From: Candidatus Multivoradales bacterium
GTDB taxonomy: Bacteria > Acidobacteriota > Thermoanaerobaculia > Multivoradales > Multivoraceae
Direction: 5' to 3'
Assembly (NCBI GenBank): GCA_965223325.1
Contig: CBDCWI010000002.1
Location: forward strand, 3,776,001-3,840,000
DNA: 64,000 bases
Below the pieces are notes generated by a model, which was not told where the DNA came from, made no database searches, and saw only the letters and a program-made list of their open reading frames with translations. Of the stretch, positions 1 to 64,000 are shown in pieces. Every line of letters begins with the position of its first letter. The first letter of the stretch is position 1. A program made the position numbers and the translations under genes.

Positions 1-326
1 CCGGTCAAGACTTCGTGGCGCCTGGCTGACAGACGCTCGAGCATGCTGCGGGCTTCCGGCTCGTCGCGCGGCTTGCCGAGGAGCTCGCCGTCGATGGTGA
101 CGATCGTGTCGGCTGCCAGAACCACTTCTCCAGGCGCAATCTGGCAGCGAGCCTTGTCCTCGGCAAGGCGAAGGACGTAGGCCTCAGCCGGCTCACCGAC
201 CCTCTGGGTTTCGTCGATGTCTGCCGGCCGAACCTCGGGCCTGAGCCCGAGGCCACAAAGTAGCTCACGGCGGCGCGGCGAGCCCGAGGCGAGGATGAAC
301 CGCGGGCGGTCGCCCTCGGAACTCAT
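1..326 (-). CDS. maf: Maf family nucleoside triphosphate pyrophosphatase (runs off the window start)
   Basis: Manual translation from ATG 326: [23 protein letters not shown]...VVLAADTIV...LLGKP, the classic Maf motifs. Start overlaps the stop of the upstream gene. Not in the ORF track. Confidence 0.9.
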
Positions 327-2899
327 GGGTAGTAACCGCTTACAGTGCGCGTTTCGAGACCTCGTTCGTCGACTTCGACGGTCACTGTGCGGTAGCCCTC
401 GGCTTCGCTCGTCGACTGGTAGACCAGGAGGTACTGCGAGCGGATTTCCTCCTCGATGCGGTCATAGATGCGGGTGAGCTCGCGCGCGGTTTCGATCGAG
501 TAGTAGGCACCTCCGGTGTCGCGCGCCAGACGACGGAGGCGGCTCTGAGTGGTCATTTGCCGCGAGTCGCTTCCGAGTGCGATCGTGTAGAGCGCGACGC
601 CACTTCGGCGGGCAAACTCGAGAACCGTGTCGTAGTCGTACTCGCTGTTCGAGTCTTCACCGTCTGAGATGACGATCAGGGCACGCTTCCCCTCGAGACC
701 ACGAAAGTAGTAGAGCGTGAAGATCAAACTGTCCCAGAGCGTCGTTTCGCCGTCGGCCTCGAGTCCCGCCAGGCCACCGGCGAGAATCTCGGTACTACCT
801 GTGAACGGAACCTGCAGTTTGGGTGCGTCGGCAAAGGTCACCAGGCAGGCCCGGTCCTTCTCACCGAGGACGCGCTCGAAGAAGCGCAGAGCAGCCTTCT
901 CAGCCTCGTCGAGCTCTTCTTCCATGGAGGTCGACGTATCGAGCAGAATGCCGGCATGCACCGACAGGTCGCGCACGTGTTCGAAACGGCGTACCGTTTG
1001 CGGCTCGCCCTCTTCCTTGACGACAAAAGCAGTCGGCTCGAGGTCGTCACGCGCGCGCCCCTTCTTGTCGACCACCGAGACGTAGAGCTCGACCATGTTG
1101 ATGTCGACGCGATCGACGAGATCGGGTGCGTTGACGAAAACCACGTCTTCGACCGATGTCTCGTTCTCGAGTGTTGCGACGACGCGAACATACGCGAGCT
1201 CGTCGTCCGGTCCGCCACCGATGCCTTCAGGAATCAGCATGGGTTGGACCCAGGGCGGCTGGTAGAGCGTTGCGACCAGCGTCTCGTTGAGGAAGAACTC
1301 GACGCGATCGAGCTTCTCGAGCGCTGGGGTGAGAACTTCGGCAACCGCGCGCACGCTCCTTCGATACCCCTTGCCGGGCTGCGGCTCCACCAGCCGGACA
1401 TCGAAGCGATGGGGGCCGGTGTTGAGCGTCAGGAGATCTTCTGCCAGGAGAAGGCCGCTCGCATCGTGTGCCTCTGCCGCCAGGGTGTGGACTTGCGGCT
1501 CCGGGCCGAGGTCGATCTCGACGCTATAGGGCGGCTTCGACTTCGACAAAACGCGGCGGCCGTCGAGGGCAAAGGTAACGCGCGCAATGTCATTGCCCTT
1601 GGCGTGTGCGCGCACTCGGGTTCTGCCGGTCAGCAAGAGGTCGTTGGGAACATCCAACACGATGCGGTGAGCGGCTTCGACCGGCGTCGTGTCTTCACTC
1701 GTGTCGTCACCGTCGCGGTCATCGTCTTCGGCGATGTTCAGGGACTGGTTGGCTTCTTCGAGAGCGGCAGCGCGGCCTTTGGTATCGGCAAGCTCACTGT
1801 GGATGACCCGCGCGCGCTCCTTGGCGACTCGCGGTACTTCGAGCGGGATGCGTTGGTGAAAGTAGCGCTCCGAGTTCAGCTCTTCGACCCGTAGAACGAG
1901 CTCGTAGGCCCCGGGCCTCAGCAACCGTTCGACGACGAGAGCAAGGGCGGTATCGGGTGCACCCTCGCGAGGCAGGTCGAAGCGATAGCGGAAACTCTCG
2001 AAGAGCTCGAGCTCGCCGCGTGCCGGAGCGCGCAGGACTTCGCCGTCGACCATGAAGCGCGCGACCTTCTCGTCGTGCCCCAGGTCTTCCTGGGCGACTT
2101 CGAGCAGCGCCTGCACGACTGTGCGGCTCTGATAGCGGCCCGGGTAAGCGATCTCGAGCGCAGCTCTTAGAGGGTCAGCGTCCTGGGGAACGTCGGTTGT
2201 CGAGGCGAGGAAGCTCGTGACCCATTCGGCGGTCGCGCGCCGACGCAGCATTGGCGCCTCATCGAGGAGGCGCTCGGTGTCGATGGTCGTACTGAGGGCT
2301 CGTACGATCTCCTCGCCGCGCGAGCACTCTTCGATCAGCGACCGGTAGAGCATCTCGTCACTGCCTGAACCGTCGAAGAGGAAGAGGCTCGACAGCCCAT
2401 CCGCCGCGTGCCAGGGTCGCCAATCGGAACCGCGTCGTGCGAACACCAGGTGAAACTCACCGCGCACGACCGAACCGTTGCGATAGCGCCAGATGTCTAG
2501 CGTGCGGATGGCGTCACAACGGGCCTTCCATGTGATCTCCGGTTCGCCGTGGAGAATCATCGCGTGGGCCTGTGGACTGTCGAGGTCCTCGAGCTGGTCG
2601 AGCGCCGCGTCGGTGCCGAGCTGGATGGCGTCGCGCAGTTCGTTGCGCGGGCTCTCGGGAAACGGGTCGCTGCGTCGCCAATACGCCTCGATGAAGGCGT
2701 CGCGCTGGTAGTCATGGGCCAGGTCGCGAAAAGCCTGCCGGCTCTCGTCGTCGAGCAGGAAGGCCGTCTGGGCCATGAACTGCTGGTGACGCGGAGCCAG
2801 CGCCGCGTCGTTCGCCGGTTCGGCTTGCTGCGCGGCCCCTGTCGGTAAAAGGCCGAGAGCGAAGAGGGTCCACACCAGAACGGAACGAAGAAACGCCAT
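323..2899 (-). CDS. Secreted GWxTD-domain / Ig-like / VWA-domain protein
   Basis: Signal peptide; [22 protein letters not shown] (GWxTD-like); C-terminal VWA with MIDAS DTSTS and ISDGED. Confidence 0.8.
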
Positions 2900-2938
2900 A
2901 GGCGATGCTATCGCGCGAAGCGCCGGGACTGTTCGGCC

Positions 2939-4402
2939 TTAGTCGCTAAAGAGGTTGATGATGCGTTCGATCGCAGCGCTGCACACGGGACAGAAATGGT
3001 CCGGGTTGCGAGTGAACATGATGCAGTCGGCGCTCGGGCGGTAGAGACCCTTGGCCTGGTACCCGGCGCCCTCGAAGGCCCCGACTGCACCGAGGTGTGG
3101 CTCTTTGGCAAGCAACGCTGTGCTGGCTGCCTTGACCTCAGCGAAGTATTCGTCCATCCGCTCTTCCGTGGCGCCTCCTTTGCGCAGCGCCGAGCGAATT
3201 TCCTGATAGCCGAGCGACATCTCGTCGTAGGCGTCCTGGTTCCAGGGGGTCGGCACCGGAACGTCGTCGCCGAACCTACTCCACTTGAGGGTCTCGCCGT
3301 CTAGAAGCGCGGTGACGTTGGGCTCCCAGGGTTCGACTCCTGCGGTATTGAACCCCTCGTAGGCGACCTGCGAGGTGTAGTACTCATCACCGAGGCCGGC
3401 GAAGGCGTGGCCGAACTCGTGCACGATCAGGTAGGGCATCTGAGCACTCTTGGCGGCGGCTGTCGAATAGAGGTTGAAGATGCCCCCGCCGCCGTACTTG
3501 TCGCTGTTGGCGATCAAGATCAGAAAGTCGTACGGCGCCTGAGCGGCGACCTCGCGCATGCGCTGGTTGCTCATGGTGAGCATGTAACGCTCGGAATCGA
3601 AGATGTTGTAGCTCATTCCGAGCGGCGAGTTGCGCCACTTCCCTTCGCGGGGCTTGGTCACTCCGTGTTCGCTGGCAGCGACGTCGATCGCCCAGACATT
3701 GAAGTCACCTCGGCGCTCTCTGAACGGCGGGAACGAGAACAAGGCCTCGGCGACGGCGGTCGCGTCGTCGCGGTAGGAGCCCATCTCGTCTTCGGGGTAA
3801 CCATCGCCGAGGATGAGAAGGTCGACCTTCTCGGCCGGGTCACCGTTCTCGAAGACCGTCCACACTGCACCGGCTTTTGCGACCGGGGCGCGGTTGATCA
3901 GGCGACTCTCGGGGTCGATGACCTGAGAGTGGATCTCGCGAAAGGTGCCGTCGGCCGCCCTCCTCTTGAGGACCAGCTGTACGGGTGCGCGTGGCTCGGG
4001 GAAGCGTTGCGACTCGTGCAGCGAACGCCAGGCTCCTCCGCGCGCCTCAGCGGTGGTTTGCCATTCCCCGAAAATGCTCGAGAAACCTGCTGAGTAGATC
4101 GCTTGATGGGTCGCGGTGTCGATGACGGTGAACATGAACAGGCCGAGGTTGGTGGTATCGAGCAGCTGCGTGCGCCGACCCGACCACCTACCCTCGGCAC
4201 GGATTTGATCGAGAGCGATGTGCTCTTCGTTCGAAGTTCCGGTGTGGAAGTAGTCGAAGCGCAGGGTCCCACCGGTAAAGAAGCTGTCGAAGTCCTGCGC
4301 TGCGAGCGGGGTCGCAAGTGCGGCCAGGAGGAGAACTACGACGTTGCGAGCGATCGAAGGGCGATCAACGACGGTGTGCGACGGTTGTGCGTTTCGGCTC
4401 AT
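2939..4402 (-). CDS. Peptidase family M64 (IgA peptidase-like)
   Basis: Signal peptide, DLLILGDGY, HEFGHAFAGLGDEY zinc motif, CIM...FCPVC C-terminus. Confidence 0.9.
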   Translation of the reverse strand: MSRNAQPSHTVVDRPSIARNVVVLLLAALATPLAAQDFDSFFTGGTLRFDYFHTGTSNEEHIALDQIRAEGRWSGRRTQLLDTTNLGLFMFTVIDTATHQAIYSAGFSSIFGEWQTTAEARGGAWRSLHESQRFPEPRAPVQLVLKRRAADGTFREIHSQVIDPESRLINRAPVAKAGAVWTVFENGDPAEKVDLLILGDGYPEDEMGSYRDDATAVAEALFSFPPFRERRGDFNVWAIDVAASEHGVTKPREGKWRNSPLGMSYNIFDSERYMLTMSNQRMREVAAQAPYDFLILIANSDKYGGGGIFNLYSTAAAKSAQMPYLIVHEFGHAFAGLGDEYYTSQVAYEGFNTAGVEPWEPNVTALLDGETLKWSRFGDDVPVPTPWNQDAYDEMSLGYQEIRSALRKGGATEERMDEYFAEVKAASTALLAKEPHLGAVGAFEGAGYQAKGLYRPSADCIMFTRNPDHFCPVCSAAIERIINLFSD

Positions 4403-4411
4403 GCACGACTC

Positions 4412-5206
4412 CTAAGGCTCTTCGGCGCCACCCTTGTAGGCGATGGCAAACAGGTGTGCGGTGCGTTGGGGTTGGTTGTCGTCCTTCATCGACTCGCGAG
4501 CGCTCATAACGTTCGAGACCATGGTGCCGATGGCCTGAAGCGGCTTGCGGTAGGAAATCGAGCGCAGGCCACGCCAGCGATGTCGACCAGTTCGAATGCC
4601 ATAGACCACCTCGACGAGCGCGAAGTGTCGCTCCAGCAGACTTTGAAGCTCTTCCCGGCGATAGTGACGGACGTGGTCAGGGTTGTAGTTCGGCGGCTCG
4701 TTCTTGATGTAGTCGCCGTTGGGGGTCGTGAAGTACGCCCATGCTCCCGGTCGCAGCACCCGGGCAATCTGACGAACGAAAGCCTCGTCCTGGTCGATGT
4801 GCTCGATTACCTCGACCGCCACGATGCCGTCACGTGAATTGTCGGGAAGAGTCGACGTGCACATGTCCTCGATAAGAACGTCCTCGACGTTCGAGCGCCT
4901 TCGAGTCAGTCTCTCGAAAATGGGATCTGTCATTCCGAGATGGAGATCCTCCTGGACCTCCGCTTCGCGGGGAATGTCCATCACCGTGATGCGCGCGGGG
5001 AGGGCGATCGTGTAAGGGGATGAGCGGCCACCCACGTCGAGAACCGACGGGCTCGGCGTCGCAGCCCGCGTGATGAGTCGCCGGAGGTCGCGATGGGCGC
5101 GAGAATGGAGCGCCGGCAGGACCAGGCGAGCGTTATGGCGCAGGATCTCGTACGGTGTCATTCCTTTCACCGCACCATTGTTCGCAATCTTCGACGGCAC
5201 AGTCAA
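4412..5206 (-). CDS. Class I SAM-dependent methyltransferase
   Basis: VLDVGG motif I, EVIEH, RVLRPG, TTPN. Confidence 0.8.
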   Translation of the reverse strand: MTVPSKIANNGAVKGMTPYEILRHNARLVLPALHSRAHRDLRRLITRAATPSPSVLDVGGRSSPYTIALPARITVMDIPREAEVQEDLHLGMTDPIFERLTRRRSNVEDVLIEDMCTSTLPDNSRDGIVAVEVIEHIDQDEAFVRQIARVLRPGAWAYFTTPNGDYIKNEPPNYNPDHVRHYRREELQSLLERHFALVEVVYGIRTGRHRWRGLRSISYRKPLQAIGTMVSNVMSARESMKDDNQPQRTAHLFAIAYKGGAEEP

Positions 5207-5248
5207 TCTCGAACAGCCAACCTCGGGCTCGCTTCGACCGCTGGCTTC

Positions 5249-6412
5249 CTATGAGTGTTCGTTGGGCCGCGGCTGACGGGCGAGGCGTGGCAGCAGGTAC
5301 GCTGCCCAACAACCTGTTGCTGTCAGGAAGAAGAGAGCCCCCCAGGATAGCCATTGCAAGACCGAGGGCGCGTCGAGGTCGACCAGCATGCGGGCCAGAA
5401 GTGCCGGCAGGAGCAGCGCGGCCATCGCAGCTAGAGGCCACGGTCTGCCGGTCTGCAACTTCGAATAGCCACCATGCCCGAGGATGACCTGTGAGCTCAC
5501 GGCCAGCGCGAGCAGGCCGAAGCCGCCAATGAAGGTCACATGAAGCCCACCCTTGCCCAGACGCGGCACGGCCGCCGCGACCAGATACCCCAGGGGCGCG
5601 CACCAGATCCCGATGAACAGCAGCCAGCGGATGAGGCCGGGGCGGTTCGGCGGTCGGTGAATCTGCGCCGAGAGAAGGAGGGCCAAGAGCATGGTTACAC
5701 CGCGCAGGGCGTAGCCGAGTCGTAGTGCGAGGTAGTGCTCGAGGGCAAAGCTCAGGAGGAGGAGCAAGACCCCCAGCCCATTCAGGGCGAGGTCACGTGA
5801 CGACTCGCGGTAGGAGCCCAGATCGCGCGGCGCGCTGCCCCTGGTCATCAAAGGGACCGCGAAGCCGCCGATGCCGACGACCAGGCAGCAGAACAGCCCC
5901 TGCAGCACCAGACCCCGACCAAGCTCGTGCAACGTCCACATCCCGGGCATGGCGGCACCGAAGCCGGTCAGAACGGAGCCCACAACGCCGCACGCAAGGG
6001 CCGCGATGAGCCAGATGAAGTTGGCCGGAGGCCGGCGCCCTCCGCGCCGCAAGCGCGGCCAGGCGAAAAGGAAGACCGCAACCAGAAGCACCAGCCAGAA
6101 AGCCTGCGCCACCGACCAGAGCTCCAGGCCAGCAGCGACCGTCGTTCCGATAGGGCACGCAAACGAGACCACCAGCAGTGGCAGGCTGGGTGGGTCGCTC
6201 TCGGTGCGTCGAGGCAGCATCGTGAACAGGAAGCCGAGCGCGAAACAGATCAGGAACCCCTGGACCTGCACCATGGCGTGAAAAATCGAGAGGTAGGCCT
6301 CGATCACTCCCTGCCCGAAGAGAAGCCACTGGCCGACTCCCACCCACGCCAGGCCGATGCCAAGCGGGAAGAACAGCCGATACGGCTGACGGCGGAGCGC
6401 GTCGAGTGTCAG
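5249..6412 (-). CDS. nnrS: NnrS family membrane protein (probable CTG start)
   Basis: Multi-TM; in-frame RRQPYRLFFPLG N-terminal motif upstream of the ORF-track start; GFLFTMLPR, LHVTFIGG, ILGHGG. Confidence 0.75.
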   Translation of the reverse strand: MTLDALRRQPYRLFFPLGIGLAWVGVGQWLLFGQGVIEAYLSIFHAMVQVQGFLICFALGFLFTMLPRRTESDPPSLPLLVVSFACPIGTTVAAGLELWSVAQAFWLVLLVAVFLFAWPRLRRGGRRPPANFIWLIAALACGVVGSVLTGFGAAMPGMWTLHELGRGLVLQGLFCCLVVGIGGFAVPLMTRGSAPRDLGSYRESSRDLALNGLGVLLLLLSFALEHYLALRLGYALRGVTMLLALLLSAQIHRPPNRPGLIRWLLFIGIWCAPLGYLVAAAVPRLGKGGLHVTFIGGFGLLALAVSSQVILGHGGYSKLQTGRPWPLAAMAALLLPALLARMLVDLDAPSVLQWLSWGALFFLTATGCWAAYLLPRLARQPRPNEHS

Positions 6413-6429
6413 GAGGCGCGGACCTTCCT

Positions 6430-9120
6430 TCAGGGGTAGTAGCCGCGAATCGTCTTGGCTTTGGCGCCAGGCGCGTCGACTCTCACCTCGACGGACCGGA
6501 AGCCGGAGCGTGGGTCGCTGTTCGTAGACTGATAGGCAATCAGATACCGAGAGCGGAGCTCCTGCTCGATGGCCGCATAGATGGCGTCGAGCTCGTCGAC
6601 GCCCTTGATGAAGAAGGAACGCCCGCCGGTCTCATCGGCGAGCCGGGTGAGGTTGCGCTTGGCAATACCCGACTCTTTGCCAGTGATGTTGAGGCCGATG
6701 GCGTAGATCGAAACACCGGCACGCCTGGCGTACTCGAGGGTCTGATCGAACGAGAAGCGGCTGACCTCGTCTTTTCCGTCAGAGAGAAGCAGCATCGCCT
6801 TCTGGCCCTTGAGGCCGTTCATGTAGTAGAGCGAGAACACCATGGCGTCCCACAGTGCGGTGCCGCGTTCTGCCTTCAGGCCAGCCAACCCTCCCGCTAG
6901 CTCATCGACCTCGTTGGTCATCTTGACCATCAGGTTGGGGTGGTCGTTGAAGGTCACCAGGGCGGCGCGGTCCTTGGGGGTGATGGCACTCTCGAAGAAC
7001 TGCAACGCTGCCTGCTGGACCTCTTGCACGTTGTCCTTCATCGAGGCGGAGACATCGATGACGACCTCGGCGTGGATCGGCAGGTTGTCGACCTTCTCGA
7101 AGCGCGCAATGGTCTGGGCCACGCCGTCTTCGGTGACGCTGAAGTTCGATGCCGCGAGGCCCTGGATTGGCCGCCCGTTCTTGTCCAGGGCAGAGGTGTA
7201 CATCTCGACGAACTCGATGTCGAGGTTCTCGAGGTAGTCGGGAGCGTTGATGTACTCCATATCATCGGTGGCGTTGCCGTCAGGGAGGTAGGCGACAGCG
7301 CGGATGTAGGCCAGTTCGCCGGGATTGGGCAGATCGATGCGGGCGACCCACGGTTCCTGGTAGAGCGTCGCGACGAGGTCTTCGTTGTGGAAGAACTCAA
7401 CCCGTTCGACGGGACGACCTTCGGGAGTGAGCACCGATGCCTCAGCATCGACGGAGGAAGCGTAGTCGACCCCGCTGCGAGGCTCGATGAGCGCCACCTC
7501 GAACTGGTGCTCGCCCGCATTGATCGTCATCTGGTCGCTGGTCAGCTCGACGCCGTCGGCGTCGTGGGCGGAAACGCGGACCTCATGGGTTCTCGGAACC
7601 GAACCCAGGTTGAGCTCGACGGAATAGGGCGGCCGGCGCTTTTGCAGGACGACCTGGTCGTTGAGCCAGAACTTGACTTCTTCGATACCTACGCCGGTTG
7701 CCAGCGTGTCGAAGCGCACCATGCCGACCTGCATCGTGCCATGTGGTTCGAGCAGTTTGATGGTCGCGATGTCGGAGCCGATCACGATATTGGCTTCCTC
7801 GAGCAGGCGCCTTGTCTCGGGGTCTTCGGGAACACGCCGGTCGGCAACGTCAATGAGCGGCACCTCGATGGCGTCCTCGTAGCGGAAGAAGCTCTTGCCG
7901 TTGAGGTCTTCGAGGCGCAATACGAGCCGGTAAGAGCCGGGGCGCAGGCGGCGCTCGAAGACCAGCGGGATCTTCACTCCCTGCACCTCATTGGCGGACA
8001 GGTCGTACTTGTAGCGGAACTGTTCGAAGAGCTTGGGGGTGTCTCCCTCAGCTGGCGTCGGGTCAAGAACCTCGCCAGTGAGAAAGAAGTTGTAGCCGGT
8101 GTGGTCGGCCAGCTGGACGGTTCCGATCTGCTCTTTGTCGACCGAGAGCACGCCGCGCATGACGGTACGACTCTGATAGCGGTCGGGGTACTCGAGACTG
8201 ACCTCGGCGTCGAACGTGTTGGCGTCCTCAGGGATCTCGGTGGTGTAGGAGGCAAAGGTCTCGAGCCACTCGCCATCAGGCGTTTCGGACGGCCGCTCAG
8301 TGCGCGCCAGAGTCATCTCGTAGTCCATGCGATAGCTCGGGTGAAGCGCACGCGAAAGGATGCCGGCCACAACGTCGCCGTCCTTGCAGGAGTAGATGTC
8401 TTGAAAGAAGGTCTGGATGTTGGCGCCGGAGGCTGATGAGGCGTCTGCGCCAGTGGCGATCAAGTCGCGCACCCCATCGCTCGGCCGCCACAGGTAGTAG
8501 CGCTGGGCACCCCACTTGCGGTGGAAAATCAAGAAGAACTCGTGCCCGACACGTTCACTTCGGCGATAGATCCAGATGTCGAGCGGTACGACCACCTGCG
8601 TGCACTTGAACTCGATCCGACCGTCGGGTGGGCCGTTGAGGAGCATCATGCGCGCGCGGTCGTCGTTTTGTTCTTCACCGAACTCCTGCTTGATGAACTG
8701 CAGGCGCTCGTACCACTGGATCTTGAACTCGTTGCGCGGCGACTCGGGGAACGGATCGCGAATGCGCCAGAAGCGCTCGATGAAGGCGTCGCGTTGATAG
8801 TCCTTTTCGATCTCGAGGAACGCCTGCCGCTCCTCGTCGCTGATCAGCCAGTGCACCTCGTGTAGCCACTGCCGGTAGGGGGCCGGCAAAGCCTCGGTGA
8901 GCTCGCGGACCTCTTTGCGACGCATCTTGCGCTTGCGCTTCTTTTCCGGTTTCGCCTCCTCTGCCTCAGCAACGTGCCCTTCGGCCGTCTCTTCGGCGCC
9001 TGCCTGCTGAGCGGTCACTGGGTTGGAGATCAGGACGAGCGCCATGGCAGAACCGACGAGCCCGGCCAGGATCGGACTCACGGAGGGTGGGAAGCGCTTG
9101 TTGAATCGAGGTGGCATCAT
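6430..9120 (-). CDS. Secreted GWxTD-domain / Ig-like / VWA-domain protein (paralog of 323-2899)
   Basis: WLHEVHWLISDEERQAFL...RDAFIERFWRIRDP; VWA DVSAS, LSDGKD; same GYYP C-terminus as the paralog. Confidence 0.82.
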   Translation of the reverse strand: MMPPRFNKRFPPSVSPILAGLVGSAMALVLISNPVTAQQAGAEETAEGHVAEAEEAKPEKKRKRKMRRKEVRELTEALPAPYRQWLHEVHWLISDEERQAFLEIEKDYQRDAFIERFWRIRDPFPESPRNEFKIQWYERLQFIKQEFGEEQNDDRARMMLLNGPPDGRIEFKCTQVVVPLDIWIYRRSERVGHEFFLIFHRKWGAQRYYLWRPSDGVRDLIATGADASSASGANIQTFFQDIYSCKDGDVVAGILSRALHPSYRMDYEMTLARTERPSETPDGEWLETFASYTTEIPEDANTFDAEVSLEYPDRYQSRTVMRGVLSVDKEQIGTVQLADHTGYNFFLTGEVLDPTPAEGDTPKLFEQFRYKYDLSANEVQGVKIPLVFERRLRPGSYRLVLRLEDLNGKSFFRYEDAIEVPLIDVADRRVPEDPETRRLLEEANIVIGSDIATIKLLEPHGTMQVGMVRFDTLATGVGIEEVKFWLNDQVVLQKRRPPYSVELNLGSVPRTHEVRVSAHDADGVELTSDQMTINAGEHQFEVALIEPRSGVDYASSVDAEASVLTPEGRPVERVEFFHNEDLVATLYQEPWVARIDLPNPGELAYIRAVAYLPDGNATDDMEYINAPDYLENLDIEFVEMYTSALDKNGRPIQGLAASNFSVTEDGVAQTIARFEKVDNLPIHAEVVIDVSASMKDNVQEVQQAALQFFESAITPKDRAALVTFNDHPNLMVKMTNEVDELAGGLAGLKAERGTALWDAMVFSLYYMNGLKGQKAMLLLSDGKDEVSRFSFDQTLEYARRAGVSIYAIGLNITGKESGIAKRNLTRLADETGGRSFFIKGVDELDAIYAAIEQELRSRYLIAYQSTNSDPRSGFRSVEVRVDAPGAKAKTIRGYYP

Positions 9121-9275
9121 CGATGGTCCTTTTGCGCAGCGCAAAATGGCCTGAGGAGCGTCACTGCTCCGGCGACCGAACCGCCGTGTGGGCGGTGCGA
9201 GGGTCTATGGCGGAGCCAACACGCCGGGTCTATGAGTCTATTCCGCTCGGCGACCCCGCAGATATAGTCGGTCGG

Positions 9276-10514
9276 ATGGGCACTTCGAGCGCGAACGACG
9301 GTCGCTGGTACTTCGACCACAATGCCACCAGTCCGCCCGATCCGCGGGTGGTCGAGGCGATGCTGCCCTGGCTGGGTGCCCAGCACGGCAACCCGTCGTC
9401 GGTTCACTCGCATGGTCAGGCTGCGCGTGCGGCGATCGAACAGGCCAGGGTCGAGGTCGCTGGGCTCCTGGGTGCCAGCGCCCTCGAGGTCGTCTTCATG
9501 GGCTCTGGTACCGAAGCCAACAACGCGGTCGTTCTGTCGGTGGTGGCCAATGGGCTGGAGCCGGCGTCCTCGAGCGACGCGGCGACTACCCTTCCCCACC
9601 TTGTCATTCCGTCGTTCGAACACCCCTCCATCACGGTGCTTGCCGAAGCGCTCGAAGCGGCCGGCCGGGCTACGGTGACCTGGGTTGATCCATCTCCGTC
9701 GGGCGTCGTCGCGGTCGCCGACATCGAACATGCGCTTCGGCCCGAAACGGTCTTGGTGGCGTTGATGTTGGCCAACAACGAGGTCGGAACGCTGCAGCCA
9801 GTCGCCGAAGTTGCCTCGCTGTGTCGTGAGCGCGGGGTGCCTGTCCTTTGTGACGCAGTTCAAGCGGCTGGCAAGGTCCCCGTTGACGCTCCGACGCTGG
9901 GGGTTGACTGGCTAGTGATCGCGGGCCACAAGTTTCACGGTCCTCTCGGCGCAGCGGCCCTCTGGATGCGTCCTTCGGCCGTTTTCGAGCCCCTTCTGGT
10001 GGGAGGCCGGCAGGAGCGCGGTCGCCGTTCGAGTACCGAGAATGTGCCGGCGATCGTCGGTTTGGGAACAGCTTGTCGCTTGGCCGCCGGTGAGCTGGCG
10101 GAGCGGGCGCGCCACCTCGAGGGCCTGAGGCGTCGCTTCGAGGACGGCCTGGCCGCCATTCCAGACGCCCGAGTTCATGGCGACACGGTCGAACGCCTTC
10201 CCCATACGACCAACGTCGCCTTTCCCGGGCTCGTGGGTCAGGACCTGGTGATTCGAATGGATCTCGTCGGCTGTTGCCTGTCGACCGGCGCCGCCTGCGC
10301 TTCCGGCGTGGTCGAGCCGAGTGCGACGCTCAAGGCGCTTGGCCTCGATGACGAAGAGGCGATTGGAACGGTTCGGGTGAGTTTCGGGATGCCCAACACG
10401 GTCTCTCATGTCGACCATCTGCTGTCTCAGTTGGCCGTCGCCGTTGCCAGCCTGCGGGATCGCAGGTCGAGCACTGGTAGGCAGTCGGCGTCCGAGGTGG
10501 TTGGTTCCCGATGA
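9276..10514 (+). CDS. iscS: Cysteine desulfurase (IscS/NifS type)
   Basis: YFDHNATS, GNPSSVH, ANNEVG, DAVQ, GHKFHGP (PLP Lys), STGAACASG (catalytic Cys); coupled to mnmA. Confidence 0.9.
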   Translation: MGTSSANDGRWYFDHNATSPPDPRVVEAMLPWLGAQHGNPSSVHSHGQAARAAIEQARVEVAGLLGASALEVVFMGSGTEANNAVVLSVVANGLEPASSSDAATTLPHLVIPSFEHPSITVLAEALEAAGRATVTWVDPSPSGVVAVADIEHALRPETVLVALMLANNEVGTLQPVAEVASLCRERGVPVLCDAVQAAGKVPVDAPTLGVDWLVIAGHKFHGPLGAAALWMRPSAVFEPLLVGGRQERGRRSSTENVPAIVGLGTACRLAAGELAERARHLEGLRRRFEDGLAAIPDARVHGDTVERLPHTTNVAFPGLVGQDLVIRMDLVGCCLSTGAACASGVVEPSATLKALGLDDEEAIGTVRVSFGMPNTVSHVDHLLSQLAVAVASLRDRRSSTGRQSASEVVGSR

Positions 10515-11755
10515 CAACGAGCGCCCGAGAGACCTTAGCCGTCAACGGTAGCGGTCTGACCGCAGTCGCGATGAGCGGTGGGTTGGATTCCTCGGTGGTG
10601 GCGTGGTTGCTGGCGCAGCAAGGAGACGCACCGCTGGTTGGCCTGTCGATGTTGCTCTGGGACCAAAGCGAGAAGCCGCGGACCGAGACGTCGAACGGCG
10701 GTTCTGGGCGGTGTTGCGGAGCGCTCGATCTCGGCGACGCCAGGCGGGTGGCCGCCCAGGTTGGCATCCCCCACTACACCTTGCGTATGGATGAGGACTT
10801 CCGGCGCACGGTGGTCGACCCTTTCGTTGACGACTACCTGGCAGGCCGGACCCCGAGCCCCTGCGTGCGCTGCAATACCTTTGTGAAGTTCGATGCGCTG
10901 ATCGAGCGCGCTGCCGACCTCGGCGCCGAGCGCCTGGCCACCGGTCACTATGCACGTATTCTGGAGGGGCGCGAAGGTCTCGAGCTCCATCAGGCGAGCT
11001 TCGTCGACAAGGACCAGAGCTACTACCTTTTCGAGCTCGACCAGCGAACCCTGGAACGCACCCTGTTTCCACTCGGTGCCCTCGAGAAGGACGCCGTGCG
11101 TCAGATGGCGGCCCTCGCCGGTCTGGCGGTTGCCGGTAAGGGCGAAAGCATGGAGGTGTGCTTCGTGGACTCCGGGATTCGCGATTTCGTCGAGGTCGAA
11201 GCATCCCGGCGCGGCATCGAGGACCAACGACTCGGGTCGCCGGCCGAGATTCGCACTTCAGACGGCGAGTTGATCGGCCGAGGGCAGCCGTTCTATCGCT
11301 ACACGGTCGGTCAGCGTCGCGGGCTCGGGATCGGTGGCGGAAAGCGCCTCTACGTTCTGTCGATCGATCCGCCCACGAACCAGGTCACGGTAGGAGAGCG
11401 CGGCGAACTGGCCGCTTCAGGCCTCGAGGGCCGCGGCCTGCATTGGATTGGAGAGGCGCCGGCCGGGGAATCCGAGGTCACGGTGCGCATTCGATCGCGC
11501 CACGCTGGTGTCACGGCGCGCGTCCGGCCGCGCCCCGACGGCCGGGCCCTGGTGCTCTTTGATGAGCCGCAACATGGCGTGGCGCCCGGCCAGGCGGCCG
11601 TTTTCTACGATGGCACGCGAGTTCTCGGCGGCTGTTGGATCGATCGTTCAACTCCTGTCGAGAAGACGACTCTGGTGGATCTCGGCGGGAAGGTGGCCGG
11701 GCATGACAAAGTTGTGGGTGAGGCGGGGGGAGGGATGCCATATGACTGTGACTGA
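10511..11755 (+). CDS. mnmA: tRNA 2-thiouridine synthase MnmA
   Basis: AMSGGLDSS, TPSPCVRCN, ATGHYAR, KDQSYYL, YTVGQRRGL, APGQAAVFY. Confidence 0.95.
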   Translation: MTTSARETLAVNGSGLTAVAMSGGLDSSVVAWLLAQQGDAPLVGLSMLLWDQSEKPRTETSNGGSGRCCGALDLGDARRVAAQVGIPHYTLRMDEDFRRTVVDPFVDDYLAGRTPSPCVRCNTFVKFDALIERAADLGAERLATGHYARILEGREGLELHQASFVDKDQSYYLFELDQRTLERTLFPLGALEKDAVRQMAALAGLAVAGKGESMEVCFVDSGIRDFVEVEASRRGIEDQRLGSPAEIRTSDGELIGRGQPFYRYTVGQRRGLGIGGGKRLYVLSIDPPTNQVTVGERGELAASGLEGRGLHWIGEAPAGESEVTVRIRSRHAGVTARVRPRPDGRALVLFDEPQHGVAPGQAAVFYDGTRVLGGCWIDRSTPVEKTTLVDLGGKVAGHDKVVGEAGGGMPYDCD

Positions 11756-12374
11756 AACAAGACGCCGTGACCCGGTGTCCACCCGTGCTTCGATCCTCGA
11801 GGGAGCGGAGCGCCTGTTCGTCGAGAAGGGGTTCGCTGCAACGTCGATGAGTGACATCGCACTCGCGGCAGGAGTGACCAAGAGCCTCATCCACCACCAC
11901 TTCGGCTCCAAGCAGGAGCTGTGGAAAGAGATCAAGCGCACTCGGCTGGCCGAATGGGTCGAAGCACAGAACGACATCGTGTCGTCAAAAGACGCTTCGG
12001 GCGATCTCGTGTTGAAGCGGGCGATTCAGTCCTACTTCACCTTCCTGCGCGAGAACCCCGACGTGGTGCGGTTGATCTCCTGGATGACCCTTGAAGATCC
12101 GTCCTTCTCGGAGTTGGTTCACCCCGAGTTGCTCGACCGGGGTGTCGAGCGGCTGCGCCAGGATCAAAAGGCGGGAACGCTGCGCTCGGACGTCGACGCC
12201 AAGCACATTCTGTCGATGTTCGTTTCGCTGTCGGTGCACTGGTTCATGGGTCGCAACACCCTCGGGAGCAAGCGCCTTCTTGGCGATGCCGATCCGGACT
12301 ACGACGCCGACAGCGCCTACCTCGAAGACATGACAACGGTCTTCTTGGACGGCCTGCGACCTCGTGGCGGCTGA
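11742..12374 (+). CDS. TetR/AcrR family transcriptional regulator
   Basis: LFVEKGFAATSMSDIALAAGVTKSLIHHHFGSK HTH. Confidence 0.9.
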   Translation: MTVTETRRRDPVSTRASILEGAERLFVEKGFAATSMSDIALAAGVTKSLIHHHFGSKQELWKEIKRTRLAEWVEAQNDIVSSKDASGDLVLKRAIQSYFTFLRENPDVVRLISWMTLEDPSFSELVHPELLDRGVERLRQDQKAGTLRSDVDAKHILSMFVSLSVHWFMGRNTLGSKRLLGDADPDYDADSAYLEDMTTVFLDGLRPRGG

Positions 12375-12389
12375 GAGACCACCAGTCTA

Positions 12390-12824
12390 GTGAGCGATGA
12401 CCGGGCGCTGGTGCTCGAGCGCCTGGCGGGTGTGTTTGGTGTACTGCGTTTGCCTCCGGGTTCGCTCGGAGTGGAGCGCAGGGCCGAACTGGGCGCCCTT
12501 TCAGAAGCGTTCTTTTCGCTGACTCAGACCGCCGAAGAAGCTTCTGTCGTGGCATCCATGTCTGCTTTGTCCGCCTGCTGTGAGGGCCTCGCCGACGGCG
12601 AGTGCGAACTGGAGAGCGACTTCGTTCTCTACCGAGTGGCCGGGACCCTCGACTTTTCTCTCACCGGCATCTTGTCCCGGCTTCTGGATCCGCTTGCCGA
12701 AGAACGCATCTCGGTCTTCGCGCTTTCGACCTACGACACCGACTGGATCATGGTGCCGGTGGCGCGCGCTAACGACGCCGAAGCCGCCTGGAGCAGGGCT
12801 TCGTTTCAGGTCGCCGCGTCCTAG
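12390..12824 (+). CDS. ACT-domain protein (CASTOR/ACT_7-like)
   Basis: LDFSLTGILS...ISVFALSTYDTDWIMV. Confidence 0.85.
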   Translation: MSDDRALVLERLAGVFGVLRLPPGSLGVERRAELGALSEAFFSLTQTAEEASVVASMSALSACCEGLADGECELESDFVLYRVAGTLDFSLTGILSRLLDPLAEERISVFALSTYDTDWIMVPVARANDAEAAWSRASFQVAAS

Positions 12825-13544
12825 CTAAGGGTCCCTTGCGGCCCGCAGGTCGATGACCAGGACGATCTCGCCACGGATGCGGTCGCGCTCTTCGAGAGCG
12901 CTCTGGATCTCCGAGAGGGGGCCGCGCAGAATCTCCTCGTGAAGTTTCGTCATCTCTCGACAAAGCGCAGCCGGCCGGTCGCCGAGTTCGTCGATGGCGC
13001 TTTGGAGAGAGGCCACGATCCGGTGCGGTGACTCGTAGACCACGACCGTATGTGCGAGTTCCCTGGCATGCCGATAGAACGTTCTTCGCTTCCCTCCTTT
13101 GGGTGGTGGAAAGCCCAGGAAGGTGAAAGGAAGCGGAGGCAGTCCCGACAGAGTCAGTGCCGTCACAACCGCCGAGGGCCCGGGCACCGCTGTGACCTGA
13201 AGGTCTTCAGCGATTGCCTGACGGACGAGAAAGAAGCCCGGATCAGAGACCAACGGTGTCCCTGCATCGCTGGTGAGGGCGACCCGGTCGCCGGCGCGCA
13301 GCGCGGCGAGAACCTGTTCGGTACGGGCACGTTCGTTGTGCTCATGGAGCGACAGAAGAGGGCGCTTGATCTCGAGTTGCGCGAGCAGGCGGCCAGTGTG
13401 CCGGGTGTCTTCACACAGGACCAGATCGGCGGCCCGGAATGCATCGCGGGCGCGATCCGAAAGGTCGCCGAGGTTGCCGATGGGCGTCGAGACGAGAATG
13501 AGTTGACCGGACATCTTTCCTGATCGTAGCCGAGCATTCGGCAT
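12825..13544 (-). CDS. rsmI: 16S rRNA C1402 2'-O-methyltransferase RsmI
   Basis: VSTPIGNLGD, CEDTR, SDAGTPLVSDPG, YESPHR, REMTKLHEE. Confidence 0.95.
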   Translation of the reverse strand: MPNARLRSGKMSGQLILVSTPIGNLGDLSDRARDAFRAADLVLCEDTRHTGRLLAQLEIKRPLLSLHEHNERARTEQVLAALRAGDRVALTSDAGTPLVSDPGFFLVRQAIAEDLQVTAVPGPSAVVTALTLSGLPPLPFTFLGFPPPKGGKRRTFYRHARELAHTVVVYESPHRIVASLQSAIDELGDRPAALCREMTKLHEEILRGPLSEIQSALEERDRIRGEIVLVIDLRAARDP

Positions 13545-13578
13545 TCTGAGACTGCCAGCCGATGTAGCCTAAAGCGTC

Positions 13579-14316
13579 ATGTATAGAGCCCCGTTCCTCC
13601 GATCAACAACCCATCTTGCACCGCTTCGTGCCTTGTGCTCACTCGCGTCGGCGGTTCTCGTGATCGGTTGGTGCCCTCACCTGTCAGCCCAGTCGACCCT
13701 GGTGGACCGTACCGTGGCGATTGTCGACGAAGATCCGATTCTGCGCTCCGAGGTGCAAGAGGCCATCATTCTCGGCCTGGTCGAAGCCGCCCCTGACGAG
13801 TCACCAGCGGCGCTCGAGCGCCGTACTCTCGACCAGTTGATCGAGCAGCGCTTGCGCTTGCACGAGGTCGACCGGTTCGAGACTCGTGAGCCTGGGGCGC
13901 TCGAGCTCGACGAGCAGCTGGCGGAGATCAGCGACGCGGTCGGTGGCGAGGCCGCACTCGCGCTCCGCCTCGAGGAGGCGGGGCTCGAGCTCTGGGAGCT
14001 CCGCCAGATCATCGCGCTTCAGCTACGCGTCCTGCGCTTCGTCGAGGAGCGGCTTTCGCCACGCGTCTTCGTCGACCTCGATGACATTCGCGCCTACTAC
14101 GACACGACGCTGGTGCCCGATCTCGAAGCGCGCGCGATCGAAGTGCCGCCGCTCGAGCGCATTCGCGAGGAGATCAGAGCCCTTCTGCAGGAGCAACGGC
14201 TCAACGAGGAGATCGACCGCTGGACCGAAGAGCTGCGCGCCGAAGCCGATGTCATCGACCTTTTCGATCGGCCGCCTGGCAATCCGCTGCCGCGAGTCGA
14301 ACGCTTCGATGGCTGA
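13579..14316 (+). CDS. SurA N-terminal-domain-like periplasmic chaperone
   Basis: Signal peptide then VDRTVAIVDEDPILRSEV...LDQLIEQRL; C-terminal WTEELRAEADV. Confidence 0.7.
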   Translation: MYRAPFLRSTTHLAPLRALCSLASAVLVIGWCPHLSAQSTLVDRTVAIVDEDPILRSEVQEAIILGLVEAAPDESPAALERRTLDQLIEQRLRLHEVDRFETREPGALELDEQLAEISDAVGGEAALALRLEEAGLELWELRQIIALQLRVLRFVEERLSPRVFVDLDDIRAYYDTTLVPDLEARAIEVPPLERIREEIRALLQEQRLNEEIDRWTEELRAEADVIDLFDRPPGNPLPRVERFDG

Positions 14317-14334
14317 GCAGGCGAACGAAGAGCT

Positions 14335-16665
14335 CTAGCGCGCCCCGGTAAGGCGAGCGACCTGGGGTTCTGCGGCTGGATCCTCGTTTGCTTCGCCGGC
14401 AGTGCCGTAGATATCTCGATACTGCGCCTGGCCGGAGAGCACCTTCACCAGGTAGTTGCGGGTTTCACGGAAGGTGACCTTGGTGAAGAACTCGGCCGGG
14501 TCGAGTGTGTAGCAGTAGCTCTGCCAGAGCTCGGCTTGAGCCTCGCCAGCGTTGTACGCCGCGACGACCTGGTGCTCGCGGCGGCCGTAGCGTTCGAGCA
14601 GCTCACCCAGATAGGCGGCGCCGAATCGGATGGCCACCTCTGGGCTCTCGAGCTCCCCGGGCTTGAACTCCTTCTGCCCCATGTTGCCAGCGATGCGGGC
14701 CGCGGTTGGGTAGACGAACTGCGTCAGGCCGCGCGCCGCGACTGCCGAAACCGCCTTGGGGTCAAAACGGCTCTCCTGACGAATGATTGCCGCGAGCAGG
14801 AAATGGTCGACTCCCGCGTTCCGACTCTCCTCGGTGAGGTGCTCGCTGTAGGCGAAGGGGTAGAGGGCGCGCCGGTAGCCATCCGGCAGCATCCACTCGG
14901 GTACCGCCTTTGGCTTGCGCTTGTGGAGCACCTCAGAAAGCAGAAGGCCGCGCCGGACCCGGCCGCTGGCGATGAGTCTCTGACTGGCAGAGAGTGCGAG
15001 GGCGTGACGTGCGATCGGGAAGTGCCGCCGCACCACTGCCGCTCCTTCTTCCCAAACTCCAAGCGCCAGGAGCTGTTCTTCGGGTGACGAGAGGCTGCTC
15101 TGCCAAAGCGGCCACTCGGCCACTGGCACGGGCGCCAGGTCGAGGAAGTCAGCGGCGCGTGCGTCGCGGCGCAGGAGAACTTCGAGCCCGCCGCGGGCGC
15201 GCTGGCTATCGCGACTCTCCGCGTCGAACAACAAAGCCGCCCTGGTCAAGTCGCTGGTGGTCGTGCCCCCGGCGCGGCGCTTGGCGTAACGCTCGGCCGC
15301 CTCGGGCAGTCGAGACTCGGAGTCGTCGACCTCAGCCCGCTTCAGGCGCCCCATGACGCTTTGAGATAGCGGGTGGAAGACATCGCGTTCGATGAGTGCT
15401 GCGAAGTGTTCAACCGCTTGATCGGGCCGCCCAAGGAGCTCGAGACGGCGGCCTCTCCAGTAGTCGACCTCGAAGACGGTCGAAGTGCTCGAGCGGCTAG
15501 CGTGGTCGAGCCAGGCCGGTGCGCGGTCCGTTCGCCCGCGCACCAGGTCCGAGGCGGCCAGAAACATCGCGGCGCGGGCGCTCTCGTAGCGCCAGCCCCG
15601 CCTTGAACGCAGGCGGTCGAAGTGGGCCTGGGCGGTCACCTCGTCACCCTTGCGCCAGTGCAGTCGCATGGCACCGATCAACGCAGCGCCGGCGTAGTTT
15701 CCAGTTGGTTGGGCGCCGTAGGCAGCCTCAAAGGCTTGCGCTGCACGTGTCCAGCTCCCCATCAATTCGAGCGAGCGGGCCATCTGGTAGAGCGATTGGG
15801 CCTTCTCGCCGGCACTCGCCACCCGCTCAGAGAGCCCTCCGAAACTCTCCGCAGCCGTGCTGAACCGACCCTGCCAGAAGTCGCTGCGGGCGAGCCGGTA
15901 GCTGTTGTCGTAGTGGCGACCGGTGAGGGTCGACGGGTAGCCACTTGCGGCAACACTCAGGTACTTCGATGCGCGCTCGAACTCGCGATGGTGGTGGAAG
16001 GTGCGACCGATTCGGGTGGTCATGGCGATGTCTTCGTTGTCGCTCAGACCATCGAGGCGGATGGCTGCTTCGCGGGCCGGGAGGTCGTCGACCTTTTCCT
16101 GCAACAGGCGCCGGAATCGACTGATCGCCTTCTCCGTCTCGCCGCTCCTGAGGTCGCAGTCGCCGCGCGCTAGCTCGAGGGCGCGGCGGGCGCTGGTTGG
16201 AAGTCGGCTGTTGGAAATGCCGGCCAGAAGGCGGCAGTCGCCACCCTGGTCAAGGGTGCGCACCAGAACTGCGGTCGCCTCGTCGGCCAGACTACGGGGC
16301 GGTCCTTCCGCCAGAACGGTCGCAATGACCCCGGCGGCGACTTCGGGATGCCCGAGGGCTTCCTGAGCGCGGGCGATGCGCAGTCGCGACCAGTCTTCGA
16401 GGCTCGGCTTGCTCGAGACGGCGAGCGCAAAAGACGCCGACGCCTCGCGATGCCGGCCGAGCTTTGCCAGCAGGTGGCCCCGTAGGTAGTCGAGACCCAG
16501 GCGCGCGGCGGCTTCTTCGTCGCCACTGCGCAGGGCATCTGTGGCGGCCAGTGCACCCTCGTAGTCACCGGCGATCTGCATCTCGACCAGCGGGATGCGG
16601 TCGTCGGACGCGAGGGCCAGGTTGGCGACGAGCCCGCTGACTGCGAGGCTGAGAATGGCCTTCAC
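14335..16665 (-). CDS. Soluble lytic transglycosylase with TPR-like repeats
   Basis: AIIRQESRF, ARGLTQF, AAYNAG, ETRNY; start uncertain (GTG 16665 chosen). Confidence 0.85.
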   Translation of the reverse strand: MKAILSLAVSGLVANLALASDDRIPLVEMQIAGDYEGALAATDALRSGDEEAAARLGLDYLRGHLLAKLGRHREASASFALAVSSKPSLEDWSRLRIARAQEALGHPEVAAGVIATVLAEGPPRSLADEATAVLVRTLDQGGDCRLLAGISNSRLPTSARRALELARGDCDLRSGETEKAISRFRRLLQEKVDDLPAREAAIRLDGLSDNEDIAMTTRIGRTFHHHREFERASKYLSVAASGYPSTLTGRHYDNSYRLARSDFWQGRFSTAAESFGGLSERVASAGEKAQSLYQMARSLELMGSWTRAAQAFEAAYGAQPTGNYAGAALIGAMRLHWRKGDEVTAQAHFDRLRSRRGWRYESARAAMFLAASDLVRGRTDRAPAWLDHASRSSTSTVFEVDYWRGRRLELLGRPDQAVEHFAALIERDVFHPLSQSVMGRLKRAEVDDSESRLPEAAERYAKRRAGGTTTSDLTRAALLFDAESRDSQRARGGLEVLLRRDARAADFLDLAPVPVAEWPLWQSSLSSPEEQLLALGVWEEGAAVVRRHFPIARHALALSASQRLIASGRVRRGLLLSEVLHKRKPKAVPEWMLPDGYRRALYPFAYSEHLTEESRNAGVDHFLLAAIIRQESRFDPKAVSAVAARGLTQFVYPTAARIAGNMGQKEFKPGELESPEVAIRFGAAYLGELLERYGRREHQVVAAYNAGEAQAELWQSYCYTLDPAEFFTKVTFRETRNYLVKVLSGQAQYRDIYGTAGEANEDPAAEPQVARLTGAR

Positions 16666-16867
16666 GAGGCTGTCCTGTAGGCAAAGTGGCGCGCACATCC
16701 GTGCGCGAAGTGTCGATTTGGCCGGGGAGGCATGGAGAGAGGTTCGAGGCGCGAGCGGCTGGCCCTGGCGGTGCGTGATGCAGGCTGGGTGCGGTTGCGG
16801 CCGGGTGGGCCAGTGGCCGGCTCGAGAGCGGAATCGAGGTGCAAGACGGGTTCCAATGTGGTGTGCT

Positions 16868-17767
16868 CTAGCCGGGAGTCTCGAGGTGGACCACGCGTGG
16901 ACGGCTGGCCAGGTCGGCGATGACGGCCTGGACCCGGGCTCCAGCGTCTCTTGCGAGGTCAGTAACCAACTGTGCGCGTCGCGAATCGATCTCGAACAGA
17001 ACCGGGGTCCCGCGACGTTGGCCTCGCAGGGCGCCCTGCCCATTGAGCAGTCGGCGATACACCGAGAGTGCGCGACCGTCACGCGGGAAGAGGGCCAGCG
17101 CTGGCTCCCACTCCGTCACCTCGATCGACATGACGGTCTTGTCCTCGTGATCGAGGTAGGGCGGGTTGGCGGTGACTAGATCGAAATCGCCGTCGATGGC
17201 CTGCATCAGATCCGAAGCCAGAACATGGACGTTCTGGAGTCGATGCCGCTGAATGTTCTGCCGTGCGACTGCCAGCGCTGCGGGTGAGATGTCGCTGGCG
17301 TATACCGTCCAACCCGGTCGCTCGCTGGCGAGAGCGATGGCGACGCAGCCGCTGCCGGTACACAGATCGAGCACCCGCCCGTCAGGCGGGATGTCGAGTG
17401 CCAGGGCGGTTTCGACCAGGTGTTCCGTTTCCGGTCGCGGCACCAGGACCCGATCGTCGACGTAGAAATCGAGCCCCCAGAACTCACGTTCCTCGAAGAG
17501 ATAGGCCACCGGTTCACCCGCCAGGCGCCTGCGGATCAGGTCATCGAAGGCGCGTTCGTCGGGGGGCGACACACGTCGCTCGGGGTAGGCGAGAACCGTT
17601 GCTTCTGATGTGTCCAGGACCCGTGAGAGCAACAAGCCGGCTTCGCGGCGTGCGATTTCGAACGGAGCACCGTCGAGTTGATCTCGGGCGCTCTCGAGCA
17701 GCCCGCCGACCGACTGCTGGCCTGGCGTCGGGAGGTTCAGCGCTCCATGGCAAGGCGAAGAAGACAT
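16868..17767 (-). CDS. prmC: Release factor glutamine methyltransferase PrmC
   Basis: GEPVAYL, VLVPRPETE, LDLCTGSG, NPPY; directly downstream of prfA. Confidence 0.95.
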   Translation of the reverse strand: MSSSPCHGALNLPTPGQQSVGGLLESARDQLDGAPFEIARREAGLLLSRVLDTSEATVLAYPERRVSPPDERAFDDLIRRRLAGEPVAYLFEEREFWGLDFYVDDRVLVPRPETEHLVETALALDIPPDGRVLDLCTGSGCVAIALASERPGWTVYASDISPAALAVARQNIQRHRLQNVHVLASDLMQAIDGDFDLVTANPPYLDHEDKTVMSIEVTEWEPALALFPRDGRALSVYRRLLNGQGALRGQRRGTPVLFEIDSRRAQLVTDLARDAGARVQAVIADLASRPRVVHLETPG

Positions 17768-17778
17768 TGCGTCGAGCC

Positions 17779-18858
17779 TCAGCCGGCAGCGGCTGCCTCC
17801 TGCATCAGTTCGGCCTGGTAGTGCGCGGTGAGTGGTTCGATCACCGGGTCGAGGTCACCTTGCAATACGTCTGGGAGGCGATGGAGCGTCAAGCCGATGC
17901 GGTGGTCGGTGACGCGGTTCTCTCGAAAGTTGTAGGTGCGGATCTTTTCCGAGCGATCGCCGGAGCCAATCATTGCGCGGCGCGCGTCACTCTGTTCGGA
18001 GTGTGCCTTGGCCAACTCGATTTCGAGAATGCGACTCTTGAGAACGCGAAGCGCCTTCGCCTTGTTCTTGATCTGGCTGCGTTCGTCCTGGCACTGGACG
18101 ACCAGTCCGGTTGGCAGATGAGTCAGGCGCACCGCCGAGTAGGTCGTGTTGACGCCCTGCCCGCCGGGCCCTGAGGCGCAGTAGGTATCGACTCGCAGAT
18201 CTTTCTCGTCGACTTCGACCTCGACGTCTTCGGCCTCTGGCATGACCGCGACCGTGACAGCGGAAGTGTGAATGCGCCCTGAGGCTTCGGTCTCGGGAAC
18301 CCTTTGCACACGATGGACGCCGCCTTCGTACTTGAGCCGGCTGTAGGCGCCGCGTCCCTCGACGATGGCCGAGACTTCCTTGACTCCGCCAACGTCGCTT
18401 TCCGACAGGTCGAGGACATCGATCTTCCAGCCCTGCGCCTCGGCATAGCGGCAGTACATACGAAAGAGTTCGCCGGCAAAAAGGCTCGCTTCGTCGCCGC
18501 CAGTTCCGGCACGGATCTCGAGCACGACGTTGCGCTTGTCGTTGGGATCCTTGGGAGTCAGCTCTCTCTGCAGAGCCTCTTCGAGTTCGGTGATACGCGC
18601 CTCGAGGGCCTCCTTTTCGGCGGTCGCCTCCTGCCACAGCTCATCGTCGCGGCCGAGATCTTCGAGGATCTCGGAAGTACCGTTACGCTCTTCGGTGACC
18701 CGGCGCAGTTCCCGGTAGAGCTCGACCGCCGGCGTGATCTCAGCCAGCGCCTGATTGGTCTCTTTGTACACGCGCGGATCTGCCAGCACCTCGGGGTCGG
18801 CGAGGCGATGCATCAAGTCGTCGTGAGTGCGCTCAAGGCGCTCGAGTTGCTCGCTCAT
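17779..18858 (-). CDS. prfA: Peptide chain release factor 1
   Basis: EIRAGTGGDEA, GVHRVQRVPETE, GGQ motif, SEKIRTYN. Confidence 0.97.
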   Translation of the reverse strand: MSEQLERLERTHDDLMHRLADPEVLADPRVYKETNQALAEITPAVELYRELRRVTEERNGTSEILEDLGRDDELWQEATAEKEALEARITELEEALQRELTPKDPNDKRNVVLEIRAGTGGDEASLFAGELFRMYCRYAEAQGWKIDVLDLSESDVGGVKEVSAIVEGRGAYSRLKYEGGVHRVQRVPETEASGRIHTSAVTVAVMPEAEDVEVEVDEKDLRVDTYCASGPGGQGVNTTYSAVRLTHLPTGLVVQCQDERSQIKNKAKALRVLKSRILEIELAKAHSEQSDARRAMIGSGDRSEKIRTYNFRENRVTDHRIGLTLHRLPDVLQGDLDPVIEPLTAHYQAELMQEAAAAG

Positions 18859-18939
18859 GAGAGATCAGTCCCTGGGGGTGTGGCGCACCGGTCCGGTGCG
18901 TCGGACCGACGATTCTATCGCCTCGGCGGCCGGGGAGAG

Positions 18940-19797
18940 AGAGCACCGCGCTACCCATCATCCATCGCCGTACAGCGGCCGTGTTCTCAGATCGATCGGT
19001 TTCCTGAATCGGGGAGGTCCCCGTTCGAGGTCAGGCAGAGGCGCGCGGGGGTCCTTGGCCGTCCCTGGAGGCCCGGTCAGGGCGAGGGCTCGAGCATTCG
19101 GCCCGCGCATTGAATCGCTTGCGCCGGTCCCCCACCGGGGGAGAAAGGGGGGAGAAGACGAGTAGCCGAAGCCGTGGTAACGACGTATTGAAAACGCGAG
19201 ATCGAGCCCCCAGAGCACCGCGCTACCCATCATCCATCGCCCTACAGCGGCCGTGTTCTCAGATCGATCGGTTTCCTGAATCGGGGAGGTCCCCGTCCGA
19301 GGTCAGGCAGAGGCGCGCGGGGGTCCTTGGCCGTCCCTGGAGGCCCGGTCAGGGCGAGGGCTCGAGCATTCGGCCCGCGCCTTGAATCGCTTGCGCCGGT
19401 CCCCCACCGGGGGAGAAAGGGGGGAGAAGACGAGTAGCCGAAGCCGTGGTAACGACGTATTGAAAACGCGAGATCGAGCCCCCAGAGCACCGCGCTACCC
19501 ATCATCCATCGCCCTACAGCGGCCGTGTTCTCAGATCGATCGGTTTCCTGAATCGGGGAGGTCCCCGTTCGAGGTCAGGCAGAGGCGCGCGGGGGTCCTT
19601 GGCCGTCCCTGGAGGCCCGGTCAGGGCGAGGGCTCGAGCATTCGGCCCGCGCCTTGAATCGCTTGCGCCGGTCCCCCACCGGGGGAGAAAGGGGGGAGAA
19701 GACGAGTAGCCGAAGCCGTGGTAACGACCTATTGAAAACGCGAGATCGAGCCCCCAGAGCACCGCGCTACCCATCATCCATCGCCCTACAGCGGCCG
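18940..19797. repeat. 272-bp tandem repeat, 3 full copies plus a 42-bp partial copy
   Basis: AGAGCACCGCGCTACCC recurs at 18940, 19212, 19484 and 19756; units differ by only a few SNPs. Confidence 0.95.
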
Positions 19798-21247
19798 CAA
19801 AACCACGGCTTCGGCTACCACCGAGACGTTGAGTCGCTTCATCATCTCGTGCAACGTCGTCGGCTTGACCTTGAGCATCTCGCCCTACCGAGACGTTGAG
19901 TCGCTTCATCATCTCGTGCAACGTCGTCGGCTTGACCTTGAGCATCTCGGCTGCCCGTTTCTGGACGCCGTCAGAAGCCTGCAGAGCCTTGATGATCAGC
20001 TGACGTTCATAGGAGCTCACGGCTTCTTTGAACGACACGCCGTTCGCAGGCAGCGAGGCCTGGGTCATGCTGAGGCTCGACGGATTGCGCACGGTAGGCG
20101 GCAGGAGGTCGACGTCGACTTCGTTTCCCGTTGCCAAGACGACGGCTCGCTCGACGGCGTTCTCGAGCTCGCGTACGTTGCCCGGCCAGTGATAGTCGAT
20201 CAACAACTCCATGGCAGCGGGAGTAATGGCGCTGATTTCCTTTTCGTTTTCTTCGGAGTACTTCGAAAGGAAGTGGTTAGCGATCAGTGGCGTGTCCTCG
20301 GAGCGCTTGCGCAGCGGCGGCAGATTGATCGTGATCACGTTGAGTCGGTAGTAGAGGTCTTCGCGGAAGTCGCCCTTCTCCACCAGCTCTGTGAGTTCCG
20401 CGTTGGTGGCCGCGACAATGCGCACGTCGGCCTTGAGAGTTTCGACGCCGCCGAGGCGCATGAACTCCTTCTCCTGAATGACCCGCAGCAGTTTGGCCTG
20501 CGTGTCGAGTGGGATGTTGCCGATCTCGTCGAAGAAGATCGTGCCGCCCTGGGCGGCCTCGAAGAGGCCTTGCTTGTTCGAGATCGCGCCAGTGAAGGCG
20601 CCCTTGACGTGGCCGAAGAGGTTGCTCTCGAGAAGATCGGGTGGCATCGAGCCCGAGTTGACCGTAACGAAAGGGCCGTCCTGGCGCTTCGAGTTCTTGT
20701 GGATCGACTTGGCGACCAGCTCTTTCCCAGTCCCGCTTTCGCCGAGCACGAGAATGTTCGACTTCGAGGGCGCCGCCAGGCGAATGAGTTCGAAGACCTG
20801 CTGTATAGGCTTGCTCTTACCGATGATCTTGTCGAACCCGAAACGCTGCTCGAGTTGCTCGCGGAGTGAACGGTTCTCCTGGCGCAGGCGCCGGCGTTCG
20901 AGCCCCTGGCTGACCGTCAGGCGGACTTCTTCGTTCTTGAACGGCTTCGGCAGGTAGTGGAACGCGCCCTTGCGCATCGCCTCGATGGCGCCTTCGATCG
21001 ATGAGAAGGCGGTAATGATCACGACGACCTGGTCGGGGTCGGTCTCGCGAATCTGCTTGAGAACCTCCATGCCGGTCATGTCGGGCAGCATCAGGTCGAG
21101 GAGCACCAGATCGATCTCTTCGCGCTCGAGCAGCATCAGAGCCTCGCCGCCGGTGCGGGCGTTGAAAGGCTGGTGCCCTTCGGCTTTGATGAGCGAAGTG
21201 AGAACGTCCTGGAGGACCTCTTCGTCGTCGCAAATCAAGATGTTCAT
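19514..21247 (-). CDS. Sigma-54-dependent response regulator (NtrC/AtoC-like). Homology ends near 19885; the ORF runs on into the repeat.
   Basis: REC domain, GESGTGKE, GAFTGA, FREDLYYRLNV, WPGNVRELEN, Fis-type HTH. Confidence 0.9.
   Translation of the reverse strand: MNILICDDEEVLQDVLTSLIKAEGHQPFNARTGGEALMLLEREEIDLVLLDLMLPDMTGMEVLKQIRETDPDQVVVIITAFSSIEGAIEAMRKGAFHYLPKPFKNEEVRLTVSQGLERRRLRQENRSLREQLEQRFGFDKIIGKSKPIQQVFELIRLAAPSKSNILVLGESGTGKELVAKSIHKNSKRQDGPFVTVNSGSMPPDLLESNLFGHVKGAFTGAISNKQGLFEAAQGGTIFFDEIGNIPLDTQAKLLRVIQEKEFMRLGGVETLKADVRIVAATNAELTELVEKGDFREDLYYRLNVITINLPPLRKRSEDTPLIANHFLSKYSEENEKEISAITPAAMELLIDYHWPGNVRELENAVERAVVLATGNEVDVDLLPPTVRNPSSLSMTQASLPANGVSFKEAVSSYERQLIIKALQASDGVQKRAAEMLKVKPTTLHEMMKRLNVSVGRDAQGQADDVARDDEATQRLGGSRSRGFAAAVGRWMMGSAVLWGLDLAFSIGRYHGFGYSSSPPFLPRWGTGASDSRRGPNARALALTGPPGTAKDPRAPLPDLERGPPRFRKPIDLRTRPL
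19820..19949. repeat. 63-bp direct duplication of the 3' end of the response regulator gene
   Basis: ACCGAGACGTTG...AGCATCTCG at 19820-19882 and 19887-19949. Confidence 0.9.
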
Positions 21248-24048
21248 GCGCGGAATCCCTGCGGGTCGTGGCTCTGCGCATCCTTCGATGGGTCGCCATC
21301 GTCGTCGCTCTTGCCGTAGCGCAGCAGGCGGGCGGTGAATGCACAGCCCCCTCTGTCGAGGTTACGCACCGTGAGTTCGCCCCCGTGCCGGCGCACGATC
21401 TCGTGGCTGATCGAGAGGCCGAGCCCTGTTCCGCCGGCGTCGGTCTTGGTCGAGAAGAAGGGCTGGAAGACCTGCCCCAGGTTGTCTTCTGAAATGCCGG
21501 TCCCCTCGTCGGCAACTTCGACGTCGACGAACTGGCCGCGAGGAGTGACCGTGACCCGAACCACGCCGCCCTCGGGCTGCATTGCGTCGACGGCGTTCAG
21601 CAGCAGGTTGGTGAACACCTGGTGCATCTCGCTGTCGGTCGAAGAGGCAAACGCCGGACTCTGCGGAGACTCGATCGACAACTTCACGTTGCTTGCCCCG
21701 AGGCGCTCCTCCAGCAGCTCGTGACACTCCTCGAGCACCGCGACCAGGTTCACAGGTTGCGGTGCCACGTCACGGCGGCGGGCGAACTCGAGCAGGCTGT
21801 TGACGATGCGGGCGGCCCTGAACGTCTGGCGCTCGACCTTGCGCAGAGTGTCGTGCCGCGGGTCTTCTTCGGGCGTTTGAGACAGGAGCATCTGGGCGTA
21901 GCTGGAAATGCCGGTGAGAGGAGTATTGACCTCATGAGCAACACCGGCAGCCATCACACCGATGGCGGCCAGACGTTCTTGTTCCTCCAGTCGGCGTTCC
22001 ATCTTTACGCGTTCGGTGACGTCGTGGATTACCAGCACCCGCATGTCACTCGCTGAACCGAGGAAGGAAGCCACGCTGGCCTGGAAGTGGCGTTCACGAC
22101 CCTGGGCGTCTTTCCAGGAGGAGTTCACGACGCCCTCGTCAACACTCGGGATCCGCTCTAAGGGCAGCAGCTCGGGGAGCTGCTTTCTGCGAACGGCGTT
22201 TCGTTCCATTCCGGCAAGTGCGGCAAAGGCCAGGTTGGCGGTGACCACGCGGTCGGAAGAGTCGAAGGCGGCGATCCCCGCCGGTGTCGACTCGATGATC
22301 TCTTCGTTGAACTGCTTGAGCTCGAGAACTTCGGTGAGCTGGCGCTGCAGTTGCTCGAGCAGCTGCGCGTTCTCGATCGCCAGCGAAGCCTGGTTGAGCA
22401 GCTGCCGGACCAGGATGAGGTCGTCGCTGTTGAGCGGCACCTGGTCGCTCTTGTAGCCCGTGACGACGATTCCGATGCGGCGTTCGCGGATCGACAGCGG
22501 GAAGGCGTAGCGATAGCCGTTCAGGAACAGGTGCTGGGACGACTCGAGCGGGCTTTCCGGCAGCGAGATCGCCGTCAGGTGCTCGTAGTCCTGCTCCCAG
22601 ACGCGTGTACCCAGGCCGAGCAGCGGGAGCGTGATCGCGCCACCTTCTTCATCGAGAACAGGGACCAGCCGATCACCTTCGACCAGGTAGAGATTCGAGC
22701 GATCGAGGTCGAGGCCCTCGTCGAGCTCCCGCAGAAGGCTGGTGCTCAGGCTCTCGAGATTGCGCTCGTGCAGCAGGTCACGCCCGAACTGGGTGAGTGC
22801 ACGGCGGCGCGAGAAGTTGCCGCGGTAGTGAAAGCGTTGCAATGTCGAACCGATGGCCTGGCGCGTCGGGATCAAGAGCCCCGCGACGGTCAGCCCCGCG
22901 ATGAAGGTCAGCAGGTATCGAGTGACCGAAAGATCTTCCGGAATGCCTCGATCGATCGCCAGGTTGAGGAGCGAGAAGCCGATCAACCCAAGTACCAGGG
23001 TGAGCGCGTAGGTGGTGATGTCGCGCACGATGATGGCGATGTCCCACAGCCGGTAGCGCAGGATGGCGTAGGCGAAGCTCAGCGGCACCAGGCCGAGAGG
23101 CAGCACGACAGCCGCCTGCAAGAGCCGGGGCGCCTGGTAGCCGAGCACAAAGGGCACCACATAGAGCGCCAGGAACGGCAGGTAGCCGCCGATCATGCCG
23201 AGCGTGACCCACAACACCTGGCGGCTCTCGACACCATGCCCCGTGCGCACCAACTGCAAAACCAGAACCGTCACGGCGAGCGGCACATAGATCATCAACT
23301 GCACGAGCGTCAGCTGGTCGAGTAGCGCGATGGTTTCGAGTGAGGGTGCGCCAGTGAAAAAGCGCCCTCCAAGGTAGATCAGGTCGACTTGCAGGGCGAG
23401 CAGAACGGCGCCCGGCAAGTAGAGAAACGGAATCGTGCGCCGCAGCCATTTGGCGGGTGAGATCGGCCTCGGGAAGGTGAGGAAGAAATGCAGCGTGAGC
23501 GCCGGCAGCACCAGACGAGCAACGATCTCGCAGATGTAGAGCACCCGTTCGGCCGACGTGTCGTAGGGCGGCGTCGCGGTGAACAGGTAGATCGCCGCCG
23601 AAGCCAGACACCAGGTCGTAAACAGGCCAACCCTCGGAGCCTGGGCCCTCAGCAATGTGTAGAGACCAATGATCAGGTAGAGCAGGCCAATAAACGCCAG
23701 CATCAAGTAGACGACGTCGATCTCGAGCGACGGCCTGCCGTAGGAGACCTCGACCAGGCGATCGCCGCGCTGCACCAGGAGCTCGGTTTGTGAGCGGTCG
23801 GTCAAACGCTCGCGCATCTCCTGCGGCGAGGCCGGCAGGTTGCCACCGATCGTGAGCAGCAGATCGCCCTGCTGGAGGCCGGTTTCGGGTGCCGGGATGT
23901 CGCGCACCCGCCAGACTTCACCCTGCCGTTCGGCCTCGAACCCGAGCGGCTGGAACTCCGACACCTTGGCCGTGAAGCTCAACCCGCCCAGCGCCACTAC
24001 CAGGGCAGCGAGGGCGAAAAGGGTCGCGAGTGTCAGGTTGCGGCGCAT
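21244..24048 (-). CDS. Membrane sensor histidine kinase (PDZ-like, multi-TM, GAF, PAS, HisKA, HATPase)
   Basis: AHEVNTPL H-box, NAVDAM, DEGTG, PFFSTK, GTGLGL; overlaps the regulator start. Confidence 0.9.
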   Translation of the reverse strand: MRRNLTLATLFALAALVVALGGLSFTAKVSEFQPLGFEAERQGEVWRVRDIPAPETGLQQGDLLLTIGGNLPASPQEMRERLTDRSQTELLVQRGDRLVEVSYGRPSLEIDVVYLMLAFIGLLYLIIGLYTLLRAQAPRVGLFTTWCLASAAIYLFTATPPYDTSAERVLYICEIVARLVLPALTLHFFLTFPRPISPAKWLRRTIPFLYLPGAVLLALQVDLIYLGGRFFTGAPSLETIALLDQLTLVQLMIYVPLAVTVLVLQLVRTGHGVESRQVLWVTLGMIGGYLPFLALYVVPFVLGYQAPRLLQAAVVLPLGLVPLSFAYAILRYRLWDIAIIVRDITTYALTLVLGLIGFSLLNLAIDRGIPEDLSVTRYLLTFIAGLTVAGLLIPTRQAIGSTLQRFHYRGNFSRRRALTQFGRDLLHERNLESLSTSLLRELDEGLDLDRSNLYLVEGDRLVPVLDEEGGAITLPLLGLGTRVWEQDYEHLTAISLPESPLESSQHLFLNGYRYAFPLSIRERRIGIVVTGYKSDQVPLNSDDLILVRQLLNQASLAIENAQLLEQLQRQLTEVLELKQFNEEIIESTPAGIAAFDSSDRVVTANLAFAALAGMERNAVRRKQLPELLPLERIPSVDEGVVNSSWKDAQGRERHFQASVASFLGSASDMRVLVIHDVTERVKMERRLEEQERLAAIGVMAAGVAHEVNTPLTGISSYAQMLLSQTPEEDPRHDTLRKVERQTFRAARIVNSLLEFARRRDVAPQPVNLVAVLEECHELLEERLGASNVKLSIESPQSPAFASSTDSEMHQVFTNLLLNAVDAMQPEGGVVRVTVTPRGQFVDVEVADEGTGISEDNLGQVFQPFFSTKTDAGGTGLGLSISHEIVRRHGGELTVRNLDRGGCAFTARLLRYGKSDDDGDPSKDAQSHDPQGFRA

Positions 24049-24130
24049 TCGGGTTCCAGGTCGAAGGCGGCGCCCTGGGAGTCGGAGCGCCGGGCTTGGC
24101 GGAGAGTGAACAAAGCTTCAAATAATTGGA

Positions 24131-24146
24131 AGCACGGAACGTGCCA
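24131..24146 (-). promoter_or_regulatory. Putative sigma-54 (-24/-12) promoter upstream of the kinase-regulator operon
   Basis: Minus strand TGGCACGTTCCGTGCT has GG-N10-GC spacing, about 80 bp upstream of ATG 24048. Confidence 0.5.
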
Positions 24147-24302
24147 TCGCCGCCAACTGCTCCGATGCAGGGAATATGGGCTCACGTAAGTCCTGTGAAT
24201 ACAGGAGTTTTTTGGGCTGGATCCAGCGCGTTGAATCCGTCCGCTCGCTTGAATCGAGCCGGAATACTTGCGGATCAGCGGCCGGATGGCCCCCGGAGCA
24301 GT

Positions 24303-26363
24303 CTAGAAGCGGACGGCGAGCCCACCGACGACCTGCTTGCGCGTCTCTTCTTGGTCTCCGGCCTTGCCCCAGGGCAGATTGCCGCGGCTGAGCTGCATGT
24401 CGAGCGACACGGACCAGTCGGTCGCGAGACCAAGCAGAGCACCGATTTCTTGCGTCAGCTGGATCTGGTAGCGATCGAGATCGAGGGCGGTGCCGGGCAG
24501 CTCGCCCTGGCCCGAGAGCGGGTCAAAGGTCTGCTCCATGCGTTGGAACGAGACCAGGACGCCGGTCTGGGTCGGTTCCCAGTGGGTGTCGACGGTGGTG
24601 ACGAGGTAGCCGATGCGGTTCTCGTAGGTGCCCTCGTCGAGCGACATCTGGCCGCCACCGCCGGTGGCGACGCTCGAGTGGAAGTTGGCCAGTAGCTTCT
24701 GGCCGAAACGCTGGCTGAGGCTGAATTGGACTTCCGGCAGAACATCGCCGGGGACCAGCAGCATGCTCTCGAGCTGGGTGTAGAGGTCTTCGGCGAAGTA
24801 CAAGCGCAAGGTCTCTGAGAACTCGCGGTGCAGTGCGCCGATTCTCACCTCGGTACCTGACTCGAGCTCGCGCGTGGCGCCGAACCGGTAGCAGAAGCTT
24901 TCGGCGACACCGCAGTCGGTGCTTTCGGCGTGGTATGCCGGCGTGATGTGGCGGTAGGGCGAGTGGAGGTTTTCGGGGTTCGAAAGACGCTCCCGCGCTG
25001 CTCCTTCGAGCGACCACTGGTCGGTGACCTGGAAGACGACGCCGGCGTGCGGGCTAAAGGAGACCTCGCCGTCTTCGAACGAGGTGTACAGACCGTACTG
25101 GACCATGACGCGCGACGACACTTCCTGGCTGCCCAGGCCGAAAGCGTCAATCCGCTCGCTGGGCAGCGAGGAGAGCGGGTCGTAGCTCGACGAGCGAACG
25201 GCCTGCTGGCGGTAGCTGACCCCAGTGCGCAGCGACGCGCGCTTGCGAATTGGCTGTTCGTAAGACCCTGCAACCTGCCACTGACTGGACTCGCCGGCCA
25301 GACCGAGGGTTGCGATGCGTTCGTCGACGTGGGGGTTCAGTTCGCTCGTAAAGCGCGCATCGACACGTGACTGACCGCGACCGATTTGTTGGCTCCATCC
25401 CACGCCGTAGCGCTCGAAGCCGAAGGCGTCGGTTGCCAGCGAGGAGCTGTGGCCGAACGCCGAGCTCTCGAGTTGGTTGCGCTGGCCGGACACCGTGACC
25501 GCGGTGTCATCACTGTTGATCGCCAGGACCAGGTTGCTGGTGCGCCCGAGGGTGTCGGGGCTGGTCAACTGGGACGAGGCAGCCTGCAGGGTGCGGAACT
25601 GGCCTTCGATGCCGAGCTCGACCTCGCCGATGTTCGTGCGCAGCGCGAGGTTGCCGCCCGAGACTTCCGCCGAACCGAAGGTGGCGATGTCCTGGATGCC
25701 GCGCACCGCGCTCATCGAGGTTTCGAGCAGCGGGTTCGGAAACGGCGACGCATGCCGCAGTTCCTGGGCTTCGGCGAGTTGGATGTCGCGCAACACGTCA
25801 CCGGGAATGCGACCGCGCAACGTCCAGAAGTCGGCGTCGTCGGAACCGTCGCGCCCATCGTCGACGGCAAGCTGCAAGTCGAGGAACTGGTAGGCGTCTG
25901 ACGTGGCACGAGTGACGGTGACCACCGCGGGCACGAAGCCAGGCTTGTGGGCGATGATCTTGTAGAGACCGGCCGGCAGTTTTCTGAAAGCGAACTCGCC
26001 GAGCCGGTCGGTTGTTGCCTTGGCCAGACTGAGATCGCTCAGTTGGTAGGCATAGACCCGCACCGCACCGAGCGGTGAGCGCTCGGCCGAAACGCGCCCG
26101 GTCAAAAAGCCCTGGTTGGTTCCGCGTGATGCGTGCAGCCGGTCGAGCGGTGAGGGATCGAGACTGGCCATCGCCACCGGTTCGTCGGTGGGCGGCGGCG
26201 GTGGGGCAGCAGTCGCCATCGCGCTTGCCGCCGTGAGCAGGCCGAGCGCGGCGAGCAGAGTGACGAGGAGTCCCCAGTTGGTGTGAAACGACATGGGCCG
26301 AGCGCACGGACAAGCCTTCCCAGGAAGGTGGTGCCCACTGCGATTCGTTTGTCGTTCCGTCAT
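24303..26363 (-). CDS. Carboxypeptidase-regulatory-like domain plus probable outer-membrane beta-barrel
   Basis: ATTDRLGEFAFRKLPAGLYKIIAHKPGF; amphipathic strands; C-terminal Phe. Confidence 0.65.
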   Translation of the reverse strand: MTERQTNRSGHHLPGKACPCARPMSFHTNWGLLVTLLAALGLLTAASAMATAAPPPPPTDEPVAMASLDPSPLDRLHASRGTNQGFLTGRVSAERSPLGAVRVYAYQLSDLSLAKATTDRLGEFAFRKLPAGLYKIIAHKPGFVPAVVTVTRATSDAYQFLDLQLAVDDGRDGSDDADFWTLRGRIPGDVLRDIQLAEAQELRHASPFPNPLLETSMSAVRGIQDIATFGSAEVSGGNLALRTNIGEVELGIEGQFRTLQAASSQLTSPDTLGRTSNLVLAINSDDTAVTVSGQRNQLESSAFGHSSSLATDAFGFERYGVGWSQQIGRGQSRVDARFTSELNPHVDERIATLGLAGESSQWQVAGSYEQPIRKRASLRTGVSYRQQAVRSSSYDPLSSLPSERIDAFGLGSQEVSSRVMVQYGLYTSFEDGEVSFSPHAGVVFQVTDQWSLEGAARERLSNPENLHSPYRHITPAYHAESTDCGVAESFCYRFGATRELESGTEVRIGALHREFSETLRLYFAEDLYTQLESMLLVPGDVLPEVQFSLSQRFGQKLLANFHSSVATGGGGQMSLDEGTYENRIGYLVTTVDTHWEPTQTGVLVSFQRMEQTFDPLSGQGELPGTALDLDRYQIQLTQEIGALLGLATDWSVSLDMQLSRGNLPWGKAGDQEETRKQVVGGLAVRF

Positions 26364-26548
26364 GGTGATTCCCCTCTATCCCCTGACCTTCTCGTCAGCG
26401 ACTCCACGGATTCGACTTTCGGGTGCCCGACATCGGAGACCTGGGCGGTCTTGACGCCGAAGAAAGTCAGGGAGCGCAGCCCTGGGAGTATAGCGCCTCA
26501 TGCAATTCGTGCGGACTCGACGAATGGATCCCAGGTGCCGCAGAATAC

Positions 26549-27403
26549 CTAGTATTTCTCGTGACGATCTTCCGCTTCGAGTGGTCCAGGAGTCCGCGCG
26601 ATCACCAGAACGGCCAGCTCGCGTGCCCCCGTGTTCCGTAGGCCGGCGGCGGCGGCACGGAGCGTCGCACCGGTAGTGACGACGTCGTCGATGAGCAGGA
26701 TGCGCTCATTGTGCAACCGTGCCGCCGCTGGCGTGGCCACGAAGGCTCGCCGAAGGTGTTTGTGGCGGTCGCTCCGCGGCAGGGTCGACTGCGGTGGTCC
26801 CGGGCGCACGCGGCAGAGGGCGCCGATGAGCGGTCGATTGAGCCGCCGGGCGACGTGCCGCGCCAGGGAGTGCGCCTGGTCGAACCCGCGCGTTACGAGA
26901 CGACGGCGGTGTAGCGGCACGGCAACGACCCGGGTAAAGCGCACCAGGTTCTCCGCGTGGCGCTCCCAGAGCGCGTCGGCGAGTGGCTGCGCGAGGGCTT
27001 CGCGGTGCGAGAACTTGTAGGCGTGGATGAGCGCAACCATGGGCTGGCGGTAGGCCCAACCGACGTAGAGGTCGCGCCAGGGAGGTGGCTGTGCCAGACA
27101 GTGACCGCAGTGAACCAGGAGCCGCTTCGTAGGTCGTCCGCACGACCGGCAGCCCGGTCGAGGAGGTGAAACCAGAGCCGCGTGACACTCGCGGCACAAG
27201 CCGAGCGCCCGGCGTTGGGCCGGTGCACCGCACGCTGGGCAGGGGCTCGGCAGGAAGAGTTCGAAAGCCGAACGAGCGTGCGCCAACCAGCGCGTGCCGG
27301 GAGCCCCCAGGCCCGCCTGCCGCGCGAATCCCAACGGTCGCCGCTCGACATCCGTAAACTCGGCGAGCGAAGCAATCCAGCTCGCCCTGCTTTTTCCCCG
27401 CAC
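26549..27403 (-). CDS. comF: ComF family protein (zinc ribbons plus PRTase)
   Basis: CxxC pairs, VPLH, RGFDQA, LLIDDVVTTGAT. Confidence 0.9.
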   Translation of the reverse strand: MRGKSRASWIASLAEFTDVERRPLGFARQAGLGAPGTRWLAHARSAFELFLPSPCPACGAPAQRRALGLCRECHAALVSPPRPGCRSCGRPTKRLLVHCGHCLAQPPPWRDLYVGWAYRQPMVALIHAYKFSHREALAQPLADALWERHAENLVRFTRVVAVPLHRRRLVTRGFDQAHSLARHVARRLNRPLIGALCRVRPGPPQSTLPRSDRHKHLRRAFVATPAAARLHNERILLIDDVVTTGATLRAAAAGLRNTGARELAVLVIARTPGPLEAEDRHEKY

Positions 27404-27536
27404 CTCACCCCCCTGCTCGACCGGCTTGCCGGTCGTGTTTCTCGATGAGGTTTCTCTGCTCGCGGGAGCCGCTGGCTCTCGCTGCGTTGTCCTCTCGCTC
27501 TATAGAGACGCAAACCCCGTGGATATACTGACTTTG

Positions 27537-28142
27537 ATGAACATTTCGCCGCTTGGAACCTCGCCTGGAACTCCCCGGCCCCTCCCCGCACGACTGCTAA
27601 TCTGGCTCGCCCCCGTCGCTCTTCTCGCCGGTCTCCTGGCCCTTCCCGGCGCCGCCAGCGCCCAGGACGATCGCTACAGCTTTCACGCTTCGGCGAGTCT
27701 CGGCATCGGCGGGTCGCTCGACGCCAACCCCGATCCCGGTTTCGATGGCGAGTCCTTCCAACTCGGTTTCTCGTGGGTGACCCAGCCGCGCACCCGGGTA
27801 GGCATTCGGGTCGGCCAGCTCGACTTTGGTGCCGAGGAGCAACTCGAGAACCTGCTTGGCGCTGAGCTCAGTTGGGTGAATATTTCGGGCGAATACCGCT
27901 ACTGGGACCGCTTCTACGAGTCCGGGATCTTCGTCGGGCTCGGGCTCTACGACATGGACGGCCTGGCGCTCGACGGGAGCGACGGCAGCGATGAAGCGAT
28001 TGGCATCGTGGTCGGGGTGACCGGGGACTTTCCGATTACCCAACACTTCAGTGCCCAGATCGAGCTTGCGGGTCACTGGGCTGAACTCGACGGTACCCAG
28101 CTCTTCGGCACCCTGCATGGCGGCGTGTCCTACTCGTTCTGA
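27537..28142 (+). CDS. Outer-membrane beta-barrel protein
   Basis: Signal peptide, alternating strands, C-terminal GVSYSF. Confidence 0.7.
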   Translation: MNISPLGTSPGTPRPLPARLLIWLAPVALLAGLLALPGAASAQDDRYSFHASASLGIGGSLDANPDPGFDGESFQLGFSWVTQPRTRVGIRVGQLDFGAEEQLENLLGAELSWVNISGEYRYWDRFYESGIFVGLGLYDMDGLALDGSDGSDEAIGIVVGVTGDFPITQHFSAQIELAGHWAELDGTQLFGTLHGGVSYSF

Positions 28143-28169
28143 GACCGGGGTGGCAGAACCCTCCCTCGA

Positions 28170-28199
28170 TTGACAAGCAGAAGGCGCCGAAGCTACTCT
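28170..28199 (+). promoter_or_regulatory. Sigma-70 promoter of tRNA-Ala
   Basis: TTGACA-N18-TACTCT, 11 bp before the tRNA. Confidence 0.7.
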
Positions 28200-28210
28200 G
28201 CCCTGCCCGT

Positions 28211-28286
28211 GGGGCCGTAGCTCAGTTGGGAGAGCGCCTGAATGGCATTCAGGAGGTCGTCGGTTCGATCCCGATCGGCTCCACCA
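28211..28286 (+). tRNA. tRNA-Ala(GGC)
   Basis: 76-nt cloverleaf GGGGCCGTAGCTCAG...CCTGA-ATGGCAT-TCAGG...GGTTCGATCCC...CTCCACCA. Confidence 0.97.
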
Positions 28287-28591
28287 TTGTTCCTGCCGCG
28301 AGTCTCTGCCGCGGACCATGTCCCCTCCCACCGACGACGGGGCATCTTCCGGCAGATCGACGCTCAGCCGGCCAGGCGCTCCGGTCGCGACTTCCAACCG
28401 GTCGGTCGCGCCGTTCGGCGAATCCTGCGCTCGGGAGGCCCGCGGCACGGCCCGGGCCCGAGATTGGTTGAAACAAACCCGCTCCGTCTGACGTCTTCTG
28501 AGTACACCCGGCACGGGTGGAACCCGAAAACGCAATGAACTGTGCCGTGCTCGGGATCGCGATGATTCGAACCAACAGGAGTCGCCAGGCC

Positions 28592-29182
28592 ATGAACCGA
28601 ACCACCCCAGAGAACAGTCCGTCTCGCCGTACCAACGCGCGCACCGCCATGATCGCGATTGGTTTTCTCATTGTGGGGCTGTTTCTCGCGGCTCCAGGCC
28701 TCGCGTCTGACCGCTGGTTCCACGTGCGCGTTGAAGAAGACTCAGGCGCCGAGGTCAATGTCAACCTGCCGCTCTCCCTCATCGAGTCGGCGATCAAACT
28801 GGTCCCTGAAGAAGCCGGTGAAGAGGTCTACATCGAGCTCAACGAAGAAGGCTTCGACGTCGACGAGCTGCGTCAACTCTGGCAGGAAGTGCGCAACACC
28901 GCCGATGCCACCTTCCTGACCGTCAAGGACCACGGAACCACCGTGGAAGTCCGCAAGGAAGGCAACTACTTCGTCGCTGAGACCGTCGAGGGCACCGAGT
29001 ACGGCGCCCAGGTCAACGTGCGGTTCCCGCTCGAGGTCGTCGACGCGCTGTTCTCCGGCCCACGCGGCACGCTCGATCTCGCCGCGGCGATTCGCGCCCT
29101 GGCCGAGGTCGGTGATGGCGACATGGTGACGATCCAGGACCGCGACGCGCGGGTGCGCGTCTGGGTCGACGATTCGAACTAA
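28592..29182 (+). CDS. Hypothetical secreted protein
   Basis: Signal peptide; VNVNLPLSL / VNVRFPLEV internal repeat; typical codon usage. Confidence 0.7.
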   Translation: MNRTTPENSPSRRTNARTAMIAIGFLIVGLFLAAPGLASDRWFHVRVEEDSGAEVNVNLPLSLIESAIKLVPEEAGEEVYIELNEEGFDVDELRQLWQEVRNTADATFLTVKDHGTTVEVRKEGNYFVAETVEGTEYGAQVNVRFPLEVVDALFSGPRGTLDLAAAIRALAEVGDGDMVTIQDRDARVRVWVDDSN

Positions 29183-29194
29183 GGGAGAGCGCCC

Positions 29195-29671
29195 ATGTTC
29201 AAGTTCTTCGGCATTGTCGTAGCAATGGGTCTCTCGACCCTTTTCTTCGGCATGGCCGGGTGCACGGCCTGGGTCGCCACCGGCGGTGTCGCGACAGTCT
29301 CCGTCGACACGCCCGAGGCGAACATCTACCTCCCCGTTCCCACCCGCCTGGTCGACCTTGGTCTCGACGCAGCGTTCATCGGAGCTGCCGATGAGCGCTT
29401 GGCTCTCCAGGCCGAAATGCAGCGTGAGCTCGGTGACCTCGACATCGAAGTTGGCGAGTTCGTCCGCGAGGTCTTAGACGAAGTTTCCGACATGCCCAAC
29501 GGCGCGCTCGTCGAAGTCCACGGGCCAGACGGTGAGGATGTGTGGATCGGCAAGAGCCGCGGTCGCTTTCTCGTCAAAGTCGATGCTCCGGACGCGCGGG
29601 TTCGCGTTTCCATACCCGCCCGTTCCGCCAAGCGCATCGGCAACCGGGCGCTTACGGTCGCGGGTCTATAG
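29195..29671 (+). CDS. Hypothetical membrane-anchored protein
   Basis: RBS GGGAG, N-terminal TM, co-oriented with the previous gene. Confidence 0.7.
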   Translation: MFKFFGIVVAMGLSTLFFGMAGCTAWVATGGVATVSVDTPEANIYLPVPTRLVDLGLDAAFIGAADERLALQAEMQRELGDLDIEVGEFVREVLDEVSDMPNGALVEVHGPDGEDVWIGKSRGRFLVKVDAPDARVRVSIPARSAKRIGNRALTVAGL

Positions 29672-29683
29672 CGGCCGTAGCTG

Positions 29684-30307
29684 CTAGCCCTCGGTGGTCC
29701 GGGCGCGTTCAAGAAGCGCTCGCCACCCGTCGGCTTGTTCTCTGAGCGTCGCATCCGGTCCGACCGCGCGCAGATACCAGGGCCCACCTGCGCCCTCGAT
29801 CACCGCACCGTAGAGCGTGTAGCCCGGAAGGTCCTCAGTCGGAAACGAGCCGATGCCGCTCTTCTTGAGCGTGCCCGAAGTCGCCACCGTGTGGACCTCA
29901 ATGCCCTGGCCACCGAAACGATCGCGCGCCGGTTCACTACCCCCGGCGATCTGCCCGACCCAGCGCCCCAAGTTGGCGTCGACTCCCCCGCCGCCGCCAA
30001 CGCCGAAGTGAAAGAGCGCCACCCGCCCAGGCCCACCGGAGCCAGGAATGCTCAGCTGGGCGAGCCGCATGGCGGAGTCGGGCTCGACCGAAGACCAGCC
30101 CTCCGGGAGCTCGAGCCTGAGACCGGCAGCTTCGATGAATCGGCCCTCAGAATCAGCCGCCGCTTCAGGAGGCGGAGTTGCAGCCGCCACCGGCGGATTG
30201 GTTACAGCGTCGGACGACGGTTCAGCAACCGGCTCGAGGTCTGAGCAGCCGAAGCTGGCGACCAGGAGCGGCGCGATGAGGAAGGTCTGGATCGTGGGGG
30301 CTTTCAT
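29684..30307 (-). CDS. Hypothetical lipoprotein
   Basis: Lipobox-like SFGC; GGGGGVDANLGRWVGQ...GGPWYLRAVGP. Confidence 0.7.
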   Translation of the reverse strand: MKAPTIQTFLIAPLLVASFGCSDLEPVAEPSSDAVTNPPVAAATPPPEAAADSEGRFIEAAGLRLELPEGWSSVEPDSAMRLAQLSIPGSGGPGRVALFHFGVGGGGGVDANLGRWVGQIAGGSEPARDRFGGQGIEVHTVATSGTLKKSGIGSFPTEDLPGYTLYGAVIEGAGGPWYLRAVGPDATLREQADGWRALLERARTTEG

Positions 30308-30466
30308 TTCGGGGCATGTTCCCACACTGTCAGCGCCACGGTTGGCTTCGCGACCGTTCGCTGCGGGCAGGTTGAGCCAGCCCGTATTTTGAAGACACCG
30401 AGAAAGGCCTGAAAACGGCGAGTGTTTGTTCGATGCCGAGACGACGAAGGAAGTTCGACCGGGGAG

Positions 30467-30967
30467 TACCTGAGCGTTACCGCCGCAGGTGGTAGGTCGA
30501 CGACCGGTAGTTCAAGCTCACCCGCATCCGGGTTTCCGAAGAAGTGTTGGCGGCGGGTAGTCCGGCCGCAGGCCGAATGGCGCAAGCGCATGGGAATCGT
30601 TACCTGAGCGTTACCGCCGCAGGCGGTACGGCGACGACCGTTAGTTCAAGGTCATCCGCATCCGGGTTTCCGAAGAAGTGTAGGCGGCGGGTAGTCCGGC
30701 CGCAGGCCGAATGGCGGAAGCGCATGGGAATCGTTACCTGAGCGTTACCGCCGCAGGCGGTACGGCGACGACCGTTAGTTCAAGGTCATCCGCATCCGGG
30801 TTTCCGAAGAAGTGTAGGCGGCGGGTAGTCCGGCCGAAGGCCGAATGGCGGAAGCGCATGGGAATCGTTACCTGAGCGTCACCGCCGCAGGCGGTAAGGC
30901 GACGACCGGATTCCCAAGCGCATCCGCATCCGGCCGAAGGCCGAATGGCGGAAGCGCATGGGAATCG
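30467..30967 (-). repeat. 134-bp tandem repeats downstream of tRNA-Sec, each carrying the 22-nt tRNA 3' end
   Basis: TGGCGGAAGCGCATGGGAATCG at 30578 (1 mismatch), 30712, 30846 and 30946 (the tRNA itself); spacing 134, 134, 100. Confidence 0.92.
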
Positions 30968-31045
30968 AACCCACCCACGACAAAGCATCCCCTGCCGCAC
31001 TACGGTTTTGAAGACCGCGGGAGGCACCAGCCCCCGAGCGCTTCC
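30946..31045 (-). tRNA. selC: tRNA-Sec(UCA)
   Basis: Minus strand GGAAGCGC...GCGGT-CTTCAAA-ACCGT, long variable arm, GGTTCGATTCCC...GCGCTTCCGCCA; 8-bp acceptor stem; 100 nt. Confidence 0.93.
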
Positions 31046-31230
31046 TTACAGTCGAACCCGAAACGGTACCACCAGGACGGCCGATCGGTCTGACGCCGCG
31101 ACTGAAAAGAAAAACCGCCAGCTTGCGTCTCCTACCTGTGGAGGAGGAGTTGGACACCCGTTGCCACCACCTTCGTGGAGCACTGCGACGCGGTGTCGCG
31201 CCCTCCACTCACCGAAAAGGGAGACAGCAG

Positions 31231-32214
31231 ATGAAAACACAGGGCCGAGTGCCTTCGCCCTTCCTCGAGAAGATGAGGCGTGAGATCCGCGTGCGCCAGC
31301 TCAGCTACGCCACCGAGAAGACGTACCTAACCTGGACGAAGCGATACATCCTCTACCACCAGAAGCGCCATCCCGGGGAAATGGGCGCCAACGAAGTCGC
31401 CGAGTTCCTGACCCATCTCGCCGCTGACCGGAGGGTCGCAAAGGCCACACAGAACCAGGCACTCAACGCGCTCGTCTTCCTCTACCGCTACGTTGTCAAG
31501 GCCCCGCTCGCCAATATCGATGCGCTGAGGTCTCGCAAGCCTCGAAACCTGCCAGTCGTTCTGACTCGCGGCGAAGTGGCGCTGGTCCTGGCGGGAATGC
31601 AGGGCGCACCCAAGCTGGTAGCCAGCTTGCTGTACGGGAGCGGCCTCCGTCTTACCGAGGCGCTACGACTGCGCATCAAGGACATCGATTCCGAGCGCCG
31701 CATCGTCACCGTACGCCGAGGCAAGGGCGACACCGACCGCGTTACCCTGCTTCCCGAGAGCCTCCTTCCCGCCCTCCAGGAGCAGATCCAACGCAGTCGA
31801 GACGAGTACAGAAACGCCAGCAACGGCGACGGTGTCTCGCTGCCCGCCGCTCTGGCCGACAAGTATCCAAACGCAGCCAAGGAGTGGCCCTGGTACTGGC
31901 TCTTCCCTTCAACCAAACTCGCCCGAGACCCCCGGAGCGGGCGAACCCTTCGGCACCACCTGAGCACCAGCGCCATCCAGAAGGCCGTTCGACGAGCGGT
32001 AAGAGCTTCCGGCATCTCAAAGCGCGCAAGCTGCCACACCTTCCGACACTCCTTCGCCACCCATCTACTGGAGAGCGGCTACGACATCCGCACCATCCAA
32101 GAGCTACTCGGCCACCGCAGCGTCAAGACAACCATGATCTACACCCACGTCCTGAACCGCGGCGGCCTCCCCGTCAGGAGCCCCCTCGACCTGATCCCCA
32201 CGCAATCTGAGTAG
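31231..32214 (+). CDS. intI: Integron integrase (tyrosine recombinase)
   Basis: [23 protein letters not shown], integron-specific insert [24 protein letters not shown]...[18 protein letters not shown]...TMIY. Confidence 0.97.
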
Positions 32215-32494
32215 GGTTACACGGAACCCGTGTTCCCCATTCGCCCGATCACCCAATCAACAAAACGCCCAGAATCCCGTACCTTGCAGATTGGCTCGCT
32301 CGAACAACACGGCACCCAAGTTCCACCTTTCAGACCTCCGCAGAGCAAAGGCCGACGAGATCGTCCACATTCCGAACATAGTGATTCTCAAACTCCGGCT
32401 CCGAAGTGCAGTGCCTGCGGGTTCCCAATGGATCTGCGCGAGTTTCCAGCGGTACAATTATGTGGACACGAGCGGCGGTGTTCGCTGTTTTCGT

Positions 32495-32517
32495 TCCATT
32501 GAATAACACTGTTGGGC
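32495..32517 (+). other. Putative attI site (crossover G/TTGGGC at 32511)
   Basis: TTGAATAACACT-GTTGGGC. Identity with the duplicate of cassette 1 begins exactly at this GTT, and no attC hairpin precedes it. Confidence 0.75.
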
Positions 32518-32964
32518 GGCGACCCGGGGCAGGGACAGTTGACTGAGAAGGAACAGCTTGCCACCTTCGTCGTGGTTGTAGCGGAGTTCATGGAACGGCA
32601 AGCGCCGATCCCAGCCGAGCTAAGCATGGCCGAACACATGCGGCAACTCGATCCATGCAAAACACCGCTCGCCGGCTGGCGAGACGCTTCTCGCGACATG
32701 GTCGAGTGGGCAGTCGACCTCACGCCCGCCGAGGTGTTCGAAGTTGACGCGCTCTTGAGCGCTCGGAACGTACCCACTCTGACCGCCATGAGAAATCGGC
32801 GCTACCGTTCGCTGTTGAAGGTCCTGGCCCGTGGGGTGAAATCTGCCGGCGACTACCGCCTCTTAGAGGCCTTCCTCGCTGACACCGCCGATACAATTCT
32901 GAGCGTCAAAGAACGAACACTTGCCGGGAGACGCGTTGAAGAGTACGACGCCAAGAACACCTGA
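32512..32964 (+). CDS. Cassette 1 hypothetical protein
   Basis: ORF fills the cassette; identical copy at 39572-40024. Confidence 0.75.
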   Translation: MGGDPGQGQLTEKEQLATFVVVVAEFMERQAPIPAELSMAEHMRQLDPCKTPLAGWRDASRDMVEWAVDLTPAEVFEVDALLSARNVPTLTAMRNRRYRSLLKVLARGVKSAGDYRLLEAFLADTADTILSVKERTLAGRRVEEYDAKNT

Positions 32965-32969
32965 GCGCC

Positions 32970-33056
32970 GCCCAACAAACCGCATGCACGTGGACGCAAA
33001 CCCCGGGCTCGCTGCGCTCGCTCGGGCTTCACGCCAGTGATGCTTGTCCGTTCGGC
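32970..33056 (+). other. attC site 1
   Basis: GCCCAAC...GTTCGGC. Confidence 0.9.
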
Positions 33057-33067
33057 GGACTAACGCA

Positions 33068-33700
33068 GTGTCAAGAGGCGAAAGATGGCGAGCGTTTGGA
33101 TACGCACTCCGCTCATCATTGACGGCAAGAGTCGGACTCGTTCTCTTCGTCGTCGGCCTAGTTGTGGCGAAAGCCATCCCGCTCATCTTCGCTGGCGAAT
33201 CTTTCGAAGCTCAGCTGATAGCTGGCGGTGGATGGACGGCCGTGGCGTTCGGCGCGATGCTCATGTTGTTGTCTCTCTCGAGGGCGGATCGGGAGCACCT
33301 GCCGCCGGTCGTCGACCCTCTGAAACCTCGGCCACTGGTGTGGGCAGTACCAGCCCTAGCACTCTTGGTCGCCAACTTGGGCCTCGGTTTTGCGGCGGGT
33401 CCTGGTTCCATCGACACGTCCATCGGGGAGCACCTTCTCTTCCCCTTGCTAGCCGGCGGGTTCTTCGCGATCCCGAAGAGCCCCTATCGCTGGGTTAGGT
33501 TCTGGAAGGTCATCGCGATCATCTCCCTCCTGGCACTACCCCGAAGCCTGACTAGCATGCGCCAGCCGAGCGAGGCCGGGTTTCACCTACCCGCCGCCGA
33601 ACAACAGCATCGAGCCGACGTGAACCCGCAGCCGCTTCGCGTCTTCGGCTTCCCGCGGCTCATGCAAGTCCGTTGTACTGCGCAGGCACCGCCTGGGTAG
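33068..33700 (+). CDS. Cassette 2 hypothetical multi-TM protein (ORF reads through attC)
   Basis: About five hydrophobic segments; start uncertain. Confidence 0.6.
   Translation: MSRGERWRAFGYALRSSLTARVGLVLFVVGLVVAKAIPLIFAGESFEAQLIAGGGWTAVAFGAMLMLLSLSRADREHLPPVVDPLKPRPLVWAVPALALLVANLGLGFAAGPGSIDTSIGEHLLFPLLAGGFFAIPKSPYRWVRFWKVIAIISLLALPRSLTSMRQPSEAGFHLPAAEQQHRADVNPQPLRVFGFPRLMQVRCTAQAPPG
33596..33678 (+). other. attC site 2
   Basis: GCCGAAC...GTTGTAC. Confidence 0.9.
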
Positions 33701-34053
33701 CGGGCAGGGCGTCGCGAGCTCAGAACGTCACGAGATCGTCGCAGCCGGTTCTGCCGGGCCGTTCGCTTGTGCCGGCCGCGACGTTCCCGCGGGAACGTCC
33801 CAGCGTTGCCCACCGCCCTGCGGTGCAGCTCGGCCGCTCCGGCGTGCTCGTCGGTCAGGGCCAGGCGGGCACCGTGTTCTTCTCGCAGTCGCTCGGCGGT
33901 GCAAGAATGGGGCGGAACCTGCGCCGTGCAGCTCTCGTCTCTCACCCAGTCGGCGCTACGAAGGCCGGGTCGTTTCGTGGCTCGAGCCTTCTCGTTGAAG
34001 AACGCCGCGAGGATCGAAAGCTAACGTCAGCCATGGCATCCGAAGAGAGCGCA
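33672..34053. other. Cassette 3, no convincing protein-coding gene
   Basis: Only low-complexity Arg/Ala/Ser-rich ORFs; perfect 20-bp palindrome at 33780-33799. Confidence 0.5.
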
Positions 34054-34136
34054 GTACAACAACCCGGTCGAGCTGACGAGAACCTGCGTTCGCTTCGCTC
34101 ACTACGGTTCTCGCAGCTCACCGTTGTCCGTTCGGC
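34054..34136 (+). other. attC site 3
   Basis: GTACAAC...GTTCGGC. Confidence 0.9.
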
Positions 34137-34139
34137 GGC

Positions 34140-34610
34140 ATGAATACAGTTCTCGCAGTCTGGCTGGTTCTATGCCATGGACTGGTCGCGCCAGCGAGCG
34201 TAGTCCAAGAGGCAACAGACGGCGTCGAAATATACGTTCGCGATGCCCAAGAAGTAGCGATTGAGGGAGTTACGGTCGAGCTTTGGCATCGTCTGGATGC
34301 AGGCTCGGAGTGGTCGCGGGCGCAGGTGCGTTTCACGAACCACCTTGGCTGGGTCTATGTCGACCTGAAAGGCGACGGGGAGTACCGCATTGAGCTCCAA
34401 CTCGACGGTTATATGAACGCTAGGCTTGGGCCGTTCCGAATCTCAAGGTCGGAGTCGATTCCTTCGAAACTCGAGGCTGTTATGAACATCACGATCCAAG
34501 CGAGGCAAACCGTGCCGCCGAACAATCGGAATGCACAAGGACGCCAACCTGTGCTCGCTTCGCTCGCGGCGGTTGGCGCCTGTGATTCCGGGTGCCGTTG
34601 TGCAGCCTAA
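34140..34610 (+). CDS. Cassette 4 secreted carboxypeptidase-regulatory-like (prealbumin fold) protein
   Basis: Signal peptide; VRDAQEVAIEGVTVEL...TNHLG...GEYRIELQLDGY; reads through attC. Confidence 0.65.
   Translation: MNTVLAVWLVLCHGLVAPASVVQEATDGVEIYVRDAQEVAIEGVTVELWHRLDAGSEWSRAQVRFTNHLGWVYVDLKGDGEYRIELQLDGYMNARLGPFRISRSESIPSKLEAVMNITIQARQTVPPNNRNAQGRQPVLASLAAVGACDSGCRCAA
34517..34603 (+). other. attC site 4
   Basis: GCCGAAC...GTTGTGC. Confidence 0.9.
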
Positions 34611-35220
34611 GGGTCTCATGGTCGTGCTTCTCGCTTCGTCCGCGGTTGCTGGCACCTCTGGCAATTGGCGTTTCGACGCGGGGTTGGAGGAGTGGCACTG
34701 CGAGGCCGGGTTCTGTCATTGGGATCCGGCAGGCGTTGACGCTAACGGTGGCGCACTGCTGATCCAGCCGTTCATCGACCCACACTTGGCTACGGCGGTT
34801 GGGAGCGCGTTATCACCCTGCGTGGATCTGGCAGATGGCGTACCGCGCGCCGCCTTCTCGTCCATGATTGATGCACGCCTCGGCAACGGCCGTGCCGAAA
34901 TCGGAGTGCTCTTCTTTGAAGACCGAGCATGCGGCAACCTCCTTGGCCATCACGTCAGCAATGTCGATACTGTTATCGGCTGGACCACACATTCAGGCAC
35001 GACTTCTATTCAGAACGGAGCTGCCTCCGCCCGGCTTCGGATTCACTTCGAAACAACTGACCTCGATTCTCTGGTAAAGGTAGATTCGGCATCACTGTCG
35101 GCAGCGCTACTAGTTCCGACGCTCGATGTGCTCGGTGGCGGCGTGCTGTTACTGATTCTCGGATGGGTCGCCTCGAAGCGCGTGCGGCGGCTGCACAACA
35201 ACCCGGTCAACTCGACATGA
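34600..35220 (+). CDS. Cassette 5 secreted Cys-containing protein with IPTL-CTERM-like sorting tail
   Basis: Signal peptide; C-terminal VPTLDVLG-hydrophobic-KRVRR. Confidence 0.65.
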   Translation: MQPKGLMVVLLASSAVAGTSGNWRFDAGLEEWHCEAGFCHWDPAGVDANGGALLIQPFIDPHLATAVGSALSPCVDLADGVPRAAFSSMIDARLGNGRAEIGVLFFEDRACGNLLGHHVSNVDTVIGWTTHSGTTSIQNGAASARLRIHFETTDLDSLVKVDSASLSAALLVPTLDVLGGGVLLLILGWVASKRVRRLHNNPVNST

Positions 35221-35275
35221 ACCCGCGTCCGCTTCGCTCCCGCGTGCCCATGCGAGTTACCGTCGTCCGTTGGGC
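35193..35275 (+). other. attC site 5
   Basis: GCACAAC...GTTGGGC. Confidence 0.9.
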
Positions 35276-35857
35276 GCCTTTGCCGTGATCGCCGGTACTG
35301 ATCGAATTCTTCGGTACAACGAGTGGCAAGTCTTTGCGGTCTTGGCCACGACGGCTCTTCTTGCGTTCGGCCTTGTGGCCGCATCCGTTCCTTTCGGCAG
35401 TCGCGTACCTGCCGAGGTCGCTGGTCTCTCGTTCGCTGCCTTCGAGCTTGCGTACTTTGGCTGGCTCCTGTGCATCGGTACGTCAATGTGGGCACGGGTC
35501 CGACCGGCCTCTCCAATGCGGTTCCCATTCCTCGCTGGTCTTCTTCTCGCAGCGGTCCTGTATGTTGCGTTTGCGGTGCCCATCCTTCTTCAGGGCTCTG
35601 AGGTGGCGTTCACAGCACTCTTGGCGGTCCTCCATGTTGGCGCCATGGCTCTCAACTTCTATCTTCTTTGGTACGCGAGTCGTGGCCTCGCCTCGGCGGA
35701 GGTTGGCGAGGTGGCGTCGCTCGATCACACCATCGGGCTGTTCGTGGCGCTGTGGCTCACTGCTTTCCTTCCCGCGGGCGCTTGGTGGGCTCACAAGCGA
35801 GCCCGCCAGGTGGCCGGCATAGGTGCGGCGCCCAACACACAGGTCGAGCTGACGTGA
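35270..35857 (+). CDS. Cassette 6 hypothetical multi-TM protein
   Basis: About five TM segments. Confidence 0.6.
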   Translation: MGAFAVIAGTDRILRYNEWQVFAVLATTALLAFGLVAASVPFGSRVPAEVAGLSFAAFELAYFGWLLCIGTSMWARVRPASPMRFPFLAGLLLAAVLYVAFAVPILLQGSEVAFTALLAVLHVGAMALNFYLLWYASRGLASAEVGEVASLDHTIGLFVALWLTAFLPAGAWWAHKRARQVAGIGAAPNTQVELT

Positions 35858-36096
35858 ACCCGTGCTCGCTTCGCTCGCCGGCGACCAGTTTCTGCTGAGG
35901 CAAGGTCGCGTCTTGCGTCTGTTTGCTGAGTCAGGAGAGGTTGAAGATCTCGCTGAATCTTGGGATCGTTCTTGAAGAGCGCGGCGGAAGATCCTCTTGC
36001 CTTGTGCTGCGTTCTGGAGAACGTCATGAAGAGACGAATCGCCTATCGAAACCGAAGCCGGCCAGCTAACAACTGGGTCAACTCCGTCCGTTGTGC
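35830..36096 (+). other. Disrupted attC 6, intervening scar and internally deleted attC (36064-36096)
   Basis: Left arm only at 35830-35878; 45-bp duplication at 36002-36046 = 36091-36135. Confidence 0.7.
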
Positions 36097-36114
36097 TGCG
36101 TTCTGGAGAACGTC

Positions 36115-36555
36115 ATGAAGAGACGAATCGCCTATTCCGCCGTTGTCTTTCTAGCGGGAGCGGTAGTGGGAGGAGCCGCGGCCGGCTACTACGCCTACCG
36201 GAGCTTCCAGAACCTCTTCGCTCACATGTACACGGTGGGAGTGACCGGCCAGGTCTTCATGGCCGGCGAGATTCGTGCTGGCCGAACTGACGGCCTCGTG
36301 GAACATTTCGAGGCGTCCATCCCGGATTATGCCCGAGGTGTCCAGATGTTTTCAGAATCGGATCAAACGCTCTGGGCGCTCTCCTCGCTCAAGGAGTACA
36401 GCCTTCGGAACAAGCTTCCATTGCCCACCGAACTGGAGGACGTCGAAGTGATCCCGGGATCATGTGACGTCCCCGAACGCCACGCAGCACAACAACCAGC
36501 TTCACAACGACCGGAACCCTCAGCCGCTTCGCGGCCTCCGGGTTCCGGCGTGTGA
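36115..36555 (+). CDS. Cassette 7 hypothetical membrane-anchored protein
   Basis: RBS GGAG, N-terminal TM, ends inside attC. Confidence 0.7.
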   Translation: MKRRIAYSAVVFLAGAVVGGAAAGYYAYRSFQNLFAHMYTVGVTGQVFMAGEIRAGRTDGLVEHFEASIPDYARGVQMFSESDQTLWALSSLKEYSLRNKLPLPTELEDVEVIPGSCDVPERHAAQQPASQRPEPSAASRPPGSGV

Positions 36556-36571
36556 GCTTCGTCCGTTAGGT
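36487..36571 (+). other. attC site 7
   Basis: GCACAAC...GTTAGGT. Confidence 0.9.
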
Positions 36572-36576
36572 GCCTC

Positions 36577-37071
36577 GTGTCTCGACTATCAAAGGGCTCG
36601 ACTTCAGATCCGTCGGTTCGAAGAGCTTCGAAGAAGGACATCAAGGCGCTCGTCGAGCTAATGTCCGCCTTCTATGCAGAGTCTAATTTCCGTCTCGACG
36701 TCGACTGGGCCGAGGCCGCCTTTAGGAGGTTGTTCGAAGACGCTGCGCTTGGCTGCGTCTGGATCGCCGAACGAAGCGAGACACCCGTCGGGCATGTCGT
36801 ACTGACTCTCCGCTATGCCATGGAGCATGGTGCGCTCTGTGGCCACATCGACGACTTGTACGTCAAGCCGGAGTCTCGTCGTCAAGGCGTTGCTCGAACA
36901 CTGGTGAGTGAGTTAGTCCGTGAGTGCGAGAAGAGGAACTGCAAGGCACTCTTCGTCGAAGTCGGTGAGGAGAACACACCAGCTCTTCGTCTATACCGCG
37001 AGTTCGGTATCGTGCCCTTCGAAGACGGTCGAACACTCCTTGCCGGTGGGATTCGCTGTGCCGGCACCTAA
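36577..37071 (+). CDS. Cassette 8 GNAT acetyltransferase
   Basis: IDDLYVKPESRRQGVA motif A, ENTPALRLY; stop TAA lies in R''. Confidence 0.9.
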   Translation: MSRLSKGSTSDPSVRRASKKDIKALVELMSAFYAESNFRLDVDWAEAAFRRLFEDAALGCVWIAERSETPVGHVVLTLRYAMEHGALCGHIDDLYVKPESRRQGVARTLVSELVRECEKRNCKALFVEVGEENTPALRLYREFGIVPFEDGRTLLAGGIRCAGT

Positions 37072-37150
37072 CAACCGCATGCAGCCCGACTCGTACCCGT
37101 GCTCGCTGCGCTCGCTCGGGTACGAGCGGCTGATGCTCGTTCCGTTCGGC
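37066..37150 (+). other. attC site 8
   Basis: ACCTAAC...GTTCGGC. Confidence 0.9.
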
Positions 37151-37193
37151 GGCCTGTAGGCCAATTCTGTAGCGAGGTAGGGATGAACGGATC

Positions 37194-37808
37194 TTGATTG
37201 CGCGCCGTCGTCGCGCGTTGGTGTTCGTTTCGGTGGGGACCGTGCTTGTGTTGGCCGCCGCTGCGATCCTCTACTGGGCATTCTGGCAGTGGCGCTTTAG
37301 CGAACTTGTAGAGGCACGTGATCTGGCCGCTGCGCTTGGGACGGAAGATGGCGAGAGGTTCTGGAGAGAGGTGGTGCGGGACGAACTAGAATTTCCACCA
37401 TGGGTGGAAACTCGCCACGATGCGATCGAACACCTTCTCACTAACGTTGCGAACGGCTGGCCAGCGGGCTTCGACTCGGAGCTCTACTGGCTCGCCGTTC
37501 ACTTCCTCGCCATCGACTGCGCAAAGTCACGCCACTATCTCGATGAGTACATTGAAAGAAGTCCAGACGGTCCCGGAGGGCTCCGTACTGAAGATGCGGT
37601 ACTCCTTAGGGCCACAATCGAACGTCAGGGCTGCGCCGCCGCGAGTCGGAAACTCGAACGCACAGGTGGGAGCCTGCGCGCCGTGAACGGGACAGCCACC
37701 GCGAGGTCGGCCGTCGAACAATCGGCTGCACTGGACGCAAACCCGCGCTCGCTTCACTCGCCCGGGTTCGCGCCAGTGAGCCTTGTCCGTTCGACGGCTA
37801 GCGAGTGA
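37194..37808 (+). CDS. Cassette 9 hypothetical membrane-anchored protein
   Basis: N-terminal RRRR plus TM; reads through attC. Confidence 0.6.
   Translation: MIARRRRALVFVSVGTVLVLAAAAILYWAFWQWRFSELVEARDLAAALGTEDGERFWREVVRDELEFPPWVETRHDAIEHLLTNVANGWPAGFDSELYWLAVHFLAIDCAKSRHYLDEYIERSPDGPGGLRTEDAVLLRATIERQGCAAASRKLERTGGSLRAVNGTATARSAVEQSAALDANPRSLHSPGFAPVSLVRSTASE
37713..37795 (+). other. attC site 9
   Basis: GTCGAAC...GTTCGAC. Confidence 0.9.
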
Positions 37809-38293
37809 CACGTCACGAGATAGAAGCAGCACTCCAGCGACTCGGGCTGGAAGGCCACGTGACCGAGTCGACCGAGGGATCGGTGAGCCACTTCTCGCTT
37901 CCCGTTCCAGCCGGCGCCGAGTTCTCGATTGTCTGCTCCGTTGACGAAGACGGCGAGCCGCAGGTCGGAGCGAACCTTCTCGCTGCCCCTCAGGGAACGT
38001 ACTTCTGGTACTGCCCGCTCGAGAATTCGGATTTCGAGTCAGAGGAGGCGCGAGCGCACGAACTTGAGCGGGTCGTCGCGGCCTTCGTCGAGCACCCGAC
38101 GACTATCGTTCAGCGGAAAGGCCTACTCTTCTGGCACTTCACCGCCGTCGCGAACTCACCGGATGGGAATGTCGAGTTTCAAGGCGCTTCGTGCCTTAGG
38201 CCAGCGTTTCAAGTACCCTCGATTCGTGGAAAGGAAAAGCGCTACGAGTCTCCAGCAATCGCACCACGCCGTCGAACAATCGGGTCGAGCTGA
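37805..38293 (+). CDS. Cassette 10 hypothetical protein
   Basis: ORF fills the cassette with globular composition. Confidence 0.7.
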   Translation: MTRHEIEAALQRLGLEGHVTESTEGSVSHFSLPVPAGAEFSIVCSVDEDGEPQVGANLLAAPQGTYFWYCPLENSDFESEEARAHELERVVAAFVEHPTTIVQRKGLLFWHFTAVANSPDGNVEFQGASCLRPAFQVPSIRGKEKRYESPAIAPRRRTIGSS

Positions 38294-38353
38294 CGTGAAC
38301 CCGCGCTCGCTTCGCTCGCTCGGGTTCCCGCAGCTCACCCTTGTCCGTTAGAC
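38271..38353 (+). other. attC site 10
   Basis: GTCGAAC...GTTAGAC. Confidence 0.9.
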
Positions 38354-38365
38354 GACTCTGCGAGC

Positions 38366-38818
38366 ATGGAGCATTCTCCCTACAACGATGAGTGGGCAAC
38401 CTGCGCGAAGACCTTCGCGACTCTTCGGATCTACTCAGCGGAAGCGAGCCCGGAAGAGGTCACTCGCCTTCTCAACGTGCGACCGACAACAACCCGGAGA
38501 AGGGGCGAACTACGCGGTGACTTCAAGCTCCCACACAACTGCTGGCTCCTATGCTCCGACGGCTTCGTCGAGTCGAAGGATGTGCGCCGCCACATCGACT
38601 GGGTTCTCGACCGGATCGAGCCCGCATCATCGGCGCTTGCTTCTCTCGTGAACTCCGGTGCTCGAGCGGACGTCTCCTGCTACTGGCATTCAAAGTCAAA
38701 CCAAGGCGGCCCAACGATCTCTCCTCGGCAAGCACGCAGGCTTGCTGAGCTTGAACTCGAATGTGGGTTCGACATCTACCCTGCCGATGATGATGAAGTC
38801 ATCGAGATCGTCGTCTAA
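38366..38818 (+). CDS. Cassette 11 DUF4279-like protein
   Basis: ATLRIY...PEEVTRLLNVRPT...W...HIDWVLD...RLAELELECGFDIY. Confidence 0.75.
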   Translation: MEHSPYNDEWATCAKTFATLRIYSAEASPEEVTRLLNVRPTTTRRRGELRGDFKLPHNCWLLCSDGFVESKDVRRHIDWVLDRIEPASSALASLVNSGARADVSCYWHSKSNQGGPTISPRQARRLAELELECGFDIYPADDDEVIEIVV

Positions 38819-38896
38819 CCAAGAGATGGAGCGGACAAGAACCCGTAGTCGCTACGCTCCTTCGGGTTCCCGCCGCTCATCTCAGGTCCGTTGTGT
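38813..38896 (+). other. attC site 11
   Basis: GTCTAAC...GTTGTGT. Confidence 0.9.
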
Positions 38897-39561
38897 GGCC
38901 TCTAGTGCGTAGTCTGACTCTTCTGGCACTGTTCTCAGCGATTGCGGGCCCCGCCCTTGGCGCGACTGCGTGGTCGTTCGACACGGGAACCGAAGGCTGG
39001 AACTGCATTCGCGGCACTTGCTCCTGGTCGGATTCAGGCGTATTGGAAGGCTCTGGGTCTTTGCTCCTTGAAGCAGAGTGCATCAACCAGCCCGAATCAT
39101 GCGATGCACATGCGGAATCCCCCTGCGTCGCCGTTTCGGGAGCCGAGATCACCTACGGCGCCAACATCGAGGCTAACCTCCCTGAAGGGTTCGGTTTTCT
39201 TGAAGTTCAGGTCTTCAGCGATGAACTGTGCCAAAACATAGTTTTCGGCTTCCCTGCGCTTCCGGAGATGGGAACGGGCTGGAATCGTCACGAACGTACC
39301 GTGCCGCTCCCGCTTGGCTCCCGCAGCGCCAAGCTACACGCGTCGTTCTGGGTTTCACTTGTTCCAGCATCGACGATCCGAGTCGATCAAGCTCAGATCA
39401 CGGTGGCTCAGCCAATTCCCGCGCTTAACTGGCAGGGTGCAGTGGTTCTCGGGGCTCTGGCTCTCGGTATCGGCTACCACCGCGTGGGTCGGCCACACAA
39501 CAACCCGATGCACTCGACTCGTACCCGTGCTCGCTTCGCTCGCCCGGGCACGAGCGAGTGA
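38893..39561 (+). CDS. Cassette 12 secreted Cys-rich protein with IPTL-CTERM-like tail (paralog of cassette 5)
   Basis: WSFDTGTEGWNCIRGTCSW vs WRFDAGLEEWHCEAGFCHW; SPCV; C-terminal IPALNWQG-hydrophobic-HRVGR. Confidence 0.65.
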   Translation: MWPLVRSLTLLALFSAIAGPALGATAWSFDTGTEGWNCIRGTCSWSDSGVLEGSGSLLLEAECINQPESCDAHAESPCVAVSGAEITYGANIEANLPEGFGFLEVQVFSDELCQNIVFGFPALPEMGTGWNRHERTVPLPLGSRSAKLHASFWVSLVPASTIRVDQAQITVAQPIPALNWQGAVVLGALALGIGYHRVGRPHNNPMHSTRTRARFARPGTSE

Positions 39562-39577
39562 TCGTCGTCCGTTGGGC
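39495..39577 (+). other. attC site 12
   Basis: ACACAAC...GTTGGGC. Confidence 0.9.
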
Positions 39578-40024
39578 GGCGACCCGGGGCAGGGACAGTT
39601 GACTGAGAAGGAACAGCTTGCCACCTTCGTCGTGGTTGTAGCGGAGTTCATGGAACGGCAAGCGCCGATCCCAGCCGAGCTAAGCATGGCCGAACACATG
39701 CGGCAACTCGATCCATGCAAAACACCGCTCGCCGGCTGGCGAGACGCTTCTCGCGACATGGTCGAGTGGGCAGTCGACCTCACGCCCGCCGAGGTGTTCG
39801 AAGTTGACGCGCTCTTGAGCGCTCGGAACGTACCCACTCTGACCGCCATGAGAAATCGGCGCTACCGTTCGCTGTTGAAGGTCCTGGCCCGTGGGGTGAA
39901 ATCTGCCGGCGACTACCGCCTCTTAGAGGCCTTCCTCGCTGACACCGCCGATACAATTCTGAGCGTCAAAGAACGAACACTTGCCGGGAGACGCGTTGAA
40001 GAGTACGACGCCAAGAACACCTGA
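39572..40024 (+). CDS. Cassette 13, identical copy of the cassette 1 protein
   Basis: 39571-40112 matches 32511-33052 (offset 7060). Confidence 0.75.
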   Translation: MGGDPGQGQLTEKEQLATFVVVVAEFMERQAPIPAELSMAEHMRQLDPCKTPLAGWRDASRDMVEWAVDLTPAEVFEVDALLSARNVPTLTAMRNRRYRSLLKVLARGVKSAGDYRLLEAFLADTADTILSVKERTLAGRRVEEYDAKNT

Positions 40025-40029
40025 GCGCC

Positions 40030-40116
40030 GCCCAACAAACCGCATGCACGTGGACGCAAACCCCGGGCTCGCTGCGCTCGCTCGGGCTTCACGCCAGTGA
40101 TGCTTGTCCGTTGTGC
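40030..40116 (+). other. attC site 13
   Basis: GCCCAAC...GTTGTGC; body identical to attC 1. Confidence 0.9.
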
Positions 40117-40125
40117 GGCCTATCG

Positions 40126-40887
40126 ATGAATGTGACGACTGAATCTGAACAAGAGGTGGGTGCGGAACTGTCTGCGGGTTTCCGCGATCTTGGCAGCCGT
40201 CTCGGTAGGCTTCTTACCAGCCTCGCTGGCTGCTCCGCCATCGCGTTCGTGATGGGTTGGGTGTACTACCGCACCTACTTCTCCATGTTCGGCTGGTCCT
40301 GGCTCGTATCGGAAGTGCGCACCGGAGAGCTGTTGGCGGCGGCTCTGTTTCCGGCTGGAATCTTGGGCGTCTGCGCTGCAATCTCGTTCAGAGACGCGAC
40401 CCGAAGCGTCGATTGGCGTCGGCAATCAGCCGGTGAGATTAGGTTCTTTGTTGTGGCCTTCGTCGCGCTCGGGATCGCTGCTTTGATCGCTGCGTCGAAG
40501 CGCTACCTCGGTTTGGCAGAGATCCTCAATGGGGCAACCTACATGCCAATTGGCTACGTCTTCGGGAATCTCATCGTTGACTTGGCGCGGGAGGGGACTT
40601 CGCGACAGCCCCGCCACTGGGTATGGCTTCCGCTGACTCTGATTATGGTCCTCGGGGCGGCCACCTACTACCTCCCATCCCAGGCGGGCCGCGTGGCTGG
40701 GGTTAAGGCCCTTCAAAGGCCCGAGCGCTTGCCGAGAGTTGTATTTGGCGACTCGACAGACCAGGAGTGGCGTAGGCTTCACTCGGTCGGCGACCTGTTC
40801 TTTCTGGTGCGGGTCGACGGTGGCGGGGTTGCCACCCAGCGCCGGATTGTCCCGATCGGCGATGCATATGCGGAGCTTGATCCATGA
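40126..40887 (+). CDS. Cassette 14 hypothetical multi-TM protein
   Basis: About five TM segments; GWVYYRTYFSMFG. Confidence 0.7.
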   Translation: MNVTTESEQEVGAELSAGFRDLGSRLGRLLTSLAGCSAIAFVMGWVYYRTYFSMFGWSWLVSEVRTGELLAAALFPAGILGVCAAISFRDATRSVDWRRQSAGEIRFFVVAFVALGIAALIAASKRYLGLAEILNGATYMPIGYVFGNLIVDLAREGTSRQPRHWVWLPLTLIMVLGAATYYLPSQAGRVAGVKALQRPERLPRVVFGDSTDQEWRRLHSVGDLFFLVRVDGGGVATQRRIVPIGDAYAELDP

Positions 40888-40895
40888 GGGCGGCC

Positions 40896-40978
40896 GCACA
40901 ACAATCGAATGCACTGGATGGGAACCCGCGCTCGCTTCGCTCGCTCGGGCTCCCACCAGTGATTCTTGTCCGTTATGC
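40896..40978 (+). other. attC site 14
   Basis: GCACAAC...GTTATGC. Confidence 0.9.
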
Positions 40979-40981
40979 AGC

Positions 40982-41011
40982 TTGACGGAGCCATGTCAAA
41001 TTTGACATAGT
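40982..41011 (+). promoter_or_regulatory. TA promoter with palindromic operator
   Basis: TTGACG-N18-CATAGT with the perfect palindrome ATGTCAAATTTGACAT at 40993-41008. Confidence 0.75.
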
Positions 41012-41017
41012 TGCTGG

Positions 41018-41356
41018 GTGGCTGCGTCAGACAAGCCGCTCGTGTGGCTTCACGCCGAGGTCAAGACCCCACCGTTTTCAGCTGCTGCAAGGCTCGAGGC
41101 CGGGGTTCTTCTCCGGCGCCTTCAGAAGGGCGAGAGCATCGGCATGCCCCATTCGCGGCCGATGCCCAGCATCGGGAAGCGCTGCCACGAGCTACGCATC
41201 AACGACGGCGAGAACACCTGGCGGATCGTCCACCGCCGCGATCCGGACGCAATCGTGATCGTTGAGGTCTTCGCGAAGAAGACCCAGAAGACACCGAAGT
41301 CGGTCATCGAAGCCAGCAAAGATCGTCTGCGGCGATACGACGAAGCATCGAGGTAA
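41018..41356 (+). CDS. Cassette 15 RelE/HigB (Gp49-like) toxin
   Basis: KTPPFS...MPHSRPMPSIG..CHELRI...WRI...FAKKTQKTP. Confidence 0.85.
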   Translation: MAASDKPLVWLHAEVKTPPFSAAARLEAGVLLRRLQKGESIGMPHSRPMPSIGKRCHELRINDGENTWRIVHRRDPDAIVIVEVFAKKTQKTPKSVIEASKDRLRRYDEASR

Positions 41357-41363
41357 CGCAACC

Positions 41364-41684
41364 ATGAAGAAGAGCAAAGAGAAGAAGCTGAAGAGGGCGG
41401 GCTGGAAGGTTGGTTCCACCAAGGACTTCCTCGAGCTCACTCCCGAAGAGGAAGCCCTTGTCGAGATCCGACTTCGGCTTGCCCAGTGCGTTCGCGAGTT
41501 GCGCCGGGATATGAACCTTACTCAGCAGTCGGTTGCGAATCTCATCGGTTCGAGCCAGTCCAGGGTCGCGAAGATGGAAAAGGCCGACCCCTCGGTGAGC
41601 CTCGACCTGATGGTTCGGTCGCTTGTGGCTCTCGGGAAGTCTCGCAAGGACGTTGGGCGTGTCATTGCTGCAGACGCTGCATAA
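41364..41684 (+). CDS. Cassette 15 XRE-HTH (HigA-like) antitoxin
   Basis: GWKVGS..DFLEL...LTQQSVANLIGSSQSRVAKME. Confidence 0.88.
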   Translation: MKKSKEKKLKRAGWKVGSTKDFLELTPEEEALVEIRLRLAQCVRELRRDMNLTQQSVANLIGSSQSRVAKMEKADPSVSLDLMVRSLVALGKSRKDVGRVIAADAA

Positions 41685-41764
41685 CAACACGTTGCAGCAG
41701 ACGCGAACCCTCTCACTCGCTGCGCTCGCTCCGGGTTCGCGCAGCTGAACTTAATCCGTTCGGC
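41679..41764 (+). other. attC site 15
   Basis: GCATAAC...GTTCGGC. Confidence 0.9.
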
Positions 41765-41803
41765 TACATGTCGCGAGCACAGACTCTTCGGTAGAATCGG
41801 ATG

Positions 41804-42019
41804 ATGAAGATCGTCAAAGGAACCGTCGTTGATGGCCGGGTCGAGGTTGTAGGCGAACGGCTCGAAGATGGGCAGTCGGTGACCGTCCTGGTCGGCCAAG
41901 GCGAGGAATCGTTCACGTTGCCCGCCCACCAGGTCGCCGAGCTGCAAGCCGCGCTCGACGAATCAGCTCGAGGCGAGGTCGTAGACGGCTGGGAGCTTCT
42001 CGAAGATCTGCGGGCCTGA
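41804..42019 (+). CDS. Cassette 16 putative antitoxin
   Basis: Small and acidic; ALDESARGEVVD ParD-like tail; precedes a RelE/ParE gene. Confidence 0.7.
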   Translation: MKIVKGTVVDGRVEVVGERLEDGQSVTVLVGQGEESFTLPAHQVAELQAALDESARGEVVDGWELLEDLRA

Positions 42020-42022
42020 GTC

Positions 42023-42319
42023 TTGCGGCTGGTCGTCCTTCGGTCTGCCGAGACGCAGATCCGTGAGGCGAGTGAGTGGTGGTACGAGAATCGGGAAGGT
42101 GCCGATGGAGTCTTTCGCAGCGAACTGTCGCGGGCGTTCCGTCTCGTTCTCCGCTTCCCACGCTCGGGCGCGCTGGCCACTCATGCCGAGCTCCCTGGTG
42201 TTCGCCGAATCCTCATGCCTCGAACGAGCTACTACCTCTACTACCACCTTGTTGATGAGCACACCGTCGAAGTCCTCGCTCTCTGGCACACGAGCCGCGG
42301 AGAAGAGGCTCCAGTGTGA
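42023..42319 (+). CDS. Cassette 16 RelE/ParE family toxin
   Basis: AETQIREASEWWY...FPRSG...RRILM..YYLYY..VEVLALWHTSR. Confidence 0.85.
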   Translation: MRLVVLRSAETQIREASEWWYENREGADGVFRSELSRAFRLVLRFPRSGALATHAELPGVRRILMPRTSYYLYYHLVDEHTVEVLALWHTSRGEEAPV

Positions 42320-42324
42320 GGGCA

Positions 42325-42409
42325 GCCGAACAACTGGCCGCAGCAGACACGAACCCTGGGCTCGCTGCACTCGCTCAGGCTTCGTGCAGCTGAGCCTTGT
42401 CCGTTCGGC
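42325..42409 (+). other. attC site 16
   Basis: GCCGAAC...GTTCGGC. Confidence 0.9.
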
Positions 42410-42458
42410 GGCTCCTCGCGCGCCCGAGCTGCTTCTCGGCCGCTGCTAGAATCGAACG

Positions 42459-42733
42459 GTGAGGTTCCTTTGGGATCACGAGAAGGCGACATCCAACGCC
42501 GAGAAGCACGGAGTCACCTTCGCGGAGGCCTCGACCGTGTTCGGCGACTGTTGGCTTGGACGTTTCCCGACCCCGACCATTCCGAAGTCGAGCAGCGGTA
42601 CATCACGATTGGCGCGTCGGGAGCCGGCCGGCTCCTCGTCGTTTCCCACGTCGAACTCGAAGACGACGCTCTCCGCCTGATCAGTGCCCGGCAAACCACG
42701 CGTAAAGAACGAATGGACTATGAAGAAGGATAA
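42459..42733 (+). pseudogene. Cassette 17 BrnT toxin, frameshifted near 42548
   Basis: WDHEKATSNAEKHGVTFAEASTVFGD in one frame; DPDHSEVEQRYITIG...RLISAR in another (1-nt deletion). Confidence 0.8.
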
Positions 42734-42950
42734 GGCAGAAGACATGCGAGCGGAGTACGACTTTTCCACGATGGCCGGCGGTGTTCGCGGAAAGTACCGG
42801 AAAGCCTTCCTAGAGGGTACGAACGTCGTGCTTCTTGAGCCCGACGTGGCCAAGGCCTTTCCAAGCGCTGCCGCCGTGAACGAGGCACTCCGGAAACTCA
42901 TCGCAAACACCGACGAGCCGTCGGTGCCTGCAAAGGCCGAGAAGAGCTGA
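42720..42950 (+). CDS. Cassette 17 BrnA-like antitoxin
   Basis: DMRAEYDFS..GVRGKY...LEPDVAKAFP...VNEALR. Confidence 0.8.
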   Translation: MKKDKAEDMRAEYDFSTMAGGVRGKYRKAFLEGTNVVLLEPDVAKAFPSAAAVNEALRKLIANTDEPSVPAKAEKS

Positions 42951-42968
42951 CTCAGTCCGCATCCCGCC

Positions 42969-43053
42969 GCCGAACAAAACGTTCCAGCAGACACGAACCC
43001 CGGGCTCGCTGCGCTCGCTCGGGCTTCGTGCAGCTAAGCCTCGTCCGTTCTGC
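42969..43053 (+). other. attC site 17
   Basis: GCCGAAC...GTTCTGC. Confidence 0.9.
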
Positions 43054-43068
43054 GGCGTAGGATGAGGC

Positions 43069-43337
43069 ATGCCGGAGCTGTCCCGATTCTTCGGAATCAT
43101 CATTCGCATGTTCGCCGAAGCGGGCGAGTCGCACCACCTTCCGCACTTTCACGCTTACTACCAGATCATGCAGGCGTTTACGCGATCGGCGACATCGAGT
43201 GCATCGCCGGAGGCCTTCCACGCCGGCAAGACCGACTTGTGCTGGCATGGGCTGAGCTGCACCAGGAGGAACTGCAGGCGGCGTGGGAAGTGCTTCAGAC
43301 CGGCCGCGCACCGGGACGTATCGAGCCGCTAGAATAG
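43069..43337 (+). pseudogene. Cassette 18 DUF4160 (DhiT-like) toxin, frameshifted near 43164
   Basis: MPELSRFFGIIIRM...HHLPHFHAYYQ, then GGLPRRQDRLVLAWAELHQEEL..W...RIEPL in another frame. Confidence 0.8.
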
Positions 43338-43345
43338 AGAGTGCC

Positions 43346-43642
43346 ATGCAACACGAACTCCACAGGGTCACGTCCTTCGCGATCATCGGGGATACCTCTC
43401 TCCGTGTCGTCTTCGACGACGGCTCGGAGCAGGAGATCGAGTTCTCACCCGTGCTTCACGGCGAGATCTACGGGCCGCTCGCGGATCCAGCGTTCTTCGC
43501 GCAGGTCCGCCTGGACGAAGAGGTTCACACGCTCGTCTGGCCCAACGGCGCTGACTTCGACCCTGCGACACTTCACAACTGGCCAAGTGTCGCCGCAGCG
43601 ATGGCCGAACTGGCGGAGTCCTGGGTTGCCGTGCCCAGCTGA
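43346..43642 (+). CDS. Cassette 18 DUF2442 (DhiA-like) antitoxin
   Basis: LRVVFDDG...PLADPAFFAQV...TLVWPNGADFDPATL. Confidence 0.88.
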   Translation: MQHELHRVTSFAIIGDTSLRVVFDDGSEQEIEFSPVLHGEIYGPLADPAFFAQVRLDEEVHTLVWPNGADFDPATLHNWPSVAAAMAELAESWVAVPS

Positions 43643-43653
43643 GCCGACACGCC

Positions 43654-43738
43654 GCAGAACAATCGGCTCCAGCAGACACGAACCCTTGGCTCGCTGCGCT
43701 CGCCCAGGCTTCGTGCTGCTCACCCTTGTCCGTTCGGC
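43654..43738 (+). other. attC site 18
   Basis: GCAGAAC...GTTCGGC. Confidence 0.9.
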
Positions 43739-43766
43739 GGCACGGGCCGCGCCCTAGAATGTCGTC

Positions 43767-44001
43767 GTGTACTTCGAGATTCTCGGCGAGATCAGCGCGG
43801 TCGAAGTCATCGCGGTTGGCAACTCCATCCGCGAGCTCGAACGGCTCGTGGAGGCCCACGGCGATGGGCGTTGGCGCAAACTGAAAGGCGTCGTTAACAG
43901 TCCGCCTTCACGACGAGTCTGTGTGCACTGCTGAGATACACTGGTACGAGGCTCACGGCATTGGACGTCGTGAGTTCAAGCTCAAACGCATCCTCCGCTA
44001 G
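43767..44001 (+). pseudogene. Cassette 19 small basic toxin-like protein, frameshifted near 43897
   Basis: MYFEILGEISAVEVIAVGNSIRELERL..HGDGRWRKLKGV, then (1-nt insertion) VRLHDESVCTAEIHWYEAHGIGRREFKLKRILR. Confidence 0.7.
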
Positions 44002-44004
44002 CCC

Positions 44005-44226
44005 ATGGAAACCGTCACCTACGTGCTCTGCGTGAACCGCGACGGCTACGAGGCGTCGCTAGAAACACGCAAGATCTACCGGTCCTTACCGGACCTTGAA
44101 GCGTCTCAGCGCTCGCTTATCAGGGTGATCGACGAGTCGGGTGAGGACTACCTTTTCCCGGTGAGCTTCTTCGTACCGATCGAGGTCCCCGAAGCCGCCC
44201 GGGAGGCCTTCGCAGAAGCGTCGTAG
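44005..44226 (+). CDS. Cassette 19 small acidic partner protein (putative antitoxin)
   Basis: YVLCVNRDGYEASLE.RKIY...IRVIDESGEDYLFP..FF; 3 bp after the upstream stop; paralog at 49228. Confidence 0.75.
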   Translation: METVTYVLCVNRDGYEASLETRKIYRSLPDLEASQRSLIRVIDESGEDYLFPVSFFVPIEVPEAAREAFAEAS

Positions 44227-44257
44227 GTGTGCCGCCGAACACCTATGAGGTCCCCTG

Positions 44258-44720
44258 ACGTCAAGCGGCAAACGTCTCTTAGCGGACGCGGTCCGTAACG
44301 GTTTTCGATCAGGTTTCGATATCTGACTTTGGTTTCAGAGTGGGTGCGAGGCGAAGCCTCTGCACCAAACACCTATTGGGCCTCTGCCCTCGCTTTCGCG
44401 ACGACTGCTGGCCTAGGCCAGCGGACCAGAAACACATCGGTGCCCTCGTACCGTCCGATTCAAACCGTGCTGGTCACGCCCGGGAGCGCGCCGGAGTTGG
44501 TTGCCTGGCTCGGGTGAGGGGCAGAGGTCGAGATCGACCGAATGCTGGAAGGTGAGTGGGAAGCCCCGTCGATTCAACCGGTCTGGCTGCCGGCTCTTTG
44601 TGTCTCAGGGCGCGTTGGGTGTCGATGCACCAGGAGCGGGTACTCCGATGAAGCGCCAAGGATGAGATCGGGCCGTGTGGCTCCAGTTAGGCGGAGGGCT
44701 CGAGGCTTCCGACTCGGAGA
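44258..44720 (-). ncRNA. Candidate bridge RNA / seekRNA in the IS 3' non-coding end
   Basis: About 480-bp hairpin-rich region downstream of the transposase, conserved in copies 2 and 3, containing junction-matching motifs AACACCTAT and TTCAA(A)C; RNA boundaries unknown. Confidence 0.6.
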
Positions 44721-45761
44721 TCAGGCGTTCATGAAGGTCGGGAGGTGGAAGGCTTGGTTGTTCTTGAGCATGAAGTAGACGGCGCGGCCCAGCTTGTGGC
44801 GGAGTCACGGCGTAGGCCTTGGTCTTGCCGTGCTTGCGCTTGAGGCGCTCGAGGAGTTTCTTGCCGTGATCCTGGCGCTGGGCGAAGAGCACGGCGGCTT
44901 CGGAGAAGGCCCACTTGAGGTGATGGTTGCCGATCTTGTGGCGACCGCTTCAGGTCCGCTTGCCCGCGGACTCGCGCTGTGGGCGGATCAGCCGGGCATA
45001 GCAAAGTGCTGCACGGTCGGAAATCGCGAGATGTCTTCGATCTCGTACAGCATCGTCATGCCGAGGATGGGACCGACGCCGGGGATCGACGTGAGGCGCG
45101 AGAGCACGGTGGGATCGTGGTCTTTGGCGAGTTCGCGGAGGTACTTCTCGACATCGGAGATGACCTCGTCGAAGGCCGCAATGAGCCGCTGGTTGGCGTC
45201 GATACTTTTCTTCGCTGACGGATCATCGAAGTGATGGAGGAGATCCGTGCGGTCCGACGGCCTGGCGATCCTGCCGAGGGTGGCGTCGCAGTTGTACTGA
45301 GTGTTCGAGGTGCGGATGTGGACGAAGAGCTCGGCGCGCTTGCGTGTGAAGTACTGGCGCCTGCGCAGGAGATCTCTCGCGGCTCTCATCTTCTTGGGAT
45401 AGGTGTAGGCCATTGGAAAGGTCCCGCCTCGCAGGAGGGCGGCGAGCTTGTAGGAATCGACCTTGTCGTTCTTGGCCTTGGCGCCATGGATTGCGCTCAT
45501 ATAGAGGGCATGGCCGAGGACGAATTCGATTCCCTCCTCGGCGCAGAGGTCGGCGAGCCAGTACCAGGAGAACATGCACTCGACACCCACGACCAGATCG
45601 TCTCGGAAGGGTTCGATGGCCTCGAGGAAGGCATCAGGCCGAGCGGGGACGTTTCGGTGATAGATCTTCTCGCCGTCCTCGTCGAGGACGCAGAGGTACA
45701 TCTTGCGAGCATGCAGATCGACACCGCAGGTGTGGCGATGACGGCGGTTGTAGAATCGCAT
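44721..45761 (-). pseudogene. IS110 (DEDD) recombinase, frameshifted near 45000 and 44806
   Basis: GVDLH, GVEC, KNDKVDS, SIPGVGP, ESAGK, KIGNHHLKWA split across frames. Confidence 0.88.
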
Positions 45762-45925
45762 CGAGGTCTCCTTGAAAAGAGTTTCTGTTTTACCGCTCGG
45801 AAGCTACCGCGTGGGTAGCTCGCCAGGGGACCTCAATGATCTTCAACCAGCTCCACAACGACCGGAACCCTCAGCCGCTTCGCGGCCTCCGGGTTCCGGC
45901 GTGTGAGCTTCGTCCGTTCGACAGC

Positions 45926-45954
45926 TTGAGGCGCCACTACAAAGTAGTTACAAT
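45926..45954 (+). promoter_or_regulatory. TA promoter (leaderless)
   Basis: TTGAGG-N17-TACAAT, overlapping the CTACA..TGTAG inverted repeat; GTG follows after a 6-nt gap. Confidence 0.7.
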
Positions 45955-45960
45955 GTAGCT

Positions 45961-46257
45961 GTGGCTGAGCTTCGGTTCGAGTGGGATGAATCCAAGGCGT
46001 CCTCCGACCAGAGGAAGCACGGCGTCTCCTTCGATGAGGCGTCGACGGTGTTCTTCGATGAGCACGGCCTGTTCATGGCCGATCCGGCTCACTCGGAGGA
46101 GGAAGATCGCTTCTTCATCCTCGGTCTCAGCCAGTCCCTGAGGCTTCTCGTGGTCTGTCACTGCTACCGCGAGAGCGAAGATCTCATACGTCTCATCAGC
46201 GCCCGCAAGGCGGACCGGTCTGAACGGCGCCAGTACAACCAACGGCTACCCAGATGA
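45961..46257 (+). CDS. brnT: Cassette 20 BrnT toxin (intact)
   Basis: FEWDESK...KHGVSFDEASTVF...HSEEEDRF...IRLISARKA. Confidence 0.9.
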   Translation: MAELRFEWDESKASSDQRKHGVSFDEASTVFFDEHGLFMADPAHSEEEDRFFILGLSQSLRLLVVCHCYRESEDLIRLISARKADRSERRQYNQRLPR

Positions 46258-46472
46258 AGAAGAACTACGACTTCTCCAAGGCCAAGAAGAACCCTTTCGC
46301 CAAACGCCTCAAGAGGCAGATCACGATTCGGATCGACGGTGGCACTCTCGAGTACTTCCGCCAGCTATCGGACGAGCTAGGTATTCCGTACCAGACCCTG
46401 ATCAACCTCTACCTCGGCGAATGTGCGAGGGACGAGAAGCGACCGTCGCTGAAGTGGGAAGCTACGGCGTGA
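46254..46472 (+). CDS. brnA: Cassette 20 BrnA/CopG-like antitoxin
   Basis: YDFSKAKKNPF..ITIRID...YF...GIPYQTLINLYL; ATGA overlap. Confidence 0.88.
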   Translation: MKKNYDFSKAKKNPFAKRLKRQITIRIDGGTLEYFRQLSDELGIPYQTLINLYLGECARDEKRPSLKWEATA

Positions 46473-46479
46473 CCAGGCT

Positions 46480-46553
46480 GTCGAACAACCACGTGCACTG
46501 GACACGAACCCGCGCTCGCTCGGGTCCGTGCCAGTGAGGTTCGTCCGTTGGGC
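46480..46553 (+). other. attC site 20
   Basis: GTCGAAC...GTTGGGC. Confidence 0.88.
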
Positions 46554-46575
46554 AGCCGGAGTGGGCCACGCGCGC

Positions 46576-46613
46576 ATAAGCCGTTGACTTAGTAGGTCAT
46601 TGGCTTATATGAT
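46576..46613 (+). promoter_or_regulatory. TA promoter with inverted-repeat operator
   Basis: TTGACT-N18-TATGAT, overlapping ATAAGCC...GGCTTAT. Confidence 0.75.
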
Positions 46614-46619
46614 CTTGGA

Positions 46620-46909
46620 GTGCTGTACGAGTGGGACGACGAGAAGAACCTCGCGAACCAGCGCTCGCACGGCATCTCGTTCGAGGAGGCCACAGACCTC
46701 TTCGAGTCAGGCGTCGAGTACCTCGTGATCTTCGACGCGGATCACTCGGTCGACGAGGATCGCTTCATCGCCATCGGCCCGATCCAGCGCGGCATCATCC
46801 TGGTCGTGTGGACGGAGCGTGACGAGGATGTGGTGAGAATCATCAGCGCCCGCCGGCAACCCGCCATGAGGCAGAGCGCTACCAGGAACGAATGCGAGAC
46901 GGGACATGA
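46620..46909 (+). pseudogene. Cassette 21 BrnT toxin, frameshifted near 46856
   Basis: YEWDDEKNLAN..HGISFEEA...RIISARR; restoring one G gives ATRHEAERY...stop overlapping the antitoxin ATG. Confidence 0.75.
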
Positions 46910-47193
46910 ACATCCAGGAACTCTCGGAGGCGCAGTTCAAGTCTGCGATCCCCGCTTCACAACGCCGACGACTCATGAAGGGCAAGTTCGAGAGCGGGGC
47001 CGACGTTTCAGCCCTTCGGCGTTTCGTGGGCCTTTCTCAGGTTCGCTTTTCTCGGGCCCTGGGCATCAGTGTGCACACGCTCCGCAACTGGGAACAGGAC
47101 CGGCGCAAACCAGAGGGCCCGGCGCTGGCCCTGCTTCGCATCGCCGCTCGTCATCCGAGAATCATTCGCGAGAACGTCGAAGAGGCAGCGTGA
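46906..47193 (+). CDS. Cassette 21 XRE-HTH antitoxin
   Basis: LSQVRFSRALGISVHTLRNWEQDRRKPEGPALALL. Confidence 0.88.
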   Translation: MNIQELSEAQFKSAIPASQRRRLMKGKFESGADVSALRRFVGLSQVRFSRALGISVHTLRNWEQDRRKPEGPALALLRIAARHPRIIRENVEEAA

Positions 47194-47201
47194 GGCCGGC
47201 T

Positions 47202-47284
47202 GCCCAACACGCGGCTCCACGCGACTCGTACCCGTGCTCGCTTCGCTCGCTCGGGAAGTCGCCTGTGATGAAAGTCCGTTCGGC
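47202..47284 (+). other. attC site 21
   Basis: GCCCAAC...GTTCGGC. Confidence 0.9.
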
Positions 47285-47314
47285 GGCATCCGGCCCTGCT
47301 GGTAGAATTGCGAC

Positions 47315-47539
47315 ATGAAGTTGGTCACCGGTACTGTCGTCGATGGCAAGGTCACCCTCCCTGAAGGCGTGTTCGAAGAAGGAAGCGCCGTCGCCGTACT
47401 CGGCGGCGATCCAGCTGAGTCTGTTCCGCTCACTGCAGCCGAGGAAGCAGGGCTCAGCGAGTCGCTAAAGGACATTCGCGAGGGGCGCTACGTCGAGGGT
47501 TCCGATCTCGTCGCTCGCCTCAAGTCTCGCGGTCGTTGA
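47315..47539 (+). CDS. Cassette 22 putative antitoxin (paralog of 41804)
   Basis: MKLVTGTVVDGKV...LKDIREGRYV. Confidence 0.75.
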   Translation: MKLVTGTVVDGKVTLPEGVFEEGSAVAVLGGDPAESVPLTAAEEAGLSESLKDIREGRYVEGSDLVARLKSRGR

Positions 47540-47841
47540 GCTTCCGGCTCATCGTCGCAGCCCGAGCGGAAGCGCAGATCGAAGCTGCGGCCGAGTGGTG
47601 GTTCGAGAACCGTCCAGGTGCACCGGTCCTGCTCTCGGAAGAAGTGGAGCGAGCGTTCCTCACCATAAGTCGCTTCCCGAGTGCTGGCGAGGCGATAGGC
47701 CACCGGCGCATTGCCGGCCTTCACCGGATTCTTCTCTCTCGGATCTCGTATCACCTGTACTACTCAGTGAACGATGCCGAGGCCACCGTCGAAGTGCTTG
47801 CGATGTGGCACACCAGCAGACGGAGAGGCCCTGCGCTGTGA
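47536..47841 (+). CDS. Cassette 22 RelE/ParE toxin (paralog of 42023)
   Basis: AEAQIEAAAEWW..NR...YHLYY...VEVLAMWHTSR. Confidence 0.85.
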   Translation: MSFRLIVAARAEAQIEAAAEWWFENRPGAPVLLSEEVERAFLTISRFPSAGEAIGHRRIAGLHRILLSRISYHLYYSVNDAEATVEVLAMWHTSRRRGPAL

Positions 47842-47847
47842 CACGCC

Positions 47848-47932
47848 GCCGAACAACGTGTTCCAGCAGAAGCGAACCCTGGGCTCGCTACGCTCGCTCA
47901 GGTCTCTCGCTGCTGCACTTGGTCCGTTATGC
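47848..47932 (+). other. attC site 22
   Basis: GCCGAAC...GTTATGC. Confidence 0.9.
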
Positions 47933-47959
47933 GGCTCGAGCGCCGATGGGGTACGACAA

Positions 47960-48934
47960 ATGATTGCGAATCTCGAGCACCGGCGGAAGCAGGTCTTAGA
48001 GACGGTACGAGCGCTGGTTATCACTAGCTGCGTTTGTTCGCTGACAGCGTTGCTTCTTGGTGCGCAGGCCTGCAAATCACAACCGGATCAGCGACCAAGG
48101 TCAGCCGAGTCGCCGCATGAACGGCAGGTCGATCTATTGAATGTTCGTTGGATGCACGGTGCTCAAGACTGTGACGCTGTACGGACAGATCCTGAATACA
48201 TTGAATGGCAGCAAGTTCGGTATCAGGTCAACACGTACATATTCCGTCAGAACAAGTGCTCAAACTACGAGGCGCCTTTCGTGTATCTACTCATAGGCAC
48301 AGATAGGGCACTGCTGATAGACACTGGCGCAACCATCGAAGGCGGTGCGAGTCTGCTCGGTACAGTCAGAGATGTTACCGACGCGCCGCTGATCGTCGCA
48401 CACTCTCATGGTCACGGGGATCATACGCAAGGTGACGGCGCCTTCTCGAGCGCAGAAAACGCCGCGGTCGTAGGCTTAGGGGCGGAGGCCGTGCAGGAGT
48501 TCTTCGGATTCGAGAATTGGCCAAATGATCCAGCTCATCTTGAGCTAGGCAATCGAAGGATAGAACTCTTGCCGATCCCTGGCCACAAAGATGATGACGT
48601 AGCCCTTTATGATCCGACATCGCTGTTCCTGATAACGGGCGACACGTTGTATCCAGGTCGATTGTACGTCGGCGACTGGGGGGACTTTCGTGCCAGCATC
48701 GCAAGGCTGAACGAGTGGATAGATAACAAACCCGTTGCGTACATCATGGGCACTCATATCGAGATGACTGCAACGCCAGACGTCGACTATCCAATTGGAA
48801 CCACTTATCAACCGAATGAGCGCCATTTACCCCTTTCGACTTCTGACATTGCGGTACTACATGAAACTCTCGTCACCATGGAAGTCCCCGAGAGGACATA
48901 TTTGGGCAGTTTCGTTCTCTGGCCTCGCCAATAG
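47960..48934 (+). CDS. Cassette 23 MBL-fold metallo-hydrolase (probable lipoprotein); its attC is missing
   Basis: LIDTG, HSHGDH, PGH, TGDTLYPG, GTHIE; lipobox-like AQAC. Confidence 0.85.
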   Translation: MIANLEHRRKQVLETVRALVITSCVCSLTALLLGAQACKSQPDQRPRSAESPHERQVDLLNVRWMHGAQDCDAVRTDPEYIEWQQVRYQVNTYIFRQNKCSNYEAPFVYLLIGTDRALLIDTGATIEGGASLLGTVRDVTDAPLIVAHSHGHGDHTQGDGAFSSAENAAVVGLGAEAVQEFFGFENWPNDPAHLELGNRRIELLPIPGHKDDDVALYDPTSLFLITGDTLYPGRLYVGDWGDFRASIARLNEWIDNKPVAYIMGTHIEMTATPDVDYPIGTTYQPNERHLPLSTSDIAVLHETLVTMEVPERTYLGSFVLWPRQ

Positions 48935-48938
48935 ATGG

Positions 48939-49018
48939 CAGCAGGTTCGGAACCGGAACGTTGGAATATGTTCTCGCCGTCCTCGTCGAGGACGCAGAGG
49001 TACATCTTGCGAGTATGC
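48939..49018 (-). pseudogene. Fragment of the IS110 recombinase 5' region
   Basis: 48971-49018 matches 45667-45714 at 47/48 nt. Confidence 0.8.
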
Positions 49019-49223
49019 TGGCGTAGAGGTGATAGCGATCGGCAACGCGATTCGCGAGTTGGAGCGTCTGGTCGAAGTGCACGGCGACGGTCGTTGGCGC
49101 AAGCTCAAGGGTGTAGCCAGCGTCAGGCTGCAAGATGATTCGATGTGCTCCGCTGAGATACACCGGTAGGAGGCTCACGGCATCGGCCGCCGCGAGTTCA
49201 AGCTGAAACGGCTCTTCGACTAA
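49019..49223 (+). pseudogene. Second copy of the cassette 19 toxin-like gene, 5'-truncated with an internal stop
   Basis: VEVIAIGNAIRELERL...AEIH-R-stop(49167)-EAHGIGRREFKLKRLFD. Confidence 0.75.
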
Positions 49224-49227
49224 ACCT

Positions 49228-49509
49228 ATGGAACAAGCCACCTTCGTCCTCTGCGTCAACCGCGATGGCTACGAGACCTCACTAGAGATCAGGAGGATCT
49301 ACCGGTCCCTCGCTGATCCCGCTGCCGCTGAGAGATCACTCATCCGTGTCGTCGATGAGACCGGCGAGGACTACCTCTTTCCCGCCGACTTCTTCGTTCC
49401 GATCGAGGTTCCACCGCCGCTCAACATCTGGCTGCACTGGATGAGAACCCGCGCTCGCTTCACTCGCTCAGGTCTCGTGCAGCTGAGCTTCGACCATTGT
49501 GTGTCGTAG
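49228..49509 (+). CDS. Second copy of the cassette 19 partner protein (tail runs through attC)
   Basis: FVLCVNRDGYETSLE...VVDETGEDYLFP. Confidence 0.7.
   Translation: MEQATFVLCVNRDGYETSLEIRRIYRSLADPAAAERSLIRVVDETGEDYLFPADFFVPIEVPPPLNIWLHWMRTRARFTRSGLVQLSFDHCVS
49419..49502 (+). other. attC site 24 (degenerate R' ATTGTGT)
   Basis: GCTCAAC...central hairpin...ATTGTGT. Confidence 0.7.
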
Positions 49510-49515
49510 AAAAGG

Positions 49516-49941
49516 ATGAGGCTTCTCTTGCGTGGCGCGTCTCTTGGCCTGTTGGCGTTTATCGCGGTGGTTTATTCGCTTGGCGCTGTTGCAGTCGGGC
49601 TGGCACCGATATTCGAATTCGGTGCCGCCAAGGTTCGTGCGGAGCCGATGACCGCGATTTTCCTCGCGATCGTGAACGCCTCGGTGGCGACCGTTGCTGG
49701 AGTAATGTTCGCATCGCTGTTTCGCCGCAACCTGTGGGAGTTCATCGTCTTGTACTGGTCCTCAGGGGCGCTGATGCTTTGGTTTGTCGCGCCAGGGGTA
49801 TCAGCTTCGACCGTCGTCGCCTTGGCCCTTTCGCTCGCCCTAGGTGGCTGGCTGCTTCACAGGGAGCCGCACTGGCTCGGGTTCGACGCCGTGGGAACGC
49901 AGGAACGACACGCGCCACACAACACCTATGAGGTCCCCTGA
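49516..49941 (+). CDS. Cassette 25 hypothetical 4-TM protein
   Basis: Hydrophobic segments; ORF ends inside the IS end. Confidence 0.65.
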   Translation: MRLLLRGASLGLLAFIAVVYSLGAVAVGLAPIFEFGAAKVRAEPMTAIFLAIVNASVATVAGVMFASLFRRNLWEFIVLYWSSGALMLWFVAPGVSASTVVALALSLALGGWLLHREPHWLGFDAVGTQERHAPHNTYEVP

Positions 49942-51364
49942 CGTCAAGAGGCAAACGTCTCCTAGCGGACGAGGTCCGTGGCGGTTTTCGATCAGTCTCG
50001 AATTCTGACTTTGGTTTCAGAGTGGGTGCGAGGCGAAGCCTCTGCACCAAACACCTATTGGGCCTCTGTCCTCGCTATCGCGACGACTGCTGGCCTAGGC
50101 CAGCGGACCAGAAACACATCGGTGCCCTCGTACCGTCCGATTCAAACCGTGCTGGTCACGCCCGGGAGCGCGCCGGAGTTGGTTGCCTGGCTCGGGTGAG
50201 GGGCAGAGGTCGAGATCGACCGAATGCTGGAAGGTGAGTGGGAAGCCTCGTCCATTCAAACGCTGTGGCTGCCGGCGCTGTGTCCCAGGGCGCGTTGGGT
50301 GTCGATGCACCAGGAGCCGGTGCTCCGATGAAGCGCCAAGGATGGGATCTGGCCGTGTGGCTCCAGTTAGGCGGAGGGCTCGAGGCTTTCCGACTCGAGA
50401 TCAGGCGTTTATGAATGTCGGGAGGTGGAAGGCTTCGTTGTTCTTCAGCATGAAGTAAACGGCGCGGCCGAGCTTGTGACGCAGAACAGCGTAGGCCTTG
50501 GTCTTGCCGTGCTTGCGCTTGAGGCGATCGAGCAGCTTCTTGCCGTGAGCCTGGCGCTGAGCGAAGAGCACGGCGGCCTCAGAGAAGGCCCACTTGAGAT
50601 GGTGGTTGCCGATCTTGTGGCCGCCGCTGCCGGTTCGCTTGCCTGCGGACTCATGCTGCGGACGAATCAGCCGGGCGTAGGAGGCGAATTGCTGCACGGT
50701 GGGAAACCTCGAGATGTCTTCGATCTCGTAGAGCATCGTCATGCCGAGGATAGGATCGACGCCGGGAATCGAAGTGAGGCGCGACAGTACGCTGGGATCG
50801 TGATCCTTGGCCAGAGCGAAGAGATGCCTCTCGACATCCGAGATCACCTCGTCGAAGGCCGCGATGAGTCGCTGGTTGGCGTCGATGCTCTTCCTAGCCG
50901 AGGGGTCGTCGAAGTGATGGAGAAGATCTGTGCGGTCCGACGGTCTGGCGATCCTGCCGAGCGACGTGTCGCAGTTGTACTGGGTGTTCGACGTACGGAT
51001 GTGGACGAAGAGCTGGGCGCGCTGGCGAGTGAAGTACTGGCGCCTGCGCAGCAGATCCCGCGCTGCACGCATCTTCTTAGGGTAGGTGTAGGCCATAGGA
51101 AAGGTGCCACCTCGCAGCAGCGCTGCCAGCTTGTAGGAATCGACCTTGTCGTTCTTGGCCTTGGCTCCGTGGATCGCGCTCATGTACAAGGCATGGCCGA
51201 GAACGAATTCGATTCCCTCTTCGGCGCAGAGGTCGGCGAGCCAATACCAGGAAAACATGCACTCGACGCCCACGACCAGATCGTTTCGGAAGGATTCGAT
51301 GGCCTCGAGGAAGGCATCAGGCCGAGCGGGGATGTTTCGGTGGTAGATCTTCTCGCCTGATCTT
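49925..51364 (-). mobile_element. IS1111-type element in attC 25 (copy 2; transposase start and one IR deleted)
   Basis: Same junctions (ACACAA-CA-CCTATGAGGTCCCCTG ... TGATCTT-CA-ACC); attC remainder at 51365-51441. Confidence 0.9.
50401..51357 (-). pseudogene. IS110 recombinase lacking about 30 N-terminal residues (including the GVDLH Asp)
   Basis: Open frame from GEKIYHRN to PTFINA; the sequence upstream jumps directly to the IS end. Confidence 0.85.
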
Positions 51365-51463
51365 CAACCGGGTGAACTCGACATGAACACGCGTCCGCTT
51401 TGCTCCCGCGCGTCCATGCGGGTTACCCTTGTCCGTTCGGCGGCGAGAACTAGGCCCCAGACG

Positions 51464-51778
51464 ATGTACTACTACACGATAGAAAGCCCGGCCTTCGAGC
51501 CTCATGAGGTAGTCGAGGCCTGCATCGAGTCCGGCGCGACATCCGTTCTTCTTTCTGAGGCCGCCTCGGCCGGAGATTTCATGAAGCTGGAAACGGGTGT
51601 TGCCGGCGAACTGCTGCACAAGCTCTCGGTCTACGGGATTCGCCTGGCCGGCGTCGTTAGCGCCGCGGGGCCTCATCCTCCTCACTTCGAGGAGTTCGTC
51701 CGGGAAGCCAACCGCGGCGAACAGTGGCGATTCTTCTCCAACAGAAGCGATGCTGTGGCATGGCTCGAAAGCGAGTAG
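51464..51778 (+). CDS. Cassette 26 DUF4180-like protein
   Basis: DFMKLETGVAGELLHKLSVYGIRLA...FVREANRG...F...AVAWL. Confidence 0.8.
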   Translation: MYYYTIESPAFEPHEVVEACIESGATSVLLSEAASAGDFMKLETGVAGELLHKLSVYGIRLAGVVSAAGPHPPHFEEFVREANRGEQWRFFSNRSDAVAWLESE

Positions 51779-51792
51779 CGCGTGCCCTCGCC

Positions 51793-51876
51793 GCCGAACA
51801 ACTGGCTCCAGGCCGGCTCGCACCCGCGCTCGCTTCGCTCGCTCGGGCACGAGCGGCTCACCCTTGTCTGTCGTAT
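51793..51876 (+). other. attC site 26 (degenerate R' GTCGTAT)
   Basis: GCCGAAC...GTCGTAT. Confidence 0.75.
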
Positions 51877-51891
51877 CGCCAGGAGGTACAG

Positions 51892-52206
51892 GTGATCGAT
51901 ACCGAAGCGATGGAGTGGCTCCAGCCATGGGAGAAGGTCGAGGGTTCGGCTGCAAACCTAGAGCGTCAGTTGAATCGCGAGGTCACCGAGGGCCATCCGC
52001 TCTTCGGCCTCAGCGTCACCGCTCTTGCCCGACGCCGCGACACTGACGATGTCGTCTTTGCTGTCGGTGTGCCGACGAGGCGCTTGGCTGCTGTCCACCT
52101 AACGTGGGCCGGTCGCCAAGAGCCGCCCTTTCCAGAGACCGATCTGTTCGAAACGTTCGAGGCGTTCCGAGCCGCTGTCATGGAGCCAGGTCATGCGGAG
52201 GCCTAG
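51892..52206 (+). CDS. Cassette 27 hypothetical protein
   Basis: RBS AGGAGG; PW...REVTEGHPL...ARRRDTDDVVF...VHLTW. Confidence 0.75.
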   Translation: MIDTEAMEWLQPWEKVEGSAANLERQLNREVTEGHPLFGLSVTALARRRDTDDVVFAVGVPTRRLAAVHLTWAGRQEPPFPETDLFETFEAFRAAVMEPGHAEA

Positions 52207-52213
52207 CATGGCG

Positions 52214-52296
52214 GTACAACAACCACACTCACTGGACGAGAACCTGCGGCCGCTCCGCGGCCACCGGCCCTCGCCAGTGATGTTCGTCCGTTGGGT
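52214..52296 (+). other. attC site 27
   Basis: GTACAAC...GTTGGGT. Confidence 0.85.
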
Positions 52297-52825
52297 GCCT
52301 AAGGCCCTCTCACTCCTCGTCGTCGTTCTGGCGTTCTTGTTGTCTTGCTCGGTCGTGGAGCGCCCATCCCCGCTCTTCGAGGGCCCACTGTTGACGCTGA
52401 GTCACTATCCGGGAATGGGGCACACGGTGGGGCGTTGGTACAAGCTCTTCCACCCGCGATCGAGAATGCCAGAGGACTGGAGCTTCCAGCTCTATCCGGA
52501 CGCCCGGGTCGAGATGTCTAGGCGTACCTGCAAACATGAGCATGTCTGGAGCGAAGCCCATCGGCTGTCGAGCAAGGACTTCGAAAGGCTCCTGGCACTC
52601 GTTGAGCCACTTCGTGAGCTCGAGCCCGAGACTTATCGAATCTGCTGCGACGATGTTCCCGGAGATATCGTGAAGTTGCATGACATGGGCGCACCCTTCG
52701 AGGTCCAGTTGGAGTACCAGGCGGGCCATCCGGCAGCGGGTAGCGGGCAGCGGGCGATTGCCGACGTCTTCGCCTTTGTAAGATCAAGGTATGAACCCCC
52801 TACGTGGCCAATCTGCCGTTGGTAG
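52295..52825 (+). CDS. Cassette 28 hypothetical lipoprotein
   Basis: Lipobox LLSC after a hydrophobic stretch. Confidence 0.65.
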   Translation: MPKALSLLVVVLAFLLSCSVVERPSPLFEGPLLTLSHYPGMGHTVGRWYKLFHPRSRMPEDWSFQLYPDARVEMSRRTCKHEHVWSEAHRLSSKDFERLLALVEPLRELEPETYRICCDDVPGDIVKLHDMGAPFEVQLEYQAGHPAAGSGQRAIADVFAFVRSRYEPPTWPICRW

Positions 52826-52832
52826 CGCGGCT

Positions 52833-52917
52833 CCACAACAACCAGCTTCACAACGACCAGAACCCTCAGCCGCTGCGCGGCCTCCGGGTTTCGGCGTGTG
52901 AGGTTCGTCCGTAGGGT
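52833..52917 (+). other. attC site 28 (degenerate R' GTAGGGT)
   Basis: CCACAAC...; body similar to attC 7 and 19. Confidence 0.75.
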
Positions 52918-53557
52918 GGCCAAGGGCGCGTCGCCCGACGTGCATGTCTTTCGCAAAGAAGAGACGGTCAGGATGTACTTCCATTGCCCTGTCTACAGCG
53001 GTGGTCCCGTCAACAGTATCGGGAGCTACAGGCAGGCAACCTTCGCGGCAACATCTAGGGATGGGCTGACCTTCGAGGCGAACCCGGAGGTGTTGGGTAA
53101 CTCGTACTTTCGAGTCTGGCAGCACGACAAGTTCTTCTACGCCGTCGGCATGCCTGGGGTGCTGTATCGATCTCGAGATGGCCTAACCGACTTCGAGGAG
53201 GGGCCCACGCTTTTTGACAAGAGAATGAGGCACTCCGCCGTTATGAAGAAGGGTCAGAAGCTGCTGATCTTCTACTCGAACAAGGGCGACAACCCTGAGG
53301 CCATTTTGTTGTCTACGATCGATCTGCGTGGTGATTGGTCAGAGTGGGTTGCTACGAGCCCGCAGACGCTTCTTCAGCCCGAGCTTCCGTGGGAGGGAGC
53401 GCACCTCCCTCTGATTGCTTCCTCTGACGGAGCGGCGAAGGGGTCCGTGAATCAGCTGCGAGATCCTGCCATCTTCGTTGAAGATGCTCGCTCCTACTTG
53501 CTCTACTCAGTCGCTGGGGAACGGGGAATCGCGATAGCAGAACTTGTATGGGACTAG
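52916..53557 (+). CDS. Cassette 29 glycoside-hydrolase-like beta-propeller protein (probably N-terminally truncated)
   Basis: ASPDVHV..MYFH, SRDGLTF repeats, MRHSAV, QLRDPAIF, LLYSVAGE. Confidence 0.6.
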   Translation: MAKGASPDVHVFRKEETVRMYFHCPVYSGGPVNSIGSYRQATFAATSRDGLTFEANPEVLGNSYFRVWQHDKFFYAVGMPGVLYRSRDGLTDFEEGPTLFDKRMRHSAVMKKGQKLLIFYSNKGDNPEAILLSTIDLRGDWSEWVATSPQTLLQPELPWEGAHLPLIASSDGAAKGSVNQLRDPAIFVEDARSYLLYSVAGERGIAIAELVWD

Positions 53558-53573
53558 AACTGACAGCAAGGTC

Positions 53574-53658
53574 GCCCAACAAGGCCGATGAACGCGGGCA
53601 TCAACACGTGCTCGTTCGTTCGCCCGTTTGCTGCCGGTTGTCGGCAGATTCGTTGTGC
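53574..53658 (+). other. attC site 29
   Basis: GCCCAAC...GTTGTGC, divergent body. Confidence 0.7.
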
Positions 53659-53804
53659 GGCTACTGCAGGGGCGTCGTTTGCGCTCTCGGTTGATCTTCT
53701 TGAGGTCCTGGCGCAGAACTTGGGCGACGAGCCTCCCGCTCTGTCTTCGCTTCGCCTTTGGGTCGGCGGGCGAAGGCCGGTGATCCATGAAGCGCCGCCG
53801 AACC

Positions 53805-53986
53805 CCTATGAGGTCCCTGACGTCAAGCGGCAGACGTCCTCCTAGCGGACGCGGTCCGTAGGGTTTTCGATCAGTCTCGAGTCTCCGACTCTGGTTTCAG
53901 AGTGGGTGCGAGGCGAAGCCTCTGCACCCAACACCTATTGGGCCTCGGCCCTCGCTTTCGCGACGACTGCTGGCTTGGGCCAGCGG
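53805..53986 (-). mobile_element. IS1111-type element remnant (copy 3, 3' end only) in the terminal attC 30
   Basis: GCCGAAC (53797-53803) followed by CCTATGAGGTCCCTGACGTCAAG..., about 180 bp similar to copies 1 and 2. Confidence 0.85.
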
Positions 53987-54107
53987 GCTGGGTTTGATCC
54001 CGCCTGGTGAAGCGGCGCCGAAGGTACTGGGAGCAGACGAATCCAGGGGCGGTTGCCAGGTCGCTCTTGAGGGAAGCGCCTCCTAAACCGTAGGTTCGCA
54101 GGACTCG

Positions 54108-55331
54108 CTAGCCAAACGGGAACGTCGGAAGCGTCAGGACCTCGCAGTCGCCGGCGGTTTGTGGAGCGGCGTGTGCCCTCACCCGCACGATGGCGTTGCC
54201 GCGGCCGTAGGCGCGCAGGTCGTGGGAACCGGCGGGTCTGTGTGGCGTGACCTCGAGGACACCTGCATTGGCCTCGGCGGTTGCGGATAGGAAGCGGTCG
54301 CGGTCGCGTGCGCCGGGGAGCTTCGTCCCTTCGGCGAGAACCCCTCCGAGGGCGCCCTGCCAGAAGCTGTCGGTAAGACCCTGCAGTTGGTTGAGGGCGG
54401 GGCGGACGAAGAGCCAGAAGGTGATCATCGCCGAGGCTGGGTTGCCCGGGAGGCCAAAGACCCAGCCGCCGGCGTGAGTCGCCGCGACGAGTGGCTTCCC
54501 GGGTTGGATGGCGACTGCGTCGAAGAGAACCTCGCAACCGCATCCGCTGAGGACGTCTTCAACCAGGTCGTAGTCGCCCGCTGAGACGCCGCCGGTGAGC
54601 AGAAGAACGTCGCTTTCGAGCCCGGTTTCGATTCGCGCCTTCAGATCAGCGAGATCGTCGCGTGCGATGCCGAGCAGCTCGACGGATTCCGCGTAGCGGC
54701 CGGCAGCGGTCTCGAAGAAGGCGCTGTGGGAGTCGCGCAGCTGGCCCGGGCCGGGTTCCTCGTCGGCCGCTACGACTTCATCGCCGGTGGTCAACATCGC
54801 GACCTTTGGCCTCCGGGTGACGTCTACTTCGGCGATGCCCTGCGACGCGAGCACTCCCAACGCCGCGTCGGTGAGGAGCGTTCCGGGTTCGAACAGGGGT
54901 CCGCCAGCGGCAACCACTTCGGCCCGTCGGCGAATGTGTGAGCCGGCCGTCTCCACAGCATCGAAGCGCACGCGCTCCTGGCCGGCGTCGGTGAGCTCGA
55001 AGGGCACGACGCGATCGGCGGTTTCGGGGACTGGGGCGCCGGTCATGATGCGAACTGCGCTCCCGGGCGCCATTGCGTACCCTGGTGGGTCACCGGCAGC
55101 GATCACGGCGTCCACCGTTCGCACCTCTCCGGCTGCCGGTTCACCCTTGTCCTGGGCCAGCGCGAGTGCGTAGCCATCCATCGCCGAGACGTCGTGGTGG
55201 GGCACGTCGGTGGTCGCGGCGACGGCTTGCGCGGTCACCCTCCCGGCGGCGTCCCGACGCCGGACGGTTTCGGCGGCAAGCGGTTCAAGGTGCTCGGCGA
55301 GGCGATTCCAGGCTTCACGAGGGTGGAACAT
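54108..55331 (-). CDS. moeA: Molybdopterin molybdotransferase MoeA
   Basis: SAMDGYA, RIMTGAPVP, TTGDE, TGGVSAGDYD, QPGKP, GLPGNP. Confidence 0.95.
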   Translation of the reverse strand: MFHPREAWNRLAEHLEPLAAETVRRRDAAGRVTAQAVAATTDVPHHDVSAMDGYALALAQDKGEPAAGEVRTVDAVIAAGDPPGYAMAPGSAVRIMTGAPVPETADRVVPFELTDAGQERVRFDAVETAGSHIRRRAEVVAAGGPLFEPGTLLTDAALGVLASQGIAEVDVTRRPKVAMLTTGDEVVAADEEPGPGQLRDSHSAFFETAAGRYAESVELLGIARDDLADLKARIETGLESDVLLLTGGVSAGDYDLVEDVLSGCGCEVLFDAVAIQPGKPLVAATHAGGWVFGLPGNPASAMITFWLFVRPALNQLQGLTDSFWQGALGGVLAEGTKLPGARDRDRFLSATAEANAGVLEVTPHRPAGSHDLRAYGRGNAIVRVRAHAAPQTAGDCEVLTLPTFPFG

Positions 55332-55456
55332 CGCCCCGATTCTTACCACGCTCGGTCGATTCAGCCCCGCCCCTGCTTTGTTGGGAAGAATGCGCAAGTG
55401 CGCATGGGTACCCCGTGCTGGTTGTCGACTCTTGCGGTCGATAGACTCCAGGCAGT

Positions 55457-56335
55457 GTGATTTCAGATCAAGCCCGAAACAAGAACCTGTCGACTGGTCC
55501 CACCCCCCCTCGAGGTGTGCGGCGGGCGCGTCAGCGCTATCAGTACCGCGCCGAACTCGGTGAGCTGGGCCTGGCCAAGATCCTCTACACGATCCACCAG
55601 CACGACGTGCCTGGGGTCGTGCGCGTCGTTCATGACGGGGCGGTTCGGCAGATCTACGTCCGCAATGGCGAGATCGTGCATGCCGCATCCTCGGAGCTCT
55701 CCGACTCGCTTGGCTCCTGGCTGATAGAGGCTGGTCTGATCTCCAGCGACGAATACCAGCAGGTCAGGCGCCAGGGTCGCTCGACGAGTCGTCCGATGGG
55801 CCAGCGCCTGATCGACCGGGGTTTGCTTTCGCCGTCGGTCGTTGGTTCGGCCCTCAAGCGTCATGTCGAGGCAATCGTCTGGCGGACGTTCGCCTGGGAA
55901 CGCGGCGAGGTCACCTTCATGATCGGCGAATTCGATGAGCCGGTCCCGAGCACGATCCGGCTGCCCGTGCGGCTGGCCATCAAGTTGGGAATTCGACAGT
56001 TCGCACGCCCGTTGGAGCTGGTGGCCAAGCTGGGCCCGGACAGTCGCTACGCACTGCGTGCCGATGTCGAGGACCTGATTGCGCTCGAGTTCGACAGTGT
56101 CGAGATGGGGCTGATCAAGAGAATCGACGGCAGGGCGAGGGTTCGGGATCTGTGCTCTTCGAAAGAGCTATCCCCGGTCGACAGCGCTAGAATCCTCTAC
56201 GCGCTGCGGGTGCTCAACCTCTTGCGTACGGAGAGAGAGGCCTCGGCAGATGGCGCGGCCCGCAGTCCCGGTTCCCGGAGGCCCGGCTCTCAGAGTTCAG
56301 GGTCGGGGGGGATCAGGATCCGGCTGTCGACCTAA
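55457..56335 (+). CDS. DUF4388 (PatA-N-like) domain protein
   Basis: IYVRNGEIVHAAS...LGSWLIEAGLIS...FAWERGEVTF. Confidence 0.75.
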   Translation: MISDQARNKNLSTGPTPPRGVRRARQRYQYRAELGELGLAKILYTIHQHDVPGVVRVVHDGAVRQIYVRNGEIVHAASSELSDSLGSWLIEAGLISSDEYQQVRRQGRSTSRPMGQRLIDRGLLSPSVVGSALKRHVEAIVWRTFAWERGEVTFMIGEFDEPVPSTIRLPVRLAIKLGIRQFARPLELVAKLGPDSRYALRADVEDLIALEFDSVEMGLIKRIDGRARVRDLCSSKELSPVDSARILYALRVLNLLRTEREASADGAARSPGSRRPGSQSSGSGGIRIRLST

Positions 56336-56479
56336 GGGCTGCCGGTTGCGTCCGCTGCCGGACGTCACGAACCGCAGCGAAAAGGCGTGCTTCGGCCCTA
56401 CGCGAAACGTCGGGTAGGAGGCACAGGTAGTGTTTGGCTGCTGGATACGTGTCCACCAGCTTTCAGGAGACGATAGAGA

Positions 56480-56821
56480 ATGCCTCTTTACGAATACCAA
56501 TGTGGAAAGTGTGGGACCTCGGTCGAGGTGATCCACGGCGTGAGTGAGAAGGGCCCGGCGACCTGTAAGGAAAAGGGCTGCCGCGGTCGCATGCAGCGCC
56601 AGATTTCTGCGCCCGCGTTCCAGTTCAAAGGCTCAGGCTGGTACGTCACCGACTACGGCAAGGGCGGTAGTGGTGGAGGCAAAACGGAAAAGTCCTCGGA
56701 CTCTGAGAGTTCGTCGGCGAGCGAGAGTTCGTCTTCTGAGAAGAGCGGAAGCGACAGCAAAGCCAAGGACGACAAGAAGTCGTCGAAGAAGGAAAAGAAG
56801 GACAAGAAGGCCACCGGCTAG
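56480..56821 (+). CDS. FmdB family zinc-ribbon protein
   Basis: MPLYEYQCGKCG...FQFKGSGWYVTDY, Ser/Lys-rich tail. Confidence 0.9.
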   Translation: MPLYEYQCGKCGTSVEVIHGVSEKGPATCKEKGCRGRMQRQISAPAFQFKGSGWYVTDYGKGGSGGGKTEKSSDSESSSASESSSSEKSGSDSKAKDDKKSSKKEKKDKKATG

Positions 56822-56871
56822 TACGAGGGCGAGGACCGCTCAGACGCGGTGCGGTTCACTGGTACGGGGTA

Positions 56872-58317
56872 CTAGCGGCTATTGGCCGCCGACCAAACCT
56901 CTTCGTCGACGGAACTGTTCTTCTCGTTGTCTTTGCCGTTTCCCTTGCGACCGGTAAGACCCGCCTTCTTGGCGTAGTAGCGAAACGACCGGAAGCTCAT
57001 CCCGAGTAGCTCGGCGGCCTGCGTCTGAACGTTGTCGGTGCGCTCTAGAGCTTCGCTCATCAATCGTGCGCGAATCCCTTCGAGGTAGTCCTCGAGGTTC
57101 AGGCCGTCGTCGGGCAGGCTGATCGTGTCGGAAGGGTCGCTCGCCTGCTGGCTCAAGTGAGAGGGCAGGTCGCTGGTTTCGATGGAGTCGGAGGAGGCCA
57201 GGGCCAGACAGCGCTCGACCAGGTTCTCGAGCTCGCGCACGTTACCGGGCCAAGGGTAGTTCTCGAGCACGCGAATGGCTTCCATCGAGAAGCGTGCCGG
57301 CTCGGTTCCCATCTGTTCTCCGAACTTGCGCAAGAAGTGGTCGGTGAGAAGAGAGATATCTTCGCGACGCTCGCGAAGTGGCGGTAGCTCAATCGGGATG
57401 ACGTTGATGCGGTAGAAGAGGTCTTCGCGAAACTCGCCCGACTCGATCAGGCCGGCAAGGTCGCGGTTGGTCGCCGCGATGATGCGCACGTCAACGGGTT
57501 CTTCACGGTTGCCACCGACTTTGCGTACGGTCTTCTCCTGGAGCGCGCGCAGTAGCTTGACCTGCATCGGTGGGGTCATCTCGCCGATCTCGTCGAGGAA
57601 CAGGGTTCCGTTGCTGGCCTCCTGGAAGAGACCCTTCTTCTCGCGCACCGCGCCGGTGAAGGCTCCCTTCTCATGGCCAAAGAGTTCGCTTTCGAGCAGG
57701 TTCTCAGGCAGTGCCCCACAGTTGATCGACAGGAAGCGCGAGTTGGAGCGTGGGCTGTTGTAGTGCACGGCGCGGGCGATGAGCTCCTTGCCCGTGCCGC
57801 TCTCGCCGCGCACCATCACGGTCGAGTTGGTGCGTGCGACCTTCTCGATGAGCTCGAAGATCGCCTGCATCTTGCGACTTCGGCCGATGATGTTGGAGAA
57901 CGTGTACTTCTGCTCGAGCTCGCGCCGCAAGTAAACGTTCTCTTCGACCAGTTCGGTGCGCTCGAGTGCCTTCTCGACCAGGACCTTCAGCTCCTCGACA
58001 TCGAAGGGCTTCGAGACGTAGTCATAGGCCCCGAGTCGCATCGCCTCGATAGCTGACTTGGTCGATGTGTAGGCGGTCATGACGATCACCGTCGTCTTGT
58101 CGTCGTTCTCTTTGATCTCCTTGAGAACATCGAGCCCACTGCCGTCGGGCATCATGAGGTCGCAGAGGACGAGATCGAAGGTGGTCTCCGAAAGGCAGCG
58201 ACGCGCGTCGGCAACCGACTCGGCCGTGCTGACCTGGAAACCGTCTTCCTCGAACAGGAGGCGAATGAACTCGAGAAGACTGATCTCGTCGTCGACGACA
58301 AGAATTCGTGCGCTCAT
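56872..58317 (-). CDS. pilR: Sigma-54 response regulator PilR
   Basis: REC, GESGTGKE, GAFTGA, LGMSFRSFRY HTH; located in the pil cluster. Confidence 0.88.
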   Translation of the reverse strand: MSARILVVDDEISLLEFIRLLFEEDGFQVSTAESVADARRCLSETTFDLVLCDLMMPDGSGLDVLKEIKENDDKTTVIVMTAYTSTKSAIEAMRLGAYDYVSKPFDVEELKVLVEKALERTELVEENVYLRRELEQKYTFSNIIGRSRKMQAIFELIEKVARTNSTVMVRGESGTGKELIARAVHYNSPRSNSRFLSINCGALPENLLESELFGHEKGAFTGAVREKKGLFQEASNGTLFLDEIGEMTPPMQVKLLRALQEKTVRKVGGNREEPVDVRIIAATNRDLAGLIESGEFREDLFYRINVIPIELPPLRERREDISLLTDHFLRKFGEQMGTEPARFSMEAIRVLENYPWPGNVRELENLVERCLALASSDSIETSDLPSHLSQQASDPSDTISLPDDGLNLEDYLEGIRARLMSEALERTDNVQTQAAELLGMSFRSFRYYAKKAGLTGRKGNGKDNEKNSSVDEEVWSAANSR

Positions 58318-60008
58318 GAGACGGAGACCTCGGCATAGGGAAGTGCCTGCGGAGCGACCGGAGATGGCAGTGCGACCTCGACCACGGTGCCGGACCCCTG
58401 TTCGCTCCTGACGGATATTCGACCCCCGTGTTCTTCAACGATGCGGTAGACGATAGCCATTCCAATTCCAGTGCCGCCGTCGAAGAAGGTGCGGAACGGG
58501 TGAAAGAGGTTGCTTCGCTCCTTCTCGGACATGCCGCGGCCGTCGTCGCGAAAACGGATGATGTAGTCGCCGTCGTCGAGCGTTCCCTCGACCTCGAGCG
58601 TTCCTCCGTTGGGCATCGCACGGATCGAGTTGCGGGTCAGGTTCCAGAAGATCTGTGTGATCTGGTCTGGATCACCGACCACGTGGGCGCTCGGCGTGTC
58701 CAGCGTGATCGTGATGGCGTGCCGGTCGGTGACCTCTTCGCTGTTCTTGAGCAGGGTGACGTTCTCGGTGAGCAACTTGGCGATGTCGAATTGCACAGCC
58801 GAGCGGTCTTTGGGGCGCGCGAACTGCAAGAAGCCCTTGATCGTGCGGTCGAGACGGCGGCTCTCCTGGAGGATGATGTCGAGCAGTTTGGCGTCGGAGC
58901 CGTCGTTGCGGTTGCTGCTCTGGCGACGGTTGAGCATCTGCACCGAGCCCGAGATTGCCGCTAAGGGGTTGCCGATCTCGTGTGCGATGCCAGCGGCCAG
59001 CTCACCGACTGCCGCCATTCGGTCCTTCATCTGGACCTCCTCCTGCAGCTCGCGCCAGCTGGTCAGGTCCTGGAAGATGACGATGGTTCCGCGCCGTTCG
59101 CCGGCGGGGTTGAGCAGGTCGTTGACCGAGTAGCCGACCCATAGCGAGTCGTTCTCGCGCTCGACCAGCCCTTCGTCGCGCACTCGTTCTTGACGGTTGG
59201 AGGTCAGGTGCTCCCAACGTTCGCGCGACATGAGGCCGGAGTCTTCGACGCGCAGGCCAACCAGGGTCGCCTCGTTGCGCCCCAGGATCTCAGCGGCCGC
59301 TCGATTGGCGCTCACGATCGTGCCTTCGAGATCTGTGGTGAGGATGCCGCTGGCGATCGATTCGATGACGTCGCGGTGAAGCACCTCGAGCTGCTCGAGG
59401 TGAGTCGCCGTTTGCACCAGCTCTTCGCGCACCCGGGTGATGTCGCGCGCCAGGTGCGACGTGAGGACCGCCACGCCGGCAAAGCCCAGGAGGTGTGAGA
59501 AGAGGTTGTAGACCAGCAGGTTGAACGGTGTTGGTTCGGCGGTGGCGCCGAGTGGCCCAGGTGGCGGCGGGATGAGCCCGTAGAAAAGGCCGACCAGCAG
59601 TCCTGCGTAGAGCAGCCAGGCGATGAGCGCGATATCCATTGCCGCACGCCGGCGCAAGAGCGATGCGGCGACACTGATGACGACCAGATAGAGGATCGAG
59701 AATGGACTCGACACCCCGCCCTCGGCCCACACCAGTCCGGTGATGAACAAGAGGTCACCGAGAAACTGAATGTAGGCCTGGAGCTTGAGTCGGTCATCGA
59801 GGACTTTTAGAAGAGCAACATAGAGAAGGGACGCGCCGTAGACTCCTGCCGCCAAGGGGTAGAACAGCGGCATGCTCACTTCCGACTCCTCCGAGAGCCG
59901 GATGACCTGCAATAGGAAGTACAGCAGGAAGCCGCTCGTCACCACCGCAAGGCGGATCCCGATGAGCCACTTGAGCTGGCTGGCGAGTGGGTTCAAGCGT
60001 TGCTGCAT
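58314..60008 (-). CDS. pilS: Sensor histidine kinase PilS
   Basis: Six TM, GGVSSPFSILY, PAS, AHEIGNPL. Confidence 0.85.
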   Translation of the reverse strand: MQQRLNPLASQLKWLIGIRLAVVTSGFLLYFLLQVIRLSEESEVSMPLFYPLAAGVYGASLLYVALLKVLDDRLKLQAYIQFLGDLLFITGLVWAEGGVSSPFSILYLVVISVAASLLRRRAAMDIALIAWLLYAGLLVGLFYGLIPPPPGPLGATAEPTPFNLLVYNLFSHLLGFAGVAVLTSHLARDITRVREELVQTATHLEQLEVLHRDVIESIASGILTTDLEGTIVSANRAAAEILGRNEATLVGLRVEDSGLMSRERWEHLTSNRQERVRDEGLVERENDSLWVGYSVNDLLNPAGERRGTIVIFQDLTSWRELQEEVQMKDRMAAVGELAAGIAHEIGNPLAAISGSVQMLNRRQSSNRNDGSDAKLLDIILQESRRLDRTIKGFLQFARPKDRSAVQFDIAKLLTENVTLLKNSEEVTDRHAITITLDTPSAHVVGDPDQITQIFWNLTRNSIRAMPNGGTLEVEGTLDDGDYIIRFRDDGRGMSEKERSNLFHPFRTFFDGGTGIGMAIVYRIVEEHGGRISVRSEQGSGTVVEVALPSPVAPQALPYAEVSVS

Positions 60009-60073
60009 TGCACCCTTTGTACGGTTGCGACGGACCCCGAGGCCGGTTGGCCTCGGGATCGAAAGCGGGGGGC

Positions 60074-61279
60074 CTAACCGATCTTCTGGAGAATCGAGTA
60101 CATGGGCATGTACATCGCGGTAACGATCGTGCCGATGACTCCACCGAGCACGGTGATCATGATCGGTTCGAGTAGTTTCATCAGACCGTCGACGGCGGTG
60201 TCGACTTCGTCTTCGTAGAAGTCGGCGATCTTCGAGAGCATGGCGTCGAGCGCACCGGTCTGCTCACCGACGTTGATCATCTGGCAGACCATCGGTGGAA
60301 AGATGCCGCTCTCGGCCAGCGGATCACTGATCGTCTTACCTTCTTCGACCTGTTTGCGAACACCCATGATGGCGTCTTCGACGACCTTGTTACCGGAGGT
60401 CTTGGCGGTGATCTCGAGGCCATCGAGGATCGGAACACCGGAAGACGTGAGCGTCGCGAGCGTGCGGCAGAAACGAGCCACCGCGATCTTGAGCAGCAGC
60501 ATGCCGATGACTGGCACCTTGAGCAGAAGCGTGTCGGTGATCTTGCGACCCGAGTCCGTAGTCCGCCACTGCTTGATACCGAAGATGATGCCGCCGATAG
60601 CGAGGAACATCCAAATCGCGTAGCGACCGAGGAAGTTGCTCGCTCCGATGACCATACGGGTCAAGAACGGCAACTCACCGCCCAGGCCAGAGAACATCGA
60701 GGCGAAGACCGGAATGACCTTCCACAGGATGATGAAGACAACGCCACTCGCGATGACGATGATCGCGACCGGATACATCATGGCCGACTGGACCTGGTTG
60801 CGCAGTTTGACGACCTTTTCGATGTAGGTCGACAGGCGCTGCAGGATGACGTCGAGGATACCGCCGGCCTCACCGGCGGCGATCATGTTGACGTACAGGT
60901 TGTCGAACGCCTTGGGGTACTTCTTCATTGCGTCGGCAAGCGAAAGGCCCTGTTCAACCTCGCCCCGCACGCCGGTGATGATCTCGGAGAACGCCTTGTT
61001 CTCGCCGGAGTTGCCGAGGATCTCGAGGCACTGGACGAGGGGTAGACCCGCGTCGAGCATGACCGAGAACTGGCGCGTGAAGACCGCCAGGTCCTTCTGT
61101 GAGACCCTGCGTGGCATGCGCGGCATGAGCTTGATCTCGCCGCCTTGCTTCTTGACCGACGAGACTTGAATCTGCTGGCGCTTCAAAGCCGCGATCGCGG
61201 CGTCGCGATTGTCCGCGGTCAGAACACCTTCCTGGACCTGGCCAGTGCGGTTCTTTCCCTTCCAAGTAAAACTGGGCAT
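60074..61279 (-). CDS. pilC: Type IV pilus platform protein PilC
   Basis: FTRQFSVMLDAGLPL, AGEAGGILD, GEQTGALD, LEP. Confidence 0.93.
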   Translation of the reverse strand: MPSFTWKGKNRTGQVQEGVLTADNRDAAIAALKRQQIQVSSVKKQGGEIKLMPRMPRRVSQKDLAVFTRQFSVMLDAGLPLVQCLEILGNSGENKAFSEIITGVRGEVEQGLSLADAMKKYPKAFDNLYVNMIAAGEAGGILDVILQRLSTYIEKVVKLRNQVQSAMMYPVAIIVIASGVVFIILWKVIPVFASMFSGLGGELPFLTRMVIGASNFLGRYAIWMFLAIGGIIFGIKQWRTTDSGRKITDTLLLKVPVIGMLLLKIAVARFCRTLATLTSSGVPILDGLEITAKTSGNKVVEDAIMGVRKQVEEGKTISDPLAESGIFPPMVCQMINVGEQTGALDAMLSKIADFYEDEVDTAVDGLMKLLEPIMITVLGGVIGTIVTAMYMPMYSILQKIG

Positions 61280-61285
61280 CTGTTT

Positions 61286-62395
61286 CTACCTCCGGGCTGC
61301 CGCTTCGGGCGACATACCGATTGCCGCGGGACCGCGACTGATGATTTCCTGAAGTTCGTCGGGCATAGAAGAACGCGCCACCGCCATCTGCAAGGTGATC
61401 TGGCGCTTGAAATAGAGAGTCGCGAGCGACTGGTTGAAAGTGATCATTCCGTGCTTCGCCTGACCCGACTGCATCATGCCGTAGATCTGGTGCACCTTGT
61501 CCTCGCGGATGAGGTTGCGAATCGCCGAGTTCGGGATCAGAACCTCCATTGCCATGGCGCGACCCTTACCGCTCGCTTTGGGCAGCAGGCTCTGACAGAC
61601 GATGCCTTCGAGAACGAAGGAGAGCTGGGTGCGGACCTGCGACTGTTGATGAGCAGGGAAAACGTCGATGATGCGGTTGATCGACTGGGCGGCCGAGTTC
61701 GTGTGCAGGGTGGCGAAGGTGAGATGGCCGGTTTCGGCAATGCGCAGTGCGGACTCGACGGTTTCGTAGTCGCGCAGCTCACCGATGAGAACGACGTCGG
61801 GATCCTGGCGCAGAGCTGAACGCAGGGCATTGGCGAAACCGTGAGTGTCGGCTCCGAGCTCGCGCTGGTTGATCAGGCACGCCTTGTGGTCGTGCAGGTA
61901 CTCAACCGGATCTTCGATGGTGATGATGTGCTCGTTGCGTTCGCGGTTGATCTTGTCGACCATGGCCGCGAGAGTCGTCGACTTACCCGAACCAGTCGGG
62001 CCACACACCAGGACGAGGCCGCGCGGCTTCTCGCAGATCTTCTCGATGACCGCCGGCAGACCGAGCTGGTTGAAGCTCAGGATCTCGTACGGAATCTGTC
62101 GGAAGACAGCAGCGATCGCGCCACGTTGGTGGAACACGTTGGCACGGAAGCGCGCCATGCCCCGAATCCCGAACGAGAAGTCGATCTCGAGGTCTTCCTC
62201 GAGACGATGCTTCTGGTTGTCGGTCAGGATCGAGTAAGCGATCTGCTTGGTCTCAGTCGGCGTCAGCGGCGGCACGTTGAGAGCGCGCAACTTGCCGTCG
62301 ACCCGGATCTGGGGAGCGGAGTTGATGGTCAAGTGAAGGTCAGAACCCTTCTGCTCGACCATGGTCTTCAGTAGTGCATTTAGACTCGGCGGCAT
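61286..62395 (-). CDS. pilT: Type IV pilus retraction ATPase PilT
   Basis: GPTGSGKSTT, TIEDPVE, LRQDPD, AETGHL, AIRNLIRE. Confidence 0.96.
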   Translation of the reverse strand: MPPSLNALLKTMVEQKGSDLHLTINSAPQIRVDGKLRALNVPPLTPTETKQIAYSILTDNQKHRLEEDLEIDFSFGIRGMARFRANVFHQRGAIAAVFRQIPYEILSFNQLGLPAVIEKICEKPRGLVLVCGPTGSGKSTTLAAMVDKINRERNEHIITIEDPVEYLHDHKACLINQRELGADTHGFANALRSALRQDPDVVLIGELRDYETVESALRIAETGHLTFATLHTNSAAQSINRIIDVFPAHQQSQVRTQLSFVLEGIVCQSLLPKASGKGRAMAMEVLIPNSAIRNLIREDKVHQIYGMMQSGQAKHGMITFNQSLATLYFKRQITLQMAVARSSMPDELQEIISRGPAAIGMSPEAAARR

Positions 62396-62615
62396 ATGGA
62401 ACCTCTCCTTGAGACCTGGCCTGGTCTGTTCTCGAGGCGTCGGCGAGTCTACCGGAAGAAAGCGCCTATGAAAAGTGGTGAAGCTAGCAAATCGTTGCTA
62501 ATTGTTGGTTCCGGCTGACGCAAAACGTCAAGGATGACAGGCGGTGTCAGCGTTCTGTACCGGCCAATGTGCGGCTAAATGCTGCCAACCCTTGGGGTTT
62601 CGGGGTTGGCCCGTG

Positions 62616-63236
62616 CTAGCCCTCGGCGGCCTGGGGCGCCCCGTCGATGGCCCCCGACGTCTCGATTCGCGCCATCACGTCCAGCAGTTCGGTGACGCGT
62701 GCGGACGAGTCGTCACCCGCCGGGTAGCGGTAGCTGAGAACCAGCTGGCGGTTGTCGGCTGGGTGAATCGCAAAGATCCGAGTCTCTTCCACCCGCTGGC
62801 CGTCGAGGTCGTACTGCCCACGCCCGTAGGCGGCTTCGCCGAGGTGGGCGATCAGCTTGTTGGCGCCCGAGAAGGAGCCACCGGGTTCGGCGAGAAAGAG
62901 ATCCTTCTGAGCATTGGCCAGCGCGACGACGTCGATTCCGAACTCGGAGGGTTCGCCGACTTCGAACCACAGTCGACCGGAACGCTCGTCGGCCGGGGCG
63001 AGGACCAGCTCGCTTCCCTGATTGGTTTCGACACGCAGGGTTTCGGGGACCGAGGCGAGATGAAGATTGAGAGCCTGGTTGACCAGCACCTCTTCGGCCG
63101 CCGGCTCTCGTCCGTCGCCCGGCTGGCAGGCCGCCAGGAGGAGCAATGTCAAAGCGAGCGGTGCCAAAACGAGAGCAGCCGAGGCGGTAGGTGGCTCGGT
63201 CGAACGAAACGTCGGGCCAACTGAGAAGAACGACAT
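62616..63236 (-). CDS. Hypothetical lipoprotein
   Basis: Lipobox LAAC; RBS AGGAGG before ATG 63236. Confidence 0.7.
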   Translation of the reverse strand: MSFFSVGPTFRSTEPPTASAALVLAPLALTLLLLAACQPGDGREPAAEEVLVNQALNLHLASVPETLRVETNQGSELVLAPADERSGRLWFEVGEPSEFGIDVVALANAQKDLFLAEPGGSFSGANKLIAHLGEAAYGRGQYDLDGQRVEETRIFAIHPADNRQLVLSYRYPAGDDSSARVTELLDVMARIETSGAIDGAPQAAEG

Positions 63237-63464
63237 GCAAGGACCTCCTGACGACGGTACCTCGAAGCAGTGAACTCCAGGTCGCGACACATCACCGGTT
63301 CGAGGGCTGGGTGAGGTAGCTTTCGAACTCGTGGCGTGGACCAGGAAACGCGGAACGTTGCCCAACTATAATCACCGTTCTCTTTCTTCGTCCCGCGGTG
63401 CACATTGAGAGACGGACGGTCCGAAACCGCTCTCGCTGAGCGCCGTACGAACCGGAGGTCCAGC

Positions 63465-64000
63465 ATGACCACGATTCCCGTCGATCGCACTCCTCTCCAC
63501 CGATCTGGTCTGAACCGATCTGGCGCAAAGCGCGCCGTCCAGCACCACGTCGCAAGGGTGCTGAACCTCGTCCCTGACTCTGCCCAGGATCTGATCGGCA
63601 CATCGGTCGACGAGGCGCGCGAGATCTTGCGGCGCTCATGGCTGGGTGATCCCAAGGAGCCGATGGCCCTGCACGGTTCCTTTGCCTTGGTCGCAGAGGT
63701 GCGCGAGAAGGTTCTCCTGGCGCGCTCGCTCGATCGCCCGCTGCGCTACTTCCTGGCCAAAGAAGCGGACGGTCCGCTGTTGATCGTCGCCGAGCGCATC
63801 GCCGACATCGAGCGCGCCCTGGCGGAGCATGGCTACCAGGACCAGTTTCACCCGTCGTACACCCGCATGGTGCCGGCGCACCACACGACGGTTCTGCGGC
63901 TGATCGGTTGTCCCGACCCGCAGCCCCTCGCCCGTCGCTTCTTCGACCCACCGATGGCCGTCCTGCCGCCCGACCTCGACCTCATCGGCGAGCGCTACGT
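63465..64000 (+). CDS. Asparagine-synthase-related protein, N-terminal part (runs off the window end)
   Basis: RBS GGAGG; open frame MTTIPVD...GSFALV...LARSLDRPLRYFLAK...FHPSYTRMVPAHH...GCPDP; family recalled from memory, catalytic domain not in the window. Confidence 0.55.
   Translation, partial: MTTIPVDRTPLHRSGLNRSGAKRAVQHHVARVLNLVPDSAQDLIGTSVDEAREILRRSWLGDPKEPMALHGSFALVAEVREKVLLARSLDRPLRYFLAKEADGPLLIVAERIADIERALAEHGYQDQFHPSYTRMVPAHHTTVLRLIGCPDPQPLARRFFDPPMAVLPPDLDLIGERY

Follow-up and report, generated by a model that had tools for sequence, protein, structure and literature searches.

RNA-guided IS110/IS1111 recombinases are under development as genome-editing tools, and natural guide layouts set their design rules. 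The locus described here, an insertion sequence with a long non-coding end in an integron cassette array, raises the question of how many DNA-reading sites such a guide RNA carries, and which of them choose the target. The original prediction was that the non-coding end encodes a bridge RNA with one donor guide and two loops that each select targets, thereby widening the range of attC sites open to a single recombinase. Every junction, repeat and motif was located where that prediction had put it in the window, which is the whole stretch of 64,000 nucleotides that was analysed, and the non-coding end 3' of the IS110/IS1111 recombinase gene does have the IS1111 bridge/seekRNA layout.

The element and its attC target

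The stretch is a cassette array on the plus strand, with attC sites that start at a GCCGAAC-like R'' box and end at a GTTCGGC-like R' box. Scans with attC patterns returned no sites in the window for the first pattern and, for a looser one, 1748 sites across the entire genome, which is noise. The parts of the element and of its copies are as follows.

44242-45843, minus strand: insertion sequence copy 1, 1602 bp without the core, left end at 45843 and right end at 44242
44721-45761, minus strand: recombinase gene of copy 1, placed by Pfam, the alignment of the copies and the reading frames
44242-44720, minus strand (the RNA sense): non-coding right end of 479 nt, the putative bridge/seekRNA region
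44247-44257, no strand assigned: right subterminal inverted repeat GAGGTCCCCTG, with its partner CAGGGGACCTC at 45824-45834
49925-51364, minus strand: insertion sequence copy 2, left end and recombinase N-terminus deleted, the last 7 nt excepted
53805-53985, minus strand: insertion sequence copy 3, about 180 nt of the right end kept, junction core CC
48959-49018, minus strand: stray recombinase N-terminal coding fragment of 60 nt, 90% identical to 45655-45714

The element is an insertion sequence of the IS110 family and the IS1111 group that lies on the minus strand and inserts one-way at the R'' box of integron attC sites. Both a DEDD/RuvC-like N-terminal domain and a C-terminal Transposase_20 domain were found by Pfam in the open pieces of copies 1 and 2 (PF01548, DEDD_Tnp_IS110, E = 2e-14; PF02371, E = 5.7e-19). 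The right end extends 479 nt downstream of the gene, as against 82 nt upstream of it for the left end. The subterminal repeats, at 11 bp, fall within the 7-17 bp that define those of the IS1111 group, and stand 5 nt inside the right end and 9 nt inside the left. A 2-nt core, subterminal repeats and a short left with a long right end make up the pattern described for this group (PMC11187229, PMC11208160). Across the clade, TTGAC stands 17-18 nt ahead of the core, and TTGACG at 44264-44259 is a possible -35 sequence of a junction promoter.

The flanks of the element are attC R'' boxes of the cassette array, and copy 1 is bordered on both sides by a CA core (TG in element sense) at 44240-41 and 45844-45. 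With the subterminal repeats in parentheses, the left junction in element sense reads ..GGT-TG-AAGATCATT(GAGGTCCCCTG).. and the right junction ..(CAGGGGACCTC)ATAGG-TG-TTCGGCGG; the insertion site in cassette sense is ..RYYYAA-CA-A.., and a paralogous empty attC at 52839 reads ..CTCCACAA-CA-ACCAGC... The host genome (6.69 Mb, 2 contigs) was searched with the 493-nt tail, which matches seven places, three of them in the window. All seven lie at the R'' end of an attC and have a CA/TG core, except for CC at the junction of copy 3. In element sense, the six copies with an aligned right flank have G-TTNNGC.. on that side (G-TTCGGCGG, G-TTGGGCGG, G-TTAGGCGG and the like), and the four with an aligned left flank have ..TTG there. 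The junctions of these copies and of 76 insertions of relatives share a 2-nt core of TG or GG, and insertion is specific for site and orientation, with no longer target duplication. Copy 3, which starts at 53805, reads AA-CC-CCTAT and loses homology near 53985, had been taken as damaged at its CC core. The CC is not damage: GG/CC cores recur among the insertions of relatives, at 14/76 right junctions and 7/76 left junctions.

Because all four long copies in the host genome carry a broken recombinase gene, the family appears to be inactive or dying there. Relative to the other copies, copy 1 (c1) shows a gap of 4 nt and an insertion of 1 nt; copy 2 (c2) has the 5' deletion, copy cA a stop at codon 191, and copy cC a +1 frameshift around residue 249, with homology resuming in the next frame. 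Logan contigs of four DNA runs were compared with 43900-46200; they were fragmentary, and no circle junction was found in them. Apart from the paralogous empty attC, they contained just variants of other copies.

RNA layout, donor guide and target loop

A contig scan with one genome per species provided 80 loci with 45-73% protein identity, mostly from uncultured Desulfobacterota, Planctomycetota, Acidobacteriota and Gammaproteobacteria, and a metagenome scan provided 79 more. Most relatives occupy attC-like sites of the form ..GTCCGC..TTG/TTAGGC.., where the slash marks the insertion point. An open reading frame of 330-365 residues is present in 36 of 76 relatives, and the non-coding tail ranges from 440 to 850 nt across the clade. 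The 76 insertions that were compared consist of a first set of 44, in which L007 is uncounted with its flank cut, and 33 new ones; L023 had been dropped from the first set as a repeat of L020. The right ends of the metagenome loci were fixed without use of the guide, by TTGAC, 17-18 nt and [TG]G, plus the inverted repeat with the left end. This was achieved for 38 of the 79 loci, and five were dropped to leave 33 (L153, L162 and L169 repeat L016, L018 and L020, L174 repeats L173, and L164 is ambiguous in register). Copies from Olavius symbionts (L042-45, L069) share both flanks and so are not separate insertions. Extra copies were sought in the genomes of L049, L048, L001, L005 and L061; that of L049 contains one copy, and that of L048 four places with a common flank, which are non-independent insertions.

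An alignment of 54 tails with MAFFT revealed one layout common to relatives at 45-73% protein identity, and the 479-nt tail very likely encodes an IS1111-type bridge/seekRNA with three stations, namely a target loop, a second loop and a donor guide. The layout starts with a stem directly 3' of the stop codon. Loop 1 runs from ..YCUAAC-UGG through a long variable insert to NNNNNUUG-AU-UGG and the closing stem, and loop 2 from CUGCCCCUCACCCGAGCC..YNAAC-UGG through a short hairpin to NNUUUG-AA-UGGGACGGCACGAGGG. The donor region follows with UUUCUAGG, at least one hairpin, CCUCG-AUAAG-UG-UU-UGG and a further hairpin, and the layout ends in GAAACCCAAGUCAG, followed by TTGAC, the subterminal repeat and the terminus. 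The corresponding parts in copy 1 are these.

44554-44717, minus strand: loop 1, the predicted target-binding loop, lower stem formed by 44710-44700 with 44572-44559
44686-44694, minus strand: predicted right-target guide of loop 1, RNA CCGCCUAAC, pairing with GTTAGGCGG
44573-44581, minus strand: predicted left-target guide, core and handshake of loop 1, RNA CCGGU-UG-AA
44425-44526, minus strand: loop 2, a second internal loop of the loop 1 build, 5' strand CAACCAAC at 44503-44496
44467-44459, minus strand: 3' strand of loop 2, RNA CGGUU-UG-AA
44368-44376, minus strand: predicted guide to the donor (right end) with its core and handshake, RNA AUAGG-UG-UU, the same sequence as the right junction (44238-44246)
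44323-44336, minus strand: conserved motif GAAACCAAAGUCAG, from the alignment

The structure was read from comparative stems only; single-sequence folds of the loops are no better than those of shuffled sequences. RNAalifold predicts a 9-bp stem round loop 1 and two short stems round loop 2. The stem of loop 1 is 82.4% paired across 34 sequences, as against 47.6% after shuffling, with 120 double-change cells against 40.6 (0/500), and pairing falls to 34-46% if one partner is slid by 1-3 columns. This test covered 34 of 39 chosen rows, with L017, L022, L030, L046 and L060 omitted for their long inserts. The stems of loop 2, over 39 sequences, are 87.0% paired against 69.4%, with a covariation of 0.437 against 0.165 (0/500). 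Motifs that fall in stems had been named as a result that would count against the prediction; none of the guide-like strands falls within the predicted pairs.

The internal repeat AACACCTAT occurs five times in the window (44238, 44368, 49921, 50050 and 53930), as against 0.05 in shuffled sequence, and a count of five was reached in 0/100 shuffles; the junctions of copies 1 and 2 account for two of the five, and the other three are internal. If the ends are set independently, the internal 5-mer is identical to the terminal 5-mer in 30 of 33 elements and one base off in the other three. The matched 5-mers are of five types (ATAAG, ATAGA, ATATG, ATAGG and ATATA). Permutation, whose figures here and below overstate significance given that related elements are not independent samples, gave a mean of 9.8 (sd 2.3, maximum 19) and reached 30 in 0/5000 trials. 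An earlier first-pass search found the terminal 5-mer in the tail of 47/76 loci but required the match, and is not a test; it returned 48 rows, that of L004 being spurious, and most loci without a match end too early. Because the internal and terminal 5-mers agree in 30/33, comparison shows AUAGG-UG-UU at 44376-44368 to be the predicted donor guide, as had been proposed for AUAGGUG-UU.

This guide sits between a branched stem and a hairpin. In it, the five terminal bases of the element would be followed by the core and then by a two-base handshake that agrees with the start of the right flank. Its UU equals the TT that starts the right flanks; TT is nearly invariant in the clade, so covariation is unreadable at that position, and the donor handshake is fully matched in 2/4 distant elements. 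A search of the tails for a left-end guide (RDG) gave matches of at least 6 nt (6-8 nt) that are scattered, with no common column, and the left end is not tracked by UUUCUAG either, a conserved motif that lies opposite the donor guide. Because no left-end guide was found, the left end is probably read by the protein, via the 11-bp subterminal repeats.

Loop 1 is shown by comparison to be the predicted target-binding loop: each of its two strands matches a different strand of the target, the two matches overlapping at the core, and its stem covaries. The motifs of the original prediction lie at 44573-79 (TTCAACC) and 44613-18 (CGTTGG) for its module A, and at 44459-66 (TTCAAACC) and 44496-503 (GTTGGTTG) for module B. 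GGUUG-AA of module A had been proposed as a left-target guide with its handshake, and holds up as such. In 76 insertions, the left guide of loop 1 has 286 matches to the eight core-adjacent flank bases, where 198.3 are expected (sd 9.9; 0/3000). The partner that had been assigned to it, CCAAC(G) at 44618, is not conserved, and the closest relative (L001) reads CCGAGC there. The real 5' guide is a conserved GCCUAAC at 44692-44686, about 70 nt upstream in the RNA, which the prediction had passed over. The motif ..YCUAAC-UGG is conserved in the 53 readable rows of the 54-row alignment, the host copies read GTTNGGCGG, and GTTAGGCGG, with which this strand would pair, is the reverse complement of the attC R'' box in element sense. 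The right guide has 258 matches to flank bases 3-9, as against 223.4 expected (0/3000), in the same 76 insertions. A long variable upper part separates the two guides.

Module A does vary between copies 1 and 2 (TTCAACCGG and TTCAAACGC) while module B stays constant, as had been noticed, and module B is identical in all six host copies that cover that stretch. The left guide of loop 1 is the sole strongly variable short stretch of the tail among the host copies, where its segment reads CCGGUUG, GCGUUUG or GUGGUUG. The two bases that follow are the handshake, and are the same as the first two of the left end in 71/76 insertions (AT with AT in 63, AA with AA in 6, AC with AC in 2), with AA for left ends such as AAGAT.. 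and AAACT.. and AC for ACACT... The five exceptions have AA against an AT left end. Counted by lineage, all three with non-AT left ends match, and three AT lineages carry AA. The handshake also matches in 4/4 distant elements at 22-34% identity (L088, L089, L091 and L093, with AG, AT, AA and TT).

Individual relatives provide cases of natural reprogramming. L049, which is close to L048, has new guides, CAAAAC and GGUC-GG, that fit its new site GGCC-GG-TTTTGAA. Both L049 and L071 have GG in the core of loop 1 and at both junctions, and L049 has GG in its donor guide too. L129 shows a one-base shift of register at three places at once: its right-target guide has gained a C behind AAC, its donor handshake is GU, and its junction has moved. 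The 5' strand CCGCCUAAC would pair with a single DNA strand of the right flank, as far as the G of the core, the 3' strand CCGGU-UG would carry the sequence of the left flank and core, and the AA that follows would match the first two bases of the left end. Covariation of the guides in homologues had been named as a check; loop 1 covaries with the flanks and the donor guide with the right end, and the variable positions of loop 2 do not track the flanks in the 76 insertions.

The second loop

Loop 2 is a real, old and conserved feature of the aligned tails, and is target-like near the core. It is present in 53/54 tails, and the remaining one (L069) is masked with N on the 5' side. Its match to the target is concentrated at the centre of the site: right-flank bases 1-4 agree in 73, 73, 53 and 52 of 76 insertions, and the core-adjacent base on the left side in 55/76. 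Its core is TG in 75/76, with TC in one (L173). A similar second loop is found in three elements of a distant clade with quite different targets (L088, L089 and L091), and there the core-proximal bases are GAC..UUC-UG for ..ATC-TG-TCC.., GGUU..UUC-UG for ..ACC-TG-ACC.. and UAU-UG for ..TAT-TG... Two other uses of the loop were considered. As a donor-binding loop it was rejected, given that neither strand matches the left or right end, and as a reader of the attC R' box it was ruled out by eye on the attC sites of the window.

The original prediction was that both loops are independent, programmable target loops, so that the recombinase covers CAACC and CAAAC spacers and CUAAC and CCAAC boxes. 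In its favor, both loops are of the same build with target-like strands, the core-proximal bases of loop 2 shift with the target across clades, and G at the third right-flank base, which fits CCAAC over CUAAC, is present in 4/7 occupied sites of the host genome. The left strands of the two loops are also alike within an element (205 matches as against 159.2, sd 9.8, 0/5000, in 75 lineages). Nevertheless, the flanks follow loop 1. Total matches of loop 2 are weak, at 212 against 194.4 on the left (117/3000) and 188 against 178.2 on the right (376/3000). In those cells of the 76 insertions at which the guides of the two loops disagree, the left flank has the base of loop 1 147 times, as against 92.4 expected (0/3000), and that of loop 2 73 times, as against 87.9, a count that 2950/3000 shuffles equal or exceed; the right flank equals loop 1 in 123 against 110.3 (118/3000) and loop 2 in 53 against 65.2. 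The first set alone agrees. The position that corresponds to the handshake is mostly AA or AC in loop 2 and equals the left end in just 13/76, so that the AA after GGUUUG, once read as a left-end handshake, does not behave as one. The core of loop 2 stays TG in two elements with GG in loop 1 and at the junctions, and L049 retains CUAAC in loop 2 even as its loop 1 is retargeted to GG-TTTTGAA. A role for the conserved second loop in choosing targets is not supported by these comparisons, and two independent target loops are improbable.

Loop 2 would instead be a paralogous version of the target loop, with strands (UUUG and YNAAC) that agree with the site at its invariant centre alone. It may be that loop 2 never pairs with DNA and is a duplicated protein-binding scaffold for a second dimer, with its likeness to the target inherited from the duplication. 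The variable positions of loop 2 do not track the flanks, GAGCC.. and ..UGG border the guides in both loops as protein contacts would, and a short seekRNA of 82 nt is enough for movement of ISEc11 (PMC11187229). Such a scaffold is nonetheless rather unlikely, given that YNAAC and UUUG are single-stranded and nearly invariant over 45-73% protein identity, that the strands of a distant ATGGG clade change in step with a different target, and that an old duplication would not keep the left strands alike in each element. Given this last likeness, loop 2 may yet have some DNA-reading role on target-like sequence. The most skeptical reading, that the 9-mer and the modules are chance, a terminator or remnants of older insertions with no guide RNA at all, can point to a whole-region fold (493 nt) that is only mildly better than shuffles (z = -2.42) and unreliable as a structure, to a fold of loop 2 no better than shuffles, and to Rfam, which gave no matches at E up to 1 across 43500-55000. 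It is extremely improbable: the 9-mer is far over chance, the guides covary with ends and flanks in 76 insertions, the stems covary, and such RNA was shown experimentally for ISKpn4, ISPst6 and ISEc11 (PMC11187229).

As to what a paralogous, DNA-reading loop might do, it is tentatively suggested that loop 2 holds a second copy of target-derived sequence for the second recombinase dimer. In excision, for example, this could be the flank at a donor junction, with the donor guide acting alongside. Loop 2 is read as serving the second half of the complex because the second internal loop of an IS5075-like element carries the donor guide. A broader generalization, and a doubtful one, is that three DNA-reading stations are a feature of bridge RNAs in this clade and probably throughout the IS1111 group, with loop 2 reading TTTG/TTAR only. 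Loop 2 could then sense the class of site and dock the complex on any attC, with the flanks checked afterwards by loop 1; alternatively, it could hold the target-derived flank at the donor junction in excision. If true, three-station reading would explain what the second hairpin of the long seekRNA is for.

Relation to known systems

Bridge/seekRNAs of attC-targeting IS1111 elements are already published. Siddiquee et al. (2024) described that ISKpn4, ISPst6 (attC), ISEc11 and ISPa11 make a short RNA of 82-96 nt and a long RNA of 148-172 nt, both from the non-coding region downstream of the recombinase gene (PMC11187229). The match to the top strand lies 5' of that to the bottom strand in the short seekRNA, the form sufficient for ISEc11 movement, and the role of the long form is not established in that account (PMC11187229). 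Short (82-86 nt) and long (148-151 nt) RNAs of ISKpn4, ISPst6 and ISPa25 co-purify with the transposase (PMC11187229). These three elements resemble the one described here in their IS1111 group, attC target, downstream-encoded guide RNA and order of strands. They insert at ..CTTGAA*CGAATTGTTAG, with the asterisk at the insertion point (PMC13604230, Table 1), whereas the present clade inserts 5-7 bp to the right, at ..TTG/TTAG inside the R'' box, and its tail is 440-850 nt as compared to a long RNA of about 150 nt in the ISKpn4 group. Given the distance between insertion points, this is a different attC-targeting lineage from ISKpn4, ISPst6 and ISPa25. The clade is a distinct attC-R'' lineage of a known kind, set apart from ISKpn4 by its insertion point.

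The long seekRNA of ISEc11 and ISPa11 is described as a pair of hairpins with internal loops, which resembles the arrangement of loops 1 and 2, and the target matches are carried by the short form (10.1101/2024.04.26.591405, Extended Data Fig. 6). Durrant et al. (2024) predicted a bridge RNA in the right end of 93% of IS1111 elements and reported that the donor-binding bases of IS1111 are often in a multi-loop (PMC11208160), to which the place of the present donor guide between a branched stem and a hairpin may be compared. Handshake dinucleotides were defined by Hiraizumi et al. (2026; PMC13626964). As with the bridge RNA of IS621, both target strands and the donor would be read round a 2-nt core, and the handshakes would read the partner DNA. 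The differences from IS621 are the reversed order of the strands, the long subterminal repeats, the left end for which no guide was found, and three stations rather than two loops.

A further parallel outside the clade is L093, an IS5075/IS4321-like element on a Klebsiella plasmid. Its target loop reads GUUUAUUC .. GCUU-UG-UU, in which UU equals the TT of the left end, and it has a donor guide, AUCUAUG, as does the clade described here. Its tail is about 270 nt and its donor guide lies in the second internal loop itself, whereas in this clade the second loop is target-like and the donor guide is further downstream. In the literature text that was searched, no description of a second target-like loop or of its missing covariation was found; such a loop may already be drawn in a published figure.

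The window adds to this literature a large environmental clade that hits the attC R'' box itself, with more than 150 loci from genomes and metagenomes. Target guide, donor guide and handshake bases are readable in it by covariation alone, and the L048/L049 pair and L129 are natural cases of reprogramming. That loop 2 does not appear to choose targets narrows the questions that can be asked of the long seekRNA. For integron biology, a further lineage of insertion sequences is shown colonising, and then decaying in, chromosomal cassette arrays.

Guides and cores changed in nature

Reprogramming of the predicted bridge RNA has also been found in nature among the relatives of the element in other genomes and metagenomes, and is exemplified by loci L048/L049 and by locus L129. 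At L049, the guides of loop 1, the target-binding loop, are new and the core is GG, and both fit the site GGCC-GG-TTTTGAA, which is not attC-like. Loop 2, the second, target-like loop, retains CUAAC at L049 despite the changed loop 1. At L129, the right-target guide has shifted register by one base, as have the junction and the donor handshake.

Ends of the element and their rearrangement

The right end carries TTGAC(G) at a constant 17-18 nt ahead of the core, both in the window and in all relatives. If the ends were joined, this motif would lie at promoter distance from the left-end TG-A(T/A)..T, such that the joined sequences would form a putative junction promoter, of the same kind as that reported for ISEc11.

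Parts of the candidate junction promoter
44259-44264, with 45835-45845: TTGAC(G) of the right end, with the left end

In three relatives (L002, L028 and L043), the DNA immediately past the right end is identical to the stretch that follows the internal donor guide, as in the continuation GATAAGTGTTTGGAGCAGAATTCG at L002, where the subterminal repeat is also present again about 150 nt further on. From sequence, this looks like recombination between the right end and the DNA encoding the donor guide, to give tandem partial right ends.

Shortened copies were observed at L096 and L098, from the genome that holds L048, with only about 530 nt from the left end to loop 1. They have lost most of the recombinase gene but retain the two ends together with the RNA region, and may be non-autonomous derivatives. 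On scaffolds of an Olavius symbiont (L042-L045 and L069), the left and right flanks are identical across several copies. Therefore, the element lies there within a larger repeated unit, and these loci are to be counted as one insertion.

Copies, remnants and a possible neighbouring cassette

After the attC occupied by copy 1 (44242-45843) lie two small overlapping ORFs, which by their arrangement look like a toxin-antitoxin cassette. A short recombinase fragment between cassettes was probably left behind by a fourth insertion. The same element recurs beyond the window, on both contigs (C1 and C2) of the genome.

Further features
45961-46472, plus strand: overlapping ORFs of 98 and 72 aa
48959-49018: N-terminal recombinase coding fragment, 60 nt, 90% identical to 45655-45714
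C2:4167708-4169310; C2:4398832-4400502; C2:4171104-4171598; C1:2124989-2125287: copies or fragments of the element

Each long copy in the genome carries an inactivating defect, and the defects differ from copy to copy, as expected for a family that is dying out within the array.
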